From a virus (taxonomy: Duplodnaviria > Caudoviricetes), in IMG/VR virus record IMGVR_UViG_3300025326_000036, positions 1 through 56,696 of that record: 56,696 bases of DNA; one strand, written 5' to 3'. Position 1 is the stretch's first letter. The number at the start of each line of letters is the position of its first letter. The notes under the pieces are model-generated. The model worked only from the letters and a program-made list of their open reading frames with translations. It was not told where the DNA came from and made no database searches. Position numbers and translations under genes: made by a program. Of this stretch, positions 1 to 56,696 are shown piece after piece.

Positions 1-132
1 CCCGAACAGACCGCCGACCGCCCCGACCGCAGCAGCTCCAGCGATCACACGCCAGTCCATACACCCCACCGAGGGAGGCAACGAGCCGGTTGCCACGGCT
101 CCACCGAGACAGCTTGCTAGTCGCTTTTTCAT
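1..132 (-). CDS. Putative holin or small membrane protein (3' end outside window)
   Basis: ATG overlaps upstream stop (ATGA); hand translation MKKRLASCLGGAVATG...WRVIAGAAAVGAVGGLFG is hydrophobic and Gly/Ala-rich; lysis-region position. Confidence 0.4.
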   Translation of the reverse strand, partial: MKKRLASCLGGAVATGSLPPSVGCMDWRVIAGAAAVGAVGGLFG

Positions 133-527
133 GGTGCCTCCAATACCTTGTCTTCCTGCCACGCTGCCGATCCTTCCCCGCCGAGTCGGACGCCTCTGAG
201 TACCCACCATCGGCGTATCCCCCACATTCCGTCTTCCTTGCACCAGCGGTCAAGCTCCTGGTCGGCGGTCGGTCGCCAGCCGCAATCGAGTAGCCGCATA
301 CGCATGAGTTGGTAGAGAGCGTCATGCCCGAACGCTCCGCGTATGAAGTTCTTTGTATCTATCGTGGGTCCACTCGGTCCGTCGCTGGCGTAGCCTGCAC
401 GTAGGGTCAGCAGACCGGATGCAGTCAGGGTGATGAACGGGGTGATGATGTCGGCGGGGGGTCGGATGGCGGTCTGCACCGCGTAATCCTCGGCCAACCG
501 GTACTTGTAGCCGGCGCAATATTTCAT
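129..527 (-). CDS. DUF1353-like phage protein
   Basis: YASDGPS...GAFGHDALY...ADQEL...GVRLGG pattern typical of DUF1353; start moved to MKYCAG (ATGA overlap, GAGGTG RBS). Confidence 0.7.
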   Translation of the reverse strand: MKYCAGYKYRLAEDYAVQTAIRPPADIITPFITLTASGLLTLRAGYASDGPSGPTIDTKNFIRGAFGHDALYQLMRMRLLDCGWRPTADQELDRWCKEDGMWGIRRWWVLRGVRLGGEGSAAWQEDKVLEAP

Positions 528-748
528 CGCTTCACCTCGTACCGGAACTCGGCGCCGGCTTGCCAATTGGTCGTGCCATCATGGAACATCTCGCTGGTGG
601 CCCTGCCTACCTGGGCACGGTAGGTAACTCCGGTGAGGGTGTGACCACATCCAGTGAGCAGGAGGACCGCCGCAGCAAGCACAGCCGATCCGTAGCGGCG
701 TACAGTTTGGCAAGCGTCCGGTCGGCGCTGGTCCTGAGTTCCTTGCAT
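524..748 (-). CDS. Small lipoprotein (possible o-spanin)
   Basis: Hydrophobic stretch and lipobox VLLLTGC; start uncertain; overlaps ORF 607..816 in another frame. Confidence 0.45.
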   Translation of the reverse strand: MQGTQDQRRPDACQTVRRYGSAVLAAAVLLLTGCGHTLTGVTYRAQVGRATSEMFHDGTTNWQAGAEFRYEVKR

Positions 749-812
749 AATGTCTCCTGGCTCACCAGAGCGGCGAGGTTCGTGGCGGCAACGAGTGCTT
801 CCACGATGGCTC

Positions 813-995
813 TCACTGGGCGGCCTGCTGTGCGGCTTCATTCCGCTGACGGCAGTTACGGCACTCGACCGGGTTTCTCTTGGCACAGGCTTGGACGTTA
901 TTGCCATGGATGCAGTGACCCATGGCGTAGGAACAATACGCTCCACCCCGGGTGCCGTATGACTCCAGCATCTTGATACGGGCTGCGTCTTCCAT
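813..995 (-). CDS. Small Cys-rich hypothetical protein
   Basis: GAGGGGTGA RBS; directly follows endolysin. Confidence 0.45.
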   Translation of the reverse strand: MEDAARIKMLESYGTRGGAYCSYAMGHCIHGNNVQACAKRNPVECRNCRQRNEAAQQAAQ

Positions 996-1006
996 GGCTC
1001 ACCCCC

Positions 1007-1435
1007 TCAGACTATTTCAATCTCCCCCGCCTGCCATCTGGCCTGTTGCTTCTTCCACTTTGCCATCTCGACGTGGGGTAAATCCAATATGCTCTTAAAG
1101 TGCCCACCCCACGTTAAACCTAGTTCTTCGGCAATAGCACCCATCTTTTCAAAAAGGGATCGTGCGGCCCCCCAATCGAAATCGTTGTCTGCCTTGAGCG
1201 GCCACACGTCCACGGCGTAGCCGAAGTTGTGGGCTGACTGCCCGGGCTTGGCGTTGCTGACCACCTTGCCTGGAGCGGTGCGCCCCTGAGCGTATATCGT
1301 GCGCTGCTGTGCCATCGTGCGGCGGGCATCGCTGATTGCCCACTGACGGTTGGTGGCTGCCTCGGTGCGCTTGATCAGTTCTTCGACCAGCGGTCTGAAA
1401 TCAGGTTCCAACGTATCTATACGACTCACGGTCAC
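1007..1435 (-). CDS. Endolysin, peptidase M15 (L-Ala-D-Glu peptidase) family
   Basis: RT..QQ..IYAQGR, SAHNFGYAVD (SxH...D) and DLPHVE zinc-ligand motifs. Confidence 0.9.
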   Translation of the reverse strand: MTVSRIDTLEPDFRPLVEELIKRTEAATNRQWAISDARRTMAQQRTIYAQGRTAPGKVVSNAKPGQSAHNFGYAVDVWPLKADNDFDWGAARSLFEKMGAIAEELGLTWGGHFKSILDLPHVEMAKWKKQQARWQAGEIEIV

Positions 1436-1441
1436 ACCTCA

Positions 1442-3145
1442 CTATAATCTCATTGTTATCCCGTCAAGATATGCAGCCGCTGACGCTAGCGTCAGAACGA
1501 CTACCTCACCGTTGGTGTCTACCCTGATCGAACCCGGTACTCCACCTGTTCCAACGGTGAGATACCGTGCGGCGGTTGGACGCAACCCAACCGGCAGGGT
1601 CGCAATCACGGTACCAGTAGTTGCTGTACCACTTACAAATGCCCCTCTAAATGAAACGGTACCGTCTTCTTTCAAAACATAAGTCATTGTTGCCGTTGCA
1701 CTCCATCCGTTGACGAATGTTATGCCCGTAGCACTGTAGGCAACCCCGTAATTCAAAGAACTGGCCGAGCTAAAGACTTCTCCGTCTGCAGGAACCCCAC
1801 CGAATAAATTTTTATCGCCTAGATAATTATTGCTGCTGTATGCACCTGTAGCGAAATTCACAAACGTGGAAGTAGTAACACCTGGAAATATGTTCTTGTC
1901 TATGCTGGCAAGTGAGCAGTTGAGCACCATTATTCCATGCGCTACATTGGACCCACCACCTATGTTGTTGTCTTCAATAGTGACTCCGACGCTTTGATAA
2001 TCCGCTCCGTTAGTTCCACCAGCTTCACCGACTGTTATTTGTGCCGCGTATGGGCTGTCATTGACACCATATCCAGGGTATTGCTCAAACTGGTTGTAGA
2101 CTATCTTTATTTGCGATCCGTTTAATATCCTGATTTGACCCTTTTTTGTGGTAATGACGTTCCCTTGCACTAAGTGTGAGTATGAACCAAACTCGATATC
2201 AAAGACAATTCCAGTCTGCATAGAACCGAAAATATTATTGTAAAGAACCCTTTGTCCATCTGCACACTTGTGCAGGAATCCGACACCGTTTTCTAGCGTA
2301 TTACCTACTATATTTGAGAATGCCGCAGTGCTGTGGAATACAACAGCGTGCGCCCAAACCCCCTGTAGACTACAATCGGAGACGGTAAATTCAAATTGAG
2401 GGAGTACACCAGTACCGACGCCCTCTACATATACGGAACTCGCCCCGAGAGTGGAACCGGCAAAATACGCACCGATACCTGTCACACTCTGTCCTCGCAC
2501 ATCCCCGTTGCCGTTGTTCGATGTGACTGAGAAATTGAATATATTGTTGGCTGTATCGGTCACATACCCGACAATGGTTGTGGCATTCCGGGTGCCGGCC
2601 AATGATATATTTTTTGTGATCGTGAATATGTCGGTCCCGGTACTCGACACTTTGTAAGTAGTTGGTCTGAACCTGAGAACAGAGCCAGAGGGTAGCGCGG
2701 CAATCGCCTTGGTGACACCCGCTGTCATATCTGTCGTACCGGGGGTAGTATTGGTCTGGAAATAGTCAGGATAGCCATCGGACGTAGCGCCGAGTGTGAC
2801 CGCCCCCGTGCCAGCGAATACTTGCTGCAACGGCCACTGTGACGTGTCGCCCGTGTACCTGAAGGTGGTCGTGTTACCTATCGACCCGCCAGGCGCAACG
2901 CGCAACGTCCGGTCAGCCGGCCAGGCGTGCAGGGTGGCGCTGGAGATGTTCGACTGCACGGCGCTGAGGGCTGATGTGACCACCACCGTCTTGCCAGCAG
3001 CATCCGGCGCCACGGCAGCAGCAGCGAGGGTGGTCTTGACGGCGTAGGTGCCGTTGGCCCCTTGGACCAAGATGGCAGCGGGGGATGGTGAGCCGCAGCC
3101 ACACAGCAGGGTGACGGCGAGTAGTAATACGGTCAGGTGTCTCAT
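1442..3145 (-). CDS. Tailspike-like parallel beta-helix protein with N-terminal signal or lipoprotein peptide
   Basis: MRHLTVLLLAVTLLCGC N-terminus; DMTAGVTKAIAAL...YKVS pectate-lyase-3-like start, Asn/Gly-rich beta-helix; C-terminal FVNGW...LPVGLRP fibre-tip motif. Confidence 0.7.
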   Translation of the reverse strand: MRHLTVLLLAVTLLCGCGSPSPAAILVQGANGTYAVKTTLAAAAVAPDAAGKTVVVTSALSAVQSNISSATLHAWPADRTLRVAPGGSIGNTTTFRYTGDTSQWPLQQVFAGTGAVTLGATSDGYPDYFQTNTTPGTTDMTAGVTKAIAALPSGSVLRFRPTTYKVSSTGTDIFTITKNISLAGTRNATTIVGYVTDTANNIFNFSVTSNNGNGDVRGQSVTGIGAYFAGSTLGASSVYVEGVGTGVLPQFEFTVSDCSLQGVWAHAVVFHSTAAFSNIVGNTLENGVGFLHKCADGQRVLYNNIFGSMQTGIVFDIEFGSYSHLVQGNVITTKKGQIRILNGSQIKIVYNQFEQYPGYGVNDSPYAAQITVGEAGGTNGADYQSVGVTIEDNNIGGGSNVAHGIMVLNCSLASIDKNIFPGVTTSTFVNFATGAYSSNNYLGDKNLFGGVPADGEVFSSASSLNYGVAYSATGITFVNGWSATATMTYVLKEDGTVSFRGAFVSGTATTGTVIATLPVGLRPTAARYLTVGTGGVPGSIRVDTNGEVVVLTLASAAAYLDGITMRL

Positions 3146-3405
3146 TTACCCTCCAGCGCACTGATCCTGAGACCCATGCGTTCTATGTCAGATTGTATTG
3201 AGCGGTCGCTGTTGTCCAACCGGTTGATTTCTTTTGCCATCTCAGCCCTGATCGTGGGCGCTTGCCAGAACACCGAGTAACTGAGTAACCCCACCGCTAT
3301 ACCGCACAGTATCAAGACACCGCTCAATTTAGCCGATAACACGGACTCCTTGACCATCCGGTCGGTGAGGCAATTGGGCGTGAGGCAGGATTGGTTGTCA
3401 GGCAT
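3142..3405 (-). CDS. Single-TM coiled-coil protein (holin or i-spanin-like)
   Basis: One TM segment (GVLILCGIAVGLLSYSVFW) followed by coiled coil ending RISALEGK. Confidence 0.5.
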   Translation of the reverse strand: MPDNQSCLTPNCLTDRMVKESVLSAKLSGVLILCGIAVGLLSYSVFWQAPTIRAEMAKEINRLDNSDRSIQSDIERMGLRISALEGK

Positions 3406-3486
3406 AGTAGGTTCTCCCTGGACGTGGAGCGGGTGGGGGTTTGGGTTTTGGCTTAGGGCGCTTGACGGGCTTCACTGTGCGCTTGG

Positions 3487-3684
3487 TCATGCCCCCTCCG
3501 TGAGTAACTTATCGCAGAAATGCTTTGAAAATTCGTCAGCACTATCGTAGGAACACCCTTTCACCCAACGACCATCCCATGCGAGATAGCACTGGTCAGC
3601 CAAATGGTCAGGCGAGTCTACGTGGTCACACACCGCTGTGTTTGTCGTTGACCCGCATTTTCTACACGTCTTGATACCCATCAC
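3487..3684 (-). CDS. Small zinc-finger-like hypothetical protein
   Basis: CRKC plus further Cys/His; AAGGAGG RBS. Confidence 0.5.
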   Translation of the reverse strand: MMGIKTCRKCGSTTNTAVCDHVDSPDHLADQCYLAWDGRWVKGCSYDSADEFSKHFCDKLLTEGA

Positions 3685-3699
3685 ACCCCTCCTTGCATC

Positions 3700-4251
3700 C
3701 TATGCCCTATACCAGTTGTTATCCGTAACGGAGCGAACCAGCCTGGTGCCCACACCCTGCACATCGAGGTCCACGTACTCCTGACCCTGCACGGTGCCGG
3801 TTGCCGGTGTGATCCTGACCGGATTGGCCGATGAGTCGGTTTTGAATATTTCGTAGTAGGCGGGTGCCAGGGGATCGTCTGCGGATAGGATGTTGGCGTT
3901 GAACGTGGCGGCTGCGGCATCACCGAATATCTGGAGGGTTGCCCCGATGCTGCCGGTGTCGATGCCGGCTACCGTGTCTGCCGTGTAGATCATCAGACCG
4001 TCCTCATCGTAGAGCGCCATTGCATAGCTGCCGGATAGCCACACATCGGCTCGGCCACCGGCATCAAGTATGACGGGGTTGCTGTTGGGCGTCTGACCGG
4101 TGGCGTCGGTGTATGTTGATTTGGGGAAGCTTTGCCCGGGGCCAGCGACAGTGGTCGGTTGGGCGGTGTAGAGTAGAGCGCCGGCAGCCGGCATACCTGA
4201 CGACAGGAACTCGGCAAAGCGCGGCATGGGACAGAGGACTGTCAGAGACAT
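3700..4251 (-). CDS. Stand-alone tailspike head-binding (virion attachment) domain protein
   Basis: G.PAAGALLYT...TYTDATG..PNSNPVILDAGGRADVWL.GSY pattern typical of the N-terminus of podophage tail fibres. Confidence 0.7.
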   Translation of the reverse strand: MSLTVLCPMPRFAEFLSSGMPAAGALLYTAQPTTVAGPGQSFPKSTYTDATGQTPNSNPVILDAGGRADVWLSGSYAMALYDEDGLMIYTADTVAGIDTGSIGATLQIFGDAAAATFNANILSADDPLAPAYYEIFKTDSSANPVRITPATGTVQGQEYVDLDVQGVGTRLVRSVTDNNWYRA

Positions 4252-4338
4252 GGGGTACCCGCCTGTATGGGTTGAGAGCCGCTGGCCCGTTGCCGAGCGG
4301 CTGTGTGGATATGAGCATATTACGTGGCGTATGTCAAG

Positions 4339-7300
4339 CTATTTACCGCCTGTGACCGCGCTCAACGCTCCAGCGGCACCCTCAACCACTGCACCGCCTG
4401 CCGCCGCTGTGCCCTCGGGATCGGCCAGCATCTGGATGAAATACGGCTTGAGTGTGGTGGCTGCACGCTGGCTGATGTCCGAGTAGCGTTTGGCGCGGTA
4501 GATTTCCATCAGCGAGGCGGCTACGTTGCCGTCCAGCAAACCGTCCTGGATGATCTGGTCAACTCGCCCCTCGGCTGCTTTCATGGGGTTCTTGACCACC
4601 GCGCCGACCGCCCCCTTGACCGAGTTCATCAGCCAGCCGGCCTTGGCTAGTACGGCGCCGAACATGGATACCTTGTCGCCGAGCGCCAACAGGTCCAGCT
4701 TCTCAGCGGTGTTACTACCCCTGAGTGTGGCTACCACGTTACTGCGCTCCGATATTTCCAGAGTATGCGCCCAATCCATCACCGCCCGGGTGCTGCCGAA
4801 ATACTTACCGATGCTCGGACCAAACTGCTTCTTGGCGAATTTGATAGCCATGCGAGCCGACATGGTGGGATTACGCAGGGAGTCCACACCCAAGCCGTCA
4901 AGGTGGGCGCGTATCGCCTTGGGTAGTTGACCCTTGATGATCTGCTCCACGTCGCGTGTCAGACCGAGAGTATTCAGCACCTCGGCATTGTCTCCCAGGA
5001 ACCGCTCGGCTGCCGGTACGCTCATCACGCCGGTTGACGGCTCGATAGCGGCCTTGGTGAACCGTGTGACTACGTGCGGGTAGACTAGCTCGCCGGCTGC
5101 CTGCCGACCGGCTGTCATGCGGGCAGCCTGGTCAACGGGTCCGGTGGCCGGCACATACGGCATCTTGGCCCTGACCAGTTCAAACGCGCCACGGGGTGTG
5201 AACACCTTGTCGGGTATCTGCTCCAGCGGGGTATTCAGACCGCCGTACTGATCGCCCTTCTTGAGTATGCCAGCGATGGTGTCCCGGGCGAAGCGGTCTT
5301 TTTGTTCCTCGCGGGTGTACCGGCGTGCGCTGGCATAGCTGGCTGCCACATCCTCGGCTGGTTGGGCGGCTGTCAGGGTGTCGGTGAGTGTCTGGCGACG
5401 GGCGGTCAGTTCGGTGAGTGCGGGTGACTGTGGTGGTTTGTCCGTTGCATTTTTGAACTTACTAGGGTCACTGATATAATATACTGTGCTGTCTGCCTTT
5501 CCACCGGGGGTGTCTTTTACGTTTGTAAAGATTATCCCGTCATGACCCCCCGCTTTCATTTGTTCAATGTACTCTACAAGGGCTTTAGAGCGTATCTTTC
5601 CCTTATCATCAGTGTAATGTTTTGCCCCGTAGTCATAGCCGGTAGTATCTACTTTAAGCGGGTTTTTCAAATTAAGACGCCCGTGTAACAACGTGGTTCT
5701 GCCCTCAATTTTTTTTACGTCAGGTTCACCAAACATTTTTACAAGTTCTTCTCTTGAAAGTCCTGAATATCTATATTTTTCTGCCACGTCCTTGGTGCTG
5801 AACACAAAGCCGTTATTGGTTAAGTCTCCTGCTTGTTCCCCCGCACGGTCCAAAGATAAACCACCCTCATGAAGATGTCGGCTCCCGTGCCATACCTCTA
5901 TCCCCTCATCAGCCCCCGCGCCACCGACTGTCGGCACAGGTTTACCAGCCTTCTCATACGCCGCTGTCAACCGAGCCTGGTACATGGCGTCCGACTCGCC
6001 GGTCATCTTCATCATGCCCGGTTGAGTGCCCATGTCAGCACGCATAGCGACCAAGTCGGGCTTGGCGCCGGCTGCTTGCTCTGCTGCAATGCGCTCATCG
6101 AGTGTGGCCATCTGGCTGCGCACCTTGCTCGGGTATATGATACGCCCCTCATGGATAGCCACATCCCCCGCCTCGGCAGACTTGCCCATTGCCTCAAACG
6201 AATCCCACACACCCTGTTTGACGCGTTGCAATGCCGATGCAGCGGCCCGGTCGCCTGACTGTATCGCCTGACTGATCCTGCCGTCAATGGTCTCCTTGAT
6301 CGACTTGAGACCCCCTGCCGTCTTGTCAGCATTCTTGGCGAACGTAGCCACACCCTCTACGGCCTTGCGTGCGGTCTCGTCCAGGTTGCTATCGAGCGTG
6401 GTCTGTAAGGCGTCGTCAAACTCGGCTCGGGGCATCTCATACTTGAACTCGGGCTGGTTGAATAGCCGCTTGACCTCCGGTGCCACCTGAGCTTCCGACT
6501 CCTGCACCGACTTGACGATCCGCTCACCGGTCGTGCTGGCGTACTCGCTGGCTGGCATAGCCTCACCGCGACCTACCTGGCGGCCTACGCGGGTCAGAGC
6601 GGCATCGGCGTTGACGGCTGAGTTGAGGTTCACCCGCTCATCGAACGGCATGGCACCGTCGCTGGTACCCCGGGTCTTGTACTTGAGCCGCTGCTTCTGC
6701 TCCAGGGCGAGTAGTTTACCACCCTCACGCTGGCCGGCGCTCGACTGGAGGGGTCGCTGACCCGGGCGGTCGGCGTTCAGACGGTTGAACAGCGCGTCGT
6801 CGCGGTTGCGGGTGGCCTGCTTGACCTGAGCCAGCCGGTTACTGTCGGTGACGGTGGTGCGCTCAGCAAATCCCGGGTCGGTCGTCTTCCAGTTGCCATT
6901 GACACCTGTGGCTGCGTCACCGAACTCTTGGGCCGCGTTGATACGGTTACGGACGGGACTGAGCGGGGCGCCCCGCTGGATGAGGTTCTTGCCGCCCTGT
7001 ACCAGTGCGCCGGCACCCTTGGCAAGTAGCGCACCGCCCATCTCCAGACCGGCGCCTGTCGCAAGCTGGTTGACGGTCTTGCCTACCTGTTGTGTGGCTG
7101 TACGGTTCGGTACTCCCTCGATCATGTCGGCAAGCTGGTTGCCTGTCGCATAGCCGAGAGCCGAGCCGGCTACCGTGCCAGCCGTTGCACCCGGTATCGC
7201 GCCGACCAGCGGGATGGTCACACCTCCTGTCAGGCCGCCGACCGCCGCACCGCCGATGCCGCCTGCAACCGCTCCACCACCCTCAAGGATGGGTCGCACG

Positions 7301-7536
7301 GCGTCAGCTACACCCTTGCGTGTCGGGGTGCCGAGTGACTGACCCTTAGCTTTACCCCAATTGCGTACCCGGGTGCCAGCCGTACCCTCGTCGGCCAGGA
7401 AGTCGCTGGCTGTCTTGCGTGGGCCTGCGGGCGCCGTGCCACCGTGCTGCGCGGCAAGCTGATCGAGTATCCCACCGCTGCTGGCTGCTGGAGGCGCTGC
7501 GGCGTGCTTGGCTGCCAGGTCGTCAAGGATTCCCAT
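4339..7536 (-). CDS. Large DNA-ejection / internal virion protein with ART-PolyVal-like insert
   Basis: 1065 aa, Ala/Gly-rich hydrophobic N-terminal segment, last gene of ejection cluster; AT-rich insert ~5430-5910 with WHGS..GFVFST..LKNPL..GHDGII. Confidence 0.7.
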   Translation of the reverse strand: MGILDDLAAKHAAAPPAASSGGILDQLAAQHGGTAPAGPRKTASDFLADEGTAGTRVRNWGKAKGQSLGTPTRKGVADAVRPILEGGGAVAGGIGGAAVGGLTGGVTIPLVGAIPGATAGTVAGSALGYATGNQLADMIEGVPNRTATQQVGKTVNQLATGAGLEMGGALLAKGAGALVQGGKNLIQRGAPLSPVRNRINAAQEFGDAATGVNGNWKTTDPGFAERTTVTDSNRLAQVKQATRNRDDALFNRLNADRPGQRPLQSSAGQREGGKLLALEQKQRLKYKTRGTSDGAMPFDERVNLNSAVNADAALTRVGRQVGRGEAMPASEYASTTGERIVKSVQESEAQVAPEVKRLFNQPEFKYEMPRAEFDDALQTTLDSNLDETARKAVEGVATFAKNADKTAGGLKSIKETIDGRISQAIQSGDRAAASALQRVKQGVWDSFEAMGKSAEAGDVAIHEGRIIYPSKVRSQMATLDERIAAEQAAGAKPDLVAMRADMGTQPGMMKMTGESDAMYQARLTAAYEKAGKPVPTVGGAGADEGIEVWHGSRHLHEGGLSLDRAGEQAGDLTNNGFVFSTKDVAEKYRYSGLSREELVKMFGEPDVKKIEGRTTLLHGRLNLKNPLKVDTTGYDYGAKHYTDDKGKIRSKALVEYIEQMKAGGHDGIIFTNVKDTPGGKADSTVYYISDPSKFKNATDKPPQSPALTELTARRQTLTDTLTAAQPAEDVAASYASARRYTREEQKDRFARDTIAGILKKGDQYGGLNTPLEQIPDKVFTPRGAFELVRAKMPYVPATGPVDQAARMTAGRQAAGELVYPHVVTRFTKAAIEPSTGVMSVPAAERFLGDNAEVLNTLGLTRDVEQIIKGQLPKAIRAHLDGLGVDSLRNPTMSARMAIKFAKKQFGPSIGKYFGSTRAVMDWAHTLEISERSNVVATLRGSNTAEKLDLLALGDKVSMFGAVLAKAGWLMNSVKGAVGAVVKNPMKAAEGRVDQIIQDGLLDGNVAASLMEIYRAKRYSDISQRAATTLKPYFIQMLADPEGTAAAGGAVVEGAAGALSAVTGGK

Positions 7537-7547
7537 GTGTCACCACC

Positions 7548-8264
7548 TCAAATGCTTATTAACTCGCAGAGTATCCCGCAATCGCCCATAATCATTGGTT
7601 CGTGTCGCCCGCGTTCGGGGTCAAGTTCATCAAGCCATATATTTTTTTTGATTATCGGGAAACCGATGTCTCTTTCCATTTTTGCGCGGGATGCAAATAC
7701 TTCTGGAAAATCAACCCTGATTTTATTCCAATAACCCATACCACCCTTCACGCAACCGATACAGTTGTTGTTGTGGTAGCCTAGATCATACATTGCTGGT
7801 CGTCTGATTCCGCTTGCAGCGAGAACAGCGTGAGCGTGTTCCTTTGTCATTTCTCTATCAATGAGGGGGAATAGATGTTCATGATTCGGCATATTCGACA
7901 CTATGTCGGATGCTCTATCTTTCTCATCGAAATCTAGACCCCACACTATACGCAGATTGCCTTCATTCTCGTATTCAAACTGTTTACGTACTGTTCGTTT
8001 CAAATGTTTAGTGCATACTGCACCAGTTTGACGCGACCTAATGAATGAGTTATACCGGCATACTGAATCAACACTCTTAAATGGCGACTGCCATATCTCA
8101 ACCTCTTTCCCAAACCATTGTTCACAGTCTTTGACGAATCGCATGGAATCAGGATGTTGGTCGTCAATATGTGTGTACATGACACGCTGTATCTGGTCTA
8201 TGGCTAGCTTAATCGCAACTGCAGATGACCCACCCGCGCTAAAATAACCTACTGTTTGATCCAT
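7548..8264 (-). CDS. PAPS-reductase-family (PP-loop) protein, AT-rich moron
   Basis: FSAGGSS PP-loop, CTKHLK, FPLID, MYDLGYHNNNCIGCVKGG, C-terminal CGILC. Confidence 0.8.
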   Translation of the reverse strand: MDQTVGYFSAGGSSAVAIKLAIDQIQRVMYTHIDDQHPDSMRFVKDCEQWFGKEVEIWQSPFKSVDSVCRYNSFIRSRQTGAVCTKHLKRTVRKQFEYENEGNLRIVWGLDFDEKDRASDIVSNMPNHEHLFPLIDREMTKEHAHAVLAASGIRRPAMYDLGYHNNNCIGCVKGGMGYWNKIRVDFPEVFASRAKMERDIGFPIIKKNIWLDELDPERGRHEPMIMGDCGILCELISI

Positions 8265-8278
8265 TTCACCCCTCCAGG

Positions 8279-8461
8279 TTAGTGTTGTGCTAGACCTCTC
8301 ATAAACCAGTAGTATGCCTGACTGTCGATCTCACCTTGGCAGTGGTTACAGCGGTATTTCTTGTTCAGCGGCTTGTCGGGCGTGATGTCATGGAAGCTGT
8401 GATATTCACACTCAGCCAGCCGGCGATGGTTCTCTTTGACTGCATCGGCAGCGTGCGTCAT
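8279..8461 (-). CDS. Small zinc-binding hypothetical protein
   Basis: C..H...CNHC; ATGA overlap with upstream gene. Confidence 0.55.
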   Translation of the reverse strand: MTHAADAVKENHRRLAECEYHSFHDITPDKPLNKKYRCNHCQGEIDSQAYYWFMRGLAQH

Positions 8462-10371
8462 AGTCCCTTGGCCCTCTGGAATGCCTGGCCTATCTCGGCA
8501 TCGTCGTACCCGCGACGTTTGAGGTTCTTGTAGACAGCCTCCTGGCGACCAGCATCACTCCACCGTCCGTGCATGTCGCTGGTGATCCACTTGGCCGCTT
8601 GACCGATATGCGGGGGTGCGGCTGGCTCCTTGCCGCCTGCCATGCGCTGCTTAATCTCGGCGCCGGTATCCTTGAGTGCCTTGATGCGGTTGCCACCCTC
8701 CTGCCTTGTGGCTGCCATCAGCTTCATCATCTCGCTCAGGGGCAGGTTCTTGTCGTGTATCTTGTCCATATCCACACGGGCACCTTCCGACACCTGTGCG
8801 ACCGAGCCAGCGCCACCGGCCTGCAGCTTGGCGTTCTCCGTGCTGATAGCCGATACCAACATGTCGTAGATGTTGATGTTGGCTACGCCGACCAGCTTCT
8901 TGTTGAAATCCCGGGTGCCCATGTTCAGTATGCGGTTGCGGTCCAGATTGAGCGTCTTGGACATCGTGGTGATGTGCTTCTCAAGCTGGTCGATGTTATT
9001 GTCAATGGTCCTAACGAAACTGCTGGATGCGTCGAGCTGCTTGGTGTTGAATTTGAGCGACCCGGCGTCAGCCTTGAACGATTGGGTGTCGGCGCCGGCC
9101 TCCGCACCGGATATACCTTTACCCTGCGCCCATTGCGAATACTCCTTGGCGAATTGAGTACGGCTCCTGCCGGCTTCCTTGCCCCATCCGAAGTCGGGCT
9201 TCTCACCGGTAGCCTTCTTGTTCTCAAACCACCACTGCTTGTCTTCCTTGCTCCAGGCGGTGAATGAGTCGGGCGGCTGAGTGCCGCTGTTCTTGAGATC
9301 GAATGTGAACTTCTTGTTGTCCTTGAGTGCAGCGGCGTTCTCGGCGCGTACCTGCTTGGCCGCTTCAAACTCGACCTGCTTAGGTGACCATTTGGGGTTC
9401 TTGGCGGCTAACTGAGCCTTGAGACCATCGAGGTACGCGCCCTCCGTGCTGATCGGGTCACGCGGCTCCTTGGGTTCCCATCCGACCACCTTACCGCCTT
9501 TCATTGTCATCTTGAACAGGCCGGGTACCTCGGGGTTGATGCCGAGTGTCGGGTTGGCTGCGGCGACGTTGGCAAGCTCCTGGGTGGTGAACGGGCGTGT
9601 GACCTCGGTCTGACCCTTGCCGGTGATCGTGATGTCACCGATATTCGGTATCATGCCCTTGACATCGGGATCGTCCTGGGCCTGCTTGAACAGCGCCTGG
9701 AAACCCTCGTTGTTCCCCTCGGCTACCAGTTTGCCAGCCAGTTCCTTGTACATCGCCATCTTGGGTTCGGTGCGGGTGGCACGCTGTGCTGTCTCGGCAG
9801 CGGTGATCTGCTGGTCGTAGGTGTGAGCATCCTGAGCGGTGATCTGACCGGAGTTGTACAGGTCGCGCAGCCTGACACGCTGTTCCGTGTAGTCGGTCGC
9901 CGCTGCGGTGGGTCCAACCTTGCCACCCTTGGCTGCTGCGGGACTACCGGGGAATTGGACAGGGTTCATACCCCCCGGTGTGACTGCCTGAGCCGGGGCC
10001 GCTGGCGCAAGCTGGTTGACTGGCGCCGTACCACCCGGCACCTGAGCCATCTCACCCATCAGCGCAGCGGCCTGCGGATCGCCTTGACGCTGGAACGCTA
10101 CCAGCGGGTCCATGCCGCTCGGTGCCTGCTGCGGTGTGGCTGCCAACTGGTTGACCGGCTGCTGTGGGGTGGTCACACCGCCTTGCTGCTGTGGACCATA
10201 CAACGCACCGGCAACCAGACCGGCAACCGTCTTCTTGCGCTGGTCCTCGGCGGCGGCCATACCGGCCAGTCGGTTCTGCAGCCGGTTGGCCTGCATCGCG
10301 TCACCGTAGGCGGCTGCCTGCATGGCTTGCAGCGGGGCGTTCGATATGGGGGTGAAGTCAAGTGGTTGCAT
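8458..10371 (-). CDS. DNA-ejection / internal virion protein
   Basis: Gln/Ala/Pro-rich, helical; position between gp7-like and large ejection gene. Confidence 0.65.
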   Translation of the reverse strand: MQPLDFTPISNAPLQAMQAAAYGDAMQANRLQNRLAGMAAAEDQRKKTVAGLVAGALYGPQQQGGVTTPQQPVNQLAATPQQAPSGMDPLVAFQRQGDPQAAALMGEMAQVPGGTAPVNQLAPAAPAQAVTPGGMNPVQFPGSPAAAKGGKVGPTAAATDYTEQRVRLRDLYNSGQITAQDAHTYDQQITAAETAQRATRTEPKMAMYKELAGKLVAEGNNEGFQALFKQAQDDPDVKGMIPNIGDITITGKGQTEVTRPFTTQELANVAAANPTLGINPEVPGLFKMTMKGGKVVGWEPKEPRDPISTEGAYLDGLKAQLAAKNPKWSPKQVEFEAAKQVRAENAAALKDNKKFTFDLKNSGTQPPDSFTAWSKEDKQWWFENKKATGEKPDFGWGKEAGRSRTQFAKEYSQWAQGKGISGAEAGADTQSFKADAGSLKFNTKQLDASSSFVRTIDNNIDQLEKHITTMSKTLNLDRNRILNMGTRDFNKKLVGVANINIYDMLVSAISTENAKLQAGGAGSVAQVSEGARVDMDKIHDKNLPLSEMMKLMAATRQEGGNRIKALKDTGAEIKQRMAGGKEPAAPPHIGQAAKWITSDMHGRWSDAGRQEAVYKNLKRRGYDDAEIGQAFQRAKGL

Positions 10372-10384
10372 ACTGTGCGGCCTC

Positions 10385-11443
10385 CTACCAGCTCATCGAG
10401 GACGTATCCCCGAAGCTGCCGAAGTCTACGTTATTGATATTTCCACCAGCCTGACCGTAGGTCTGACCGTTTGCCCCACCGTTCAAGTAGTTCTGGTACA
10501 ACTGGTTCTGGTTGTAGGCACCGTAGGCGTTGACGCCGGTCTGGAGCACGTTACCCACCATGTTGCCCTGCTGCTGCGCGTTCTGCATCTCGATCTGTCC
10601 GTTCATGCCGGCTGTCTGAGTGGCAATCTGCCCCACGTTGTTTGCCATCCCCATGCCGGCTGCACCGATCTGACCGGCTGCGGTCTGCCCCGTGCCGGCT
10701 ACCCCGCTCAGGCGGTTGAACAGGGTATTCTGAGCGTTCAGACCGGAGTTGTACTGGTCCATCTGGCTCCCGTAGGCCCGCTGGTAAGCTGCGCCGTACT
10801 CCTGGCTACCGAGTTCCTGACCGTAGTTCTGGAGGGCTACGCCAAGGTTGCCCGAGCCGAGGTTGCCGCCCGCCGCTCCTGCTGCGGTGATCGCGTTCAC
10901 ACCCTGCTTCATTCGGAATGCGTACCCGGGGTCCGTCTGCACCTTGCTCTGGTCGAATTGGAAGGTGGGTGTGTTGAGCAGGTTGCCCGGGTCCGATACA
11001 CTCATACCGGGGGTTGTGACCATGGTTGCCGGTTTATCAACAATGGAGCCATCCGGTCCACGATACCATTCCTTGCTCAGATCGTACTTGAGTAGGGTAC
11101 CCGGGTCGTAGTACGACTCCGTGGAATACGACCCACGGTTGTTGAGGGTGTCTATCTCAGCGGTCGTAAGTCTCTGGTACGCTGTATTGAGTGATTGGGT
11201 ATCTACACCCATGCGGTTGGCTAGCTGGTTGACCGCCCCTGTGCCGGCTGTGAGCCAGGGGCGCATGTTGTCCTGCTGAACGTCGAACTGGTATTTCTGG
11301 AGGGCGGTGGCGTCACCGGCTGCCGCTTTATTGCCGGCTGTCGCATTGGCTGCTGCGGCACTGGACTGATTGGACGAATATACCGCAGCACCAGCACCCA
11401 CGACTGCCGCACCCGCTACTGCTGCCGCTACCCAACCTGACAT
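10385..11443 (-). CDS. DNA-transfer (pilot/ejection) protein, P22 gp7-like
   Basis: MSGWVAAAVAGAAVVGAG hydrophobic N-terminus, PW..AG.GA, DPGYAFR..QG, QELGSQEY motifs. Confidence 0.8.
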   Translation of the reverse strand: MSGWVAAAVAGAAVVGAGAAVYSSNQSSAAAANATAGNKAAAGDATALQKYQFDVQQDNMRPWLTAGTGAVNQLANRMGVDTQSLNTAYQRLTTAEIDTLNNRGSYSTESYYDPGTLLKYDLSKEWYRGPDGSIVDKPATMVTTPGMSVSDPGNLLNTPTFQFDQSKVQTDPGYAFRMKQGVNAITAAGAAGGNLGSGNLGVALQNYGQELGSQEYGAAYQRAYGSQMDQYNSGLNAQNTLFNRLSGVAGTGQTAAGQIGAAGMGMANNVGQIATQTAGMNGQIEMQNAQQQGNMVGNVLQTGVNAYGAYNQNQLYQNYLNGGANGQTYGQAGGNINNVDFGSFGDTSSMSW

Positions 11444-12240
11444 GGTGTCCTCCCTAGGAGCCTAAGCGTCTCTCTATAGTTCGTGGTAATTTCTTCACCG
11501 TCATTTCCACCCATGCACCCCTGTATGTTGCGAGTCGCCATGAGGTAATTATCACCATTGGGTGCCTTGATCACTACAGCGTTAGGGTTACCGGAATGGT
11601 TCATGTAACGACCAATTGGAGTACGTAAACCGTCCATGAACACAGGGGCGATCAACTCACCGTCCGATATGTTCGCTGTCGCAAAAACACCCTTACCGTG
11701 CAATTTGGAATCGGACACCTTGCATTTATGGATACCGTATGGCATCGGTGCGACGTTATCAACTTGGGTTTCGGCTTGTACATCATCCTCGGTAAGACCC
11801 CATTCGATAAGCATCTGCTGGTAATCATCACTTGACGTATTGTCGGGCAACTCCTTGATACGATCCGGTGCGTCCGACCAGTCGTAAAGTAGTTGCTCCA
11901 TTGTCTCAACATCCGTGCATGGTGCAGCGTGGATGTTAACCCATACTACCTCATCGTGAGAATAAGCACATTTCTTGCCGGGGGAACTGATCATGGTAAA
12001 CGGTGCTACGAGTTCGGTCAGGCTACCGTCATTGTTCAGTACGGTGATACGACCCTTGGTCAGCATACTGATGTGATTGTAGCGGTGATTATGACCAACA
12101 CTCACTACGCCTGCCGGTATGGTGAGTTCCCGCATGTAGATACCAGGCATGAAAATATGTCGCACGGACCCCTCGGCCTGCGGCATCTTAAGTATCTCAT
12201 CCTGTAACTGTTTCACTCGCTCATCGGTCATACGGGGCAT
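11428..12240 (-). CDS. Cupin-like domain fused to SET-domain methyltransferase
   Basis: N-term HIFMPGIYMRELTIPAG..VGHNH...H; C-term SKLHGKGVFA, RYMNHSGNPN, GEEITTNY; start could be 12240 or 12231. Confidence 0.8.
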   Translation of the reverse strand: MPRMTDERVKQLQDEILKMPQAEGSVRHIFMPGIYMRELTIPAGVVSVGHNHRYNHISMLTKGRITVLNNDGSLTELVAPFTMISSPGKKCAYSHDEVVWVNIHAAPCTDVETMEQLLYDWSDAPDRIKELPDNTSSDDYQQMLIEWGLTEDDVQAETQVDNVAPMPYGIHKCKVSDSKLHGKGVFATANISDGELIAPVFMDGLRTPIGRYMNHSGNPNAVVIKAPNGDNYLMATRNIQGCMGGNDGEEITTNYRETLRLLGRTPCQVG

Positions 12241-12258
12241 GGCTCCTTGTCGCACGGC

Positions 12259-12287
12259 ATTGTACACCGTGTGACAGCGTGTGGCAA
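12259..12287 (-). promoter_or_regulatory. Sigma70-type promoter for cupin-SET/ejection genes
   Basis: TTGCCA-17 bp-TACAAT upstream of AAGGAG RBS. Confidence 0.7.
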
Positions 12288-12291
12288 GCTA

Positions 12292-12750
12292 TTAATACAC
12301 CACCATCAGCACGCCGGTTGCCGTCCGGTATGGCACACTGGCAATCAGCCCACCGGCCAGAGCAGCAGCGTTGTCGGCATGGACCGGCAGCGCGGTAAAA
12401 TCCGGTGCGGCGTCCAGTACCGCTCGGTTTGTATGGGCGATGTCATCGTGCTGGTATGCCCCGAGGTGAGCTGCCACCGCGCCGGCAGCCTCACCGCCCA
12501 CGTCAGCGAGTGTGACGGTCACATCGGCTGTGAGAGCATGGCCGTTGACCGTGCGTGTATCCGGTACGGCGCCGGTCACCTGGTCGGCAGAGTAGTCGCC
12601 GGCCTGCGGCATCACGGCGCCAAACCGACCGTTGAACCCCGTGACAGCCCGGTCGAACGTCTGCTGAAACCATTGCAGCCATCGGGGGCTGGTCACCGTG
12701 CTGGCGGGGTCCATGTGTCTCAGGGGTGCCTCTACCGGTGCGCGGCTCAT
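12292..12750 (-). CDS. Tail accessory protein (position of tail needle)
   Basis: ATGA overlap with gp10-like gene; WLQWF motif then VTGFNGRFGAV / RTVNGHALTADVT fibre-like repeats. Confidence 0.55.
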   Translation of the reverse strand: MSRAPVEAPLRHMDPASTVTSPRWLQWFQQTFDRAVTGFNGRFGAVMPQAGDYSADQVTGAVPDTRTVNGHALTADVTVTLADVGGEAAGAVAAHLGAYQHDDIAHTNRAVLDAAPDFTALPVHADNAAALAGGLIASVPYRTATGVLMVVY

Positions 12751-14417
12751 ACTGGTTGTACCACGTACCCGAGGACCACCCGCTTGCATGGGCTGGAGCA
12801 GCGTAATTGGAACACCCTGTCTCGCGCTCGACCAAGGGACCGCCATACCAGCCGTTGCCGGTAGTCGCCCGGGCCACCCATGCTGCGCGGATACTCGCTG
12901 CTCCAGGTGTGCCCGCTGTCACGGCTGATGCTCAGTGCCATCACGGGGGCAACCGGTTGACCGAGGATAGTGACCGATGGTGGTAGGGTGTACCCGCTAC
13001 CCGGGTCGGTCACCGTGATACCTGTCACGCTGCCGTGGGTCAGTGTAGCCGATGCCGTTGCGCCCGATCCGTTGCCGTCCACCGATTGCATCAGCACTGT
13101 GACCGACATACCCGCGATATAGTCTGCGCCACCCTGCAGGATGGTCACACCGGCCACGGCGCCTGCCGGGTCCAGCACGGCCTGAGCGGTTGCCGGGGTG
13201 GCTGGCCCGTCCAGACCTACACCCGACTCGATGGCTACCTGCAATTCGCCAATGAATATGTCACCCAAGTCGGCATCAGCGAGATGCTGAGTACGCTGCA
13301 GCGAGGTGATCGGCTGACCAGCATCCGTATGGTACTGGCTGCCCATATCGTACAGCCGACCGCTCTGGTAGTCACCAATCAGGTGCATCCCGTAGGCTCG
13401 GACGTAGCAGTTACCCCTGTGCCTGCCGACCGTGCCACCGCTGACCCTCTCATGCCACATCTGCGTGGTCAGGTCGTAGACCCATGTCCAATTGTCAACC
13501 GGGTTGGTGATGACGTAGAACGTATGCCCCTCGTCGCTATAGCAGTAACCGAAGCATTGGCTGAGGTCCGTTGACTGGCTCATGTGCCAGATGACAGCGG
13601 GCGGGCTGACCACGGTCGGCATGTAGCCGTTCAGCATGACGACGCCGATGAAGCAATCCCGTTCATGCGCTAGAAACAGGACCGACGACCCGCCGAGAGC
13701 GACCGACCAGGGGGCGGGGGTGCCGTAGTTGATCACCGCGCCGGCCATGCGGCTGTAGGGGAATCCGACACTGGTGGCCGTACCGTTATTGTAGTAAATC
13801 TCGGTGCTGAACTCCTTGATGAAAAATAGCTGCTGGTACAGGCTCAGGACCGTTTGCACCGAGTCGGGTTGTGCCTGGATGGGGGATGTCGCCAAGGGGT
13901 TCCATGTCAGCCCGTCATAGATATTGCTGGCGTAGGCTGACATGGTGCCGTCTACCCCGATGAAATAGCTGTCGATGAACGTCAGGTGGGTGAATGGCAT
14001 GGCGACGGTACTGAACGCCTCTGTGACCGTGTTATAGATGTAGGTAGCCGCGCCGTCTGCGATGGCTATCTGGTTGCCGCCGATCCCGTCAGCCAGCAGA
14101 CCGTTCTGAGCCATGCTAACCCTGCCGGTGGAGGTGGTCAGGCTGCCGAGTGCCGCTGATACCTCGCCCGTGGCGCTGACACGTATCAATGCGTTGCTCT
14201 GGACAGCGTACAGCAAGCCATCCGGCCCGGTGATCACACCTCGCACGGGGCTGGCTATGCCACCGCTGAACAGACGTAGGCCGGGGGTGCCGATGAGCAT
14301 GGCTATGCTGGTGGACCCCGGGGCGTTGGTCAGCTCGGGGTACCAGTTGATCAGCCTGGCTGACTCCTGGTTGATCGAGCGGCCCTGATAGGCGCTCGGG
14401 ATGGATGGTAGACGCAT
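12747..14417 (-). CDS. Tail hub / packaged-DNA stabilization protein, P22 gp10-like
   Basis: INWYPE..L.GTPGL, GHTFYVI...TWVYDLTTQMWHER, SRDSGHTWS...WRSLGRARDRVF motifs. Confidence 0.85.
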   Translation of the reverse strand: MRLPSIPSAYQGRSINQESARLINWYPELTNAPGSTSIAMLIGTPGLRLFSGGIASPVRGVITGPDGLLYAVQSNALIRVSATGEVSAALGSLTTSTGRVSMAQNGLLADGIGGNQIAIADGAATYIYNTVTEAFSTVAMPFTHLTFIDSYFIGVDGTMSAYASNIYDGLTWNPLATSPIQAQPDSVQTVLSLYQQLFFIKEFSTEIYYNNGTATSVGFPYSRMAGAVINYGTPAPWSVALGGSSVLFLAHERDCFIGVVMLNGYMPTVVSPPAVIWHMSQSTDLSQCFGYCYSDEGHTFYVITNPVDNWTWVYDLTTQMWHERVSGGTVGRHRGNCYVRAYGMHLIGDYQSGRLYDMGSQYHTDAGQPITSLQRTQHLADADLGDIFIGELQVAIESGVGLDGPATPATAQAVLDPAGAVAGVTILQGGADYIAGMSVTVLMQSVDGNGSGATASATLTHGSVTGITVTDPGSGYTLPPSVTILGQPVAPVMALSISRDSGHTWSSEYPRSMGGPGDYRQRLVWRSLGRARDRVFQLRCSSPCKRVVLGYVVQPV

Positions 14418-14448
14418 GTGGTCGGCTCCTATGCTGGTGTCTGCGCTG

Positions 14449-14889
14449 TTACGGGTCAGGTATCTGGAAATTATCAGCGAGATACCATGCTGCCCCGATG
14501 TTCGTCGCTCGCACTTGGAATTTGTTACTTGAACTGGCGGTGACCGGGAATGTCAGCGCCTCGGTCTTATCCTCGCCAGGGCCGCACGTCACGCTGTCAC
14601 GAACAGTCACACCCCATATCAGCTCGATTGTGACTGTCCCTGTCCCCCCGCTGCACCTTGCGTCAGCGGTAAAGTTGCCGGTTCCGTTGGGAATGATGAT
14701 GTTGGTGCCGGTGTCTGAGATGCCCCTGCACGACACGCTGGTGTAGCCGTTAATCGCGTCACCTTCAGTTATTGCGGGGATGCTGCACTGCCTGCCTGTC
14801 ACCATCAGCAGCATCTCCGGACCTCCCGCCCACGATAGCGAGGCGGTTAGCAGGAGGGCAAGGGCGGTTAGGAGTGTTCTGAGTTTCAT
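14449..14889 (-). CDS. Secreted hypothetical protein
   Basis: Signal peptide MKLRTLLTALALLLTASLSWA; four Cys. Confidence 0.65.
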   Translation of the reverse strand: MKLRTLLTALALLLTASLSWAGGPEMLLMVTGRQCSIPAITEGDAINGYTSVSCRGISDTGTNIIIPNGTGNFTADARCSGGTGTVTIELIWGVTVRDSVTCGPGEDKTEALTFPVTASSSNKFQVRATNIGAAWYLADNFQIPDP

Positions 14890-15002
14890 GCTGGCTCCCG
14901 AGTTTCAGGGTTGGATTGTTTCACATCACAGCCTTTTTGGTACCCAAGCATAAATGCCGCCGCTATGGACGCATACCATGCAAAAATAATCAGATAATTC
15001 AT
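14886..15002 (-). CDS. 38-aa membrane peptide
   Basis: Hand translation MNYLIIFAWYASIAAAFMLGYQKG...; GGGAGG RBS; ATGA overlap with next gene. Confidence 0.45.
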   Translation of the reverse strand: MNYLIIFAWYASIAAAFMLGYQKGCDVKQSNPETREPA

Positions 15003-15059
15003 AAATCCTCCCTTCGGACATCCCTAAGTTATTTGCGGCAAACTAGCCGCAAACAGTGA

Positions 15060-18000
15060 TCATGGCGTGTACCCCTCTCCCGCGATGCCGCACTCTGTTT
15101 TTGTTGGTCCTACTTCGCAAACGTACTTGTAGCGCTTCGATGCCGTGAGCGCCCCAGAGAAGCCGGTAGTTCCCATCCAGCCGAATGTGCTGCCTACTGT
15201 CGGCCATGCCAGCGTAGTCACTCCTGAAGCCGCTGTGTCGATCTGGATGGTGACGTAGCGCACCTTGCCGGATGAAGGGTTGCCAGAGAAAACGACTGAC
15301 TGCGTCGTCGTGCCTGTCGGGGCAAACTCGTATTTCCCCTTGGCACTGGCGTCTACTGCGAGGTTGCCGGTGGTGGAGGGTGCGGCGGTGCCTGTGGAGT
15401 AGTCGGTGTTGGCTGTGGCTGAAATCGTCGTCCCTGTAATCGCCCCCGCAGTAACTGCCCCCGTATTTGTCACTTTGAACTTTGTCGCACCCTGCTTTAT
15501 CAGCTCTAGCAAATCTCCAGCACTCGCCGTAATGTCCTCGCCCTTGATGATCGGGTAATTGGAGTTGTATGCACCGAGGGTCTGAGCGCGTCGGACATAC
15601 AGTGTGGGGTGCCATATCGAGGCAACGAGTACCCCCGTCTGAGAAACTTCCATGCCTACCCCTAGCTCTGAGGTAGCCAAACCCCCCTTCCCTGTCGTAG
15701 ACGCTCCGCTAAACCCTAAACCTGCCGGGCTATATGCATACACCCCATTAGCGGTCCCGGCGGCCCATACACCTGTTCCCGCAGTCCCGGTGTTATTTAC
15801 ATAAATTCCCTCGTTACTGTTCAGTGCACCAGTAAAGTCATACTTACCAGATGCGGATATTGCAGGAAACTTACCCGAGGCGTCGCGCTTAACAATCTGA
15901 TTATTTCCTGTTCCGCTGTTTAGCGTGAGAGAAGGAGTGGGGGTTGACTGTGAAACCGTAATGTCTCCGTTGGCCGAAGACACTCCTGTCACCGATCCTG
16001 TCCCTGGAGTGAATCCCAGAGCTGTTGTTACGTCGGACGATGTCAGAGTATGCCCGCTGACGGCTGTACCTTCTGATGGGTACGTGGCGAACTGCCCCGC
16101 TGCGCCACTATTAACAGTGCCAGTGCCACCTTCGGTTGTTCCCGTATCTGCCGTGCAGGTGTACGCCCCTGTTGAAGCTACGAATGCGCTGACATGATTG
16201 CCTGATGCGCAAGAAACATCGGATGGTAGGACCGGCTTATTCGCAATACTGGACCCACCTGATGACGCAGCCCAATCAATGTAAGCCGCTGAAAGCCCCG
16301 ACGCTGTTCCACTCACATTGTCCAGTGGCGGGTTATTCCCTGCATGGGTTATGTTTATCATCCTATTGTGAAGCGTTTTAACTAGGGCAGGGTCGGCGGT
16401 AAAACCATTCCCGTCCACGACTAATGGAGTATCTGCGGCTACGGCTGTGATCGTGTTGTTGGTTATATCCAGATCCACCAAGTCTGCATCTTGAACCTTG
16501 AATATGGAACTTTTATTCCCTGTATTATTCCAAAAGTGAATTGTATTACCGTAGAACTTCACGCCATCTCCACCACCACGGATACTGACAGCCCCGTAAT
16601 CGCTGGCCCCGATGATGGTAGTTCCGTGAACGTAGACTTCAGAAATATTGTTGTGCATGTCAAGAGCCATCATGTAAAGAGGGCCAGCGGTACCTGCTCC
16701 TGGCACGCCGTACAGTGCTGGGTCTTGAGTTATGAAACTGTTTGAAATTTCAATCCCACTGGAAGTAAACTCTCCAAGGGATAAAGACAGTGAGTGTTTG
16801 GAGTCAGCAAATGTGGAGTGGTCTATGGTGACGGCATGGCCGTACACAGTCATTCCGTAGCCGCATGGCCTGCCGCCGTCGCCGCCATTAGTTATACAGT
16901 ACGGCGCCTGTCCGATGTAACCAGTTGACTGCACGTTGCTGATTAGGCCACGCATGGCGGTTACTCTCATCCCCGCATTAGCGTAATAGGAACCTTGAGC
17001 TTCAATATTGTCTATTTCTATGTCTTTACCCTGTACCCACATGCCCGAGGATGCTAGCGTGGTTGCACTGTTGTCGAAGATTAAATCGTGGACCTCTAGC
17101 CCATCGACTCTATAAAGAACTTGGAACGTATCAGCGGTAAAAGTGGTCTTTGCTGGCACACTTATACTTGCCAAGTTTCCTACAATCTTTGTTATTTCGG
17201 TAAAAACCCCACGTTGGTACGAGCTACCGCTAGTACTGTACGGCGTGCTATTGGCGGATACAACTAAGTCTCCGACCACTGCGCCGTGACCAGCGGGAAG
17301 GGTGAAGGTGTTGACTCCTGCTGTCCACTCGACAGCTTGGCCTGTAAGAGTGGTCTTGCCCCCTCCAAAACTTAAAGACACAGATTCTGCGTTATTTACG
17401 ATGGTGGCTCCATTACCCCACAATTTTATGGAGCTGACAGAGTAGCAAGTGTCGGAAACATTATATTTCTTGCTCCCATTAAGATATACATTGGCCCCTG
17501 GAGACCCTGCATTGATGATTGAGCAGATAGGCGCTGAGTCATTTACTGTACCGTCTCCTACAGCATCAGACCAATCAGCATAGATTTGAGTAACTTTGCT
17601 GCCAAGCTTGAGTCTGTTTGCCGTAAACCCTTTCAGCCATGTTTCCTGTCTCACTTCCAGTGGCCCGTTTATTGTCAAGTCGCCTGATGTCCTCACGATT
17701 GCGGCCCCATGCATGACCCTAAGAGTAATGTTGGCTGGTATGGTGACGCTTGTAGACATGGCCCAGTCACCAGGGGACAAGACGAGGGTTTTGGTCGCGC
17801 TACCGATACCCGTTATTGCTGCAATGATAGTTGCTGAGTTGAGCGCCCCGCCGTTGTAACTGGCTGCGTAAACCTCGTTGTCCGGCTGCAGCGCCGTAGC
17901 CCCCTTAGCCGCACCATCCAGTACCGTAGCCGCATCCTCGCCGCCGAGTTGGAGACTGTTGGCTGCTGTGCCGGTGGTGGAGAGCTTGCCGGCGAGAGCC

Positions 18001-18359
18001 ACAGCCTGTGCCGCCGAGTACGAGTCGAACGCCGCCTGCGTTACTCCGCCAGCAGGTATGCCCGTCGCTGATATCGTACTGCCTGTAAAAGCAATACCAT
18101 CACCAGCCACCAGTGCTTTTGGTCCCTTGGTAAACGGGTCCATGACGGCTATGCTGGCTGCGTATGTCGTGGAGGATATGAGCAGGAACACCAACAGCAA
18201 CAATTTCCTGACTGGCATCCTGGATATCGGGTCATACTGATGCGCGGCGGGTGCCGGTGTGACTGCATCGGGTGCCGGTGTGACTGCATCGGGCACCGTA
18301 TACCACAGCAGCCGACCGATAACCAGCCCGATGATCACACCGCATAAAAGATATAACAT
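15060..18359 (-). CDS. Large tailspike/adhesin-like beta-helix protein with N-terminal hydrophobic and signal segments
   Basis: AVGDGTVNDSAPI pectate-lyase-3-like start, beta-helix, fibre-like Gly/Thr repeats; internal MPVRKLLLLVFLLISSTTYA signal peptide (alternative start). Confidence 0.7.
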   Translation of the reverse strand: MLYLLCGVIIGLVIGRLLWYTVPDAVTPAPDAVTPAPAAHQYDPISRMPVRKLLLLVFLLISSTTYAASIAVMDPFTKGPKALVAGDGIAFTGSTISATGIPAGGVTQAAFDSYSAAQAVALAGKLSTTGTAANSLQLGGEDAATVLDGAAKGATALQPDNEVYAASYNGGALNSATIIAAITGIGSATKTLVLSPGDWAMSTSVTIPANITLRVMHGAAIVRTSGDLTINGPLEVRQETWLKGFTANRLKLGSKVTQIYADWSDAVGDGTVNDSAPICSIINAGSPGANVYLNGSKKYNVSDTCYSVSSIKLWGNGATIVNNAESVSLSFGGGKTTLTGQAVEWTAGVNTFTLPAGHGAVVGDLVVSANSTPYSTSGSSYQRGVFTEITKIVGNLASISVPAKTTFTADTFQVLYRVDGLEVHDLIFDNSATTLASSGMWVQGKDIEIDNIEAQGSYYANAGMRVTAMRGLISNVQSTGYIGQAPYCITNGGDGGRPCGYGMTVYGHAVTIDHSTFADSKHSLSLSLGEFTSSGIEISNSFITQDPALYGVPGAGTAGPLYMMALDMHNNISEVYVHGTTIIGASDYGAVSIRGGGDGVKFYGNTIHFWNNTGNKSSIFKVQDADLVDLDITNNTITAVAADTPLVVDGNGFTADPALVKTLHNRMINITHAGNNPPLDNVSGTASGLSAAYIDWAASSGGSSIANKPVLPSDVSCASGNHVSAFVASTGAYTCTADTGTTEGGTGTVNSGAAGQFATYPSEGTAVSGHTLTSSDVTTALGFTPGTGSVTGVSSANGDITVSQSTPTPSLTLNSGTGNNQIVKRDASGKFPAISASGKYDFTGALNSNEGIYVNNTGTAGTGVWAAGTANGVYAYSPAGLGFSGASTTGKGGLATSELGVGMEVSQTGVLVASIWHPTLYVRRAQTLGAYNSNYPIIKGEDITASAGDLLELIKQGATKFKVTNTGAVTAGAITGTTISATANTDYSTGTAAPSTTGNLAVDASAKGKYEFAPTGTTTQSVVFSGNPSSGKVRYVTIQIDTAASGVTTLAWPTVGSTFGWMGTTGFSGALTASKRYKYVCEVGPTKTECGIAGEGYTP
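18249..18290. repeat. 21-bp tandem duplication (PDAVTPA x2)
   Basis: GGGTGCCGGTGTGACTGCATC twice. Confidence 0.85.
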
Positions 18360-18367
18360 GTCGCCTC

Positions 18368-18649
18368 CTACTCTAAGATAACGTCGTCATACTCGACGTA
18401 GGTGACCGACGCTCTATCCGCCCACTTGGTCGCCAGCGTTTCGCCCGGGGCGCCGAGGTAGAATACAATGTGCTCGTCACCGTCCGTGGTGCTGTGTTTG
18501 CGAATGATGAACATGCCGTCAGAGTGCAGACCGCCGTAGTACTTCGGCTCGCTCTGCATGTCCATCCTGACCACTTCAAAGGCATCCGGCCACTTGGCTA
18601 CCGATCTATCCAATCGGTCGGCATGGAACAGGAATGGTAAAGGACTCAT
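18368..18649 (-). CDS. Hypothetical tail-module protein
   Basis: AGGAG RBS; W.DRAS.TY C-terminal motif. Confidence 0.6.
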   Translation of the reverse strand: MSPLPFLFHADRLDRSVAKWPDAFEVVRMDMQSEPKYYGGLHSDGMFIIRKHSTTDGDEHIVFYLGAPGETLATKWADRASVTYVEYDDVILE

Positions 18650-18676
18650 TGGTATTCTCCTATGGTACGGGCCATG

Positions 18677-20401
18677 TTATCGCCTCCGTTGTTTCGTCAG
18701 AATCACACACCTGGTCGCCTCAGCGTTCAGCGCGGCATCGGTGCTGGCATAGCAGTAGGTCTGCCGCGCCAGGTTTTGCAATACTTTGAACGGTGCCGAG
18801 TATGTGACCGAGGGGGTGCAGCCTGCGCCGAAGCAGTAGCGCGTGGTTGCCGTCTCGCTGGCTGACAGGGTGACCGTCTGCGTTGCGGCGTAGCGGCCTG
18901 CGGGTTTGTTGGCGGTGGTTGTGGGTACTACAAGGTCTGCGGGGTTAGCCGAACCGTCCAGTGTTATCATATAAGCATTGATTGGACCTTCTGCGGTGTT
19001 CCAGTTCGATCCCCACAGTACTTTAGTCCAGTCACGGTTGACCGTAGCATGTGGTTCGGCGTTGTAAGTGGTATTCCTGATTGACATGGTTCTACCGATG
19101 CGATGCCATGTGGTGCTGTTTGCTACAGTCGAATCTATTTTTACTGCAAATAATTCATTCGCTCCCCAACCTCTGCCGGTAGAGTCAACTGGTCTGTACG
19201 ATGACCAAAGCGCCCACCCTTTTGTTGTGCTATTTACGTCCTGCGATGCTCGCATGGAAATATGGCCTTGGTTGTACTGTCCTGATCCGCCGCCACACGT
19301 CGAAGTAAGATAGGAGTATGTACATGGGAACGTGACAAGCTTTGGCGCAACGTAAGTTGGAGCGATATCGCTTAGTTTATGGATATAGCCAAGCCGTTCC
19401 TTTGTGACCTCACTTGTGCTCTCCCACATTCCGACAAGAACCTCAACACCGTTAACATCATATCCAATATCCTGATGTTCGTGGTTGTTAGTAATGTACC
19501 CGATATAATTTAACTCTTTGTCAAAAAGTTCTGTGCCTGTCCCTCTGACATGTCCAAGTGAATCGTTACCATTACCAATAACAGTATAGTTAACAATCAC
19601 GTAATCACCTGAAGGGCTAAAACCCATCCAGTCCACAAATTTGTTATTTGCCGCCGAAGGGCATGTTCCGCCGCATAGATCGTCAGGCGTTTTGTCTGCC
19701 AAAATCGTATCTGTTTGTGCATCATACGTGAAATATTTAAGCTGTTTCCCGCTTGCGGGTGCAGCAGCTTTATAACATCTTAATGCCCAATACCTGTCGC
19801 TGTAGGACGAATTTCCTTCATCACCGTTATCAACTCTATCCCCATTGTCTGTTCCATCTGTGCATGTAAAGTTGTGCAGCGCAGTCAGGGTATCAGTGCT
19901 TGGTACGTATGAAGATATAGTGAGAAGTTTCGCCACATATAATAAATCAGGATCACTATTTGACCATTTTAAATCTTTTTGCGCGTGTGACTGCAATTTT
20001 GGTATAGCTTGTACGGCTGCATCAGTAGCAGAACTGTACAGTATAGGGTTACTATACTGGTCAGTCAGGACATACTTAGTTCCATCAGCGTTCCATGCCT
20101 GCTGTTTTGGATAGTTCGGCATAAACTGGCGTTCTTCGCAGGGTAACCACCCCCCTACTCCTGGGTCGCAAACAGTTGGGGCATTGATGCGTTTTATGGT
20201 CGTCCCGAACAGCGGGTCAACATAGGTCGATCCAAACGCAGGTTGCGCCGGCAATGGCCATGTTGTACAGGGGGTCACCCCTGTACTCACGCAGGTGTAG
20301 TCCACCGAGTCCGTGAGCAGCCCTGTGAACTGAGCAGGATCGGCGTGAGCAAAAGACGCCCACAAGATAGATACCGCCGTCAGCACTATATATCCCATCA
20401 T
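18677..20401 (-). CDS. Secreted beta-propeller-like protein with C-terminal chitobiase/Fn3-associated Ig domain
   Basis: Signal peptide ...ILWASFAHA; QAWNADG, FSPSGDY, EPHATVNRDWTKVLWGSNW; PAGRY...QTVTLSASETATTRY...YSAPF; many Cys pairs. Confidence 0.65.
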   Translation of the reverse strand: MMGYIVLTAVSILWASFAHADPAQFTGLLTDSVDYTCVSTGVTPCTTWPLPAQPAFGSTYVDPLFGTTIKRINAPTVCDPGVGGWLPCEERQFMPNYPKQQAWNADGTKYVLTDQYSNPILYSSATDAAVQAIPKLQSHAQKDLKWSNSDPDLLYVAKLLTISSYVPSTDTLTALHNFTCTDGTDNGDRVDNGDEGNSSYSDRYWALRCYKAAAPASGKQLKYFTYDAQTDTILADKTPDDLCGGTCPSAANNKFVDWMGFSPSGDYVIVNYTVIGNGNDSLGHVRGTGTELFDKELNYIGYITNNHEHQDIGYDVNGVEVLVGMWESTSEVTKERLGYIHKLSDIAPTYVAPKLVTFPCTYSYLTSTCGGGSGQYNQGHISMRASQDVNSTTKGWALWSSYRPVDSTGRGWGANELFAVKIDSTVANSTTWHRIGRTMSIRNTTYNAEPHATVNRDWTKVLWGSNWNTAEGPINAYMITLDGSANPADLVVPTTTANKPAGRYAATQTVTLSASETATTRYCFGAGCTPSVTYSAPFKVLQNLARQTYCYASTDAALNAEATRCVILTKQRRR

Positions 20402-21777
20402 TTATACCCCACTGAAAGGTTGTCAAAAGTAATAATGTTGGTCGTCGCCCCTGACTGTAGCTGTACACCGAATGTTGCAGCGTTGAGCGTAACCCCTGCT
20501 GTTTTGATCGCTGTTTCAGGAATAATATCGGCACCATTTATTGTCAGACTGTAGTAACCATCAGTGGTTGCTGTGTCGGTACTCCCTTTTATCATCATTG
20601 CGATTGTATAGGTAATTCCGGCCTGGAACGCATAGGGGTAGTTGGCCGATGTGTGCTGTGTCAGGTCGCCATCTTGATACTTGATCCGTATACCGGCTAT
20701 CACCCCTCCAGAGGTGTAAACTTCCGGCATGGCGGTCATGCTGTTGATGGGACCGGACACTCTGCCAAGTTGGCTGAAATTGCCGGTTGCAGTGACGCTT
20801 CCGAATTTTACATCTGCTTGCCACCGGACATCCTGATGTGCCGTCATCGCGGTTTTGTTGGCTGTCGCAGTTGTGGACGACGCACTCATGGTGACTACTA
20901 GAGCGTTACCGTTGACGCTCATTTGGGCTAGCGAATCAGTCATCGAACTAAAGGCATTGGTTGTGGTGCAGGCACCAACTACGGTAGAACTTACGCCGTC
21001 TGCACAGGTCACAGAGTTAGCCCAATAGATAGTGTAGGGATCGACTGCCAGCGTCGTACTGCTGAACGTACCGCTTACGCCCCCGATGGTCACAACGGTG
21101 TCGGTAGCCGCGGAGTTGCTGGCCGAACTGGTATGTTGCGCCCTCACAGTGTCGCCGTTGCTGACTGTGCCGCTGCTGGCAGTGAAGCTCCCACTGGCGT
21201 TAACGTCATACGTGCCGCCCGTCACGCTGATTACCGATGCCGTGTCGATACCGGTAACGGTAATAGTGGCAGAGGTGATGGTGGATGAAAGGGCTACGTC
21301 TGTCTGATCCGTAAAGATGAAGGCATCCGGCGTTGAATCGACCCCTTCAGGGGCTACCCCCGTCCCACTCAACGCAGCTCCCACCCTAGCTATGTTCGGC
21401 GCAGAGTAGCTCAAGAACCCGCTGTATGCCACCCCTGCCACCGGCTCAAATGCCACCTTTGCCGTGCGGCTGCGGCCCGATGAGATGTTGCCGAATGTGG
21501 TTGAGCTGTAGAGCCTGAACCCGGCACCAGTGACGCTGGTTGTCACATCCTCGGCGGTGTCGTTGCCTGAGTTCGACAGGGTGAACGTGGCACTGGTCAG
21601 CGTGCCGGTGGAGTGATTACTGAATGCGAGGGACGATGGTGACCACGATAGCGACGGCACCAAATCGACCCATTGCGACCCCACTGACCGACCGCCTATA
21701 CCCCCGAGCGGCCAACTGATCGCTGCAGCCGAGCCGCACAGCGTCAGCAGTATGACCACACACGCTGCCCGTTTCAT
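20398..21777 (-). CDS. Secreted multi-Ig-domain protein (ASH/choice-of-anchor-D-like plus DxTPDAF domain plus possible lectin-like domain)
   Basis: Start MKRAACVVILLTLCGSAAA (ATGA overlap); SPSSLAF...FTLSNSG...VAFEP; DSTPDAFIFTDQTDV. Confidence 0.65.
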   Translation of the reverse strand: MKRAACVVILLTLCGSAAAISWPLGGIGGRSVGSQWVDLVPSLSWSPSSLAFSNHSTGTLTSATFTLSNSGNDTAEDVTTSVTGAGFRLYSSTTFGNISSGRSRTAKVAFEPVAGVAYSGFLSYSAPNIARVGAALSGTGVAPEGVDSTPDAFIFTDQTDVALSSTITSATITVTGIDTASVISVTGGTYDVNASGSFTASSGTVSNGDTVRAQHTSSASNSAATDTVVTIGGVSGTFSSTTLAVDPYTIYWANSVTCADGVSSTVVGACTTTNAFSSMTDSLAQMSVNGNALVVTMSASSTTATANKTAMTAHQDVRWQADVKFGSVTATGNFSQLGRVSGPINSMTAMPEVYTSGGVIAGIRIKYQDGDLTQHTSANYPYAFQAGITYTIAMMIKGSTDTATTDGYYSLTINGADIIPETAIKTAGVTLNAATFGVQLQSGATTNIITFDNLSVGYK

Positions 21778-22127
21778 TGCTGCTGCCACTGGTGGGCGCC
21801 AGAGACGTTCATGAACGGTGTGGCTATGTTCTTGACCCCCACATACCACGATCCCCCGGGTATGGTGAATTGTGGGTAGGTACCCTTGGCGCTGGTTGAC
21901 ATGAGCCTGGCCGAGCAATCCGACGCGCAGTAGATGCCATACGCCAGAAAATTGGTCAGATCATAGGTCGCGCTGGCGGTCGCCGTCGCTGAGTACAACC
22001 CATTGGGTGACCAGCCCTGTACGTAGGTACCTCGGTAGAGTAACGACCCGTCGCCCTGGTTCTCGGCTATGGCAGCGGTGACGGTCAGGGTGAGCAGCAC
22101 GGTCAGGGTGAGTAGGATACGTGTCAT
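21774..22127 (-). CDS. Small secreted protein
   Basis: Signal peptide MTRILLTLTVLLTLTVTAAIA; AGGAG RBS. Confidence 0.65.
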   Translation of the reverse strand: MTRILLTLTVLLTLTVTAAIAENQGDGSLLYRGTYVQGWSPNGLYSATATASATYDLTNFLAYGIYCASDCSARLMSTSAKGTYPQFTIPGGSWYVGVKNIATPFMNVSGAHQWQQQ

Positions 22128-22810
22128 TGGTATTCTCCTGTCAGTATGTTATACCTACCGCCCGTGACGCTCGGCACATCGGTCCTCATGATCATGGGTC
22201 GGGCGTTCATGTTCTCGATGACCTTCATGGTCCTCTCAGCCATCATCCGTATGTCGGGTGGCGGGGGGCCGGTGCGTCCGAGCGGTCTCCAGCAAGCCAT
22301 TGCGCCGTTGTAGGTCAACATGGCAAGATAGGCGTCGGGGAAAGTCACCGTGTCGGTCAGGGCGCTGAACGAGGTCAGGTATTTGAGACTGTCGATGGTC
22401 AGGGTGTCGGCGGCATCGGGCGTGGGGTTGATGTGGATGATACCCGGGGCGGCTGACTGAGTGGCGCCGGCATCGTAATAGAGTTCGCGTGTGGGTGACG
22501 GCCATACGCTGTACTCGCCCTGGGTCGCTAGGTCGAGTGGTAGACCGTTGATATGGGCAGCGAGGATGCTAATCGGCTTGGCGGTGTTCAGGTCGGCTGA
22601 TGGGCCGATGGTGTAGGCGGCCACACCGGCTGTCAGGGTGAACGACTCGGTGGTGGGGGTGAGTTGGACCAGGTGCCGAGCTGATAGGCTGCCAAGTAGC
22701 AGGTTGACGTGGCGACGGACTTTCTGCATATCACTGGCTTCCGGTTGCTCGTCAAGGGTCACGACGCCTACGACCTCAAGGATCGCTATGAATAGTTCTC
22801 GTACCTGCAT
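22124..22810 (-). CDS. Head-to-tail adaptor, P22 gp4-like
   Basis: ELF.AILEVVGV...EQPEASD..K....N..L.SL, YTIGP, P.PD, FPDAY motifs; position. Confidence 0.7.
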   Translation of the reverse strand: MQVRELFIAILEVVGVVTLDEQPEASDMQKVRRHVNLLLGSLSARHLVQLTPTTESFTLTAGVAAYTIGPSADLNTAKPISILAAHINGLPLDLATQGEYSVWPSPTRELYYDAGATQSAAPGIIHINPTPDAADTLTIDSLKYLTSFSALTDTVTFPDAYLAMLTYNGAMACWRPLGRTGPPPPDIRMMAERTMKVIENMNARPMIMRTDVPSVTGGRYNILTGEYQ

Positions 22811-22824
22811 GGTCACACCTCACG

Positions 22825-23172
22825 TCACAGCTTCTTCTTGGGTCGCGGCTTGTACGGTCTCGGCTTGTATGGCCGCTTGGGTTTGGCAGGTGCGGCTACG
22901 GGCGGCTCGGGTGCCAACTGCTCAATCAGACCGATCACAGGCGCCATAGACACGTCACGATGCTCTGTCAGCGGTGTGACCGGCTCGGCGGCTTGCTGCT
23001 CGGCGGCCTGCTGCTCGGCGGCGGCCTGTGCCAGTATCTCAGCCAGATTGGGTCGGAACTCGCGTATCTGGTTGACCTCGGGTGCAGGCTCCACCTCGCT
23101 GAATACCGATATGGTCTTGAATATCCCGTTGGGATCGGTGAAAATTCTCTTGCCTACGTTTACCCTCGCCAT
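22825..23172 (-). CDS. Hypothetical protein with basic C-terminal tail
   Basis: QQAAE and RPYKP repeats; GGAGG RBS. Confidence 0.5.
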   Translation of the reverse strand: MARVNVGKRIFTDPNGIFKTISVFSEVEPAPEVNQIREFRPNLAEILAQAAAEQQAAEQQAAEPVTPLTEHRDVSMAPVIGLIEQLAPEPPVAAPAKPKRPYKPRPYKPRPKKKL

Positions 23173-24012
23173 CTACCCCTCCGCATTCAACGGCACTTTC
23201 GTACCATCGATACCATAACTACAGCCCTTCTGCTCACGATTACCCACAAACGAGCACCATATGTGTTTGCCGTCACTGATCAGTGACGAGCCACAGCGAG
23301 GGCATCGTTTATCTTGTAACCAGAAACAGGTCTGTTGTACCGGTACACTGTCCATACCGTCACCCCCCCCCATCAGATAGTCATGGAAGTTACCACTCTG
23401 TGAGCCGTGTGTAAATGAAATATTGCACACTACCCACATCTCCCCACCTATTTCCCTCCACAGGCGGCAGAATGCGTAATCCTCACCGACCCATCGGCCA
23501 CCGCTCACCCCTTGGGGGAACAGGTCGTACATCTCACCGTTCTCATCGCACACGTACCGCTGACCCGGGTACGCTGCCACCATACGCTCCAGGGCGCTCC
23601 GGTGGATGCACAGGAAGCCGGTGGGCACCGCTGCGGCAGCCACACAGCCGTCAGCACGCTGCACAGGGCAGTCGTTGGGCGTGGTGTGGATGACGACCGG
23701 GAAGCGTAGCGGCTCGGTCTTGAGCGGGTAGATGCCGGCGACCACTTCGCCCGGGGTCTCGATCACCTTGAGCGCGGCGGTCGCCGGCCAGGATATGTCG
23801 TCATCCAAGAAGAACAGCACGTCGGCGCCTGAGTCGAGGAAATGCTTGACAATCTGGTTACGGGCCGTCTGCACGTAGCAGCAACCCGTCACCATGTAAA
23901 ACTCGGTTGTGTGGCCGCGCTCAGTACACAGGGCAATGGTCTGCTCCAGCGAGTCGAGAAACGGCGCGTAGGTGATACCTCGGTATGATGGGGTGGCGAA
24001 TAGGATGTGCAT
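23173..24012 (-). CDS. GT-A-fold glycosyltransferase-like protein (C-terminal Zn-ribbon extension beyond a G9 tract)
   Basis: FATPSY, ARNQIV..FL, FFLDDDI (DxD), TGFLCI.R, GEDYAFC. Confidence 0.8.
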   Translation of the reverse strand: MHILFATPSYRGITYAPFLDSLEQTIALCTERGHTTEFYMVTGCCYVQTARNQIVKHFLDSGADVLFFLDDDISWPATAALKVIETPGEVVAGIYPLKTEPLRFPVVIHTTPNDCPVQRADGCVAAAAVPTGFLCIHRSALERMVAAYPGQRYVCDENGEMYDLFPQGVSGGRWVGEDYAFCRLWREIGGEMWVVCNISFTHGSQSGNFHDYLMGGGDGMDSVPVQQTCFWLQDKRCPRCGSSLISDGKHIWCSFVGNREQKGCSYGIDGTKVPLNAEG

Positions 24013-24029
24013 GGTGGCTCACATGTAGC

Positions 24030-24062
24030 GAGGGCCGGTGGTAGATAGTCACACCGGCCCTC
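24030..24062 (-). terminator. Strong stem-loop downstream of coat operon (terminator or mRNA stabiliser)
   Basis: GAGGGCCGGTG/CACCGGCCCTC 11-bp inverted repeat; no U-tract. Confidence 0.5.
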
Positions 24063-24068
24063 TGGTTA

Positions 24069-24188
24069 TCAGCAGTTCTTCATCTTCATGCCGGCCATCG
24101 GCTTGCCGACCGTGATGGTCATGCCGCCTGATGGCTTGGCCTTGACCTTGGGTTTGCGGTTCTGGATCGTCGGAAGTTTAGGCGGCAT
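24069..24188 (-). CDS. 39-aa basic peptide
   Basis: Hand translation MPPKLPTIQNRKPKVKAKPSGG...; GC3-rich codons like coat gene. Confidence 0.45.
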   Translation of the reverse strand: MPPKLPTIQNRKPKVKAKPSGGMTITVGKPMAGMKMKNC

Positions 24189-24189
24189 A

Positions 24190-24414
24190 CTACGCCTCGC
24201 CTTTCATCAGACCCGCCGCAACCAGGGTTGCTCTCATCTCATTGCACAGTGCGACGATTGCGTCGGCTTGGGCCGCTGCACCGAACCCGAACGGCGTGGT
24301 CGAGGTGGCTGCGGTCGTGGTGACGGCTGCCTGATCAGCACCAGCACGCATACCGATGGGCAGGGTGCCCGACAGCGGGCCGTATTGTACGAATGTGGTA
24401 GAATCGAGAGACAT
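24190..24414 (-). CDS. Small capsid decoration / head-fibre-like protein
   Basis: AAGGAG RBS; ..AIVALCNEMRATLVAAGLM C-terminus; follows coat gene. Confidence 0.6.
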   Translation of the reverse strand: MSLDSTTFVQYGPLSGTLPIGMRAGADQAAVTTTAATSTTPFGFGAAAQADAIVALCNEMRATLVAAGLMKGEA

Positions 24415-24464
24415 GGTTATTTCTCCTTATTGTGTGGTCAATCGGTTAGAGTGACGAAAAGGTG

Positions 24465-24493
24465 TTGCAAGTTAACTTACTGTGTGGTACAAA
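24465..24493 (+). promoter_or_regulatory. Promoter of antisense HNH gene
   Basis: TTGCAA-17 bp-TACAAA then AAAGGAGG RBS. Confidence 0.55.
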
Positions 24494-24528
24494 ACATTCG
24501 CACCACACACCCCAAAGGAGGATTGAAA

Positions 24529-25218
24529 ATGAAACTTAAACCAGACCAGAGACTTGTCCAGAAGGATTTTGACTGCATCAAACCCGGTGAAGTGTACGGC
24601 GGTCTCACTGTCCGAGAGACTTACGTTATTGAGGGGACGTACAACTACATCGCCCGGTGCGATTGCAAATGTGGTGTGACTGGTTTTATCACCCGTGTCA
24701 ATCAGTTGAGGACCAAAAACCGACCCGCTATCAGTTGTGGCTGCTCCCGTAAAAAACACGGTCGGTGGGGCGAACCCCTGTTTATAGTGTGGCGAAACAT
24801 GATGAACCGATGCTACGATCCTACAAACAAGAGATACACCCGGTACGGCGGTAGGGGCATATCTGTGTGCCCAGACTGGCACGATATGGATAAATTTCTT
24901 GAGGATATGCATTACGGCCACGCTGTTGGTCTCCAGATCGACCGAATCGACAACGATGGGGATTATGGGCCTTTTAACTGTCGATGGGTGACCCATTCTG
25001 AAAACTCCCGAAATAAATCCACTAACACTCTTCTTACTTACAACGGGGAGACAAAGTGTCTCACGGAATGGGCGGAGATAGTCGGACTTACCGTTGGCAC
25101 CCTATGGGACCGTATTAAGGTCCGAAAATGGGATGTTACTAAAAGTCTGACTACCCCACCCATGACCAATGCTGAAACCATGAAACTGGCGTGTGCTGCT
25201 CGGAGAAAACCTAAGTAA
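24529..25218 (+). CDS. Free-standing HNH-type homing endonuclease
   Basis: CDCKCG, SCGC, WRNMMNRC...YGGRGISVC..W, IDRIDNDGDY..FNCRW.T..NSRN; opposite strand to structural operon. Confidence 0.8.
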   Translation: MKLKPDQRLVQKDFDCIKPGEVYGGLTVRETYVIEGTYNYIARCDCKCGVTGFITRVNQLRTKNRPAISCGCSRKKHGRWGEPLFIVWRNMMNRCYDPTNKRYTRYGGRGISVCPDWHDMDKFLEDMHYGHAVGLQIDRIDNDGDYGPFNCRWVTHSENSRNKSTNTLLTYNGETKCLTEWAEIVGLTVGTLWDRIKVRKWDVTKSLTTPPMTNAETMKLACAARRKPK

Positions 25219-25231
25219 ATCAACTACTTAC

Positions 25232-26566
25232 TCATGAGGCAAGTCTAACGGCCCATTCTGGCCGATGTACAGCAAATCCGCCCAAAACATCCAATCTCGT
25301 TATCGTAGCCGAACTCATGATGTCATAACCCGTAACGATTCGCATCGAGATTCCTTCCTCGCTGACGCGGGTTGCGCGGCAGTTCGGCATGTCGATGGGG
25401 AGGTCGGCGGTACCGAGTGTGAATGCCGATTCGTGGAAAGCCATGTTCTGCGGGCTGACCGTGGATGCCGCGCCGGTCGTGAACACCACGGCTGCGGTGG
25501 CGCTGGTTGCCACAACGGCTACGGTGCCGTATGCGGTAGTCGGGCCGACTACCTTGGGCGGGTTGCTGACGACCACGTTGTTGGCGCCGGTTGCCAGGGT
25601 GACCGCTTCGGCCACGACGAACTGGTACAGGATGCCGGTGTTCTGCTGGTTGTCGGGGTTGACCGCGTAGACGTTGGCGACAGTGAACGCGTCGCCCGGG
25701 ACCAGGGTTTTGGTGTTGTCGCCGGAAGCCGCCGTGAAGACCATGGTTGCCGAGGGTGTTGCACCGGCTGTCCATGCGACCGTGGTGGTGGTCTCGGCAC
25801 CGGAGATGGCGCGGGTACCGCTGGTGAAGGAGTAGACGTTCTGATCCTTGGCGAACTGGAAGCCGAGAGCATCACCCAGGTATCCTTTGCGGTACTGCTC
25901 GGCCATCAGACCCTGCGGGTTGAACAGGCCCGACAGGCTGGCGACCGAGCTGGCGTGTGCAGCCGAGTTGAGGACCATGTGACGGTTGCCGTCGTTCGGG
26001 GCACACTGGTTGTCCAGCAGCAGGCCGGCGTTCAGGAATGCGGTCGGCGCATTGTACTGCAAGAGACCCGCAGCCGATCCGCCCGCCGTGCCGATGGTGG
26101 TACCGGGGGTGCCGATGACGGTGTTGATCGGGCCGGCGCCCGGGCAGGCGTAGGAGCCGAGGCTGTTGGCGGTCGGGTAGAGACCGGTGCAGGCAGCCAC
26201 ATGGCACTCCAGGTCCATCTGCGATGCCATCTTGCTGATCGCCGGCACGATGTACTGCTTACGGAACTCTTCGATGTGCAGTGTGCGCTCGACATCGCTG
26301 AAAGACATCGGGATGGTCCAGAAGCGGTTGAGGGTCAGGGGTACCGTCTCGTCGGTCTGACCCTGCGGTACGATGGCCGGTCCCTGCTGGACGGTCCAGC
26401 GTTTCGGTTTCTTGACGTTGATCGTGTTGCCGATCTGAGCGCCGGAACGAGCGAACTCGCTGGAATACTGCTTGCGAACGCCTTTCAGGAAGCCGATGGT
26501 GTTCTGAAACTCCATCATGGCCTCTTTCGCGATCACCGCGTCCGTTAAAATTACGTTACTACCCAT
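25232..26566 (-). CDS. Major capsid protein, P22 coat (gp5)-like
   Basis: IAKEAM, GAQIGNTINVKKP, GFQFAKDQNV, GDAFTVANVYAVNP, NMAFH..AFTL, RLDVLGG....RPEWAVR; strong codon bias. Confidence 0.9.
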   Translation of the reverse strand: MGSNVILTDAVIAKEAMMEFQNTIGFLKGVRKQYSSEFARSGAQIGNTINVKKPKRWTVQQGPAIVPQGQTDETVPLTLNRFWTIPMSFSDVERTLHIEEFRKQYIVPAISKMASQMDLECHVAACTGLYPTANSLGSYACPGAGPINTVIGTPGTTIGTAGGSAAGLLQYNAPTAFLNAGLLLDNQCAPNDGNRHMVLNSAAHASSVASLSGLFNPQGLMAEQYRKGYLGDALGFQFAKDQNVYSFTSGTRAISGAETTTTVAWTAGATPSATMVFTAASGDNTKTLVPGDAFTVANVYAVNPDNQQNTGILYQFVVAEAVTLATGANNVVVSNPPKVVGPTTAYGTVAVVATSATAAVVFTTGAASTVSPQNMAFHESAFTLGTADLPIDMPNCRATRVSEEGISMRIVTGYDIMSSATITRLDVLGGFAVHRPEWAVRLAS

Positions 26567-26584
26567 GGTATTTCTCCTTTTATT

Positions 26585-27445
26585 TTACCTGCGTAGAGGT
26601 CTCATTGATGCTTGGCGGTGTGCGACATACTCCTTGTAGCTAGCCGTCTCAGGGTCAAACGGTTGTGGGCTTACACCCAATGGCACCGTGGCAATCGGCT
26701 CGGGTGCCTGGGATACTGCGCGGGGCGGTGCCGGTGCCGGTTTGTTGGCGAGGGTGGCGGCGATCTGCCCGAGTGCCATTGCAGCCTGGATCGGCGGCAG
26801 GGCGTTGATGCGGTTGCATTCAGCCAGGTTGGTCCCGAGGTAGTACGCCACGTCGGCGCCGTTCTCGCTGGACTTGATGACCTCGGCAACGGTGGCTGAC
26901 TGACCGAATGCCGGATTGCTGATCACCTCTTGGAAGTCGGGGTAGCGTGTGACCGCTGTGACCCGCTGCTTCTCCCACTTGGTGTCCGTCTCCTGTTGAG
27001 TGCGCTGTTGCACCAGGTGCTGGTCGCGCTGCTCGATGCGCTGTAGGACGTTGTGTTCGGCCAGTTTGACGATGTACTGACGGTCGGCTGCCTGAAAATC
27101 ATCCCATGACTCGTAGTCATCGGACTTGGGTGCGACCGGTGGACCTGACGGTGCGACCGGCTCGGCGGGCGGTGCCGGTGTGGCTGCGGCAAGTTGCCCA
27201 CGGAGAAATGCCGCTTCCTCGCGTGCCTGTCGTAGCTGCTCGTCGCGCTCCTGTCGTTTTCGCCGTTCCGCTGCCGCCGCTGCCTTGAGTCCCGTTGTGC
27301 TATCAGGCTCAGCGGGTGGCTCGACCGGTGCCGGGGGGTCGGTGAGCGCAGGGTCGGTCGGTGGCTCGGCTGGTGCCGGGGTTACCGGCTCGACAGGTGC
27401 TACAGGCTCCGTGGTGGTGGTCACACTCCCGTCAGTAACTTCCAT
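26585..27445 (-). CDS. Capsid scaffolding protein
   Basis: Pro/Glu-rich N-terminus, coiled coil, YPDF...ADVAYYLG.N motif; between portal and coat. Confidence 0.8.
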   Translation of the reverse strand: MEVTDGSVTTTTEPVAPVEPVTPAPAEPPTDPALTDPPAPVEPPAEPDSTTGLKAAAAAERRKRQERDEQLRQAREEAAFLRGQLAAATPAPPAEPVAPSGPPVAPKSDDYESWDDFQAADRQYIVKLAEHNVLQRIEQRDQHLVQQRTQQETDTKWEKQRVTAVTRYPDFQEVISNPAFGQSATVAEVIKSSENGADVAYYLGTNLAECNRINALPPIQAAMALGQIAATLANKPAPAPPRAVSQAPEPIATVPLGVSPQPFDPETASYKEYVAHRQASMRPLRR

Positions 27446-27481
27446 TTTCCTCTCCTTGCTTGCCCGATAGGCGGCATCCCT

Positions 27482-29725
27482 TTAGAATGGTGATACTTGC
27501 CCGTTGGCCGGCACCGCCTGCTGCTGTGCTGCTGCCTGTGGTGTGTGACCATGTAACTCGGCCAGCACGCTCAGTATCTCTTGTCTCAGGCTCGACATCT
27601 CGCCCTGTGCCTCTTTGCCAACCCTCAGTTTCTCAACCTCGACCTTGGCGGCTTGCAACTTAACCTTCTCCTGCTCCAGTTTGACCTTCTCCATTTGCAT
27701 CTGTGCCATGGGGTTGGGTGGCTGCGGAGGCATCGGCTCTTCACCCGGGGTCGGTTTGGCGATGCCCGGCGGCAGGGTCTTCTTGATCCGCTCGGCCAGC
27801 ACATCGGCGCCCACCACACCCGAGTTGCCCACGATCAGGTCGGCACCGAGACCCATCTGCTTGGGCAGCGCCGAGACTAGACGCAGCATGTACTCGCTGC
27901 TCTCCTGGCGCTGTGTAGCGTACGATGGGCCGACTGTCACCTTGACCGCGTACCGACCGGCTGTGATGTCGTTGAATTTGGCGTCCCACCCGCCACGCTG
28001 GCCGGCTGCGACCAGACGGGTCGTGTTCATCCCCTTGTAGCGTTCGGGGTGCGCCTGTATGGCGTTATAGGCGTCCCTGACCGTCATGTTGACAGGCAGG
28101 TAGGTCTCGGTGTCATCCAGGCCACGTAGTCGCACGTCGCGGGGCGTATCGTATAGTTCGGGGATCATCTCGTTCTTGATCTTGGCACCGTGCGCGATGC
28201 CCCGGGCCAGGTTGTCGATGTAGCTGAACGTCCGAACGTCACCGGGCTTCTGGCGGGCGGTCACAGCGGCTCCGGTGCGCTCAGGGCCGGCTTGGCCGAG
28301 GTCGGCGCCGTGCATCCCTATGGTGCTCTCAAACATGCCCATGGCGGTCTGGAGTTGGCTGAACAGAGCGGCTGGCAGCGGCCCCGGGCCTTGGCGCATG
28401 GGCGGGGGGAGTGGGTTACCCTGCTCGGTCTGGTCGGCGTTGTACTTCAGGAACGGCAAGTTCTTCCTGTTGGCGTTCTGGTAGTCATCCTCGTAGCCTT
28501 CAAACTGGCGAGCCGTACCGACCCAAGGGGCTTTCGGCTCCAGGGCGATCCGCTCGGCAAGCGCACTGGCTGAGTAATTGACGTACTTGGCTGAGTCCTT
28601 GGCGTTCCGTACCAGACCGGAGATGTACGTCTTGCCCTCGATATTGGTCCGGTGGCCGGTCAGCAGGATGATCGGGATGTACGACCCGGGCACGTCCTCG
28701 CCTTCCAGACCATTCTTGGACAGGATGTCGGACGCGGTGATGATGTACTGCTTGACGGTGGTGTACTCGGCGTCGGCCTCACGGATGATGGTGGGTGCCT
28801 GCGGCTGTGGGGGTAGTACCGGTGCCGTCTGAGGAATTGCGGGTAGCTCATTGGGAGGGGCAAGGGGCTGTTCCGAACTCAACTCAGGCGGCACCGATGC
28901 GGTGGCCGCTGGTGCGGTCAGTGATGCGGTGGCAGGGGGCAGCGCCGGCACATCGGCCTTAGCGATCACACTGCCGTCAGACATCAGGCACATGGTTCGC
29001 TTGTGTTTCTTACGGACGAAATACTCGGCAACTGTGACGGTCTCAGTGTCGAACCAGTTCTGGTAGCTCAGACCCTCGCCAACGGGCATGGAGTCACCCG
29101 GCACATTCTTGCCCGGGTACTTGGCCTTGAAGTCGTCAACGGGTATCTTGCTGATTATCCAGCCGCGCTCGGCGTCGGAATAGATGGGGCAGACGGCGTG
29201 CCGGTCCATGACCACCGTGAACGGGTTGGGGATCAGTTCGTCGTAGAACTCCTGAATGAAGGGGTTTTCTTCGGTGTAGCGGGTGCGTATGCGCCATGCG
29301 CCATAGCCACACGTCACGTTGCTGGTCGCCGCCTCGACGTAGATGTAGTCGCTGTTCGACTGGTACTCGGAGTCAGCGATGATACCTTCACGGATGCGGG
29401 CGATCTGAACGTCTGCTGTGGAGTCACCGGGGGTGATACGGGCACGGGGGCGGTTATGGCGTATGTCGCCGGTCACCTGGTTGATAAATTGGGGGAACAG
29501 GTTTACTTCAAGGGATGGCCGACCGTCTTCCTTGCGCTCGTCAAGCACCGTGGAGTCCCACATGGCACCCGGGACCGTAGCGAACTTCAGGTCCTCGACG
29601 GCTGCTAGGCGATTATGCTGATCGGCTAACAGGTCGGCGTCGAGTTCCTTCACACGGGCTGATAGGAACTTTTGCACGGCTGTGCGCGGCGTATTGGATG
29701 CAGTGGTGGATCGGGGTTTTGCCAT
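27482..29725 (-). CDS. Portal protein, P22-like
   Basis: EDLKFA...W, RPSLEVN, SGLVRNAKD...N, TGAAVTARQ, GRYAV.V.VGPSYATQRQE. Confidence 0.9.
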   Translation of the reverse strand: MAKPRSTTASNTPRTAVQKFLSARVKELDADLLADQHNRLAAVEDLKFATVPGAMWDSTVLDERKEDGRPSLEVNLFPQFINQVTGDIRHNRPRARITPGDSTADVQIARIREGIIADSEYQSNSDYIYVEAATSNVTCGYGAWRIRTRYTEENPFIQEFYDELIPNPFTVVMDRHAVCPIYSDAERGWIISKIPVDDFKAKYPGKNVPGDSMPVGEGLSYQNWFDTETVTVAEYFVRKKHKRTMCLMSDGSVIAKADVPALPPATASLTAPAATASVPPELSSEQPLAPPNELPAIPQTAPVLPPQPQAPTIIREADAEYTTVKQYIITASDILSKNGLEGEDVPGSYIPIILLTGHRTNIEGKTYISGLVRNAKDSAKYVNYSASALAERIALEPKAPWVGTARQFEGYEDDYQNANRKNLPFLKYNADQTEQGNPLPPPMRQGPGPLPAALFSQLQTAMGMFESTIGMHGADLGQAGPERTGAAVTARQKPGDVRTFSYIDNLARGIAHGAKIKNEMIPELYDTPRDVRLRGLDDTETYLPVNMTVRDAYNAIQAHPERYKGMNTTRLVAAGQRGGWDAKFNDITAGRYAVKVTVGPSYATQRQESSEYMLRLVSALPKQMGLGADLIVGNSGVVGADVLAERIKKTLPPGIAKPTPGEEPMPPQPPNPMAQMQMEKVKLEQEKVKLQAAKVEVEKLRVGKEAQGEMSSLRQEILSVLAELHGHTPQAAAQQQAVPANGQVSPF

Positions 29726-29814
29726 CGTGCGGTATCCGTCCCTTTTGGTTTACCGGCTGGCACACAACCCCCAATATGCGGTCGTGTGGTGTGTATGGTA
29801 CTGTCGCGGGTAGC

Positions 29815-30213
29815 CTATGCTTGTGTGTGACGGTTGTCAAGGGTTTTTATTATGTCCTCAACGGTTATTCTCACACCGTCGTAGCCGCCGTCTCTCGGAC
29901 TCCACTCACCAACTTTGACACTCTTACCGTAGTCGTTCTCAATTTCTACAAAACACCACTCAGGCTTTGCCATATCAACCTGGTTGAGGATGATATTGAT
30001 CGCACAACCGGCATAGGATTCCAGTAATCCCACGCGTTCCTCTGCTCGATTGCACTCACCTCGACAGTCTTCATAGTTTGCCTGTTTTTCAGCCACCTCG
30101 GCACGCAACCTCTCTACCTCGGCACGTAAAACCGATGAACAACTGTGCTGACCATCCTGCCCGCGTTTCCATTCATACCCGCAATTGCAGCATTTGCATG
30201 TCTCGTCGCCCAT
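29815..30213 (-). CDS. Hypothetical protein
   Basis: CKCCNCG zinc motif, coiled coil, FVEIENDYGKSV.VGEW. Confidence 0.6.
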   Translation of the reverse strand: MGDETCKCCNCGYEWKRGQDGQHSCSSVLRAEVERLRAEVAEKQANYEDCRGECNRAEERVGLLESYAGCAINIILNQVDMAKPEWCFVEIENDYGKSVKVGEWSPRDGGYDGVRITVEDIIKTLDNRHTQA

Positions 30214-30218
30214 CGCCC

Positions 30219-30524
30219 CTACCCCCTCTGTTGACTAGTTATGTGGAAATCCCGACACACTGGGCACTTGTACGCGTACAGCGGCACTGCATTGTGAAAC
30301 TGGCTGATGTCAGAGCGGCTTTGCGTGTGGCCCATCGGGTTTTTCCACTGATGCAATGCTTGGTCTGACATCGCATGGTCACACCCGCCCGTCCACCGTC
30401 TGCCGCGTGTAGCGTATGCGACCATCGCCGCCCACCGGGTGCGCCCCTTGCCAACATGCCCTTGTGGGCCTTTGCAGGTCCACTTGCCTGCTCGGTTGGT
30501 TACTCGTACCCTGGCGGCGGTCAC
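30219..30524 (-). CDS. Hypothetical zinc-finger protein(s), possibly frameshifted
   Basis: GTGA overlap with ligase stop; C-terminal YAYKCPVCRDFHITS. Confidence 0.4.
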   Translation of the reverse strand: MTAARVRVTNRAGKWTCKGPQGHVGKGRTRWAAMVAYATRGRRWTGGCDHAMSDQALHQWKNPMGHTQSRSDISQFHNAVPLYAYKCPVCRDFHITSQQRG

Positions 30525-31105
30525 GACAGACCTACGAGTGATTTGGGTGATTCGTCTTTGTCCAGGGTCTTCTTGAACCCGATACCAGCCGCCGTGTGAT
30601 ACACGATCACTCCTTCCGGTTTCATAAAACCCGGGGCGGCCACACTGCCTTTGGACCTTAGATCGTTTACACACTCGTCCACCATCTCGGTGGTGAAGAT
30701 ACCCTTGTAAAGCGTCGGTACTACCCCGCAGCAAGCTGGTCGGTCTTCACCCCACCGGCTTACGTTGAACAGGCTGAATCGCTTGTCCAGCAATCCATAT
30801 TTGCGTTGGATACCCTGGCCCCACCACTCGCCGAAATGTTGACCGATTCCGAGATTCATCAGGTCTTCTGCGTTGGTCTGGCACCATTTGGCAAACCCGT
30901 AGTTGTCATCCTCGGGGGTGACCCACCGTGTACGGCTGCCGGCGAATAGACCGATGTTGTTGCTTTTGAAAATCAGTTGTTCAGGGTCGTAATCCCACTC
31001 GGAAAGGTCCGAGATAAACACCTGAGCGTTGGTACCGTCGATCTTTTCGGTAATGATTACTTCGCGTGAAAGCCTTGCCATCTTTGGAAATCCTACGAAT
31101 TGCAT
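30521..31105 (-). CDS. ATP-dependent RNA ligase, Rnl2-like nucleotidyltransferase domain
   Basis: FPKMARL, motif I EKIDGTN, GSRTRW, FGEW.G.GIQ, FSLFNV, motif IV EGVIV, motif V FKK. Confidence 0.8.
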   Translation of the reverse strand: MQFVGFPKMARLSREVIITEKIDGTNAQVFISDLSEWDYDPEQLIFKSNNIGLFAGSRTRWVTPEDDNYGFAKWCQTNAEDLMNLGIGQHFGEWWGQGIQRKYGLLDKRFSLFNVSRWGEDRPACCGVVPTLYKGIFTTEMVDECVNDLRSKGSVAAPGFMKPEGVIVYHTAAGIGFKKTLDKDESPKSLVGLS

Positions 31106-31137
31106 ATAACCCCCTTGACCCCTCCGGGCCTGTGTAC

Positions 31138-32958
31138 CTACCCCCATTCGCCTCTGGGTCGCTGCCCGATGCCGCTCCCCTGTGCCATCAGTGATGTGAC
31201 GCTCTGTACCTTGCGCTTCGCGTAGCGGTGAAACGGGAACACTCGGAACATGTCGTAGGCATAACTCCACATGTTGAGAATATCGCTATGAGCGAAGCCG
31301 AATTGGTCCATTTCAGCCTTCATCTTGTCGATATATTCCTTTGCTATGCCAGTCGAATAGTACAGCTTCGAATTATTCAACGGCCATTCCAACGCGCTCG
31401 ATATGCGGTTCTCCAGTTTGCGGCCAGCGGGCCGCAGCAGGAACAGGCTGCCGTTGATCACACTCAGCTTGCGGCCCTTGGCGGCCAGTGCATCGGCTAC
31501 GTGGACCTCCGTGGTGCTCAGACCGACCTTTTCCACGCCCATCTGCATGATCATACCGTGCTTCAGGTACATCCTGACGATGGTATCCACTGCCTGGCTG
31601 TGGGTCATCTGGTCGGCCACCACGTCCTCCAGGCACACGTCGCTGATACCCAGGTCATCGTCGGTTGCTTCGTCGCCTAAACGCCTGGCGAGGCTGTCGC
31701 TCGGCACGATGCTGACCACGCCAATGGACCACAGGTCACCCGGGCCGGTGATGTTCGTGTCCGTGCCACCCGCCTGGTCGATGACCATCATCTTAAACCG
31801 ATCAGCCCACTTGCCGACCCGCAGGAACTCAGGTGCGATGGGTTGCAGCATCCCTTTGTCGAGCGTGATGTCCTCGCGGGGCGACGGGTCGCAGAGCTGC
31901 TGGCTGTTTACGTGCTTGGTACGCTTGATGCGCTCCCAGGTGTCGGGATCGAGCAGTACAGGCTTGCCGTTGATCGTACCGTCATCGGTCGCCGGCACCA
32001 CGCGCAATTGCCACATCGGGCGCCCCGGGACTACGTTACCCTCGGCGTCCTTGGTTTCCTCAAATTTCATGTCACCGATGCGTTTTACAGGTCCTACCCA
32101 TGAGTAGTAGGTGCCTATGACCCTGCGTTTGTCGTTGTCGGACCCTGTGCCGAGGTTGTAGACGCACATCTGGAACTTGCTGAACACTTCCTCCAGCATT
32201 TTCGGGCTGCCGGCGATGTCCTCGGTCTCAATATCGTCAAAAATGATGCGTTCGTAGTGCCTTCCTGTCGGGCTTCCTTCCGTCAGACCGTATGCCTCCA
32301 CGGTGCTCTCACCACGGCTGGCGGCCTTACGTCGGAACACAATTCCGTCGTCCTCACTCCATTTCGGGGCATCCTGCGCCGGATTCGGCCACAGAACGTC
32401 CTCAAACGCCCATTTGAGCAGCACGGATTGTTCGCACAGGGTTTTGATGGCGCGTAGGAACTTCTTGGCGACCGGACGGGCGTAACCGAGGATGCAGGTA
32501 CATTCCTCGGGGTACTTGAGGTGGTACTGGAGCGTTTCGGCTATGGTAATTGTTAATGATTTGTAATGAAAACGTGCCCATACGTCCAGTGTGTCGGATT
32601 GAGGACCGTCCTGCAGCATCCGGCACTGTGTGACCACAAACGGATGGTTGGCCTTCTCGATCCCCATGACCCAAATCAGGATGTAGAAGATGTCGTTGGT
32701 GATGAGCATCCGTTGGGCGCCCTTGGCCCGGGCCTCACGGTCGTGGTCCTCCCCGCCGGCTATGTCACGGAAGATGTCCTCGTAGCGGTAGCGATACCAC
32801 GTCCTGTAAGGGAAATCAGGGTGCTTGGCGAGGGTGTGGATGTCGTCACCCTGCAGCTTGTGACTGAGGCCGAGGGTCTTACGCAACTCCAGCAATGCGG
32901 CGTCGTAGACGCTTTTGCAGGATGCGATCTGAGGGTGCGGTGTGAACTTGACAGCCAT
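31138..32958 (-). CDS. terL: Terminase large subunit
   Basis: ARFHYKS Walker-A variant, GRHYERIIFDDIE Walker B, VIGT coupling motif, MVIDQA nuclease Asp, HSDILN; upstream of portal. Confidence 0.85.
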   Translation of the reverse strand: MAVKFTPHPQIASCKSVYDAALLELRKTLGLSHKLQGDDIHTLAKHPDFPYRTWYRYRYEDIFRDIAGGEDHDREARAKGAQRMLITNDIFYILIWVMGIEKANHPFVVTQCRMLQDGPQSDTLDVWARFHYKSLTITIAETLQYHLKYPEECTCILGYARPVAKKFLRAIKTLCEQSVLLKWAFEDVLWPNPAQDAPKWSEDDGIVFRRKAASRGESTVEAYGLTEGSPTGRHYERIIFDDIETEDIAGSPKMLEEVFSKFQMCVYNLGTGSDNDKRRVIGTYYSWVGPVKRIGDMKFEETKDAEGNVVPGRPMWQLRVVPATDDGTINGKPVLLDPDTWERIKRTKHVNSQQLCDPSPREDITLDKGMLQPIAPEFLRVGKWADRFKMMVIDQAGGTDTNITGPGDLWSIGVVSIVPSDSLARRLGDEATDDDLGISDVCLEDVVADQMTHSQAVDTIVRMYLKHGMIMQMGVEKVGLSTTEVHVADALAAKGRKLSVINGSLFLLRPAGRKLENRISSALEWPLNNSKLYYSTGIAKEYIDKMKAEMDQFGFAHSDILNMWSYAYDMFRVFPFHRYAKRKVQSVTSLMAQGSGIGQRPRGEWG

Positions 32959-32961
32959 CGG

Positions 32962-34050
32962 TTACCCTTTGATGTTGATCAGCGGTTTGATGTGGTGAAC
33001 CACTCGGACCATCTCAGACTGCTGACGCATTACGTCGAAGATGTCCTTGTAAGCCAACGGCGATTCGTCCAGCGTATCATTGCCCACCTTGGCTGTCACA
33101 CCACACATGGTCGCCCTGAAATCATCCACGTTCAGTTTGCGTTGAGCCTCTTTACGACCCATCACCCTGCCTGCCCCATGTGAACTGGACCACAGCGCAT
33201 CGGGGTTGCCTTTGCCCTCAACGATGAAAGAGCCGTCCCGCATGTTGCCTGGGATAACACCCATCATGCCCACCTCGGCGTGGGTAGCCCCCTTACGATG
33301 AACCCACAGCCCGTCTTTCCACTCGGCGTGGTTGTGATTGCGGTTGATCAGTTGCTGCCAATCGGCGGAGCCGTCACAGTAGTGGGTCATTTCCCGCACG
33401 ACTCGTTGAATGATCTGGTGCCGGTTTTCCAGGGCGAATGCAAGGCAAAAAGCAAGATCGGTGATGTACGCCCGACCCTCGGACGATCTTGTATGGAATC
33501 CGAAATGACCCTCCCTTGCCCTACCGTCGCAGGATGCCATTTTCATGTAGTGGGTGGCGACGGCGTGCCCGATCCCTCTGGACCCCGAGTGAACGATGAT
33601 CCACACCCTGTCGGTCTCGTCATACCCAATTTCGATGAAATGGTTGCCGCTGCCGAGCGACCCGAGTTGGCGCAGACCGTTTTTACTGAAAATTGCAGCG
33701 GTGGCAGGTGTACACTCCGGTCCTTGCCATGCCGTATCCTTCTGGTTGTGGTTGAACCCGACCGGCACAGCACTGTAAACGCTGTTGAAAATTCCCACCG
33801 CATATTTAGCCACAGGTGCCTTGTTAAACGTGGTCGGAACAGCGCACATGCCGCAGCCGATGTCGTAGCCGACCCATGACGGGATGATCACACCGTCTGT
33901 GGCTATTACCGCGCCGATGGGCAGGGTGTAGCCTGTGTGGGCATCCGGCATGAGAGCGCCTTTGACGGCGAAATCCTGCTCCATTGCGCTGTTGAATTGG
34001 TCGATTGCGGATTGTTCGAGGATTTCTGCGAAAATGTGAGTCTCTTTCAT
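32962..34050 (-). CDS. rtcB: RtcB-family RNA ligase
   Basis: MPDAH.GY, GYDIGCG, LGSGNHFIE, HSGSRG, NHNHA, HRKGAT, SSHGAGR, DESPLAYK. Confidence 0.95.
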   Translation of the reverse strand: MKETHIFAEILEQSAIDQFNSAMEQDFAVKGALMPDAHTGYTLPIGAVIATDGVIIPSWVGYDIGCGMCAVPTTFNKAPVAKYAVGIFNSVYSAVPVGFNHNQKDTAWQGPECTPATAAIFSKNGLRQLGSLGSGNHFIEIGYDETDRVWIIVHSGSRGIGHAVATHYMKMASCDGRAREGHFGFHTRSSEGRAYITDLAFCLAFALENRHQIIQRVVREMTHYCDGSADWQQLINRNHNHAEWKDGLWVHRKGATHAEVGMMGVIPGNMRDGSFIVEGKGNPDALWSSSHGAGRVMGRKEAQRKLNVDDFRATMCGVTAKVGNDTLDESPLAYKDIFDVMRQQSEMVRVVHHIKPLINIKG

Positions 34051-34080
34051 AGGTAGTATCCTTTTGAAGAGTTATTTTTG

Positions 34081-34110
34081 TGGTCGGAGCGGTTGGATTT
34101 GAACCAACGG
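34081..34110 (-). pseudogene. Isolated 3' part of a second tRNA-Pro (T-arm, 3' acceptor strand, discriminator A, CCA)
   Basis: CC GTTGG TTCAAAT CCAAC CGCTCCG A CCA; complementary 5' strand CGGAGCG lies at 34593-34599. Confidence 0.85.
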
Positions 34111-34431
34111 TTAAACTAGATTATGCTCTTTTCTGTGGCAATTTGCACATAACACATCACATTTGCTAATTTCTGCTAAGATACGTTTTCTACCTAGAGT
34201 TAGGTTATTTGCAATAACAAAATCTTTTTGTGCTGCATCTCTGTGGTGAAAGTCTAAGCAAGCAGGATGTGACTCACCACAACGAACACAACTTAAGGTC
34301 TGTTTATACTCACGAAGCCATTGTTGTTGGTTTTGTCTTCGTTGTTTACGTTGCTCCACAATCTCTGCTCGTTTAGATTGGTATCGTTTTTGATCGTACT
34401 CAATTCTATACTCAGGTGTCCATTGACTCAT
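34111..34431 (-). CDS. HNH endonuclease (106 aa), AT-rich
   Basis: CVRCG...LDFHH...KCDVLCANCHR; AGGAGA RBS before MSQW; stop codon abuts the tRNA 3' fragment. Confidence 0.85.
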   Translation of the reverse strand: MSQWTPEYRIEYDQKRYQSKRAEIVEQRKQRRQNQQQWLREYKQTLSCVRCGESHPACLDFHHRDAAQKDFVIANNLTLGRKRILAEISKCDVLCANCHRKEHNLV

Positions 34432-34460
34432 TGATAGTCTCCTAAACATAAGATGATGCG

Positions 34461-34490
34461 TTTGTAACATATGTTTTGAACAACTGTCAA
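34461..34490 (-). promoter_or_regulatory. Internal promoter of tRNA-associated HNH gene
   Basis: TTGACA-18 bp-TACAAA with TGn extension. Confidence 0.5.
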
Positions 34491-34501
34491 CAAGTTCAAA
34501 T

Positions 34502-34578
34502 TGGTCTGCTATAAATGACTTGAACATTTAACCTCTCCGTCCCAAACGGAGTGCTCTACCAAATTGAGCTAATAGCAG
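34502..34578 (-). tRNA. tRNA-Pro (UGG), complete, 77 nt with encoded CCA
   Basis: CTGCTAT TA GCTC AATTTGGTA GAGC A CTCCG TT-TGG-GA CGGAG AGGTT AAATG TTCAAGT CATTT ATAGCAG A CCA; all four stems pair, C1-G72, A73, A15-U48. Confidence 0.92.
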
Positions 34579-34647
34579 TTTTATAAACTTCGCGCTCCGG
34601 TCTGGTGTGGTGCCAGATTTTCCCCCGCTAAAGGTAGGAGCGCAAAC

Positions 34648-34676
34648 ACATTAACGCTGTGTGGTGCGTATGTCAA
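34648..34676 (-). promoter_or_regulatory. Promoter for tRNA-HNH-rtcB-terL
   Basis: TTGACA-17 bp-TAATGT. Confidence 0.65.
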
Positions 34677-34924
34677 GCGGTATTGTCACACGGGGTCTCA
34701 TCCAGTATGTTCAACACTTCCTCGACAATGATGCGCCGGACGAATGGGCATACCGTCGTGATGGCTAGTGTGATGATCGACTCTATGGCATCGCGGTATG
34801 TCACTGTACAGCAACCTCGTCGCTGTCGTACACGAAATCGGCGGGATGGTAAACGTCATCGTGGACAACTAACCCATCGACACACTGTATCTCGCGGTTA
34901 CACCAGACGCACCAGTATCCCATG

Positions 34925-35197
34925 CTACCTCCCCGTGTCCAGTCGTTCAATCAGCCCGATCAGCAGGCGTTCCATGTGGGTGCTGCGGCACTGCTCCACG
35001 TCGATCCAGGGGCAGAAAAATATCTGGCTGAGGGTTATCTCGACCTCATGCACCCCGCAGCGTTCCTCGATGTCCGACACACTGGCCGCGAATGCTTTGA
35101 AGCACTCAAGCGACTTGATCTGGATGCCGTGGAAGCGGAGTTGAGTGATGGGAGCGGGTGGTCGCTTAGCCACGGCGCTGAGTGAGGTCCAACCCAT
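34925..35197 (-). CDS. Hypothetical protein
   Basis: ORF track; AAGGTGG upstream. Confidence 0.45.
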   Translation of the reverse strand: MGWTSLSAVAKRPPAPITQLRFHGIQIKSLECFKAFAASVSDIEERCGVHEVEITLSQIFFCPWIDVEQCRSTHMERLLIGLIERLDTGR

Positions 35198-35543
35198 CGG
35201 CCACCTTGGCGGCTTTGCTGGACTGACGGTCGTGCAGCACCTGAGCTACAGCCCTACACACTGTGGTGATGGGGATCGTGCCCCGCTTGGCTGGTGACTT
35301 CACCTGTTGCTTCATGGTCACACCTCCGCTGGCCGCCATACGGCGGTGAACGGTTTGTCGAAATCCACTGGTATAGCGCGATGGGGTGCTAGATACCAGC
35401 ACGGGATCGTGAACAACCTGCTGAGTGTTATCATTCGCTGCTGTCGCTGTGTCATGGTCACACCTCCGTGTGCTGTTGCCCTGCGCGGCAATACTATGCC
35501 CGTGTGTGAGGGCTATGTCAAGGGGTTATTGCACCCTGCCTGG

Positions 35544-35729
35544 TCAAGCGTAAATCACCGGGTCCAGGCGCGACTCATCGGGGATCAGGTCCATACCGGC
35601 CAACCCCCGCCGTATCTTGCCAATAGCCTCCCGCTCGATCTGCTGGATGCGGGTGTGAGAGACGCCCATGACGTGGGTCATGCCGCCAGTGGCCTTGGCG
35701 GTCGTGTAGGTGGGTTTACGTGGGGGCAT
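35544..35729 (-). CDS. Small sigma70 region-4-like HTH protein
   Basis: MGVSHTRIQQIEREAIGKIR. Confidence 0.65.
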   Translation of the reverse strand: MPPRKPTYTTAKATGGMTHVMGVSHTRIQQIEREAIGKIRRGLAGMDLIPDESRLDPVIYA

Positions 35730-36474
35730 TGGTGGCTCCCTTCAACGCAGTGTATACGGACGTTAGGCTGATACCAAGCAAAATGGCGGTATCTTTCCTC
35801 GACACACCAGCATCCAACATCGCTCTGATCGCGTCGAGTTGCACCCTTCTAGGTTTACGTGGCTTATTCGGTCGCATCCAACCATCTGGTCGAACGATTT
35901 TTGGGCGACCCATGACTTTTGATCCTGTGGGTTTACCCATCTTCGGTGTAGCAATGCATTCATCGAGTGCAATCAACCCGGCTGGATCAAACAAATCGTT
36001 CAATTTAGCAAATTCACCATGTAGTCGGATAGCAGCGTCGTTGTACACTTTGGCTGCTTCAACTACATCAGTAAAATAACCCAATCTATGCTCTACCCCA
36101 CCAGCATATATACGTGCCTCCCATTTTTTGTCTCTTTTACGCCACCATACACCTTTGTAACCTGACGATGTTGGCTTCTGATTGGGTCGTCTGTTCTGGC
36201 TATTACCTGAATAAGTACTCAACCGCAGGTTACAACGTCTGTTGTCCAGTCCGTTTCCGTTAATGTGGTCAACCGGACCATCAGGAAAACCCATTATCTC
36301 TCTGTGCATAGCCACATGCTTCTTATCAGCCATTTTTCCAAGCGACACCCGGCGGGCGTATGCTGATCTACTCTCCCGATGGTCGTAGACGTACCATCTG
36401 AACTGTGACAACCGCTCATAATCCTCATCGTCAACCAGAGCGGTGTACCCTCTACCTAGTGGTATCTCTCTCAT
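35716..36474 (-). CDS. HNH-AP2 endonuclease with C-terminal resolvase-like HTH
   Basis: ALVDDEDY, MHREIM, VDHINGNGLDNRRCNLR, SGYKGV.W...W.ARI...LGYF...AA..YN.AA..LHGEFA; then GRP...LLGISLTSVY. Confidence 0.85.
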   Translation of the reverse strand: MREIPLGRGYTALVDDEDYERLSQFRWYVYDHRESRSAYARRVSLGKMADKKHVAMHREIMGFPDGPVDHINGNGLDNRRCNLRLSTYSGNSQNRRPNQKPTSSGYKGVWWRKRDKKWEARIYAGGVEHRLGYFTDVVEAAKVYNDAAIRLHGEFAKLNDLFDPAGLIALDECIATPKMGKPTGSKVMGRPKIVRPDGWMRPNKPRKPRRVQLDAIRAMLDAGVSRKDTAILLGISLTSVYTALKGATNAPT

Positions 36475-37034
36475 TTCACACCAGCCTTCTGCTGGCGCAG
36501 TATCCGGTACACCGACGCCGATCCGATACCCAACTGGCGTGCTGCGGCCAGCCGTGTAAATCCCATGTCGAGTAGAGCCATCACCTGTTCGGTTTGGTTC
36601 CTGGCGCTCGGGTGGCGGCCTTTGTACCGCTTCTCGGATTGTGCCCGAATGATACCGTCACGCTGCCGCTCCAGCATCATCTCCCGCTCAAATTGGGCGA
36701 TGGCACCGAGTACCGTCAGCATCACCTTACCTGTGGGGGTGCTGGTGTCGATATTCACATTGAGAATGCGGAAGGTCACACCTCGCTTGGTCAAGTCCTC
36801 TACGATGGTCAGTAGGTGCTGTGTGCTGCGAGCTATGCGGTCAATCTTGCAGATGACCAGTACATCGCCCTTGGTGAGCCTGCCCATGAGTGTGGTCAGT
36901 TCGGGTCGGTCATCCTTGGCCCCGCTGACCTTCTCCTTGTAGATGTGTTGACATCCTGCCGCTGTGAGCTGTTCGATCTGTGCGTCAAGGTGCTGTGCTG
37001 CGGTTGAGACCCTTCCATACCCGTAGACTGTCAT
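36471..37034 (-). CDS. Serine recombinase (resolvase/invertase family)
   Basis: YGRVST catalytic Ser, EKVSG...RPEL, DRIARS, AQFER..MLERQ..G, C-terminal HTH. Confidence 0.92.
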   Translation of the reverse strand: MTVYGYGRVSTAAQHLDAQIEQLTAAGCQHIYKEKVSGAKDDRPELTTLMGRLTKGDVLVICKIDRIARSTQHLLTIVEDLTKRGVTFRILNVNIDTSTPTGKVMLTVLGAIAQFEREMMLERQRDGIIRAQSEKRYKGRHPSARNQTEQVMALLDMGFTRLAAARQLGIGSASVYRILRQQKAGVK

Positions 37035-37391
37035 CGGTGTGTCCTCCTGTGATTTGATACCAGGAGAATACTATATCATTGATACGCCTGTCAATGACTC
37101 ATTTAACCGATTTGTAAATTTTTGTACGCACCCTGTCAGGTGGGTGGCGGCCTTTACTCAACGAGCCGCAAAAGGGGTCATGGCTCCCCCTCCCTGGCGG
37201 AATGCACAGAATTTCCAGCCTGGCTCCCCGGTTGCTGGAGCTAGATCGCCTATCCATGCGGGTTCACGATACCAAACACAACATACGGTAGATCAATGGG
37301 CGATGGTTCATTGATACAATGCCTTGTAAAATGCCCCTAAGTTATTGATCTACTTACCAATCGCCCCCTCGATCACCTGGCCAGATGCCCG

Positions 37392-37961
37392 TCATTTATA
37401 CCGATCCAGCTCAAACGGAAGGTAATCGGCCAAATTTCCGTTCAAATTAATGTTCTGCCTGACTATTGGGTCAACTCGATCCTGGACCATTGAGGCGGCG
37501 GCTAGCATGTTCGTGTGACTGGGGTAGACCTTCTCAATGTATTCAAGGGGTTGCGTCGGGTCGTCTTCCCTCATGACTGGCCGTCCGGTCGCTTTGTCGA
37601 TGATCAGGCGGCTCGTTTTGAGGGGTTTTCCCTTGAGTGCATTTTTGACCACGGACCCGGCCAGACGCTGCATTTCGACCGTGTGCAAGGAGTATTCTGA
37701 ACAATGAGCCTTTAGAATAGATACCGCTGCTGCGGATGGCTCTTTGTTATGTACCAGATTATAGGCGTCTTTCGGCTCAACTCCATGATCTACCACAAGT
37801 TTGATCGCCTTTCTAGTCCTATGCGTCAATGTTCCCTTGGGTTTGCCTGGTACCGTGGCGGTGTTCCCGCGCTTCGTGATATACGTCCTTGCTGTGGGTG
37901 TGGCTGTCACACTCGGCGCTGCCGCTGCTGCAAAAATCCCTTCTGGATCAAAGTCTTCCAT
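37392..37961 (-). CDS. Probable terminase small subunit
   Basis: First gene of leftward late operon, HTH-like N-terminal part, LAAASMVQDRVDP..QNINLN tail; own promoter. Confidence 0.5.
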   Translation of the reverse strand: MEDFDPEGIFAAAAAPSVTATPTARTYITKRGNTATVPGKPKGTLTHRTRKAIKLVVDHGVEPKDAYNLVHNKEPSAAAVSILKAHCSEYSLHTVEMQRLAGSVVKNALKGKPLKTSRLIIDKATGRPVMREDDPTQPLEYIEKVYPSHTNMLAAASMVQDRVDPIVRQNINLNGNLADYLPFELDRYK

Positions 37962-38026
37962 AACTGAGTATTCCTTTTACTCACTGGTGTGTTGAAAATG
38001 TACTCACTGACTATTTGCCTCGCGGG

Positions 38027-38056
38027 ATAATAACGCATGGGTGTGCCGTGTGTCAA
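38027..38056 (-). promoter_or_regulatory. Promoter upstream of putative terS
   Basis: TTGACA-18 bp-TATTAT. Confidence 0.55.
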
Positions 38057-38129
38057 GAGGCATGATCACATGCGGCGCTGCCTGGCCGTGTGACGAGGTG
38101 AGCGGTGGCCAGAACTCCCAATGGCTGTA

Positions 38130-38545
38130 TTTTCCTGTAATCGTTCTGGGGTTGTTGATTTCATTGAATAAATCTGAATCCCAGTGGCGCGCTCCATATC
38201 GCCTATGTAATTAGTGATAAAAGATAAATATTGAATCTATTATTCTATTATATAATACAGTAATAACATCACATATTTATCTTTTATCATCACCACTATA
38301 CATTAACTAATAGAAAGTAAAGGGATTAAAATAGAGAAGGGTTAAGTGACTGAAATTATTGATTTCCCGCTACTCTATCATGGTTGGAATAGCATATGGA
38401 GTAACGGGGTGGCCGGTGACGTAATTACAGGTAGTTACAGCGTCGGCTGCTGGCCGCTGTGAGGCGTGTGAAAATAAATGCTTGTTGCTGTTGTAGTCAG
38501 TAGAAATCTGTGTTACTACGTCGTATCAGAGTTTCATAATAACTA
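38130..38545. other. AT-rich non-coding divergence region (candidate origin, genome end or control region)
   Basis: No ORF >=60 aa; very AT-rich 38205-38365; between divergent genes. Confidence 0.5.
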
Positions 38546-38562
38546 CGGTAAAGGGGTACCAC

Positions 38563-39279
38563 ATGGCAACTCAGTCATACAAGTGTTTAAAGTGCGGGAT
38601 GGAGTGGAATAGTAATAAACCGGGACATCCTGTCCAGTGCAAAAGGTGCAAGCGGAAAGATTGGGACGGGCTACATAATAGCACGGGGCGGCTGCTGTCT
38701 GCCCCGGTGGTGCGGGTTGCTGCAGCGGCGGTGCCGAGTGTGACGGTTGGCGTGCCGTGTACCTGTGCATGGTGCGGCGGTTCTTGGGTGTCGCGGTCTG
38801 CTGAGACGGTCCCGGTGCAATGCCCCAAGTGCAAGCGGGTGAAGTGGGGTGGTGTCGATCCATTCGACCCTGAGGGGTTGCTAGAGCCTGGCCGGTGCAA
38901 GTGTGACAAGTGCGGTAATGATTGGATAAGCAAGGTTGCTGGATTGCCTAAGGCTTGCCCATCGTGCCGGGCAACGAATTGGAGTAAGGCTGCTGTTGAT
39001 GCTTGGGTACATGAGCGGAAAAACCCTGAGTTGGCCGATTGCGCTATTAAATGGTTCTATGCGTCAACGGGTCCACGTGGCGCGAAAGAGTTGCAAGGTG
39101 ACCCGGTAACAGGGACACACCAATGGCATGTGAATATAACCGGCCTATGTAATATCTGCGGTTGGAATAATCTTACCGGTGTGCAAGTCGGCAACAATAA
39201 CCCTACACCGATAACGGAAGCTGAACGTGAGCGGCGTATAACGCAATGGGAGATGGAAAACCCTGGGGAGAAATGGTAA
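38563..39279 (+). CDS. Multi zinc-ribbon protein
   Basis: Three C..CG..W.S....P..C..C....W modules plus H...CNIC. Confidence 0.7.
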   Translation: MATQSYKCLKCGMEWNSNKPGHPVQCKRCKRKDWDGLHNSTGRLLSAPVVRVAAAAVPSVTVGVPCTCAWCGGSWVSRSAETVPVQCPKCKRVKWGGVDPFDPEGLLEPGRCKCDKCGNDWISKVAGLPKACPSCRATNWSKAAVDAWVHERKNPELADCAIKWFYASTGPRGAKELQGDPVTGTHQWHVNITGLCNICGWNNLTGVQVGNNNPTPITEAERERRITQWEMENPGEKW

Positions 39280-39560
39280 TGACAAAGCGAAAAGCGACGA
39301 AAGCGGAACGATTGGAAACAAAGCGGCTATCTAGCGAAAAATGGTACGATTGGCACGTCAAGCATTACCCGGCTGTAGTGATGCTGCCTGACGCAAAGCC
39401 TGACGGGTTACTGAGTAAGGCGGCGGCTATCGCTGGCGGGGTGCGGTGGTATCGTACCGGTGAGAGGTTGCCGTGTGGCCATGCAAGTTGGCAATTCGTG
39501 AGCAATGATAAGTGCCGGGCGTGCGGTCTGGTTGCTGCGGTTGCGGGTATGGAGCGATAA
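39279..39560 (+). CDS. Hypothetical protein
   Basis: TAATG overlap; AAA.AGG.RWYRTG..PCGH...CRAC. Confidence 0.55.
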   Translation: MTKRKATKAERLETKRLSSEKWYDWHVKHYPAVVMLPDAKPDGLLSKAAAIAGGVRWYRTGERLPCGHASWQFVSNDKCRACGLVAAVAGMER

Positions 39561-39587
39561 GCGGTGCCGGTACGTGAGCCGGTGTGA

Positions 39588-39941
39588 ATGTATAACAAGG
39601 GGATTAAGACAATGGAGATCTATGTATTAAGCTCGATGGTTGGCCGGTACGATTCGACGGATATTGATGATCGTACCGTTGTAATTGTGGGGCGGGAACG
39701 TGCGGAATACTGGTATGATTACCGGCTAAAAGACATCCTGACAAGGGTAGGTGATAGCAGGGATTACAACATCGTGGTTGAACTGATTGAACCGTTCGTA
39801 TCCCATGCGACGGGGTGTCTTGTCGCGGAAAGAGATAAACCTGCCGTTAGGAGGTACGTCAGAATGTCGGATGCTCACGCTCACACGGGTGAGATTGCTG
39901 TTGGGGTGCTATGCAACTCCTGGGTGTCTGCGGGTCTGTAG
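39588..39941 (+). CDS. Hypothetical protein
   Basis: ORF track; start uncertain. Confidence 0.45.
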   Translation: MYNKGIKTMEIYVLSSMVGRYDSTDIDDRTVVIVGRERAEYWYDYRLKDILTRVGDSRDYNIVVELIEPFVSHATGCLVAERDKPAVRRYVRMSDAHAHTGEIAVGVLCNSWVSAGL

Positions 39942-39963
39942 CACTGGTTGTGCAGGGTAGCAG

Positions 39964-40001
39964 ATAGGCCCGGTGCCGTGTTGAGCGGTCACCGGGCCTA
40001 T
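39964..40001. terminator. Hairpin between convergent early operons
   Basis: ATAGGCCCGGTG/CACCGGGCCTAT 12-bp inverted repeat. Confidence 0.65.
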
Positions 40002-40005
40002 TGCA

Positions 40006-40419
40006 TCAGCAACAGGTCTCGTCTCCCTCGTCAAGCTGTTCGAGGCAATACGGGCCGGGTTCGGCATCCTGTATGCTCCAACTAGCGCCACAATCCGGGC
40101 AAGATGCGAAGTGTTGTCCGTGCTCATAGAATACCTGCCGCGTGTGCTCCCTCCCCTCGTCTTCTCCTTCTAACCATGCTTCGATATCTGCCGTTGCGTC
40201 GGGGTCCGTTGTGCTCGGCTGCTTTGCCGGTGTGGGTATTCGGTGTCCATATTTAACAAGGTAAACCATCGCTGCGGCTTGCTCCTGCAGTTCGTCAATC
40301 TCAGTGTTCCCAGCGTCTACGGTCTCGATGAAGGAAGTAAGTTCGTTAACGAGTTCTTTCAGGTCGTTAATCTGATCGTCGTTGCTTGTGTAATCATCAT
40401 CGTTCATTGGGTTGCTCAT
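40006..40419 (-). CDS. Acidic early protein with Zn-ribbon
   Basis: AAGGGAG RBS; CPDCG. Confidence 0.6.
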   Translation of the reverse strand: MSNPMNDDDYTSNDDQINDLKELVNELTSFIETVDAGNTEIDELQEQAAAMVYLVKYGHRIPTPAKQPSTTDPDATADIEAWLEGEDEGREHTRQVFYEHGQHFASCPDCGASWSIQDAEPGPYCLEQLDEGDETCC

Positions 40420-40503
40420 GCTCTACTCTCCCTTGCCTCTCGGCGCTATCCCCGATACCAAATTATCAACAAGTAAATGCCTATACTGACGGCGGCTAAT
40501 AGT

Positions 40504-40767
40504 TCAGTCATGGCTGCACCGTGGTTGCGGTGTGCACCGGTCCGCTATATCCAGCAATGCGGCGGCTACCTGGCGAAGTGTCACGGGGTCCGATGGTATC
40601 TCGATGCTGCATCTGCCCGTTGTGTCGCGGGTCGTGGTTGGCTGCAGGATGACTATGTGGCTGGTGCCGGTGTGGTATATCTCAAGGCCGGATGACTTGA
40701 AATAACCGTTACGGCCTATGAAATGGGTGGTTGTTGGGTATGGTATGTCTTGGCGCTGTGTGCTCAT
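40504..40767 (-). CDS. Hypothetical early protein
   Basis: GAGGTG RBS, ATGA overlap. Confidence 0.55.
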   Translation of the reverse strand: MSTQRQDIPYPTTTHFIGRNGYFKSSGLEIYHTGTSHIVILQPTTTRDTTGRCSIEIPSDPVTLRQVAAALLDIADRCTPQPRCSHD

Positions 40768-41066
40768 GGCTGCACCTCGTCAATATACATTCCGTTTATG
40801 CCGGTGTGATATTTCCATCGGATCGGTTTAACATCCGCATTGCGTGTTGCAAGATACAGAAGGTTTTTGTTGTCCTTCCATGCGTAAAAATAGCATTCGG
40901 ACTGTGCAAGTTGAAAACCGGCGATAAATGCCTTGATATCTGCCGGGGTTCTCATGCCGAGTTTGACGGCTAATAATTCGGCTTCGTCTACTCGGTAAAA
41001 TCGGGGTGCCCCTTCCAACATACCTTTTTCAAATGCGTATGTCTGAGTAATTTTCAGTTTGATCAC
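40764..41066 (-). CDS. Hypothetical early protein
   Basis: AAGGAGG RBS, GTG start. Confidence 0.55.
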   Translation of the reverse strand: MIKLKITQTYAFEKGMLEGAPRFYRVDEAELLAVKLGMRTPADIKAFIAGFQLAQSECYFYAWKDNKNLLYLATRNADVKPIRWKYHTGINGMYIDEVQP

Positions 41067-41203
41067 GGCTTGCCTCCTTTAATGCTTCGAGTAGGCCCGG
41101 CGCTGCCTGGCCGTGTGACGGCTAACAGTCGGGCGGTTGCTGCGGTGGCCTGGTTGGCCGGTGGTGGTGTGGGTTGCATGACTGGTGCCTCCTGGCGGTG
41201 TGA

Positions 41204-41482
41204 TTACCTGCGTTGCGGGTGGTCTTCCGATATGTGGCCGGCTGCAATCCATGTAATCCGCTGTTCGTTCTGCTCGCGGTCCTGTAGCTCCTCGTCGTCC
41301 CAATCGCCATATTCTGCTAGCTCGGCTATCAGGTCGGCGTCCGGTATGGCGGCAAGCTGGCGGCGTATGCGTGGGATGAGGGTGAGGGCTTCCACGTCGC
41401 GGTCACATTGCCCGGCGTGGCTGGCGCTGCGTGCCTGGTCAAGCGTCATGGTTATGGTGAAGCGGTTAAATAGGGCTTCCAT
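41204..41482 (-). CDS. Hypothetical early protein
   Basis: GGAGG RBS; SHAGQCD.DV..L...EL.EYG.WD..EL.D...N..RI.WIAA. Confidence 0.6.
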   Translation of the reverse strand: MEALFNRFTITMTLDQARSASHAGQCDRDVEALTLIPRIRRQLAAIPDADLIAELAEYGDWDDEELQDREQNEQRITWIAAGHISEDHPQRR

Positions 41483-41495
41483 GTGGGTGCCTCCG

Positions 41496-41849
41496 TTACG
41501 GGTAGTCGTTCATGTGGCGCTCTACAATATCGCCCCATGATGAGATGGTAAGCGTGCCGGTCTTGTGGTTGTAACAAATGGTTGGTATGTAGGTGTCTCC
41601 GGTGTTCAGGTAGGTGATACCGTAATGCCCGTATTGGTCGTCGTCGCGGTGCGTTATGTACTCGATGCCGTGGGTCTGGAGCAAGGTGTTCAGGGCGCTG
41701 AAACGGTATTGCAAGCGGTTCTCTGTGACGGGTCGATCTGCGAGCGGTAACAGCTCAGCGCGGATCTGCTTAGCAAGGGTCGCGGGGTCTCCTACCTTAT
41801 CGAGCCAATTGAGGCGTGCGGCGATTGTCTTAACGGTTGGTATGTTCAT
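41496..41849 (-). CDS. Hypothetical early protein
   Basis: Start MNIPTV (AGGAGG RBS); THGIE...YLNTGDTY..T...SSWGD. Confidence 0.6.
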   Translation of the reverse strand: MNIPTVKTIAARLNWLDKVGDPATLAKQIRAELLPLADRPVTENRLQYRFSALNTLLQTHGIEYITHRDDDQYGHYGITYLNTGDTYIPTICYNHKTGTLTISSWGDIVERHMNDYP

Positions 41850-42067
41850 TGGCTGGTGCCTCCTGGTAATGTGGGTTGCATCCATCCGGCAAGTCGGGCG
41901 CTGCGTTCCTCGGCGTGTCGCTCCTGGGCGGCTGCGGCCTGGGGGCGGGTGTGGTGTGACGATATGAATTCGCCGTGATAGGTCAGGGTGTATGGGCGCT
42001 GCTGCGTCGGGTCGCGGGTTATGGTGTATCTGCGGTCTCTCATGGCGGCTCCCGTGGGGCGATGCGG

Positions 42068-42751
42068 CTACTCCCCGAAATAGAATACCCTGCAGTATGC
42101 CAGCAAAGCGCGGTTGTCTTCTCCGGTAGTTACCAGTTCCCCCCACGAAGTAAACCAGTCCTGAAATTCGATCCATGCTCTATCCGGCTCGTTGTACTGG
42201 CCCAATTCGCCTACAATCTTGCAAGCGGGGCCTCCGGTGCAAAGCAATATCTCAAATTCGGTGTCTTCTGCCGTCTCGCCGGGGCTGTGCCAGTCGCTGC
42301 GGACCTGCACGCTGAGGGCGTCCTCCTCGATGCGGCGGCGGGCGTCGTCGGCGTCGGTGCAATCTCCTGCCTCGGCTATCAGGTCGTCAAGTTCCTCCTG
42401 GTTTTCTTCTTTCCATGCTTCAAGGGCGGCGGCGGCTGCTTCTTTGCGTTCTTTCTTGGTGGTGGCGTCGGTTACTGCCTCGGTGAGTTCGGTCAACTCG
42501 TCCCTCAGTTCCTCAATTCGATCATAGTCACACTCGAGGGCGGCTACCATTTCGATGATGCTGGCAAGTTGCGCTTTGGCATGGTTGCGTGCTGCTTCGT
42601 TCTTGTCGGGCTGCGGTGCGGTTGCCTCGGTGACGGCTCCCCTAAGTGCTGCGAGTGCGTCGGCAAGTTGTAAGCCGTCACGGGTTGCGGGGGTTGCCAG
42701 TGTGAGTGCCAATAGGTTGTTGGCTGCGGTTATAAGTCTGTAGTCGTTCAT
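42068..42751 (-). CDS. Hypothetical acidic early protein
   Basis: AAGGAGG RBS; EDALSVQVRSDW, EILLCTGGPA, QDWF. Confidence 0.65.
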   Translation of the reverse strand: MNDYRLITAANNLLALTLATPATRDGLQLADALAALRGAVTEATAPQPDKNEAARNHAKAQLASIIEMVAALECDYDRIEELRDELTELTEAVTDATTKKERKEAAAAALEAWKEENQEELDDLIAEAGDCTDADDARRRIEEDALSVQVRSDWHSPGETAEDTEFEILLCTGGPACKIVGELGQYNEPDRAWIEFQDWFTSWGELVTTGEDNRALLAYCRVFYFGE

Positions 42752-43006
42752 GGGTCATGCCTCCTTAATGGTGTAGATCGCGGGGCGGTTGTTGTTCAGT
42801 TCCTGATTATTGGCGATGTCAACAAAGTGGGCGGCTTGCTGATATGTCGGGTGGCTTTCCAGCGTGACGCCGGTCACCTTGTTGACTATGATATATTTGT
42901 CCTTGGGATTGATCTGCATGTCTATTGCCTCCTGGCTGCTTGGGCGCCGTGGCGCGTTGGTTACGTGTCGGGGGTGTGGCTATGGGTGCGGCTGCCTCAC
43001 GGCTGG

Positions 43007-43666
43007 CTAATACATCTCGCCGTCTTCCGTAAAGTCATAATCGTTTATTTCAATGGCTTCCTGACAAGCTTCCTCGCCGGTGCGGTAGTCGTATTCGTTT
43101 TCAAGCTGGCTGTAAATCCAGTCGGCAAAGTCGCGCATACATTCTTTAACCGTGTCTTCTGCGTCGTCGGTCATGGGTTTTTCGTCGTAGCGTTCCACGT
43201 CAACAGACATCGTGCCTGAGTGGGAGTAAAGATTAGAATTGTGTCCGCGTCCCATTCTGGAGGTGAGCTGGTAAAAGTTCCGGCGCTGCACTTCCTGCAG
43301 GGTTGTGGCTATCCTCAACAATTCCCGGTCTCCCTTGCTGGCTGTCTCGGCCTTGATTGCTGCCGGTGCGCCTTTGCGGTATGCATAGCGGCCTTCAAAA
43401 CTTGCGCCGTCTCCTTGGCTGCAAAAACCTGAGTAATAAACGGCGGGGTCCTGGCGGGTCGTGTTGTTCATCAGTTTCACGGCGTGCGTGTCAATCTCGA
43501 TCCCGATAAGCGCGGCCATATTTACGGCGTCGTCAATAACACATTCCGCGTCAAATCCCTCACTTGATTCATACTGCGATTGCTTCTCGATGGCGTGTTG
43601 CTTGGCCTGGTCCGACAGTTCGGAAAACTTGTAAACGGTTGTTTGGGTTGTCTCAATTCGTGGCAT
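43007..43666 (-). CDS. Conserved phage/plasmid early protein (YSGF.SQGDGA.FEG family)
   Basis: VYKFSELSD.AK..A, YYSGFCSQGDGASFEG, WIY.QLE.EYDY, YDFTEDG. Confidence 0.65.
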   Translation of the reverse strand: MPRIETTQTTVYKFSELSDQAKQHAIEKQSQYESSEGFDAECVIDDAVNMAALIGIEIDTHAVKLMNNTTRQDPAVYYSGFCSQGDGASFEGRYAYRKGAPAAIKAETASKGDRELLRIATTLQEVQRRNFYQLTSRMGRGHNSNLYSHSGTMSVDVERYDEKPMTDDAEDTVKECMRDFADWIYSQLENEYDYRTGEEACQEAIEINDYDFTEDGEMY

Positions 43667-43819
43667 AGTCACACCTCCTAAGTGTAAAATTGACTCGGTA
43701 CCATGCTAAGTCTATCCGGCGTATCATGCTGCAAGCTGTCGCGTTGGCCGGGTTGCGGTGGTTGTAAATGGTTACCTGGTCTCCATCGCGGGTGTAATAT
43801 CGCTGGTCGCGTTGCATGG

Positions 43820-44023
43820 TCACACCTCCTGGTCGTCCGTGCGGCTGCAGCGGGTAACGTCAATCCATGCGGTACCGGTACCCTGGCAGGGGGTTACCTG
43901 CACACGGGGTACTCCGTATGCGGTCTTGGCGTCAAGTACGCGCATGGCTACCTGGAAGCTGTCGAACCGTACTGAGACGGTCTGTCCTATTGCCTGGCTG
44001 AGTGTTGCGGCTGTGTAGGTCAT
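43820..44023 (-). CDS. Hypothetical early protein
   Basis: AGGAG RBS; VLDAKTAYG..R..VTP..G.G..W. Confidence 0.55.
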   Translation of the reverse strand: MTYTAATLSQAIGQTVSVRFDSFQVAMRVLDAKTAYGVPRVQVTPCQGTGTAWIDVTRCSRTDDQEV

Positions 44024-44335
44024 GGGGTCGGCTCCTGTGCTGTGGGTTGGTAGTCGATCAGCTCGGCGGCTGCTTGTTCGGCTGTAAGTTGCGGTTGCCA
44101 TAATGTGGCGCGGATGGTGGTGCGGCCATTGATCCGGCTGTAAATGTAGACTAGCATGTGTGGCGTGCCTCCCTTGCTATTACCAGTTGGATAAAATCAG
44201 CGGCTTGCTGCTCCCCTCGAAACGTGCTTACATGCTCGTATGCCTGGTGCCGGTTGCTCCAGCGTTTGACGGCGTACCATCCGATACCTGTAAGCGGTGC
44301 GGGGGTGGTGATGTATTTTTGCATGGCCTGATTCC

Positions 44336-44521
44336 TTAGAAGTATACGACGTTGGATTTTTTCACCTGGGCGGCAAGGGTGTCGGCTCCCTTGCGGGTTG
44401 CGCGGGTTCCAAAGTGGTGAACCGTTCCCATTTTGTTGAGTTCGTGCCCCAATACCATAAAGCCGGGTTTATCGCTGAACTGCATTTCACGAACCACGAT
44501 TTTCTCAAAGATTGCTTTCAT
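44336..44521 (-). CDS. First gene of leftward early operon, hypothetical
   Basis: Directly downstream of consensus promoter. Confidence 0.55.
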   Translation of the reverse strand: MKAIFEKIVVREMQFSDKPGFMVLGHELNKMGTVHHFGTRATRKGADTLAAQVKKSNVVYF

Positions 44522-44560
44522 TGGTTGGCCCCCTATGTCTGTAATGGATAACTGTCATAA

Positions 44561-44589
44561 TTTATATCAGGCTTCCAATTACCTGTCAA
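44561..44589 (-). promoter_or_regulatory. Strong early promoter
   Basis: TTGACA-17 bp-TATAAA with AT-rich UP region. Confidence 0.75.
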
Positions 44590-44689
44590 TCATTTATTTA
44601 CAATTTATTTTTAGGGGGTGCTGCGGGGGTGCGGATCGCGGCGAGCTGGCGCGGGAATGGTGTGGCTATATAGTATAGTGCGCCGTGGA

Positions 44690-44853
44690 GGTCCAGGCCG
44701 TCGCCGGTCTCCCGGTAGGGTCCAGGCCGTCGCCGGTCTCCCGGTAGGGGTCCAGGCCGTCGCCGGTCTCCCGGTAGGGTCCAGGCCGTCGCCGGTCTCC
44801 CGGTAGGGTCCAGGCCGTCGCCGGTCTCCCGGAAGGGTCCAGGCCGTCGCCGG
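44690..44853. repeat. 29-bp GC-rich tandem repeat, 5 full plus 1 partial copy
   Basis: GGGTCCAGGCCGTCGCCGGTCTCCCGGTA; GTCCAGG at 44691, 44720, 44750, 44779, 44808, 44837. Confidence 0.95.
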
Positions 44854-44907
44854 GGGTGCTAGTCTTAATGAGAATTTGTTAATGAGAAGGGTTGGTGGGG
44901 CCAGGTA

Positions 44908-45112
44908 GGTTTTCGGAATGGGTCAAACTGGATATTTCTATGTTTGCTCGGTGGCGGTTTTACTTCTGGTGGGACGGTTTGGGAACGAGTCAAAGGCCAA
45001 AAGTTTAGAATCAGCCGGTGGCACTTTTACTTCTAGCGGAACGGTTTGGGAATGGTTCAAACTGGATAAAAATAAGAACGCTCCGTGGCACTTTTACTTC
45101 TAGCCTGACGGT
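44908..45112. repeat. Three degenerate 67-bp direct repeats
   Basis: GTGGC..TTTTACTTCT at 44951, 45018, 45085; GGTTT.GGAA at ~44908, 44976, 45043. Confidence 0.85.
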
Positions 45113-45429
45113 GCGGCAGTCACACCCATCCGGCCCGTATCAGGTCAGCCGCAATAGCCATCCTATAGTGCTGTCTGAGGCTCGGCGGCAACCGACGCAA
45201 TACCCACTCGGTCGCGTCTTCCATCGTCGTACCGTGGGTCATCATGTGGGCGATCCTGACTGCTGCTGTCATCCTATGCCTCTTGGGTGGTATGGGTCAG
45301 CGGTCAGAGCTGCACGATTGCAGATGACCGCTGCCGTGTGGAGCCGTGAGGACGACAGCGAGGTGTTTTCCTTCTGCCGGGACCGGGTGAACTGTCAATG
45401 ATCCACCCGGGCGCTGTACCTCGCGTGCC

Positions 45430-45855
45430 CTATGCCGCTCGCCTCTGCGCCGTGCCGGTGTGGCTACGCATCAGGTCGAGTTCGTGTTTGAGAGCGGTCA
45501 CCTCGTCGGCTACCAGCGTCCCGTCGCTGCACTGCCAGCCGCTCACCGGTCTAGGCCAGTCGGTGCTGGCCGGCCGCTGCGGGGGCGTGGCTACCTTGCC
45601 CCGGGCGCCGGCAAACAGTTCGATATATCCCTTCTTCTCGGCTACCTTGGTCTCGATGCTGGTAGTCACACCCGCCTGGTGGGCGGCCAGTACCCGGCGC
45701 ATGGTAGCCATGTCGCTGGCTGAGGTAGGTTTGCCGTTCAGTATCTTATCTGCTACGCCGGCCACGCGATGGCATACCGAGCATTCTTTTTCGACCGCTG
45801 AAATCAAGGTTACGTTCTTGCGGCCACACGTCTTGCAAGTTCCTGTCGTTCTCAT
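45430..45855 (-). CDS. Hypothetical protein with Zn finger
   Basis: CKTC...CSVC; AGGAGG RBS. Confidence 0.6.
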   Translation of the reverse strand: MRTTGTCKTCGRKNVTLISAVEKECSVCHRVAGVADKILNGKPTSASDMATMRRVLAAHQAGVTTSIETKVAEKKGYIELFAGARGKVATPPQRPASTDWPRPVSGWQCSDGTLVADEVTALKHELDLMRSHTGTAQRRAA

Positions 45856-46056
45856 GATCCCCTCCTACGCTGGTGTGCCGCAGATACCGGCTGGTCTGCA
45901 GGTAGATTGCCTGTATTACCGTGTCTGCCGGGTGGATATTGTCGGAGCCGGTGGCAGAGTGTATGGTGTGCAGTAGGTCAGTGGCAGTGTTCACGGTAGT
46001 TGCCTCCATATTATGCCGCGCTAATTTAGAGTGTCAATACATGGGGTGTAAAATAA

Positions 46057-46440
46057 TTACGGTGTGTGGCTGCCTGCGCGGTGGTGCCGGATGGGCCGCT
46101 TACAGAATGGACAAATGTCAACCAGCGTATCAGCCGATTCGTCCACGTACTCCTGATTACAGGATGTCCGGTGAGTACACGACCCTCTGTAATCCCATTC
46201 GCAGAACTCGTTGCTGTATCGGTGAATGGTTGCCAGTGCCTGTTCCAACTCAGGTGTGATGATCAGCGGTCGATTATGGCAGTTGGTCTCTTCGTAATTG
46301 ATACTCGCCAGCAGAGCCGCCTCGCGCATCTCGGAGGGGGTGAAGTCGCATCGGTGGATGCAAGCGGTCATCGTGTCAACCAACTGGTGAAACATTGGAT
46401 CGTTGCGGTAACGCTCGCGTGCTGTGGGTCGGTTGGTCAC
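46057..46440 (-). CDS. Hypothetical protein
   Basis: RYRNDPMFHQLVD...TPSEMREAA; C-terminal Cys motif. Confidence 0.55.
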   Translation of the reverse strand: MTNRPTARERYRNDPMFHQLVDTMTACIHRCDFTPSEMREAALLASINYEETNCHNRPLIITPELEQALATIHRYSNEFCEWDYRGSCTHRTSCNQEYVDESADTLVDICPFCKRPIRHHRAGSHTP

Positions 46441-46694
46441 GGCACCACCTCCGTGGCGTACTCCCCCATCTCAACCATGACCGCCCGACCCTCGGGTGTG
46501 AGGAATGCACTATCACAGATGGCGTGTAACTGAAAACAGAATGGTGTCTTCCATTTTCCAGTCAGGTATGCGACCCTGCTAAAGAACTCGGCCTGTTGGT
46601 GTTCGTCGCAATCGCAGAACAATTCCGCCAACCGTTGGGGTGTGACTTCTATGGAGTGGTCGATCTGTACATTTAATTTGGGCATGGCGGTCAC
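46437..46694 (-). CDS. Hypothetical protein
   Basis: TP..LAELFC.CD..QQAEFF; coupled overlap. Confidence 0.6.
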   Translation of the reverse strand: MTAMPKLNVQIDHSIEVTPQRLAELFCDCDEHQQAEFFSRVAYLTGKWKTPFCFQLHAICDSAFLTPEGRAVMVEMGEYATEVVP

Positions 46695-46873
46695 ACCTCC
46701 CGTCGGTAAGCAGCCACGGCGGCTCGTACCACCGTGCTGACGTTCTCGCCAATAGCCAGGGCACGCTGCTCCAGCCAGGCGGTTGTCTCGTCATCGAATC
46801 GGACGGCTTTCTGGCGGGTCTTGCTGGCAGGTGACGCCGTGCCGGGTGGTCTGCCTGGTTGTCTGATGCTCAT
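46691..46873 (-). CDS. Ribbon-helix-helix (CopG-like) DNA-binding protein
   Basis: GRPP then AVRFDDET..WL...A...GENVSTVVR.AV. Confidence 0.7.
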   Translation of the reverse strand: MSIRQPGRPPGTASPASKTRQKAVRFDDETTAWLEQRALAIGENVSTVVRAAVAAYRREV

Positions 46874-46882
46874 GTGTACCTC

Positions 46883-47131
46883 CTATGCAGCGTGAAAGTC
46901 TCTGATGATTACTTCGGGTTTACCTGTTGCGGTTAGCAAGACACATATAGATTGCTGGTCAGACAACCATGGTGATCCGTTACGGTCCTCATCGCCAGCC
47001 TGCTCTTGGGCCATCTGGCGTGCTTGGTTTTCATTCTTCGCTCGCACGACAAATCCAAACGCCTTGTCGTACCACGGCTCCCACGGGTTTGGTGTGATGT
47101 TGTCAATCGGTTTCAGCAGATAAAGTTTCAT
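46883..47131 (-). CDS. Hypothetical protein
   Basis: WYDKAFGFVVRA.NE.QAR; AAGGAGG RBS. Confidence 0.65.
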   Translation of the reverse strand: MKLYLLKPIDNITPNPWEPWYDKAFGFVVRAKNENQARQMAQEQAGDEDRNGSPWLSDQQSICVLLTATGKPEVIIRDFHAA

Positions 47132-47160
47132 CGTTACCCCCTCCTTATTTGGTTGTCGTA

Positions 47161-47189
47161 ATAATATATTGCTTGTAAATAGATGTCAA
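47161..47189 (-). promoter_or_regulatory. Sigma70-type promoter
   Basis: TTGACA-17 bp-TATTAT. Confidence 0.7.
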
Positions 47190-47194
47190 GTAAT

Positions 47195-49543
47195 TTAATT
47201 GCCCTGTGCGGCAACCTGAGCGAACGGGTTGCTTGCCCCCTGCGTCCCACCACCCGTCTGATCGTCACAGTACCGCTTGACCACGGTCGCCTGATCCCGC
47301 AACTGTGACAGCAAGCTGCCCCGCAACACGTACAGGACCGGCTTGCCATTGTCGAACGGTATCACGCCGGCACATCGGCCACCGACCATGGCGGGATGGG
47401 TGATGTAGCCCATCTTATATAGCATCTCCTGGCGCTTGTTACGCGGCAGCTTGCCGGCTACCCGCTTCTCATCCAGCATCCGACCGAGAGCCAGCGAGCT
47501 GATCCAGCCGCCAGCGAACCCGGGCCGCCCCTCGGCAACCGCTTCCATTACCTCCTGCTCGATGCCACCCAGGCTATTAGCCAGCGCCTCGGCTGTGCTG
47601 CTGGTCTCCGGTGCCCGGTGTGACTGCCCACCCGCCATCACGGCAGGGTTCAACTCGACCGGTATCTGGTATTCACGCAGCCAGTGGTTGACTATCTCGT
47701 AACCCTCGGCACGGAGCCAGTTGTACAGGTCGGGGAAATACCCACCCGTCATGCCGTCGCGTTCCATGTCACCCGGTTCCTGTTGGGCGGTGAAGAATAC
47801 GGCATACCGGCGGTCGGTGCCGGTCTTCCTGATGGCGTCCTTATGGTTTGAGAATAGGATGAAATTGGCCCGGTTGTCGCCGGTCCTCTGGTCTTGACCC
47901 TTGGACTGTATCTCCACACGGTCATTGGTGATGAGCGGTTTAAGCACCTCGATCAGATTGGCGCGGTCGGCGGTATAGACTTCCTCCAGGCAGATGAACA
48001 GTTTACCCTGTAGCCAGCCGTTGAATTTGTTGTCGATGTCCTGCGCGTTGGGCTTATGGCTGTAGCGGCTGCCGACAGCGTGTTCTATGACCGTGCCGAG
48101 CAGCGACTTGCCGTTGCCCTCCATGCCCACCAGCAGCGGTGCCCACTGGAACTTGACGCCCGGGTGCTGGACCAGTGCTGCCATGTACGCCAGCAAAATG
48201 GCTTGGTCACCCGGGTCAGGCAGCATCCTGGTCACATGGTCAATGAACCTGCTGGCATCGCCCTGACGGGACGGTGTGGTGATCGGCACGTAGGTATTGA
48301 CCAGTTGCCGACCTTCCTCTTGGATAGTCACGCCTGGCTCACACTCGGGCCGGAAGCAGATATCGTGGACCTTGGGAAATGTTGCCCCTCGGTTCTTGGT
48401 GAACGCTTCCCATGCTGACTTGCTCGGTTTGGTATTCTGCGGGTCCATCATAAATTCATGTCCACCGTGCATGTTGTCGAACCGGCTCTGGTCCATGAGG
48501 TTGCCGTCAGGGCACAGGATCTGGTTGGGTGCCATGACGTAGGTCATGCCCTTGAAGAAGTCAAGGAGACCGGTGGAAGTGATTAGCTGAGTGCCGGTGC
48601 GTAGCTGCGGGCTGGTGTCGAGCGGGGCTGGCTGGTCGGGGGCGGCGGGGGCCGGTTGGCTGTAGACCGACCGGGTGAGAGAGCAAGCCTTGGCGATGGT
48701 CAGTTGACCGTATGTCCTGCCACCTCCCGCCGAGCGATCCCATTTCTCCCGCATGAGGCCGCTGTCACGGAACAGGCGGTCCATGCGTTCACAGTTGCGA
48801 CCGGTCCAGAACGCCAGATGGCAGCAGAGCGCCGAGTCAGCGGCTGAGGCATCATCACCGTAGCAGCCCGTCTCGCCGTCAAGGAGCTGGCTGAGGGTGG
48901 CTTTACCAAGGAAGGCACCTTGCACTGAGGTGGTACGCCTCATGCGCTCGATCAGTTCGGTATCGTCCTCGGGTCCGGTATATTCGGGTGCTGCCGTGGA
49001 CGACCAATCTGACGGTGTGACTGTCGCGGTGGTGCTGGACCAACCGGGCAGGGTGAACAGGTTGTCGAGTGCCGCTTGAGCATTGTGGGTGCTGGAGCCG
49101 GTGGCGCCTGTGCCGGTCAAGGCTACAAAACGGCGCCGGCTGTAGCATTCCAAGTGAAGCTCAGTGTTGCGGGTTGGGTGGCCGGCTGGCAAGGTGCCGC
49201 TGCCGATGATGTGGAGGCCCGTGCCGGATTGGCTTACCTCGACCATGCACCCGGCAAATTGGGCGCATAGTTGGGTGGCGAGCGGTGACCAGCCGGTAGG
49301 AGTCATCGCGTCGTCTACGTCCAGGAAGAACAGCCCCTGCCCCTCGGTGAAGGTAAACCCGATTGCTGCACCGGGGATACGGGCGGCTGCCTCCTGTGCG
49401 GCTTGTTGACTGAGCCAAATACTGCTGTCATGCGCGTCATGTTTGCGACCGGTGACCGGATGAACGGGGTACTTTTCCGTGCGGCCAACTCTGGTGGGCG
49501 ATGGCTGACTTACCCACAGGATGAACTGGTTATACCTGTGCAT
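47195..49543 (-). CDS. Primase-polymerase fused to SF3-type helicase (NrS-1-like / DUF5906)
   Basis: FLDVDD, EVSQSGTGLHI, ECY..RFVALTG, D.S.AD.AL...LAFWTG; GMEGNGKS Walker A, LEE, FSNH, DRRY. Confidence 0.85.
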   Translation of the reverse strand: MHRYNQFILWVSQPSPTRVGRTEKYPVHPVTGRKHDAHDSSIWLSQQAAQEAAARIPGAAIGFTFTEGQGLFFLDVDDAMTPTGWSPLATQLCAQFAGCMVEVSQSGTGLHIIGSGTLPAGHPTRNTELHLECYSRRRFVALTGTGATGSSTHNAQAALDNLFTLPGWSSTTATVTPSDWSSTAAPEYTGPEDDTELIERMRRTTSVQGAFLGKATLSQLLDGETGCYGDDASAADSALCCHLAFWTGRNCERMDRLFRDSGLMREKWDRSAGGGRTYGQLTIAKACSLTRSVYSQPAPAAPDQPAPLDTSPQLRTGTQLITSTGLLDFFKGMTYVMAPNQILCPDGNLMDQSRFDNMHGGHEFMMDPQNTKPSKSAWEAFTKNRGATFPKVHDICFRPECEPGVTIQEEGRQLVNTYVPITTPSRQGDASRFIDHVTRMLPDPGDQAILLAYMAALVQHPGVKFQWAPLLVGMEGNGKSLLGTVIEHAVGSRYSHKPNAQDIDNKFNGWLQGKLFICLEEVYTADRANLIEVLKPLITNDRVEIQSKGQDQRTGDNRANFILFSNHKDAIRKTGTDRRYAVFFTAQQEPGDMERDGMTGGYFPDLYNWLRAEGYEIVNHWLREYQIPVELNPAVMAGGQSHRAPETSSTAEALANSLGGIEQEVMEAVAEGRPGFAGGWISSLALGRMLDEKRVAGKLPRNKRQEMLYKMGYITHPAMVGGRCAGVIPFDNGKPVLYVLRGSLLSQLRDQATVVKRYCDDQTGGGTQGASNPFAQVAAQGN

Positions 49544-49547
49544 ATAG

Positions 49548-49892
49548 TCACACTCCCTCGGTAGCCTCGGTGGGTATCATAGCATCAGCGGCAGCCTGTC
49601 TGAGTGACAGCGGGGCAGCCAGCGCCTGGGGGTCACGGAGCGCGATACCACCGGCCACGATCACCGCGTCACCGATCCGCACGGCCTCGGTCATGACGGC
49701 CTCGCGCATCAGCCCCACGCTCAGGAAGCGGAATGTGACCAGCCCGGGCGACACCTCGGCCACCTCGGCCACGCGGTTACGGGTCACGGCAAGCAGCCCC
49801 TCGGTGCGGGCGATGTGCAGGGCGACCGTCAACAGGTCGGCTTTGCGGGTGTCGGGCGCCAGGCGGCGGGGTGTGGCGGGGGTGGTGGTCAT
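49548..49892 (-). CDS. TetR-like HTH protein
   Basis: RK.DLL.VA..IA..EG...VT...VAEVAEVSPGLV..RF. Confidence 0.7.
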   Translation of the reverse strand: MTTTPATPRRLAPDTRKADLLTVALHIARTEGLLAVTRNRVAEVAEVSPGLVTFRFLSVGLMREAVMTEAVRIGDAVIVAGGIALRDPQALAAPLSLRQAAADAMIPTEATEGV

Positions 49893-50001
49893 CTCAGGGT
49901 CTCCCTTGCTATCAGACATTTGGAGCAACTGCACAGTGGGCTGTTGCTCATGGGTAGGTATCGGTTATGGGCGCGTATTTGCTTGAGTGCTTGGGTGGTG
50001 G

Positions 50002-50811
50002 TCATCGCGCGTCTCCTATAAATTCGGTCGGCCTGAAAAGTGACTGGATCATCTTTTCTTCCTCGATGGTTCTACCTATTGATCGGTTGTTTTTAATATT
50101 GTTGCATCGAAAATGAGTACACTGTGTATTTGACATCTCATGTGTACCACCTTTTGACAAGGGTATTATGTGGTCGAGAGTCGGGAATAACGGATGTGGA
50201 TGTGTTGCTGTTCTATCGACAGGCAGACCACATAATTGACAAACCCAATTATCCCGTTCAAATACGACCCCGCGATCCACATGCTCAACAAACGCGTTCT
50301 TGCGTCTAGCACGACGTGTCTGGTGCCATTTGTTTACTTTATCAGGGTTAGTCTGTCTGTATATTCTATGACGGTGCTTATCGTATTCCACATTTTCACT
50401 TAGCCACTTCTTCATCCGTTCAGCTATCATTGGTTTATTTGAAATACGGTAGACAACACCCCACTTCTTCATGCGCTCTGCTGTCTCAGTTTTATGAGTC
50501 TCACGGTATATTTTACATAGTGTGTTATGATGTTCTTTGTTATTGATATATCTGTCTTTGTAATACTCTTTCTTATTCGGGTAATTGGATTTAGCTTTTG
50601 CTAAAATAGCGGCTCTGTTTTTGTCATACCGAATCTTGTTCTTTATGAGTATTTCGCCCCTGTGTATTTTATTGTATTCTTTAGCTTTTGCACACTGCTC
50701 TTTTCTATGCTTCTCGTTATACCGTTTAGTATTGGCGTTACCCTTTTCTCTACATTTTTGGCAACGAGACATGCCCTCGATAGCGTCAGCACTGCAACTC
50801 AAGCATTTCAT
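50002..50811 (-). CDS. HNH endonuclease with Lys/Arg/Tyr-rich helical repeats, AT-rich
   Basis: Start MKCLSC (ATGA overlap); VFERDNWVCQLCG...TLDHIIPLSKGGTH..SN.QC.H..CN..K. Confidence 0.85.
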   Translation of the reverse strand: MKCLSCSADAIEGMSRCQKCREKGNANTKRYNEKHRKEQCAKAKEYNKIHRGEILIKNKIRYDKNRAAILAKAKSNYPNKKEYYKDRYINNKEHHNTLCKIYRETHKTETAERMKKWGVVYRISNKPMIAERMKKWLSENVEYDKHRHRIYRQTNPDKVNKWHQTRRARRKNAFVEHVDRGVVFERDNWVCQLCGLPVDRTATHPHPLFPTLDHIIPLSKGGTHEMSNTQCTHFRCNNIKNNRSIGRTIEEEKMIQSLFRPTEFIGDAR

Positions 50812-51254
50812 ATATCCAGTTCCTGTACGGACGTAATGAATTTTGCCCGACCGCCGAGCGACACGATCAAATTTAAAAAGTTCTGCTGCGCTACCTCGCG
50901 AGGTGTGGCGGTGAAATGCCAACCAGGTCGCTTGACCTCGTAGGCGAGGAATTGACCGATATTGCTGATGCCGATCAAGTCGCTGCTCTTACATACTGAA
51001 TTGACGGACTTACTCTCGTTCATTAAACCATATCTAATGAAGTTTCCCCGTTCATCCTGGTATGCGCCGGAATTGTTGCGAAACAGTCGAGCACCACGCC
51101 GAGCGGCCTCCAGGCGTATGGCATTTTGCACCGATGCCTCCGATCCCTCGGCTGTCGGTCCTAGCTGCGGCGTGGCCGCCACACCCATCATGGCACGTAG
51201 CTCCGCGACCGCTGCCGGCGAGATACCCCACCTGTTGGCCCATGTGGTCAGCAT
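50808..51254 (-). CDS. VRR-NUC domain nuclease
   Basis: SE..VQ..IR, LFRNNSG, SSDLIG, AYEVKRP, Q..FL..I...GG.A.F. Confidence 0.85.
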   Translation of the reverse strand: MLTTWANRWGISPAAVAELRAMMGVAATPQLGPTAEGSEASVQNAIRLEAARRGARLFRNNSGAYQDERGNFIRYGLMNESKSVNSVCKSSDLIGISNIGQFLAYEVKRPGWHFTATPREVAQQNFLNLIVSLGGRAKFITSVQELDI

Positions 51255-51395
51255 GGCTGCACCGGGTCGGATGGCAGCGGCTCACCCGTGGAGGTCAGAC
51301 TCTCTGCGCTGCAGCGACCGCACAGGAGACATTTGATATCCGCCGCTTGGGGGTCACACTCTCTCTCACCTGTGTATCGGCATACGTGGCACGCG

Positions 51396-51608
51396 CTAGC
51401 CATGTGTCACCTCCTTCTCAGCCAGTTTGCAGGCTTCAGCATAGGAAATTGAATCAGTGGGGCATCCTTTCAATCGCCCGACGCCGAACCGGTTACATGC
51501 GTCAACCATCCATTGCACCGGTTGATTGCCATCCGCATCGGTAAAAGGGCAGTGTTCACACCAGACTCGGCCTCCTATCTGCCCGTATTGAGGGTTATCT
51601 ACCTGCAT
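51396..51608 (-). CDS. Small Cys-rich hypothetical protein
   Basis: GGGAGG RBS; CEHC. Confidence 0.45.
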   Translation of the reverse strand: MQVDNPQYGQIGGRVWCEHCPFTDADGNQPVQWMVDACNRFGVGRLKGCPTDSISYAEACKLAEKEVTHG

Positions 51609-51777
51609 GTGCCACCTCCCCGCGCTGTGTGACTACCCGCCCATCGTCAAGAGCGCAACTGTACGCCGTCAGACAGAGGACCACAAGAAAAATGAACCGT
51701 GTGACGGTGGAGCGGCGGTCGGCTCGGCGTGCGGCTGCTCGGTAGCGGGTCATGTCGTCAAGTAGCTGTTGCATTGG

Positions 51778-53493
51778 TCACACCTCCTGTACGCGCCCGA
51801 TGACGCGGTTGACCTTCTCAGTAAGCACCTCAGCGTCGGCCCGACCCAGCGCCTGGGCACCGAGTACATCGACACCGAACTGATGGTAGAACTTGCGCTG
51901 TGCCTCCCGGTCGCTGAGGCCGATATGAGCGGCCAGGCCCCCATACCACGCCATAGCATCCCTCAGCACAGCCTGCGCCTCCTGCTTCTCGCGTTGCCGC
52001 TTGGCTGCAGCGTATGCCACCATGTCAGGGTGGCCGGCGCGTTGCATCCAGGCACGCACGGCGTCAGGATGTTCATCGGTCTTGGCAACTTCACCGCGCA
52101 TCGCGGCCAACACGGCGGCGTCTAATTCAAACAGGTCGCCTTCGACTTGCTCGGGGCTGCTGCGTCCTAAGACCTTCGGGGCGGTGTGACAGAACGGGCA
52201 TTTGTCGCGGAATGCTTCGTAAGGCGACATGCACAGCGGATTGCAGCAGATTTTCATCGGTATGGCGTTGGGGTCTTTGTCCTTCTTGGCTGATTTCTCG
52301 CGGCGGTCAAGGGTCCACTCAATACCCTCACGGTCGGGTAGCAGGTGCCGTGCCACATTGCTCACATGGTCAATGATTATCGCCGTTTTGCCCTCCATCC
52401 ATCGGCAGGGGCGCCCAAACATCTGGACATACAGGCCATACGACTCAGTTTTGCGGGCCATGATTGCAACCTCGATGGCTGGTAAATCGTACCCTTCAGA
52501 AATCAGATCAACCGTTACAAGCATCAGTATTTCGCCAGCTTCCAGCCGTCGAGCAAACTCAAATCGGATATGGGTAGGTGTCTCAGCCGTCATTATTTCA
52601 GCCGGCACACCGCCCACGTTGAACAGTCTGCTGAACTCTATGGCCGTTTCTATGTCCGGTGCGAATATCACACCTCGTTTGCCTGCGGCGAACTGCATGT
52701 ACGTGCTGACCACGTTGCCCATGATCGTACTGGAGCGGGTTTTCTTGGCGAGTTTCCCCCTCACATAGTCGCCATCGGCGCCGATTGGCACGTCAGATAC
52801 GTCCAGGTCGTTCGGTGGGCAGATGATCCGGTAGTCACTCAGGTATGATCTGATCTTGCCGGTTTCGTCGGGTAGACCATTGATCAACTGGCGCATCCTC
52901 GGACCTTCCACGATGGTGTCAAACACCCCGTCAGCGTGCCTACCGAGACCCTTGCCATCAGCTCTGACGGGTGTGGCTGTCACACCGAGTCCTTTGGCAT
53001 TGGTGAACAGGTCGATCACCTTTCCCCACTTGTTACCTTTTCCGCGTTGGTTTCCTGTAATGTGATGACTCTCATCAACTATCCACAACGAGACCTGTTG
53101 GCACCATCGCATGAAAGCGTGGTGATTTTTACTCTCAGGTTTCGCCCATGAAATCATTGTGTCCACACCGCCTACGGCACACGGGGATGAAGGATCGTAG
53201 AAATCCTTACCGTAGAGCCGGATATGCAACTGGATGATCGCGTTCACCACACTCTTGGGGGCGAATATTCTATGCTTGACGCCGGTCTGAGCCAGATGGC
53301 ATGATAGCTGACTGACCAGCTTCTCCCTGTGAGCTATGACCGCGCTGTATCCTATATGGTGATGAATCCGGTTGGCGCTGACGTAGGACTTACCCCCGCC
53401 GCAGGGAAGCACATACAGGACGTTCTGGTGGCCGGCAGCCCATGCGTCTAGTATGCTCTGGTCGTCTTCTGCCTGGTAGGGGCGCGGTTGCAA
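51778..53493 (-). CDS. SF2 (DEAD/DEAH-like) helicase with C-terminal Zn finger
   Basis: RPYQ, PCGGGKS, DESHH, TATP.R.DG, EGYDLP, QMFGR; TTG start after GGAGG RBS. Confidence 0.9.
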   Translation of the reverse strand: MQPRPYQAEDDQSILDAWAAGHQNVLYVLPCGGGKSYVSANRIHHHIGYSAVIAHREKLVSQLSCHLAQTGVKHRIFAPKSVVNAIIQLHIRLYGKDFYDPSSPCAVGGVDTMISWAKPESKNHHAFMRWCQQVSLWIVDESHHITGNQRGKGNKWGKVIDLFTNAKGLGVTATPVRADGKGLGRHADGVFDTIVEGPRMRQLINGLPDETGKIRSYLSDYRIICPPNDLDVSDVPIGADGDYVRGKLAKKTRSSTIMGNVVSTYMQFAAGKRGVIFAPDIETAIEFSRLFNVGGVPAEIMTAETPTHIRFEFARRLEAGEILMLVTVDLISEGYDLPAIEVAIMARKTESYGLYVQMFGRPCRWMEGKTAIIIDHVSNVARHLLPDREGIEWTLDRREKSAKKDKDPNAIPMKICCNPLCMSPYEAFRDKCPFCHTAPKVLGRSSPEQVEGDLFELDAAVLAAMRGEVAKTDEHPDAVRAWMQRAGHPDMVAYAAAKRQREKQEAQAVLRDAMAWYGGLAAHIGLSDREAQRKFYHQFGVDVLGAQALGRADAEVLTEKVNRVIGRVQEV

Positions 53494-53527
53494 GGTGTGT
53501 GACCTCCGTGTGTCTGTGTGCCGAGAG

Positions 53528-53669
53528 ACGGTATACCTAATTGCCTTCGATGTCAACAGTTCATGTGCAAATAAATTATGGGTCGGTAACAGGTAGTAAT
53601 TATTAGCGTGGATTTATTTTGCATGGGGCTATTTATTTTAATTGACATTGATGGCAATTAGCGTATTGT
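53528..53669. promoter_or_regulatory. Divergent pair of near-identical promoters
   Basis: Left TTGACA(53556-53551)-17 bp-TACCGT, right TTGACA(53642)-16 bp-TATTGT; both contain TTGACAT.GA.GGCAATTAG. Confidence 0.7.
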
Positions 53670-53736
53670 TGCTCGGCACACAGCGTCACACTATCATTAA
53701 GGGGTGTCGCACACACCAACAAGGGAGGGTTACGGG

Positions 53737-53961
53737 ATGCGTAGAGAACATATTGCACAGGGTCAGGAACTCGTGGGTAAGATAGAAATGCTCGAAGCGA
53801 GACTTGAGCGTATCGAGCGCGGGGCCAAGATCAACGTCTCGATGTCGGCTGGCGAATATGTCCAGTTGTCACCGGCTGTAGAGAATGTCGTCAGAATGCT
53901 GGCTGTTTCGGAAATGAGGGAACACCTTGCTGAGTACATCAAGCGGCTTGCCGCACTGTAA
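53737..53961 (+). CDS. Hypothetical protein
   Basis: Follows leader repeat/RBS. Confidence 0.6.
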   Translation: MRREHIAQGQELVGKIEMLEARLERIERGAKINVSMSAGEYVQLSPAVENVVRMLAVSEMREHLAEYIKRLAAL

Positions 53962-53987
53962 CACCACCAACAAGGGAGGGTACACGG

Positions 53988-54173
53988 ATGCGAGGAACAG
54001 TAGCTAAGGCACTCAGGAAATCAATCTACGGGGATGGTGGCAGTCACAGGCAACGTGAGTATTTCAAGGGCCATGAGCCTGCTGCGATGGTACCGAATAA
54101 TCGCGGTGGATTCTGGCGCAACCCGACATGCATCTGCACCGGCAAACGTCGCGCATACCAGAACGCCAAGTAG
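53988..54173 (+). CDS. Hypothetical basic protein
   Basis: Follows leader repeat; MRG..AK.LRK...RRAYQ.AK. Confidence 0.6.
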   Translation: MRGTVAKALRKSIYGDGGSHRQREYFKGHEPAAMVPNNRGGFWRNPTCICTGKRRAYQNAK

Positions 54174-54200
54174 CAACACACCAACAAGGGAGGGTATCAA

Positions 54201-55376
54201 ATGCACATTACAATGGAAATCCCACTGACTGCCGCAATACTGCGGGCCATGCTGAGTGACATGGAGGATACGGCTGCAGCCAGCGAGTGCTGTGCGGGTA
54301 GCCAGTGTCGGGATGCCGGCGGACTGGATGCCGCTATCGCCAAGTATGCCGAGCCGACCATGGACCAGCGTATGGCTGATGCCGAGACGGTATACGCCAA
54401 CGCACCGTTTGTCGAGCCACTGACCAGCGGCATCGTGGGGCAGGGCAACCCGTTCGTGGCTGCGGCTGATTACTTCGCCAATCTGACACCGACTCTGCCG
54501 AGTGTGGCCGCCGACGAGGCGCTGCTTGCTGCATGTCAGGAGCCGAGCAGCGGTCTGCCTCCTGTGCCAACGCCCTCTGTGACCGCTGGCACCATACCTG
54601 GTACTGGTGGCGTTGTAGGTTCTTTCCCCACGCTTCCGGTCAACCTGACCCCCGGTCCAGTATCACAGGTCACTCAGGCACCCCCACCCCCCGCCCCGCC
54701 GACCGGCGTCAAGGTGGACGGTGAAGGTCTGCCTTGGGACCAGCGTATCCACGCATCCACTCGCACGTTCCGGCAGTCCGACAACACCTGGAAGCTCCGC
54801 AAGGGCGCCGATCCCGCGCTGGTCGAGACGGTCAAAGCCGAACTGCGTACCTGCATGGCTGTGCCTGCTCCGGTGGCCCCGGTGGTCACACCACCCGTGC
54901 CGCAGCCGCCCGTTGTCGCCGCTCTGTCCGGTAGCTGGACACCCGAGACCGCCCATGTGATCGGTATCCCTGTACCGCCTGCCCCGCCTGCCGATGAGCC
55001 GCGTAACTATTCCGGCGCTCAGTCCGGTGGCTACACCCCGCAACCGCCACCCGTGCCAGCACCCCCTGTGACCATCATCATGGAGCAGGAAGCACCCACC
55101 ACCATGACGCCTACTCTTGACAGGTACCCCGATGTTCCCGGCTCAGTGGTCACCCTGTCTCCCGCACCCGGCGCCATGTCCTTCACCGACTTCGTGACCT
55201 GGGCCACCGGTAAGATGGTCGCCAAGGAAATCAGCCGGACGCAGCTTGAGGAAGCCTGCAAGAGCGAGGGGATCAGCAGTATGCCCATGCTCCAGAACCG
55301 TCCCGACCTGATACCGGCTATCCATAAATTCCTGGCGAGCATCTGCATACCGGCCAGCAGCGTGGGAGGTGCGTAG
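54201..55376 (+). CDS. Pro-rich replication-module protein
   Basis: D.EGLPWDQRIHAS......D.TWKLRKG core flanked by Pro-rich linkers; upstream of DUF2800-like gene. Confidence 0.65.
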   Translation: MHITMEIPLTAAILRAMLSDMEDTAAASECCAGSQCRDAGGLDAAIAKYAEPTMDQRMADAETVYANAPFVEPLTSGIVGQGNPFVAAADYFANLTPTLPSVAADEALLAACQEPSSGLPPVPTPSVTAGTIPGTGGVVGSFPTLPVNLTPGPVSQVTQAPPPPAPPTGVKVDGEGLPWDQRIHASTRTFRQSDNTWKLRKGADPALVETVKAELRTCMAVPAPVAPVVTPPVPQPPVVAALSGSWTPETAHVIGIPVPPAPPADEPRNYSGAQSGGYTPQPPPVPAPPVTIIMEQEAPTTMTPTLDRYPDVPGSVVTLSPAPGAMSFTDFVTWATGKMVAKEISRTQLEEACKSEGISSMPMLQNRPDLIPAIHKFLASICIPASSVGGA

Positions 55377-55669
55377 TGGGTGTGCCCAAGACAGTGGAGC
55401 AATACGAAGAAGAGTTGGAGACCCTACGCATCCAACTCGCCGGCTGCGGTGTGGCTGCGCTATGCAACACCCGCGAGTCGATGGCGGAACAAATCATCCC
55501 CGATGACAATATGTATTACACGGCTTCCTACGGTGATGTGATCAACGCAGTCCGTAGAGAAATTAATTACCGCGAGGCACTGAAACAGATCGCCAAGTCA
55601 CACTCACCGCTCACGATGGCCGGTATGGTGCAGATTGCTCAGGACGCCCTGCTACCGGAGGTGCTGTGA
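55376..55669 (+). CDS. Hypothetical protein
   Basis: LR.QLAGCGVAALCNT...SASY-like motif; coupled overlaps. Confidence 0.6.
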   Translation: MGVPKTVEQYEEELETLRIQLAGCGVAALCNTRESMAEQIIPDDNMYYTASYGDVINAVRREINYREALKQIAKSHSPLTMAGMVQIAQDALLPEVL

Positions 55670-56696
55670 TGGCCGCTCACTCCCGCCTCAGCCCCTCGGC
55701 AGCCAGCCGATGGGTCGCTTGCCCGGGGTCCGTTACCCTCAGTGAGCGTTACCCCGAGCCACCTGGGTCCAGCAGCGAATCGGCAGCCGAGGGAACGGCC
55801 AGTCATTGGGTCGGTGAGCAACTGCTCCTGGGCAAGCCGACCCCCACACCCGGTACCCGTTGCCCTGAGAACGGCGTGGTCCTCAGCATGGAGATGATCG
55901 ACGGCGCCCATGAGTACGCTCAGGTTGTCCGTCAGGTGTCCACCCATACCACCGCCGTGCAACTCCATGTCGAGGACAAGCTTGCCGTGCCGCGTATCCA
56001 CGCCGAGTGCTTCGGCACCGTAGACTGCTGGTTCTGGTTACCGTACAGCCAGGAACTGCATATCTTTGATTACAAGTTCGGCTGGACCCCCGTGGAAGCC
56101 CGCCAGAACCACCAGCTCATCTGCTACGCTGCCGGCGCGATGGATCGCATGGGGATTGACGGCATCAAGGACCAGTCGGTAACAGTAGTCCTGCATATCG
56201 TCCAACCGCGACCGCACCACCCGCTCGGCACTCATCGGGAATGGCGGGTGTCAGGTAGCGACCTACGCGCCCACATCAACGCGCTGAACCATGCCGCTAC
56301 CATGGCGCTCGGTCCCGATCCGGTGGCTTGCTCGGGCGAGCATTGCAAATACTGCCGCGCTCGACATGCCTGTCCCGCACTCGGTCAAGCGGCAATGATC
56401 GCCGTGGACTACGTGTGCCAGGCACAACCCGACGACCTGTCGTATGCCGCGATGGCTCTGGAGTACCGGACGCTGGAGCGTGTGGCCGCATTGGTCAAGG
56501 CTCGGCTGTCAGGGCATGAGGCACGCATGATCGGCACCATCCAGTCGGGCGGCAGCATACCCGGTTACTCGGTCGAGTCGGGATACGGCAGGGAGGCGTG
56601 GAACAGACCGGTTGCCGAGGTGCTGGCGCTCGGTGAGATGATGGGTGTATCGGTCGCGGCACCCGCTGCGGCTATCACACCGAGCGCCAGCACCTC
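55669..56696 (+). CDS. DUF2800-like (Cas4-like PD-(D/E)XK) exonuclease, 3' truncated by window
   Basis: Hand translation MAAHSRLSPSAASRWVACPGS...AAEGTASH...FGTVDC...IFDYKFG...QLICYA...HIVQPR...GEHCKYC; absent from ORF track because it has no stop in the window. Confidence 0.85.
   Translation, partial: MAAHSRLSPSAASRWVACPGSVTLSERYPEPPGSSSESAAEGTASHWVGEQLLLGKPTPTPGTRCPENGVVLSMEMIDGAHEYAQVVRQVSTHTTAVQLHVEDKLAVPRIHAECFGTVDCWFWLPYSQELHIFDYKFGWTPVEARQNHQLICYAAGAMDRMGIDGIKDQSVTVVLHIVQPRPHHPLGTHREWRVSGSDLRAHINALNHAATMALGPDPVACSGEHCKYCRARHACPALGQAAMIAVDYVCQAQPDDLSYAAMALEYRTLERVAALVKARLSGHEARMIGTIQSGGSIPGYSVESGYGREAWNRPVAEVLALGEMMGVSVAAPAAAITPSAST

What the first reader, a model, noticed from the sequence alone, without database searches (positions are those of the whole stretch)
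34081..34599. tRNA inside a tRNA: complete tRNA-Pro plus HNH gene nested between the two acceptor halves of another tRNA-Pro, next to RtcB
Seen (minus strand): CGGAGCG (34599-34593), a 14-nt spacer, a complete AT-rich tRNA-Pro(UGG) (34578-34502), a promoter and HNH ORF (34431-34111), then immediately CC-GTTGG-TTCAAAT-CCAAC-CGCTCCG-A-CCA (34110-34081). The outer pieces form a perfect 7-bp acceptor stem plus T-arm with Pro identity elements (C1-G72, A73) but lack their own D and anticodon arms. The locus therefore has one D/anticodon domain and two alternative acceptor/T-arm domains, with breakpoints at tRNA positions 7/8 and about 48/49. Inference A: an intron-less homing cassette in which the HNH cuts a resident tRNA-Pro gene and brings a recoded, cleavage-immune replacement tRNA. 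Inference B, more speculative: RNA-level processing gives a large CCA-ended tRNA-like envelope or minihelix, or a re-ligated alternative tRNA, using the RtcB encoded 30 nt downstream.
Basis: partly seen in the sequence, partly recalled or inferred. Interest (0 to 1): 0.85.

Follow-up and report, generated by a model that had tools for sequence, protein, structure and literature searches.

The report
Foreign tRNA-plus-nuclease cassette inside phage tRNA gene
A soil phage's own proline tRNA gene, just before its RNA-repair ligase gene, has had its middle replaced by a foreign piece of DNA carrying a complete substitute proline tRNA and a small selfish DNA-cutting enzyme gene, leaving the two dead ends of the old gene as a footprint.

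Summary
On the minus strand lie CGGAGCG (34599-34593), a 14-nt AT spacer, a complete tRNA-Pro(UGG) (34578-34502), a 106-aa HNH endonuclease gene (34431-34111), then a 30-nt T-arm/acceptor/CCA piece (34110-34081), 30 nt before rtcB. The 482-bp middle is 37% GC in a 56% GC phage. Contigs from three other metagenome runs bridge both edges, so it is not a misassembly.

The HNH belongs to a family that lives in phage tRNA arrays, usually ending at the 5' end of the next tRNA (also in FelixO1 and KIL4). One other family member (L035) shows the same layout: a complete tRNA-Pro(UGG), the HNH, then the 3' part of a second tRNA-Pro copy.

Best reading: this is the footprint of a homing-endonuclease-linked replacement of a resident tRNA-Pro gene by a foreign tRNA-Pro plus HNH cassette. 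It works like T4 SegB, which spreads together with flanking tRNA genes.

Not shown: cleavage by this HNH, an empty allele, or a donor.

Nothing supports the RNA-level idea (an RtcB-religated envelope or alternative tRNA). The outer pieces lack D and anticodon arms, and rtcB adjacency is explained by small tRNA arrays before rtcB in relatives. Interest is moderate: a new variant of a known kind.

The parts
34593..34599 (-). 5' acceptor-strand remnant (CGGAGCG) of the resident tRNA-Pro gene; the last GC-rich bases before the AT-rich cassette
   Evidence: pair I10, perfectly complementary to 34085-34091. Of 55 tRNAs with this acceptor pair in viral contigs, 51 are tRNA-Pro. Positional chance is about 0.004-0.012.
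34111..34592 (-). Whole foreign cassette of 482 bp: spacer, cargo tRNA, intergenic region and HNH gene
   Evidence: 37.1% GC against 55.1% and 55.7% in the flanks and 56.4% for the genome (profile). Both edges are bridged by contigs of runs X11, X14 and X15.
34579..34592 (-). 14-nt spacer, mostly AT; left edge of the cassette
   Evidence: It does not fit tRNA positions 8 onward.
34502..34578 (-). Complete cargo tRNA-Pro(UGG) with encoded CCA, C1-G72, A73 and G37
   Evidence: ARAGORN; Rfam RF00005 63.8 bits; cloverleaf MFE with z -2.96. Its nearest relatives are tRNA-Pro genes of large AT-rich myoviruses: Kashira 89.7% over 58 nt, and 210 phage records.
34432..34501 (-). Intergenic region with a promoter-like TTGACA (34490-34485), an extended -10-like TGnTACAAA, and the Shine-Dalgarno AGGAG (34443-34439)
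   Evidence: Read. The consensus scan does not call this promoter, so it is only promoter-like.
34111..34431 (-). 106-aa HNH (His-Me finger) endonuclease gene, a free-standing homing-endonuclease candidate; the last His codon is 34125-34123 and the stop is 34113-34111
   Evidence: PHROG HNH families at E 1e-26. Invariant C48, C51, H62, H63, N97, C95, C98, H99 and H103 in a 13-sequence alignment. 98 viral relatives, of which the 80 best were kept.
34081..34110 (-). 3' remnant of the resident tRNA-Pro gene: CC, T-arm (GTTGG/TTCAAAT/CCAAC), acceptor 3' strand CGCTCCG, discriminator A, CCA
   Evidence: The 22-nt end is identical to a cellular tRNA-Pro(UGG). 27 of 29 nt match an intact tRNA-Pro in L183. 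GC is 56.7%, like the resident genome.
32962..34050 (-). RtcB RNA ligase gene, 30 nt downstream of the remnant; a neighbour, not part of the cassette
   Evidence: Pfam PF01139, E 5.7e-87. Some relatives carry tRNA genes directly upstream.

Best explanation
The locus is the DNA footprint of a gene replacement. It is not a functional 'tRNA inside a tRNA'.

The phage once had its own GC-type tRNA-Pro gene directly before rtcB. A 482-bp AT-rich cassette from an unrelated phage that carries tRNA arrays has replaced roughly positions 8-47 of that gene. The cassette holds a short spacer, a complete tRNA-Pro(UGG), a ribosome-binding site and a small HNH endonuclease gene. The outer CGGAGCG and the 30-nt T-arm/acceptor/CCA piece are the dead ends of the old gene.

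Likely path (inferred, not shown):
1. During a mixed infection the HNH, a free-standing homing endonuclease of a family that lives in tRNA arrays, nicked or cut the resident tRNA gene.
2. Resection removed the middle of the gene.
3. Repair copied the donor's tRNA-plus-HNH segment.
4. Donor and recipient share no flanking homology, so both joints formed inside the tRNA gene by illegitimate or microhomology joining rather than by clean homologous exchange.

The phage loses nothing, because the cassette supplies a working tRNA-Pro(UGG). The HNH gains a new genome. RtcB is a bystander: tRNA genes stand before rtcB in this phage group, and that put a tRNA target there.
For: Shown:
- The anatomy is as described.
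- The cassette is 37.1% GC against 55-56% in the flanks, while the 3' remnant is 56.7%.
- The junctions are real. X11 contigs cover 33980-34301 and 34486-34962, an X14 contig covers 34498-34787, and an X15 contig covers 34060-34594, all without differences.
- The HNH is intact, with every invariant family residue (PHROG).
- The family sits in tRNA arrays on the tRNA strand. Of 62 distinct loci (from 80), 30 hold tRNAs, 16 have a tRNA within 250 nt upstream, and 10 have a tRNA starting 0-26 nt after the last His codon. Eight of 18 further loci do the same. So do FelixO1 ORF47 and the KIL4 HNH in cultured phages.
- In the window the remnant starts 12 nt after the last His codon, inside that 0-26-nt range.
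- Second case, L035: a complete tRNA-Pro(UGG), the HNH 10 nt later, then about 44 nt of the 3' part of another tRNA-Pro copy. Its acceptor strand pairs 7 of 7 with the 5' strand of the upstream tRNA, whereas that tRNA's own 3' strand pairs 6 plus one G-U.
- Distribution is sporadic: 0 of 23 RtcB-relative loci hold this HNH.
- tRNAs do stand before rtcB in relatives. L091 has tRNA-Pro(UGG) plus tRNA-Asp on the same strand, and L005/L100 has tRNA-Pro(UGG).
- The outer acceptor pair is a tRNA-Pro type (51 of 55).

Precedent: T4 SegB cuts tRNA genes and spreads with flanking tRNA genes (PMC2330249, abstract and sections 16 and 19). SegB also amplifies a tRNA-Tyr plus segB unit (PMC13096335, abstract and sections 7, 9 and 10).
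Against: - No empty allele was found. The 28-mer has 0 matches in viral contigs. The 22-mer matches 1 of 185,579 species genomes, and that is a cellular tRNA. No contig joins across the cassette in the 4 runs laid.
- No donor was found. The best HNH relative is 52% identical, and only the tRNA part of the cassette finds DNA matches in phages.
- Cleavage specificity of this HNH is unknown. That it made the break is an inference.
- Most family members sit between intact tRNAs. Only the window and L035 show a remnant, so breaking a tRNA gene is the exception in this family.
- The 5' heptamer could be chance at about the 1% level.
- The joints coincide with the boundary between the acceptor/T-arm half and the D/anticodon half of tRNA. 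Random resection does not predict that, and I cannot explain it.
Confidence: 0.72

Rival explanations
1. Only generic illegitimate recombination is involved. A tRNA-plus-HNH segment was captured near or in a resident tRNA gene by random recombination and deletion. The HNH played no part in making the break, and the 5' heptamer may be coincidence.
For: The heptamer alone is weak evidence (7 copies on the strand; 14 perfect 7-8-nt inverted pairs in 581 nt). Phage tRNA arrays are littered with tRNA debris, for example L008-L011. Most family loci show no broken tRNA.
Against: Both edges of the foreign DNA fall inside one about-76-nt gene. The heptamer sits exactly at the composition switch. The same layout recurs with a 38%-identical family member in L035, again in tRNA-Pro(UGG).
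Confidence: 0.15
2. The 3' piece is an attP-like core that matches a host tRNA-Pro 3' end and is used for integration. The rest is incidental.
For: tRNA 3' ends are classic integration cores (general knowledge). A 187-aa serine recombinase gene lies 1.9 kb away (36471-37034, Pfam Resolvase). Other contigs in the same metagenomes carry a tRNA-Pro(CGG)-like 3' end that matches 34078-34109 with 2 differences.
Against: The recombinase is of resolvase/invertase size and is not adjacent. The exact 22-mer occurs in only 1 of 185,579 species genomes. attP does not predict the matching 5' strand at the other edge of an AT-rich island. Relatives carry bona fide phage tRNA genes at this position.
Confidence: 0.05
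3. RNA-level function. The transcript is processed so that the outer pieces form a CCA-ended minihelix or envelope, or RtcB religates pieces into an alternative tRNA.
For: The outer pieces are exactly the acceptor/T-arm half of a tRNA and end in CCA. The MFE fold of 34078-34602 closes with the outer helix. rtcB lies 30 nt downstream.
Against: The fold result follows from the chosen ends. A 7-bp helix across 500 nt that includes a translated ORF is weak. The outer pieces have no D or anticodon arm, so no tRNA can result. No RNA family matched the locus apart from the inner tRNA. Adjacency to rtcB is shared with ordinary tRNA genes in relatives.
Confidence: 0.03
4. Metagenome assembly chimera that joins two organisms through tRNA-like words.
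For: The record is a metagenome-assembled viral contig with an abrupt composition change.
Against: Independent contigs in runs X11, X14 and X15 bridge both junctions without differences. The sequence returns to the same phage on both sides within 482 bp.
Confidence: 0.02

Closest known systems
T4/T6 SegB, a free-standing GIY-YIG homing endonuclease in the tRNA gene cluster (PMC2330249; PMC13096335)
   Same: It is a free-standing nuclease gene inside a phage tRNA array, on the tRNA strand, whose ORF ends at the next tRNA. It cuts within tRNA genes, recognising the T-loop motif GGTTCRANTCC. It is inherited together with flanking tRNA genes, and tRNA plus nuclease behave as one unit.
   Different: The catalytic family differs (GIY-YIG against HNH). 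SegB exchange takes place between homologous T-even regions and leaves clean alleles. Here the recipient is unrelated to the donor, and the result is a nested footprint with both ends of the old tRNA gene left behind. Cleavage by the window's HNH is untested.
Phage T5 F-TflI/II/IV HNH endonucleases in the tRNA gene region (known to me only through their mention in PMC2330249 section 19 and the listing)
   Same: They are HNH-type free-standing endonuclease ORFs located in a phage tRNA gene cluster.
   Different: I did not compare sequences, so membership of the same HNH subfamily is untested. I saw no report of tRNA remnants flanking them.
FelixO1 ORF47 (NP_944871) and Pseudomonas phage KIL4 gp166 (YP_009616724), annotated HNH endonucleases
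   Same: They belong to the same protein family (tblastn 41-44% identity over about 86% of the query). They lie between tRNA genes, with the stop codon 1 nt before, or 10 nt inside, the next tRNA.
   Different: They are flanked by intact tRNAs of different specificity, with no remnant. None of the three literature searches that covered homing endonucleases turned up a functional study of them.
tRNA 3'-end duplication by elements that integrate into tRNA genes (attL/attR of prophages and islands)
   Same: A mobile element interrupts a tRNA gene yet leaves a complete tRNA, because it carries a substitute for the displaced part. A leftover tRNA fragment marks the far end.
   Different: There is no integrase in or next to the cassette. 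The substitute is a whole, very different tRNA, not an identical 3' end. A 5' fragment is left as well.
Split and permuted tRNA genes of archaea and algae (recalled, not searched)
   Same: tRNA pieces are separated in the DNA.
   Different: Those pieces together make a complete cloverleaf and are joined as RNA. Here the outer pieces lack the D and anticodon arms and cannot make a tRNA.

Membership tests
HNH / His-Me finger endonuclease | A beta-beta-alpha-metal core with a catalytic His (HH), Asn and a final His, commonly framed by two CxxC zinc pairs | tested here: met
   C48, C51, H62, H63, N97, C95, C98, H99 and H103 are invariant in 13 family members. PHROG HNH families hit at E 1e-26 and 1e-25.
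HNH / His-Me finger endonuclease | A match to curated Pfam HNH models or to a solved HNH structure by sequence | tested here: not met
   Pfam gave only a sub-threshold unrelated hit at E<=0.01. There was no PDB sequence match at E<=1. This reflects divergence and does not contradict the motif. No fold was predicted.
Free-standing homing endonuclease gene (HEG) | The nuclease ORF is not inside an intron or intein, and its composition is foreign to the genome | tested here: met
   No intron RNA family is present at the locus. The cassette is 37.1% GC against a 56.4% genome.
Free-standing homing endonuclease gene (HEG) | Sporadic presence or absence among related genomes at the same locus | tested here: met
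   0 of 23 loci of RtcB relatives hold a homologue (best E 0.048, elsewhere in the locus). These relatives are distant, with RtcB 32-77% identical.
Free-standing homing endonuclease gene (HEG) | An HEG-less ('empty') allele of the same target exists | tested here: not met
   No uninterrupted copy of this tRNA was found before an rtcB. No contig skips the cassette in the 4 runs laid. The searches need exact words, and the collections hold no near relative, so the result is weak.
Free-standing homing endonuclease gene (HEG) | The enzyme cleaves the HEG-less allele near the insertion point and spares its own allele | not testable with these tools
   This needs purified protein and DNA substrates.
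SegB-like (GIY-YIG) tRNA-targeting homing endonucleases | A GIY-YIG catalytic domain | tested here: not met
   The protein is an HNH. It may work like SegB, but it is not a member.
Split or permuted tRNA gene | The separated pieces together encode all four arms of one tRNA | tested here: not met
   The outer pieces give only the acceptor stem and T-arm. The only D and anticodon arms belong to the complete inner tRNA.
attP core at a tRNA 3' end | An adjacent integrase, and identity to the host tRNA 3' end | tested here: inconclusive
   No integrase is adjacent; a 187-aa resolvase-type recombinase lies 1.9 kb away. An exact 22-mer was found in 1 of 185,579 species genomes. The host is unknown.

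The most novel reading that the evidence does not exclude
A subset of this tRNA-array HNH family may be 'self-complementing' homing elements. They would break into a tRNA gene (here tRNA-Pro(UGG), in two unrelated phages) and carry a replacement tRNA, or a replacement tRNA 3' half, as cargo. Invasion then never costs the recipient its tRNA. The element can therefore jump between phages that share nothing but a tRNA gene, which would make tRNA genes universal landing pads for gene flow between unrelated phages.
Probability: 0.35. Interest if true: 0.65.

Novelty: new variant of a known kind. Interest (0 to 1): 0.5.

Why it matters
Homing endonucleases in phage tRNA clusters are known to drag neighbouring tRNA genes between closely related phages, and tRNA genes are now seen as anti-defence cargo. 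This locus shows the same logic working between unrelated phages. The only thing donor and recipient needed in common was a tRNA gene, and the invader paid for the damage with its own tRNA.

If this is general, three things would follow:
- It would explain the debris of tRNA fragments seen in phage tRNA arrays.
- It would explain how tRNA genes of AT-rich phages turn up in GC-rich ones.
- It would offer a family of small (about 100 aa) nucleases that may recognise tRNA genes.

The locus also cautions annotators. tRNA fragments next to HNH genes are footprints, not split genes.

Tried and rejected
Empty allele. I searched for it with exact-word scans of viral contigs (28-mer, 0 hits) and of one genome per species (22-mer, 1 hit, a cellular tRNA). 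RtcB relatives in viral contigs (6 loci) and metagenome contigs (17 loci) gave no copy either. Laying contigs of 4 runs showed no joint. A part without cover in X14 and X15 says nothing.

Donor. megablast and blastn against phages matched only the tRNA part. The closest HNH relatives are 52% identical.

RNA. No listed holder of the stretch is on record as RNA, so expression could not be looked at.

L035 relatives. Searching for them with a 24-nt word of its tRNA found only its own contig.

Flanking repeats. The cassette has no flanking direct repeat of 7 nt or more. A shared 6-mer (AGTTTA) near both edges is probably chance.

Same-isoacceptor flanks. In L234 and L021 the two tRNAs of the same anticodon on either side of the HNH are strongly divergent, so they are not recent tandem copies. 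They are suggestive of 'cargo plus resident' but prove nothing.

Promoters. The consensus scan called neither the cassette promoter nor the TTGACA at 34676-34671 upstream of the outer 5' piece.

Not done:
- No control set was run for the tRNA enrichment around the HNH family. The counts stand alone.
- No structure was predicted and no complex job was sent.
- Supplementary files of the two SegB papers were not seen. They may hold junction sequences relevant to truncated tRNAs.

Rejected readings: assembly chimera, split tRNA, and attP core (see rivals).
Full report
WHAT IS THERE

The window is a 56.7-kb viral record, about 94% complete. It has a P22-like portal and coat and an NrS-1-like primase-polymerase, and it is 56.4% GC.

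- CGGAGCG at 34599-34593.
- A 14-nt spacer at 34592-34579.
- A complete tRNA-Pro(UGG) at 34578-34502. It is the only tRNA in the window, scores 63.8 bits with Rfam, and folds as a cloverleaf with z -2.96.
- A 70-nt intergenic stretch with AGGAG 7 nt before the ATG.
- A 106-aa ORF at 34431-34111.
- CC, a 5-bp T-stem with loop TTCAAAT, CGCTCCG, A and CCA at 34110-34081.
- After 30 nt, rtcB at 34050-32962 (Pfam E 5.7e-87).

The ORF is an HNH endonuclease. PHROG HNH families hit at E 1e-26. All residues that are invariant in a 13-member alignment are present: two CxxC pairs, HH, N, and CH...H. Pfam and PDB sequence searches miss it.

ARE THE OUTER PIECES A REAL tRNA REMNANT?

The 3' piece is. Its last 22 nt equal a cellular tRNA-Pro(UGG). 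An intact tRNA-Pro in viral locus L183 shares the acceptor pair and T-stem, matching 27 of 29 nt. Of 55 tRNAs in viral contigs that use the CGGAGCG/CGCTCCG pair, 51 are tRNA-Pro.

The 5' heptamer alone would be unremarkable. It has 7 copies on this strand, and the 581-nt region holds 14 perfect 7-8-nt inverted pairs. However, it lies exactly where the composition switches from GC-rich to AT-rich, 14 nt before the inner tRNA. The chance of that is about 0.004 to 0.012.

THE MIDDLE IS FOREIGN AND THE JOINTS ARE REAL

The 482 bp between the two pieces are 37.1% GC. The flanks are 55.1% and 55.7%, and the 3' remnant itself is 56.7%.

The stretch is held by 16 listed soil or sediment runs. I laid 4 of them. 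Contigs of X11 (33980-34301 and 34486-34962), X14 (34498-34787) and X15 (34060-34594) bridge the two edges without a single difference. X1 holds the whole stretch but may be the source. No contig skips the cassette. The runs may belong to one campaign.

WHAT KIND OF HNH THIS IS

Of 209 candidate stretches in viral contigs, 98 encode a relative, and the 80 best were kept. After collapsing identical copies there are 62 distinct loci:
- 30 hold at least one tRNA within 3 kb.
- 16 have a same-strand tRNA ending within 250 nt upstream.
- 10 have a same-strand tRNA that starts 0-26 nt after the last His codon, so the ORF's stop lies at or inside the next tRNA.
- 5 loci without the C..CH...H motif were not measured.

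Eight of 18 further loci, found with the L035 protein, show the same downstream abutment; three of them are near-identical. Cultured phages agree. FelixO1 ORF47 ends 1 nt before tRNA-Thr, and the KIL4 HNH overlaps tRNA-Gly by 10 nt. I ran no control set for this enrichment.

In the window the remnant begins 12 nt after the last His codon. That is where a whole tRNA would begin in the relatives.

The inner tRNA resembles tRNA-Pro genes in the arrays of large AT-rich myoviruses: Kashira at 89.7% over 58 nt, and 210 records in all.

A SECOND CASE

In L035, an unrelated 35-kb viral contig whose HNH is 38% identical, the layout is as follows:
- A complete tRNA-Pro(UGG) at 2890-2960.
- 10 nt later, the HNH gene.
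- About 44 nt that align with the part of that tRNA from the anticodon loop to the discriminator.

The distal acceptor strand pairs 7 of 7 with the 5' strand of the upstream tRNA. The proximal strand pairs 6 plus one G-U. This looks like the same event with a shorter replaced tract: the resident 5' half was kept, a substitute 3' half and the HNH were brought in, and the old 3' half was left behind.

Only the window and L035 show such a remnant among the family loci examined.

Related hints:
- L234 and L021 have the HNH between two strongly divergent tRNAs of the same anticodon.
- L008-L011 carry a 10-nt tRNA-Pro 3' end just after a complete tRNA-Pro, next to another HNH gene.

THE rtcB SIDE

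RtcB relatives are 32-77% identical, and some carry tRNA genes directly before rtcB:
- L091 has a partial tRNA, tRNA-Pro(UGG) and tRNA-Asp on the same strand.
- L005/L100 has tRNA-Pro(UGG) on the opposite strand.
- L006/L007 have three tRNAs about 1.1 kb upstream.
- The rest have none.

None of the 23 loci holds this HNH. A resident tRNA-Pro before rtcB is therefore plausible as the older state. The adjacency of the nested locus to rtcB needs no RNA-level explanation.

MECHANISM

Shown: a foreign tRNA-plus-HNH segment lies between the two ends of a GC-type tRNA-Pro gene.

Inferred: the HNH, like other free-standing homing endonucleases, broke the resident gene during a mixed infection, and repair copied the donor segment. 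With no flanking homology, the joints formed inside the gene. In L035, where the two tRNAs were more alike, one joint resolved within the tRNA.

The closest worked example is T4/T6 SegB. It recognises the T-loop motif GGTTCRANTCC, cuts at the 3' end of tRNA genes, and is inherited with its neighbouring tRNA genes (PMC2330249; abstract and sections 16 and 19 read). It also drives amplification of a tRNA-Tyr plus segB unit (PMC13096335; abstract and sections 7, 9 and 10 read).

As a lead only: the outer T-arm matches that 11-nt motif exactly, while the cargo tRNA differs at its first and last positions. This would suit a 'spared' copy, but the motif belongs to a different enzyme family.

One feature remains unexplained. 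The joints coincide with the border between the acceptor/T-arm half and the D/anticodon half of the tRNA.

RIVALS

- Generic illegitimate recombination without HNH action: 0.15.
- attP core: 0.05. No integrase is adjacent, the exact match is to 1 genome of 185,579, and attP does not predict the 5' strand.
- RNA-level minihelix or RtcB religation: 0.03. There are no D or anticodon arms, and the fold result follows from the chosen ends.
- Misassembly: 0.02.

NOVELTY

Homing endonucleases in phage tRNA clusters, and their co-transfer of tRNA genes, are known. I found no paper describing tRNA remnants nested around a tRNA-plus-HNH cassette, nor a study of this HNH family (searches; one search concerned RtcB). 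Those searches cover open-access papers and preprints only.

Noticed in passing
window 50002-50922 (-) and 35716-36474 (-): There are two further HNH endonuclease genes. One is a 306-aa PF01844 protein in a second low-GC island (42.6% GC for 50001-51000). The other is a 252-aa HNH_3 + AP2 + HTH protein directly after a 187-aa resolvase-type serine recombinase (36471-37034). The phage therefore carries at least three putative homing endonucleases.
   Followed up: partly
window 30521-31270 (-) with 32962-34050 (-): An RNA ligase (PF09414, E 1.7e-8) and RtcB flank a 606-aa ORF that has no Pfam hit (31138-32958). Two RNA-joining enzymes lie within 3.5 kb, next to the tRNA locus. This suggests a tRNA-repair and tRNA-supply module against host anticodon nucleases.
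   Followed up: no
L091 1-309; L005 3889-3966 (= L100 2889-2966): tRNA-Pro(UGG) recurs directly next to rtcB in two other phage lineages. In one it is on the same strand together with tRNA-Asp; in the other it is on the opposite strand. All the sequences differ from both tRNA-Pro copies in the window.
   Followed up: partly
L008-L011, about 1400-2900: The array next to the closest HNH relative (52% identity) is full of tRNA debris. A 10-nt tRNA-Pro 3' end lies 8 nt after a complete tRNA-Pro(UGG). A tRNA 5' fragment lies before it. Several orphan T-arms are present, and a second HNH gene of another type sits between two tRNA-Pro genes.
   Followed up: partly
L234 1208-1277 and 1842-1915: An HNH family member is flanked by two strongly divergent tRNAs with anticodon CUA. 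ARAGORN labels them Pyl, and they are likely amber suppressors. This hints at stop-codon reassignment in that phage.
   Followed up: no
Family loci, e.g. L014 3295, L018 3232, L012 1065, L247 1219: In many family members the HNH ORF has no stop codon of its own before the next tRNA and terminates inside it. [quoted passage not shown]
   Followed up: partly
window 34078-34109: Other contigs in runs X1, X14 and X15 match this 32-nt piece with 2 differences and continue as a tRNA-Pro(CGG)-like gene of another organism (depth up to 50 in X14). This could be a cellular tRNA from the same soils, and possibly a clue to the host.
   Followed up: no
window 34648-34676 (-): TTGACA, 17 nt, then TAATGT lies about 50 nt upstream of the outer 5' piece. 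It may be the old promoter of the resident tRNA gene, but the consensus scan does not call it.
   Followed up: partly
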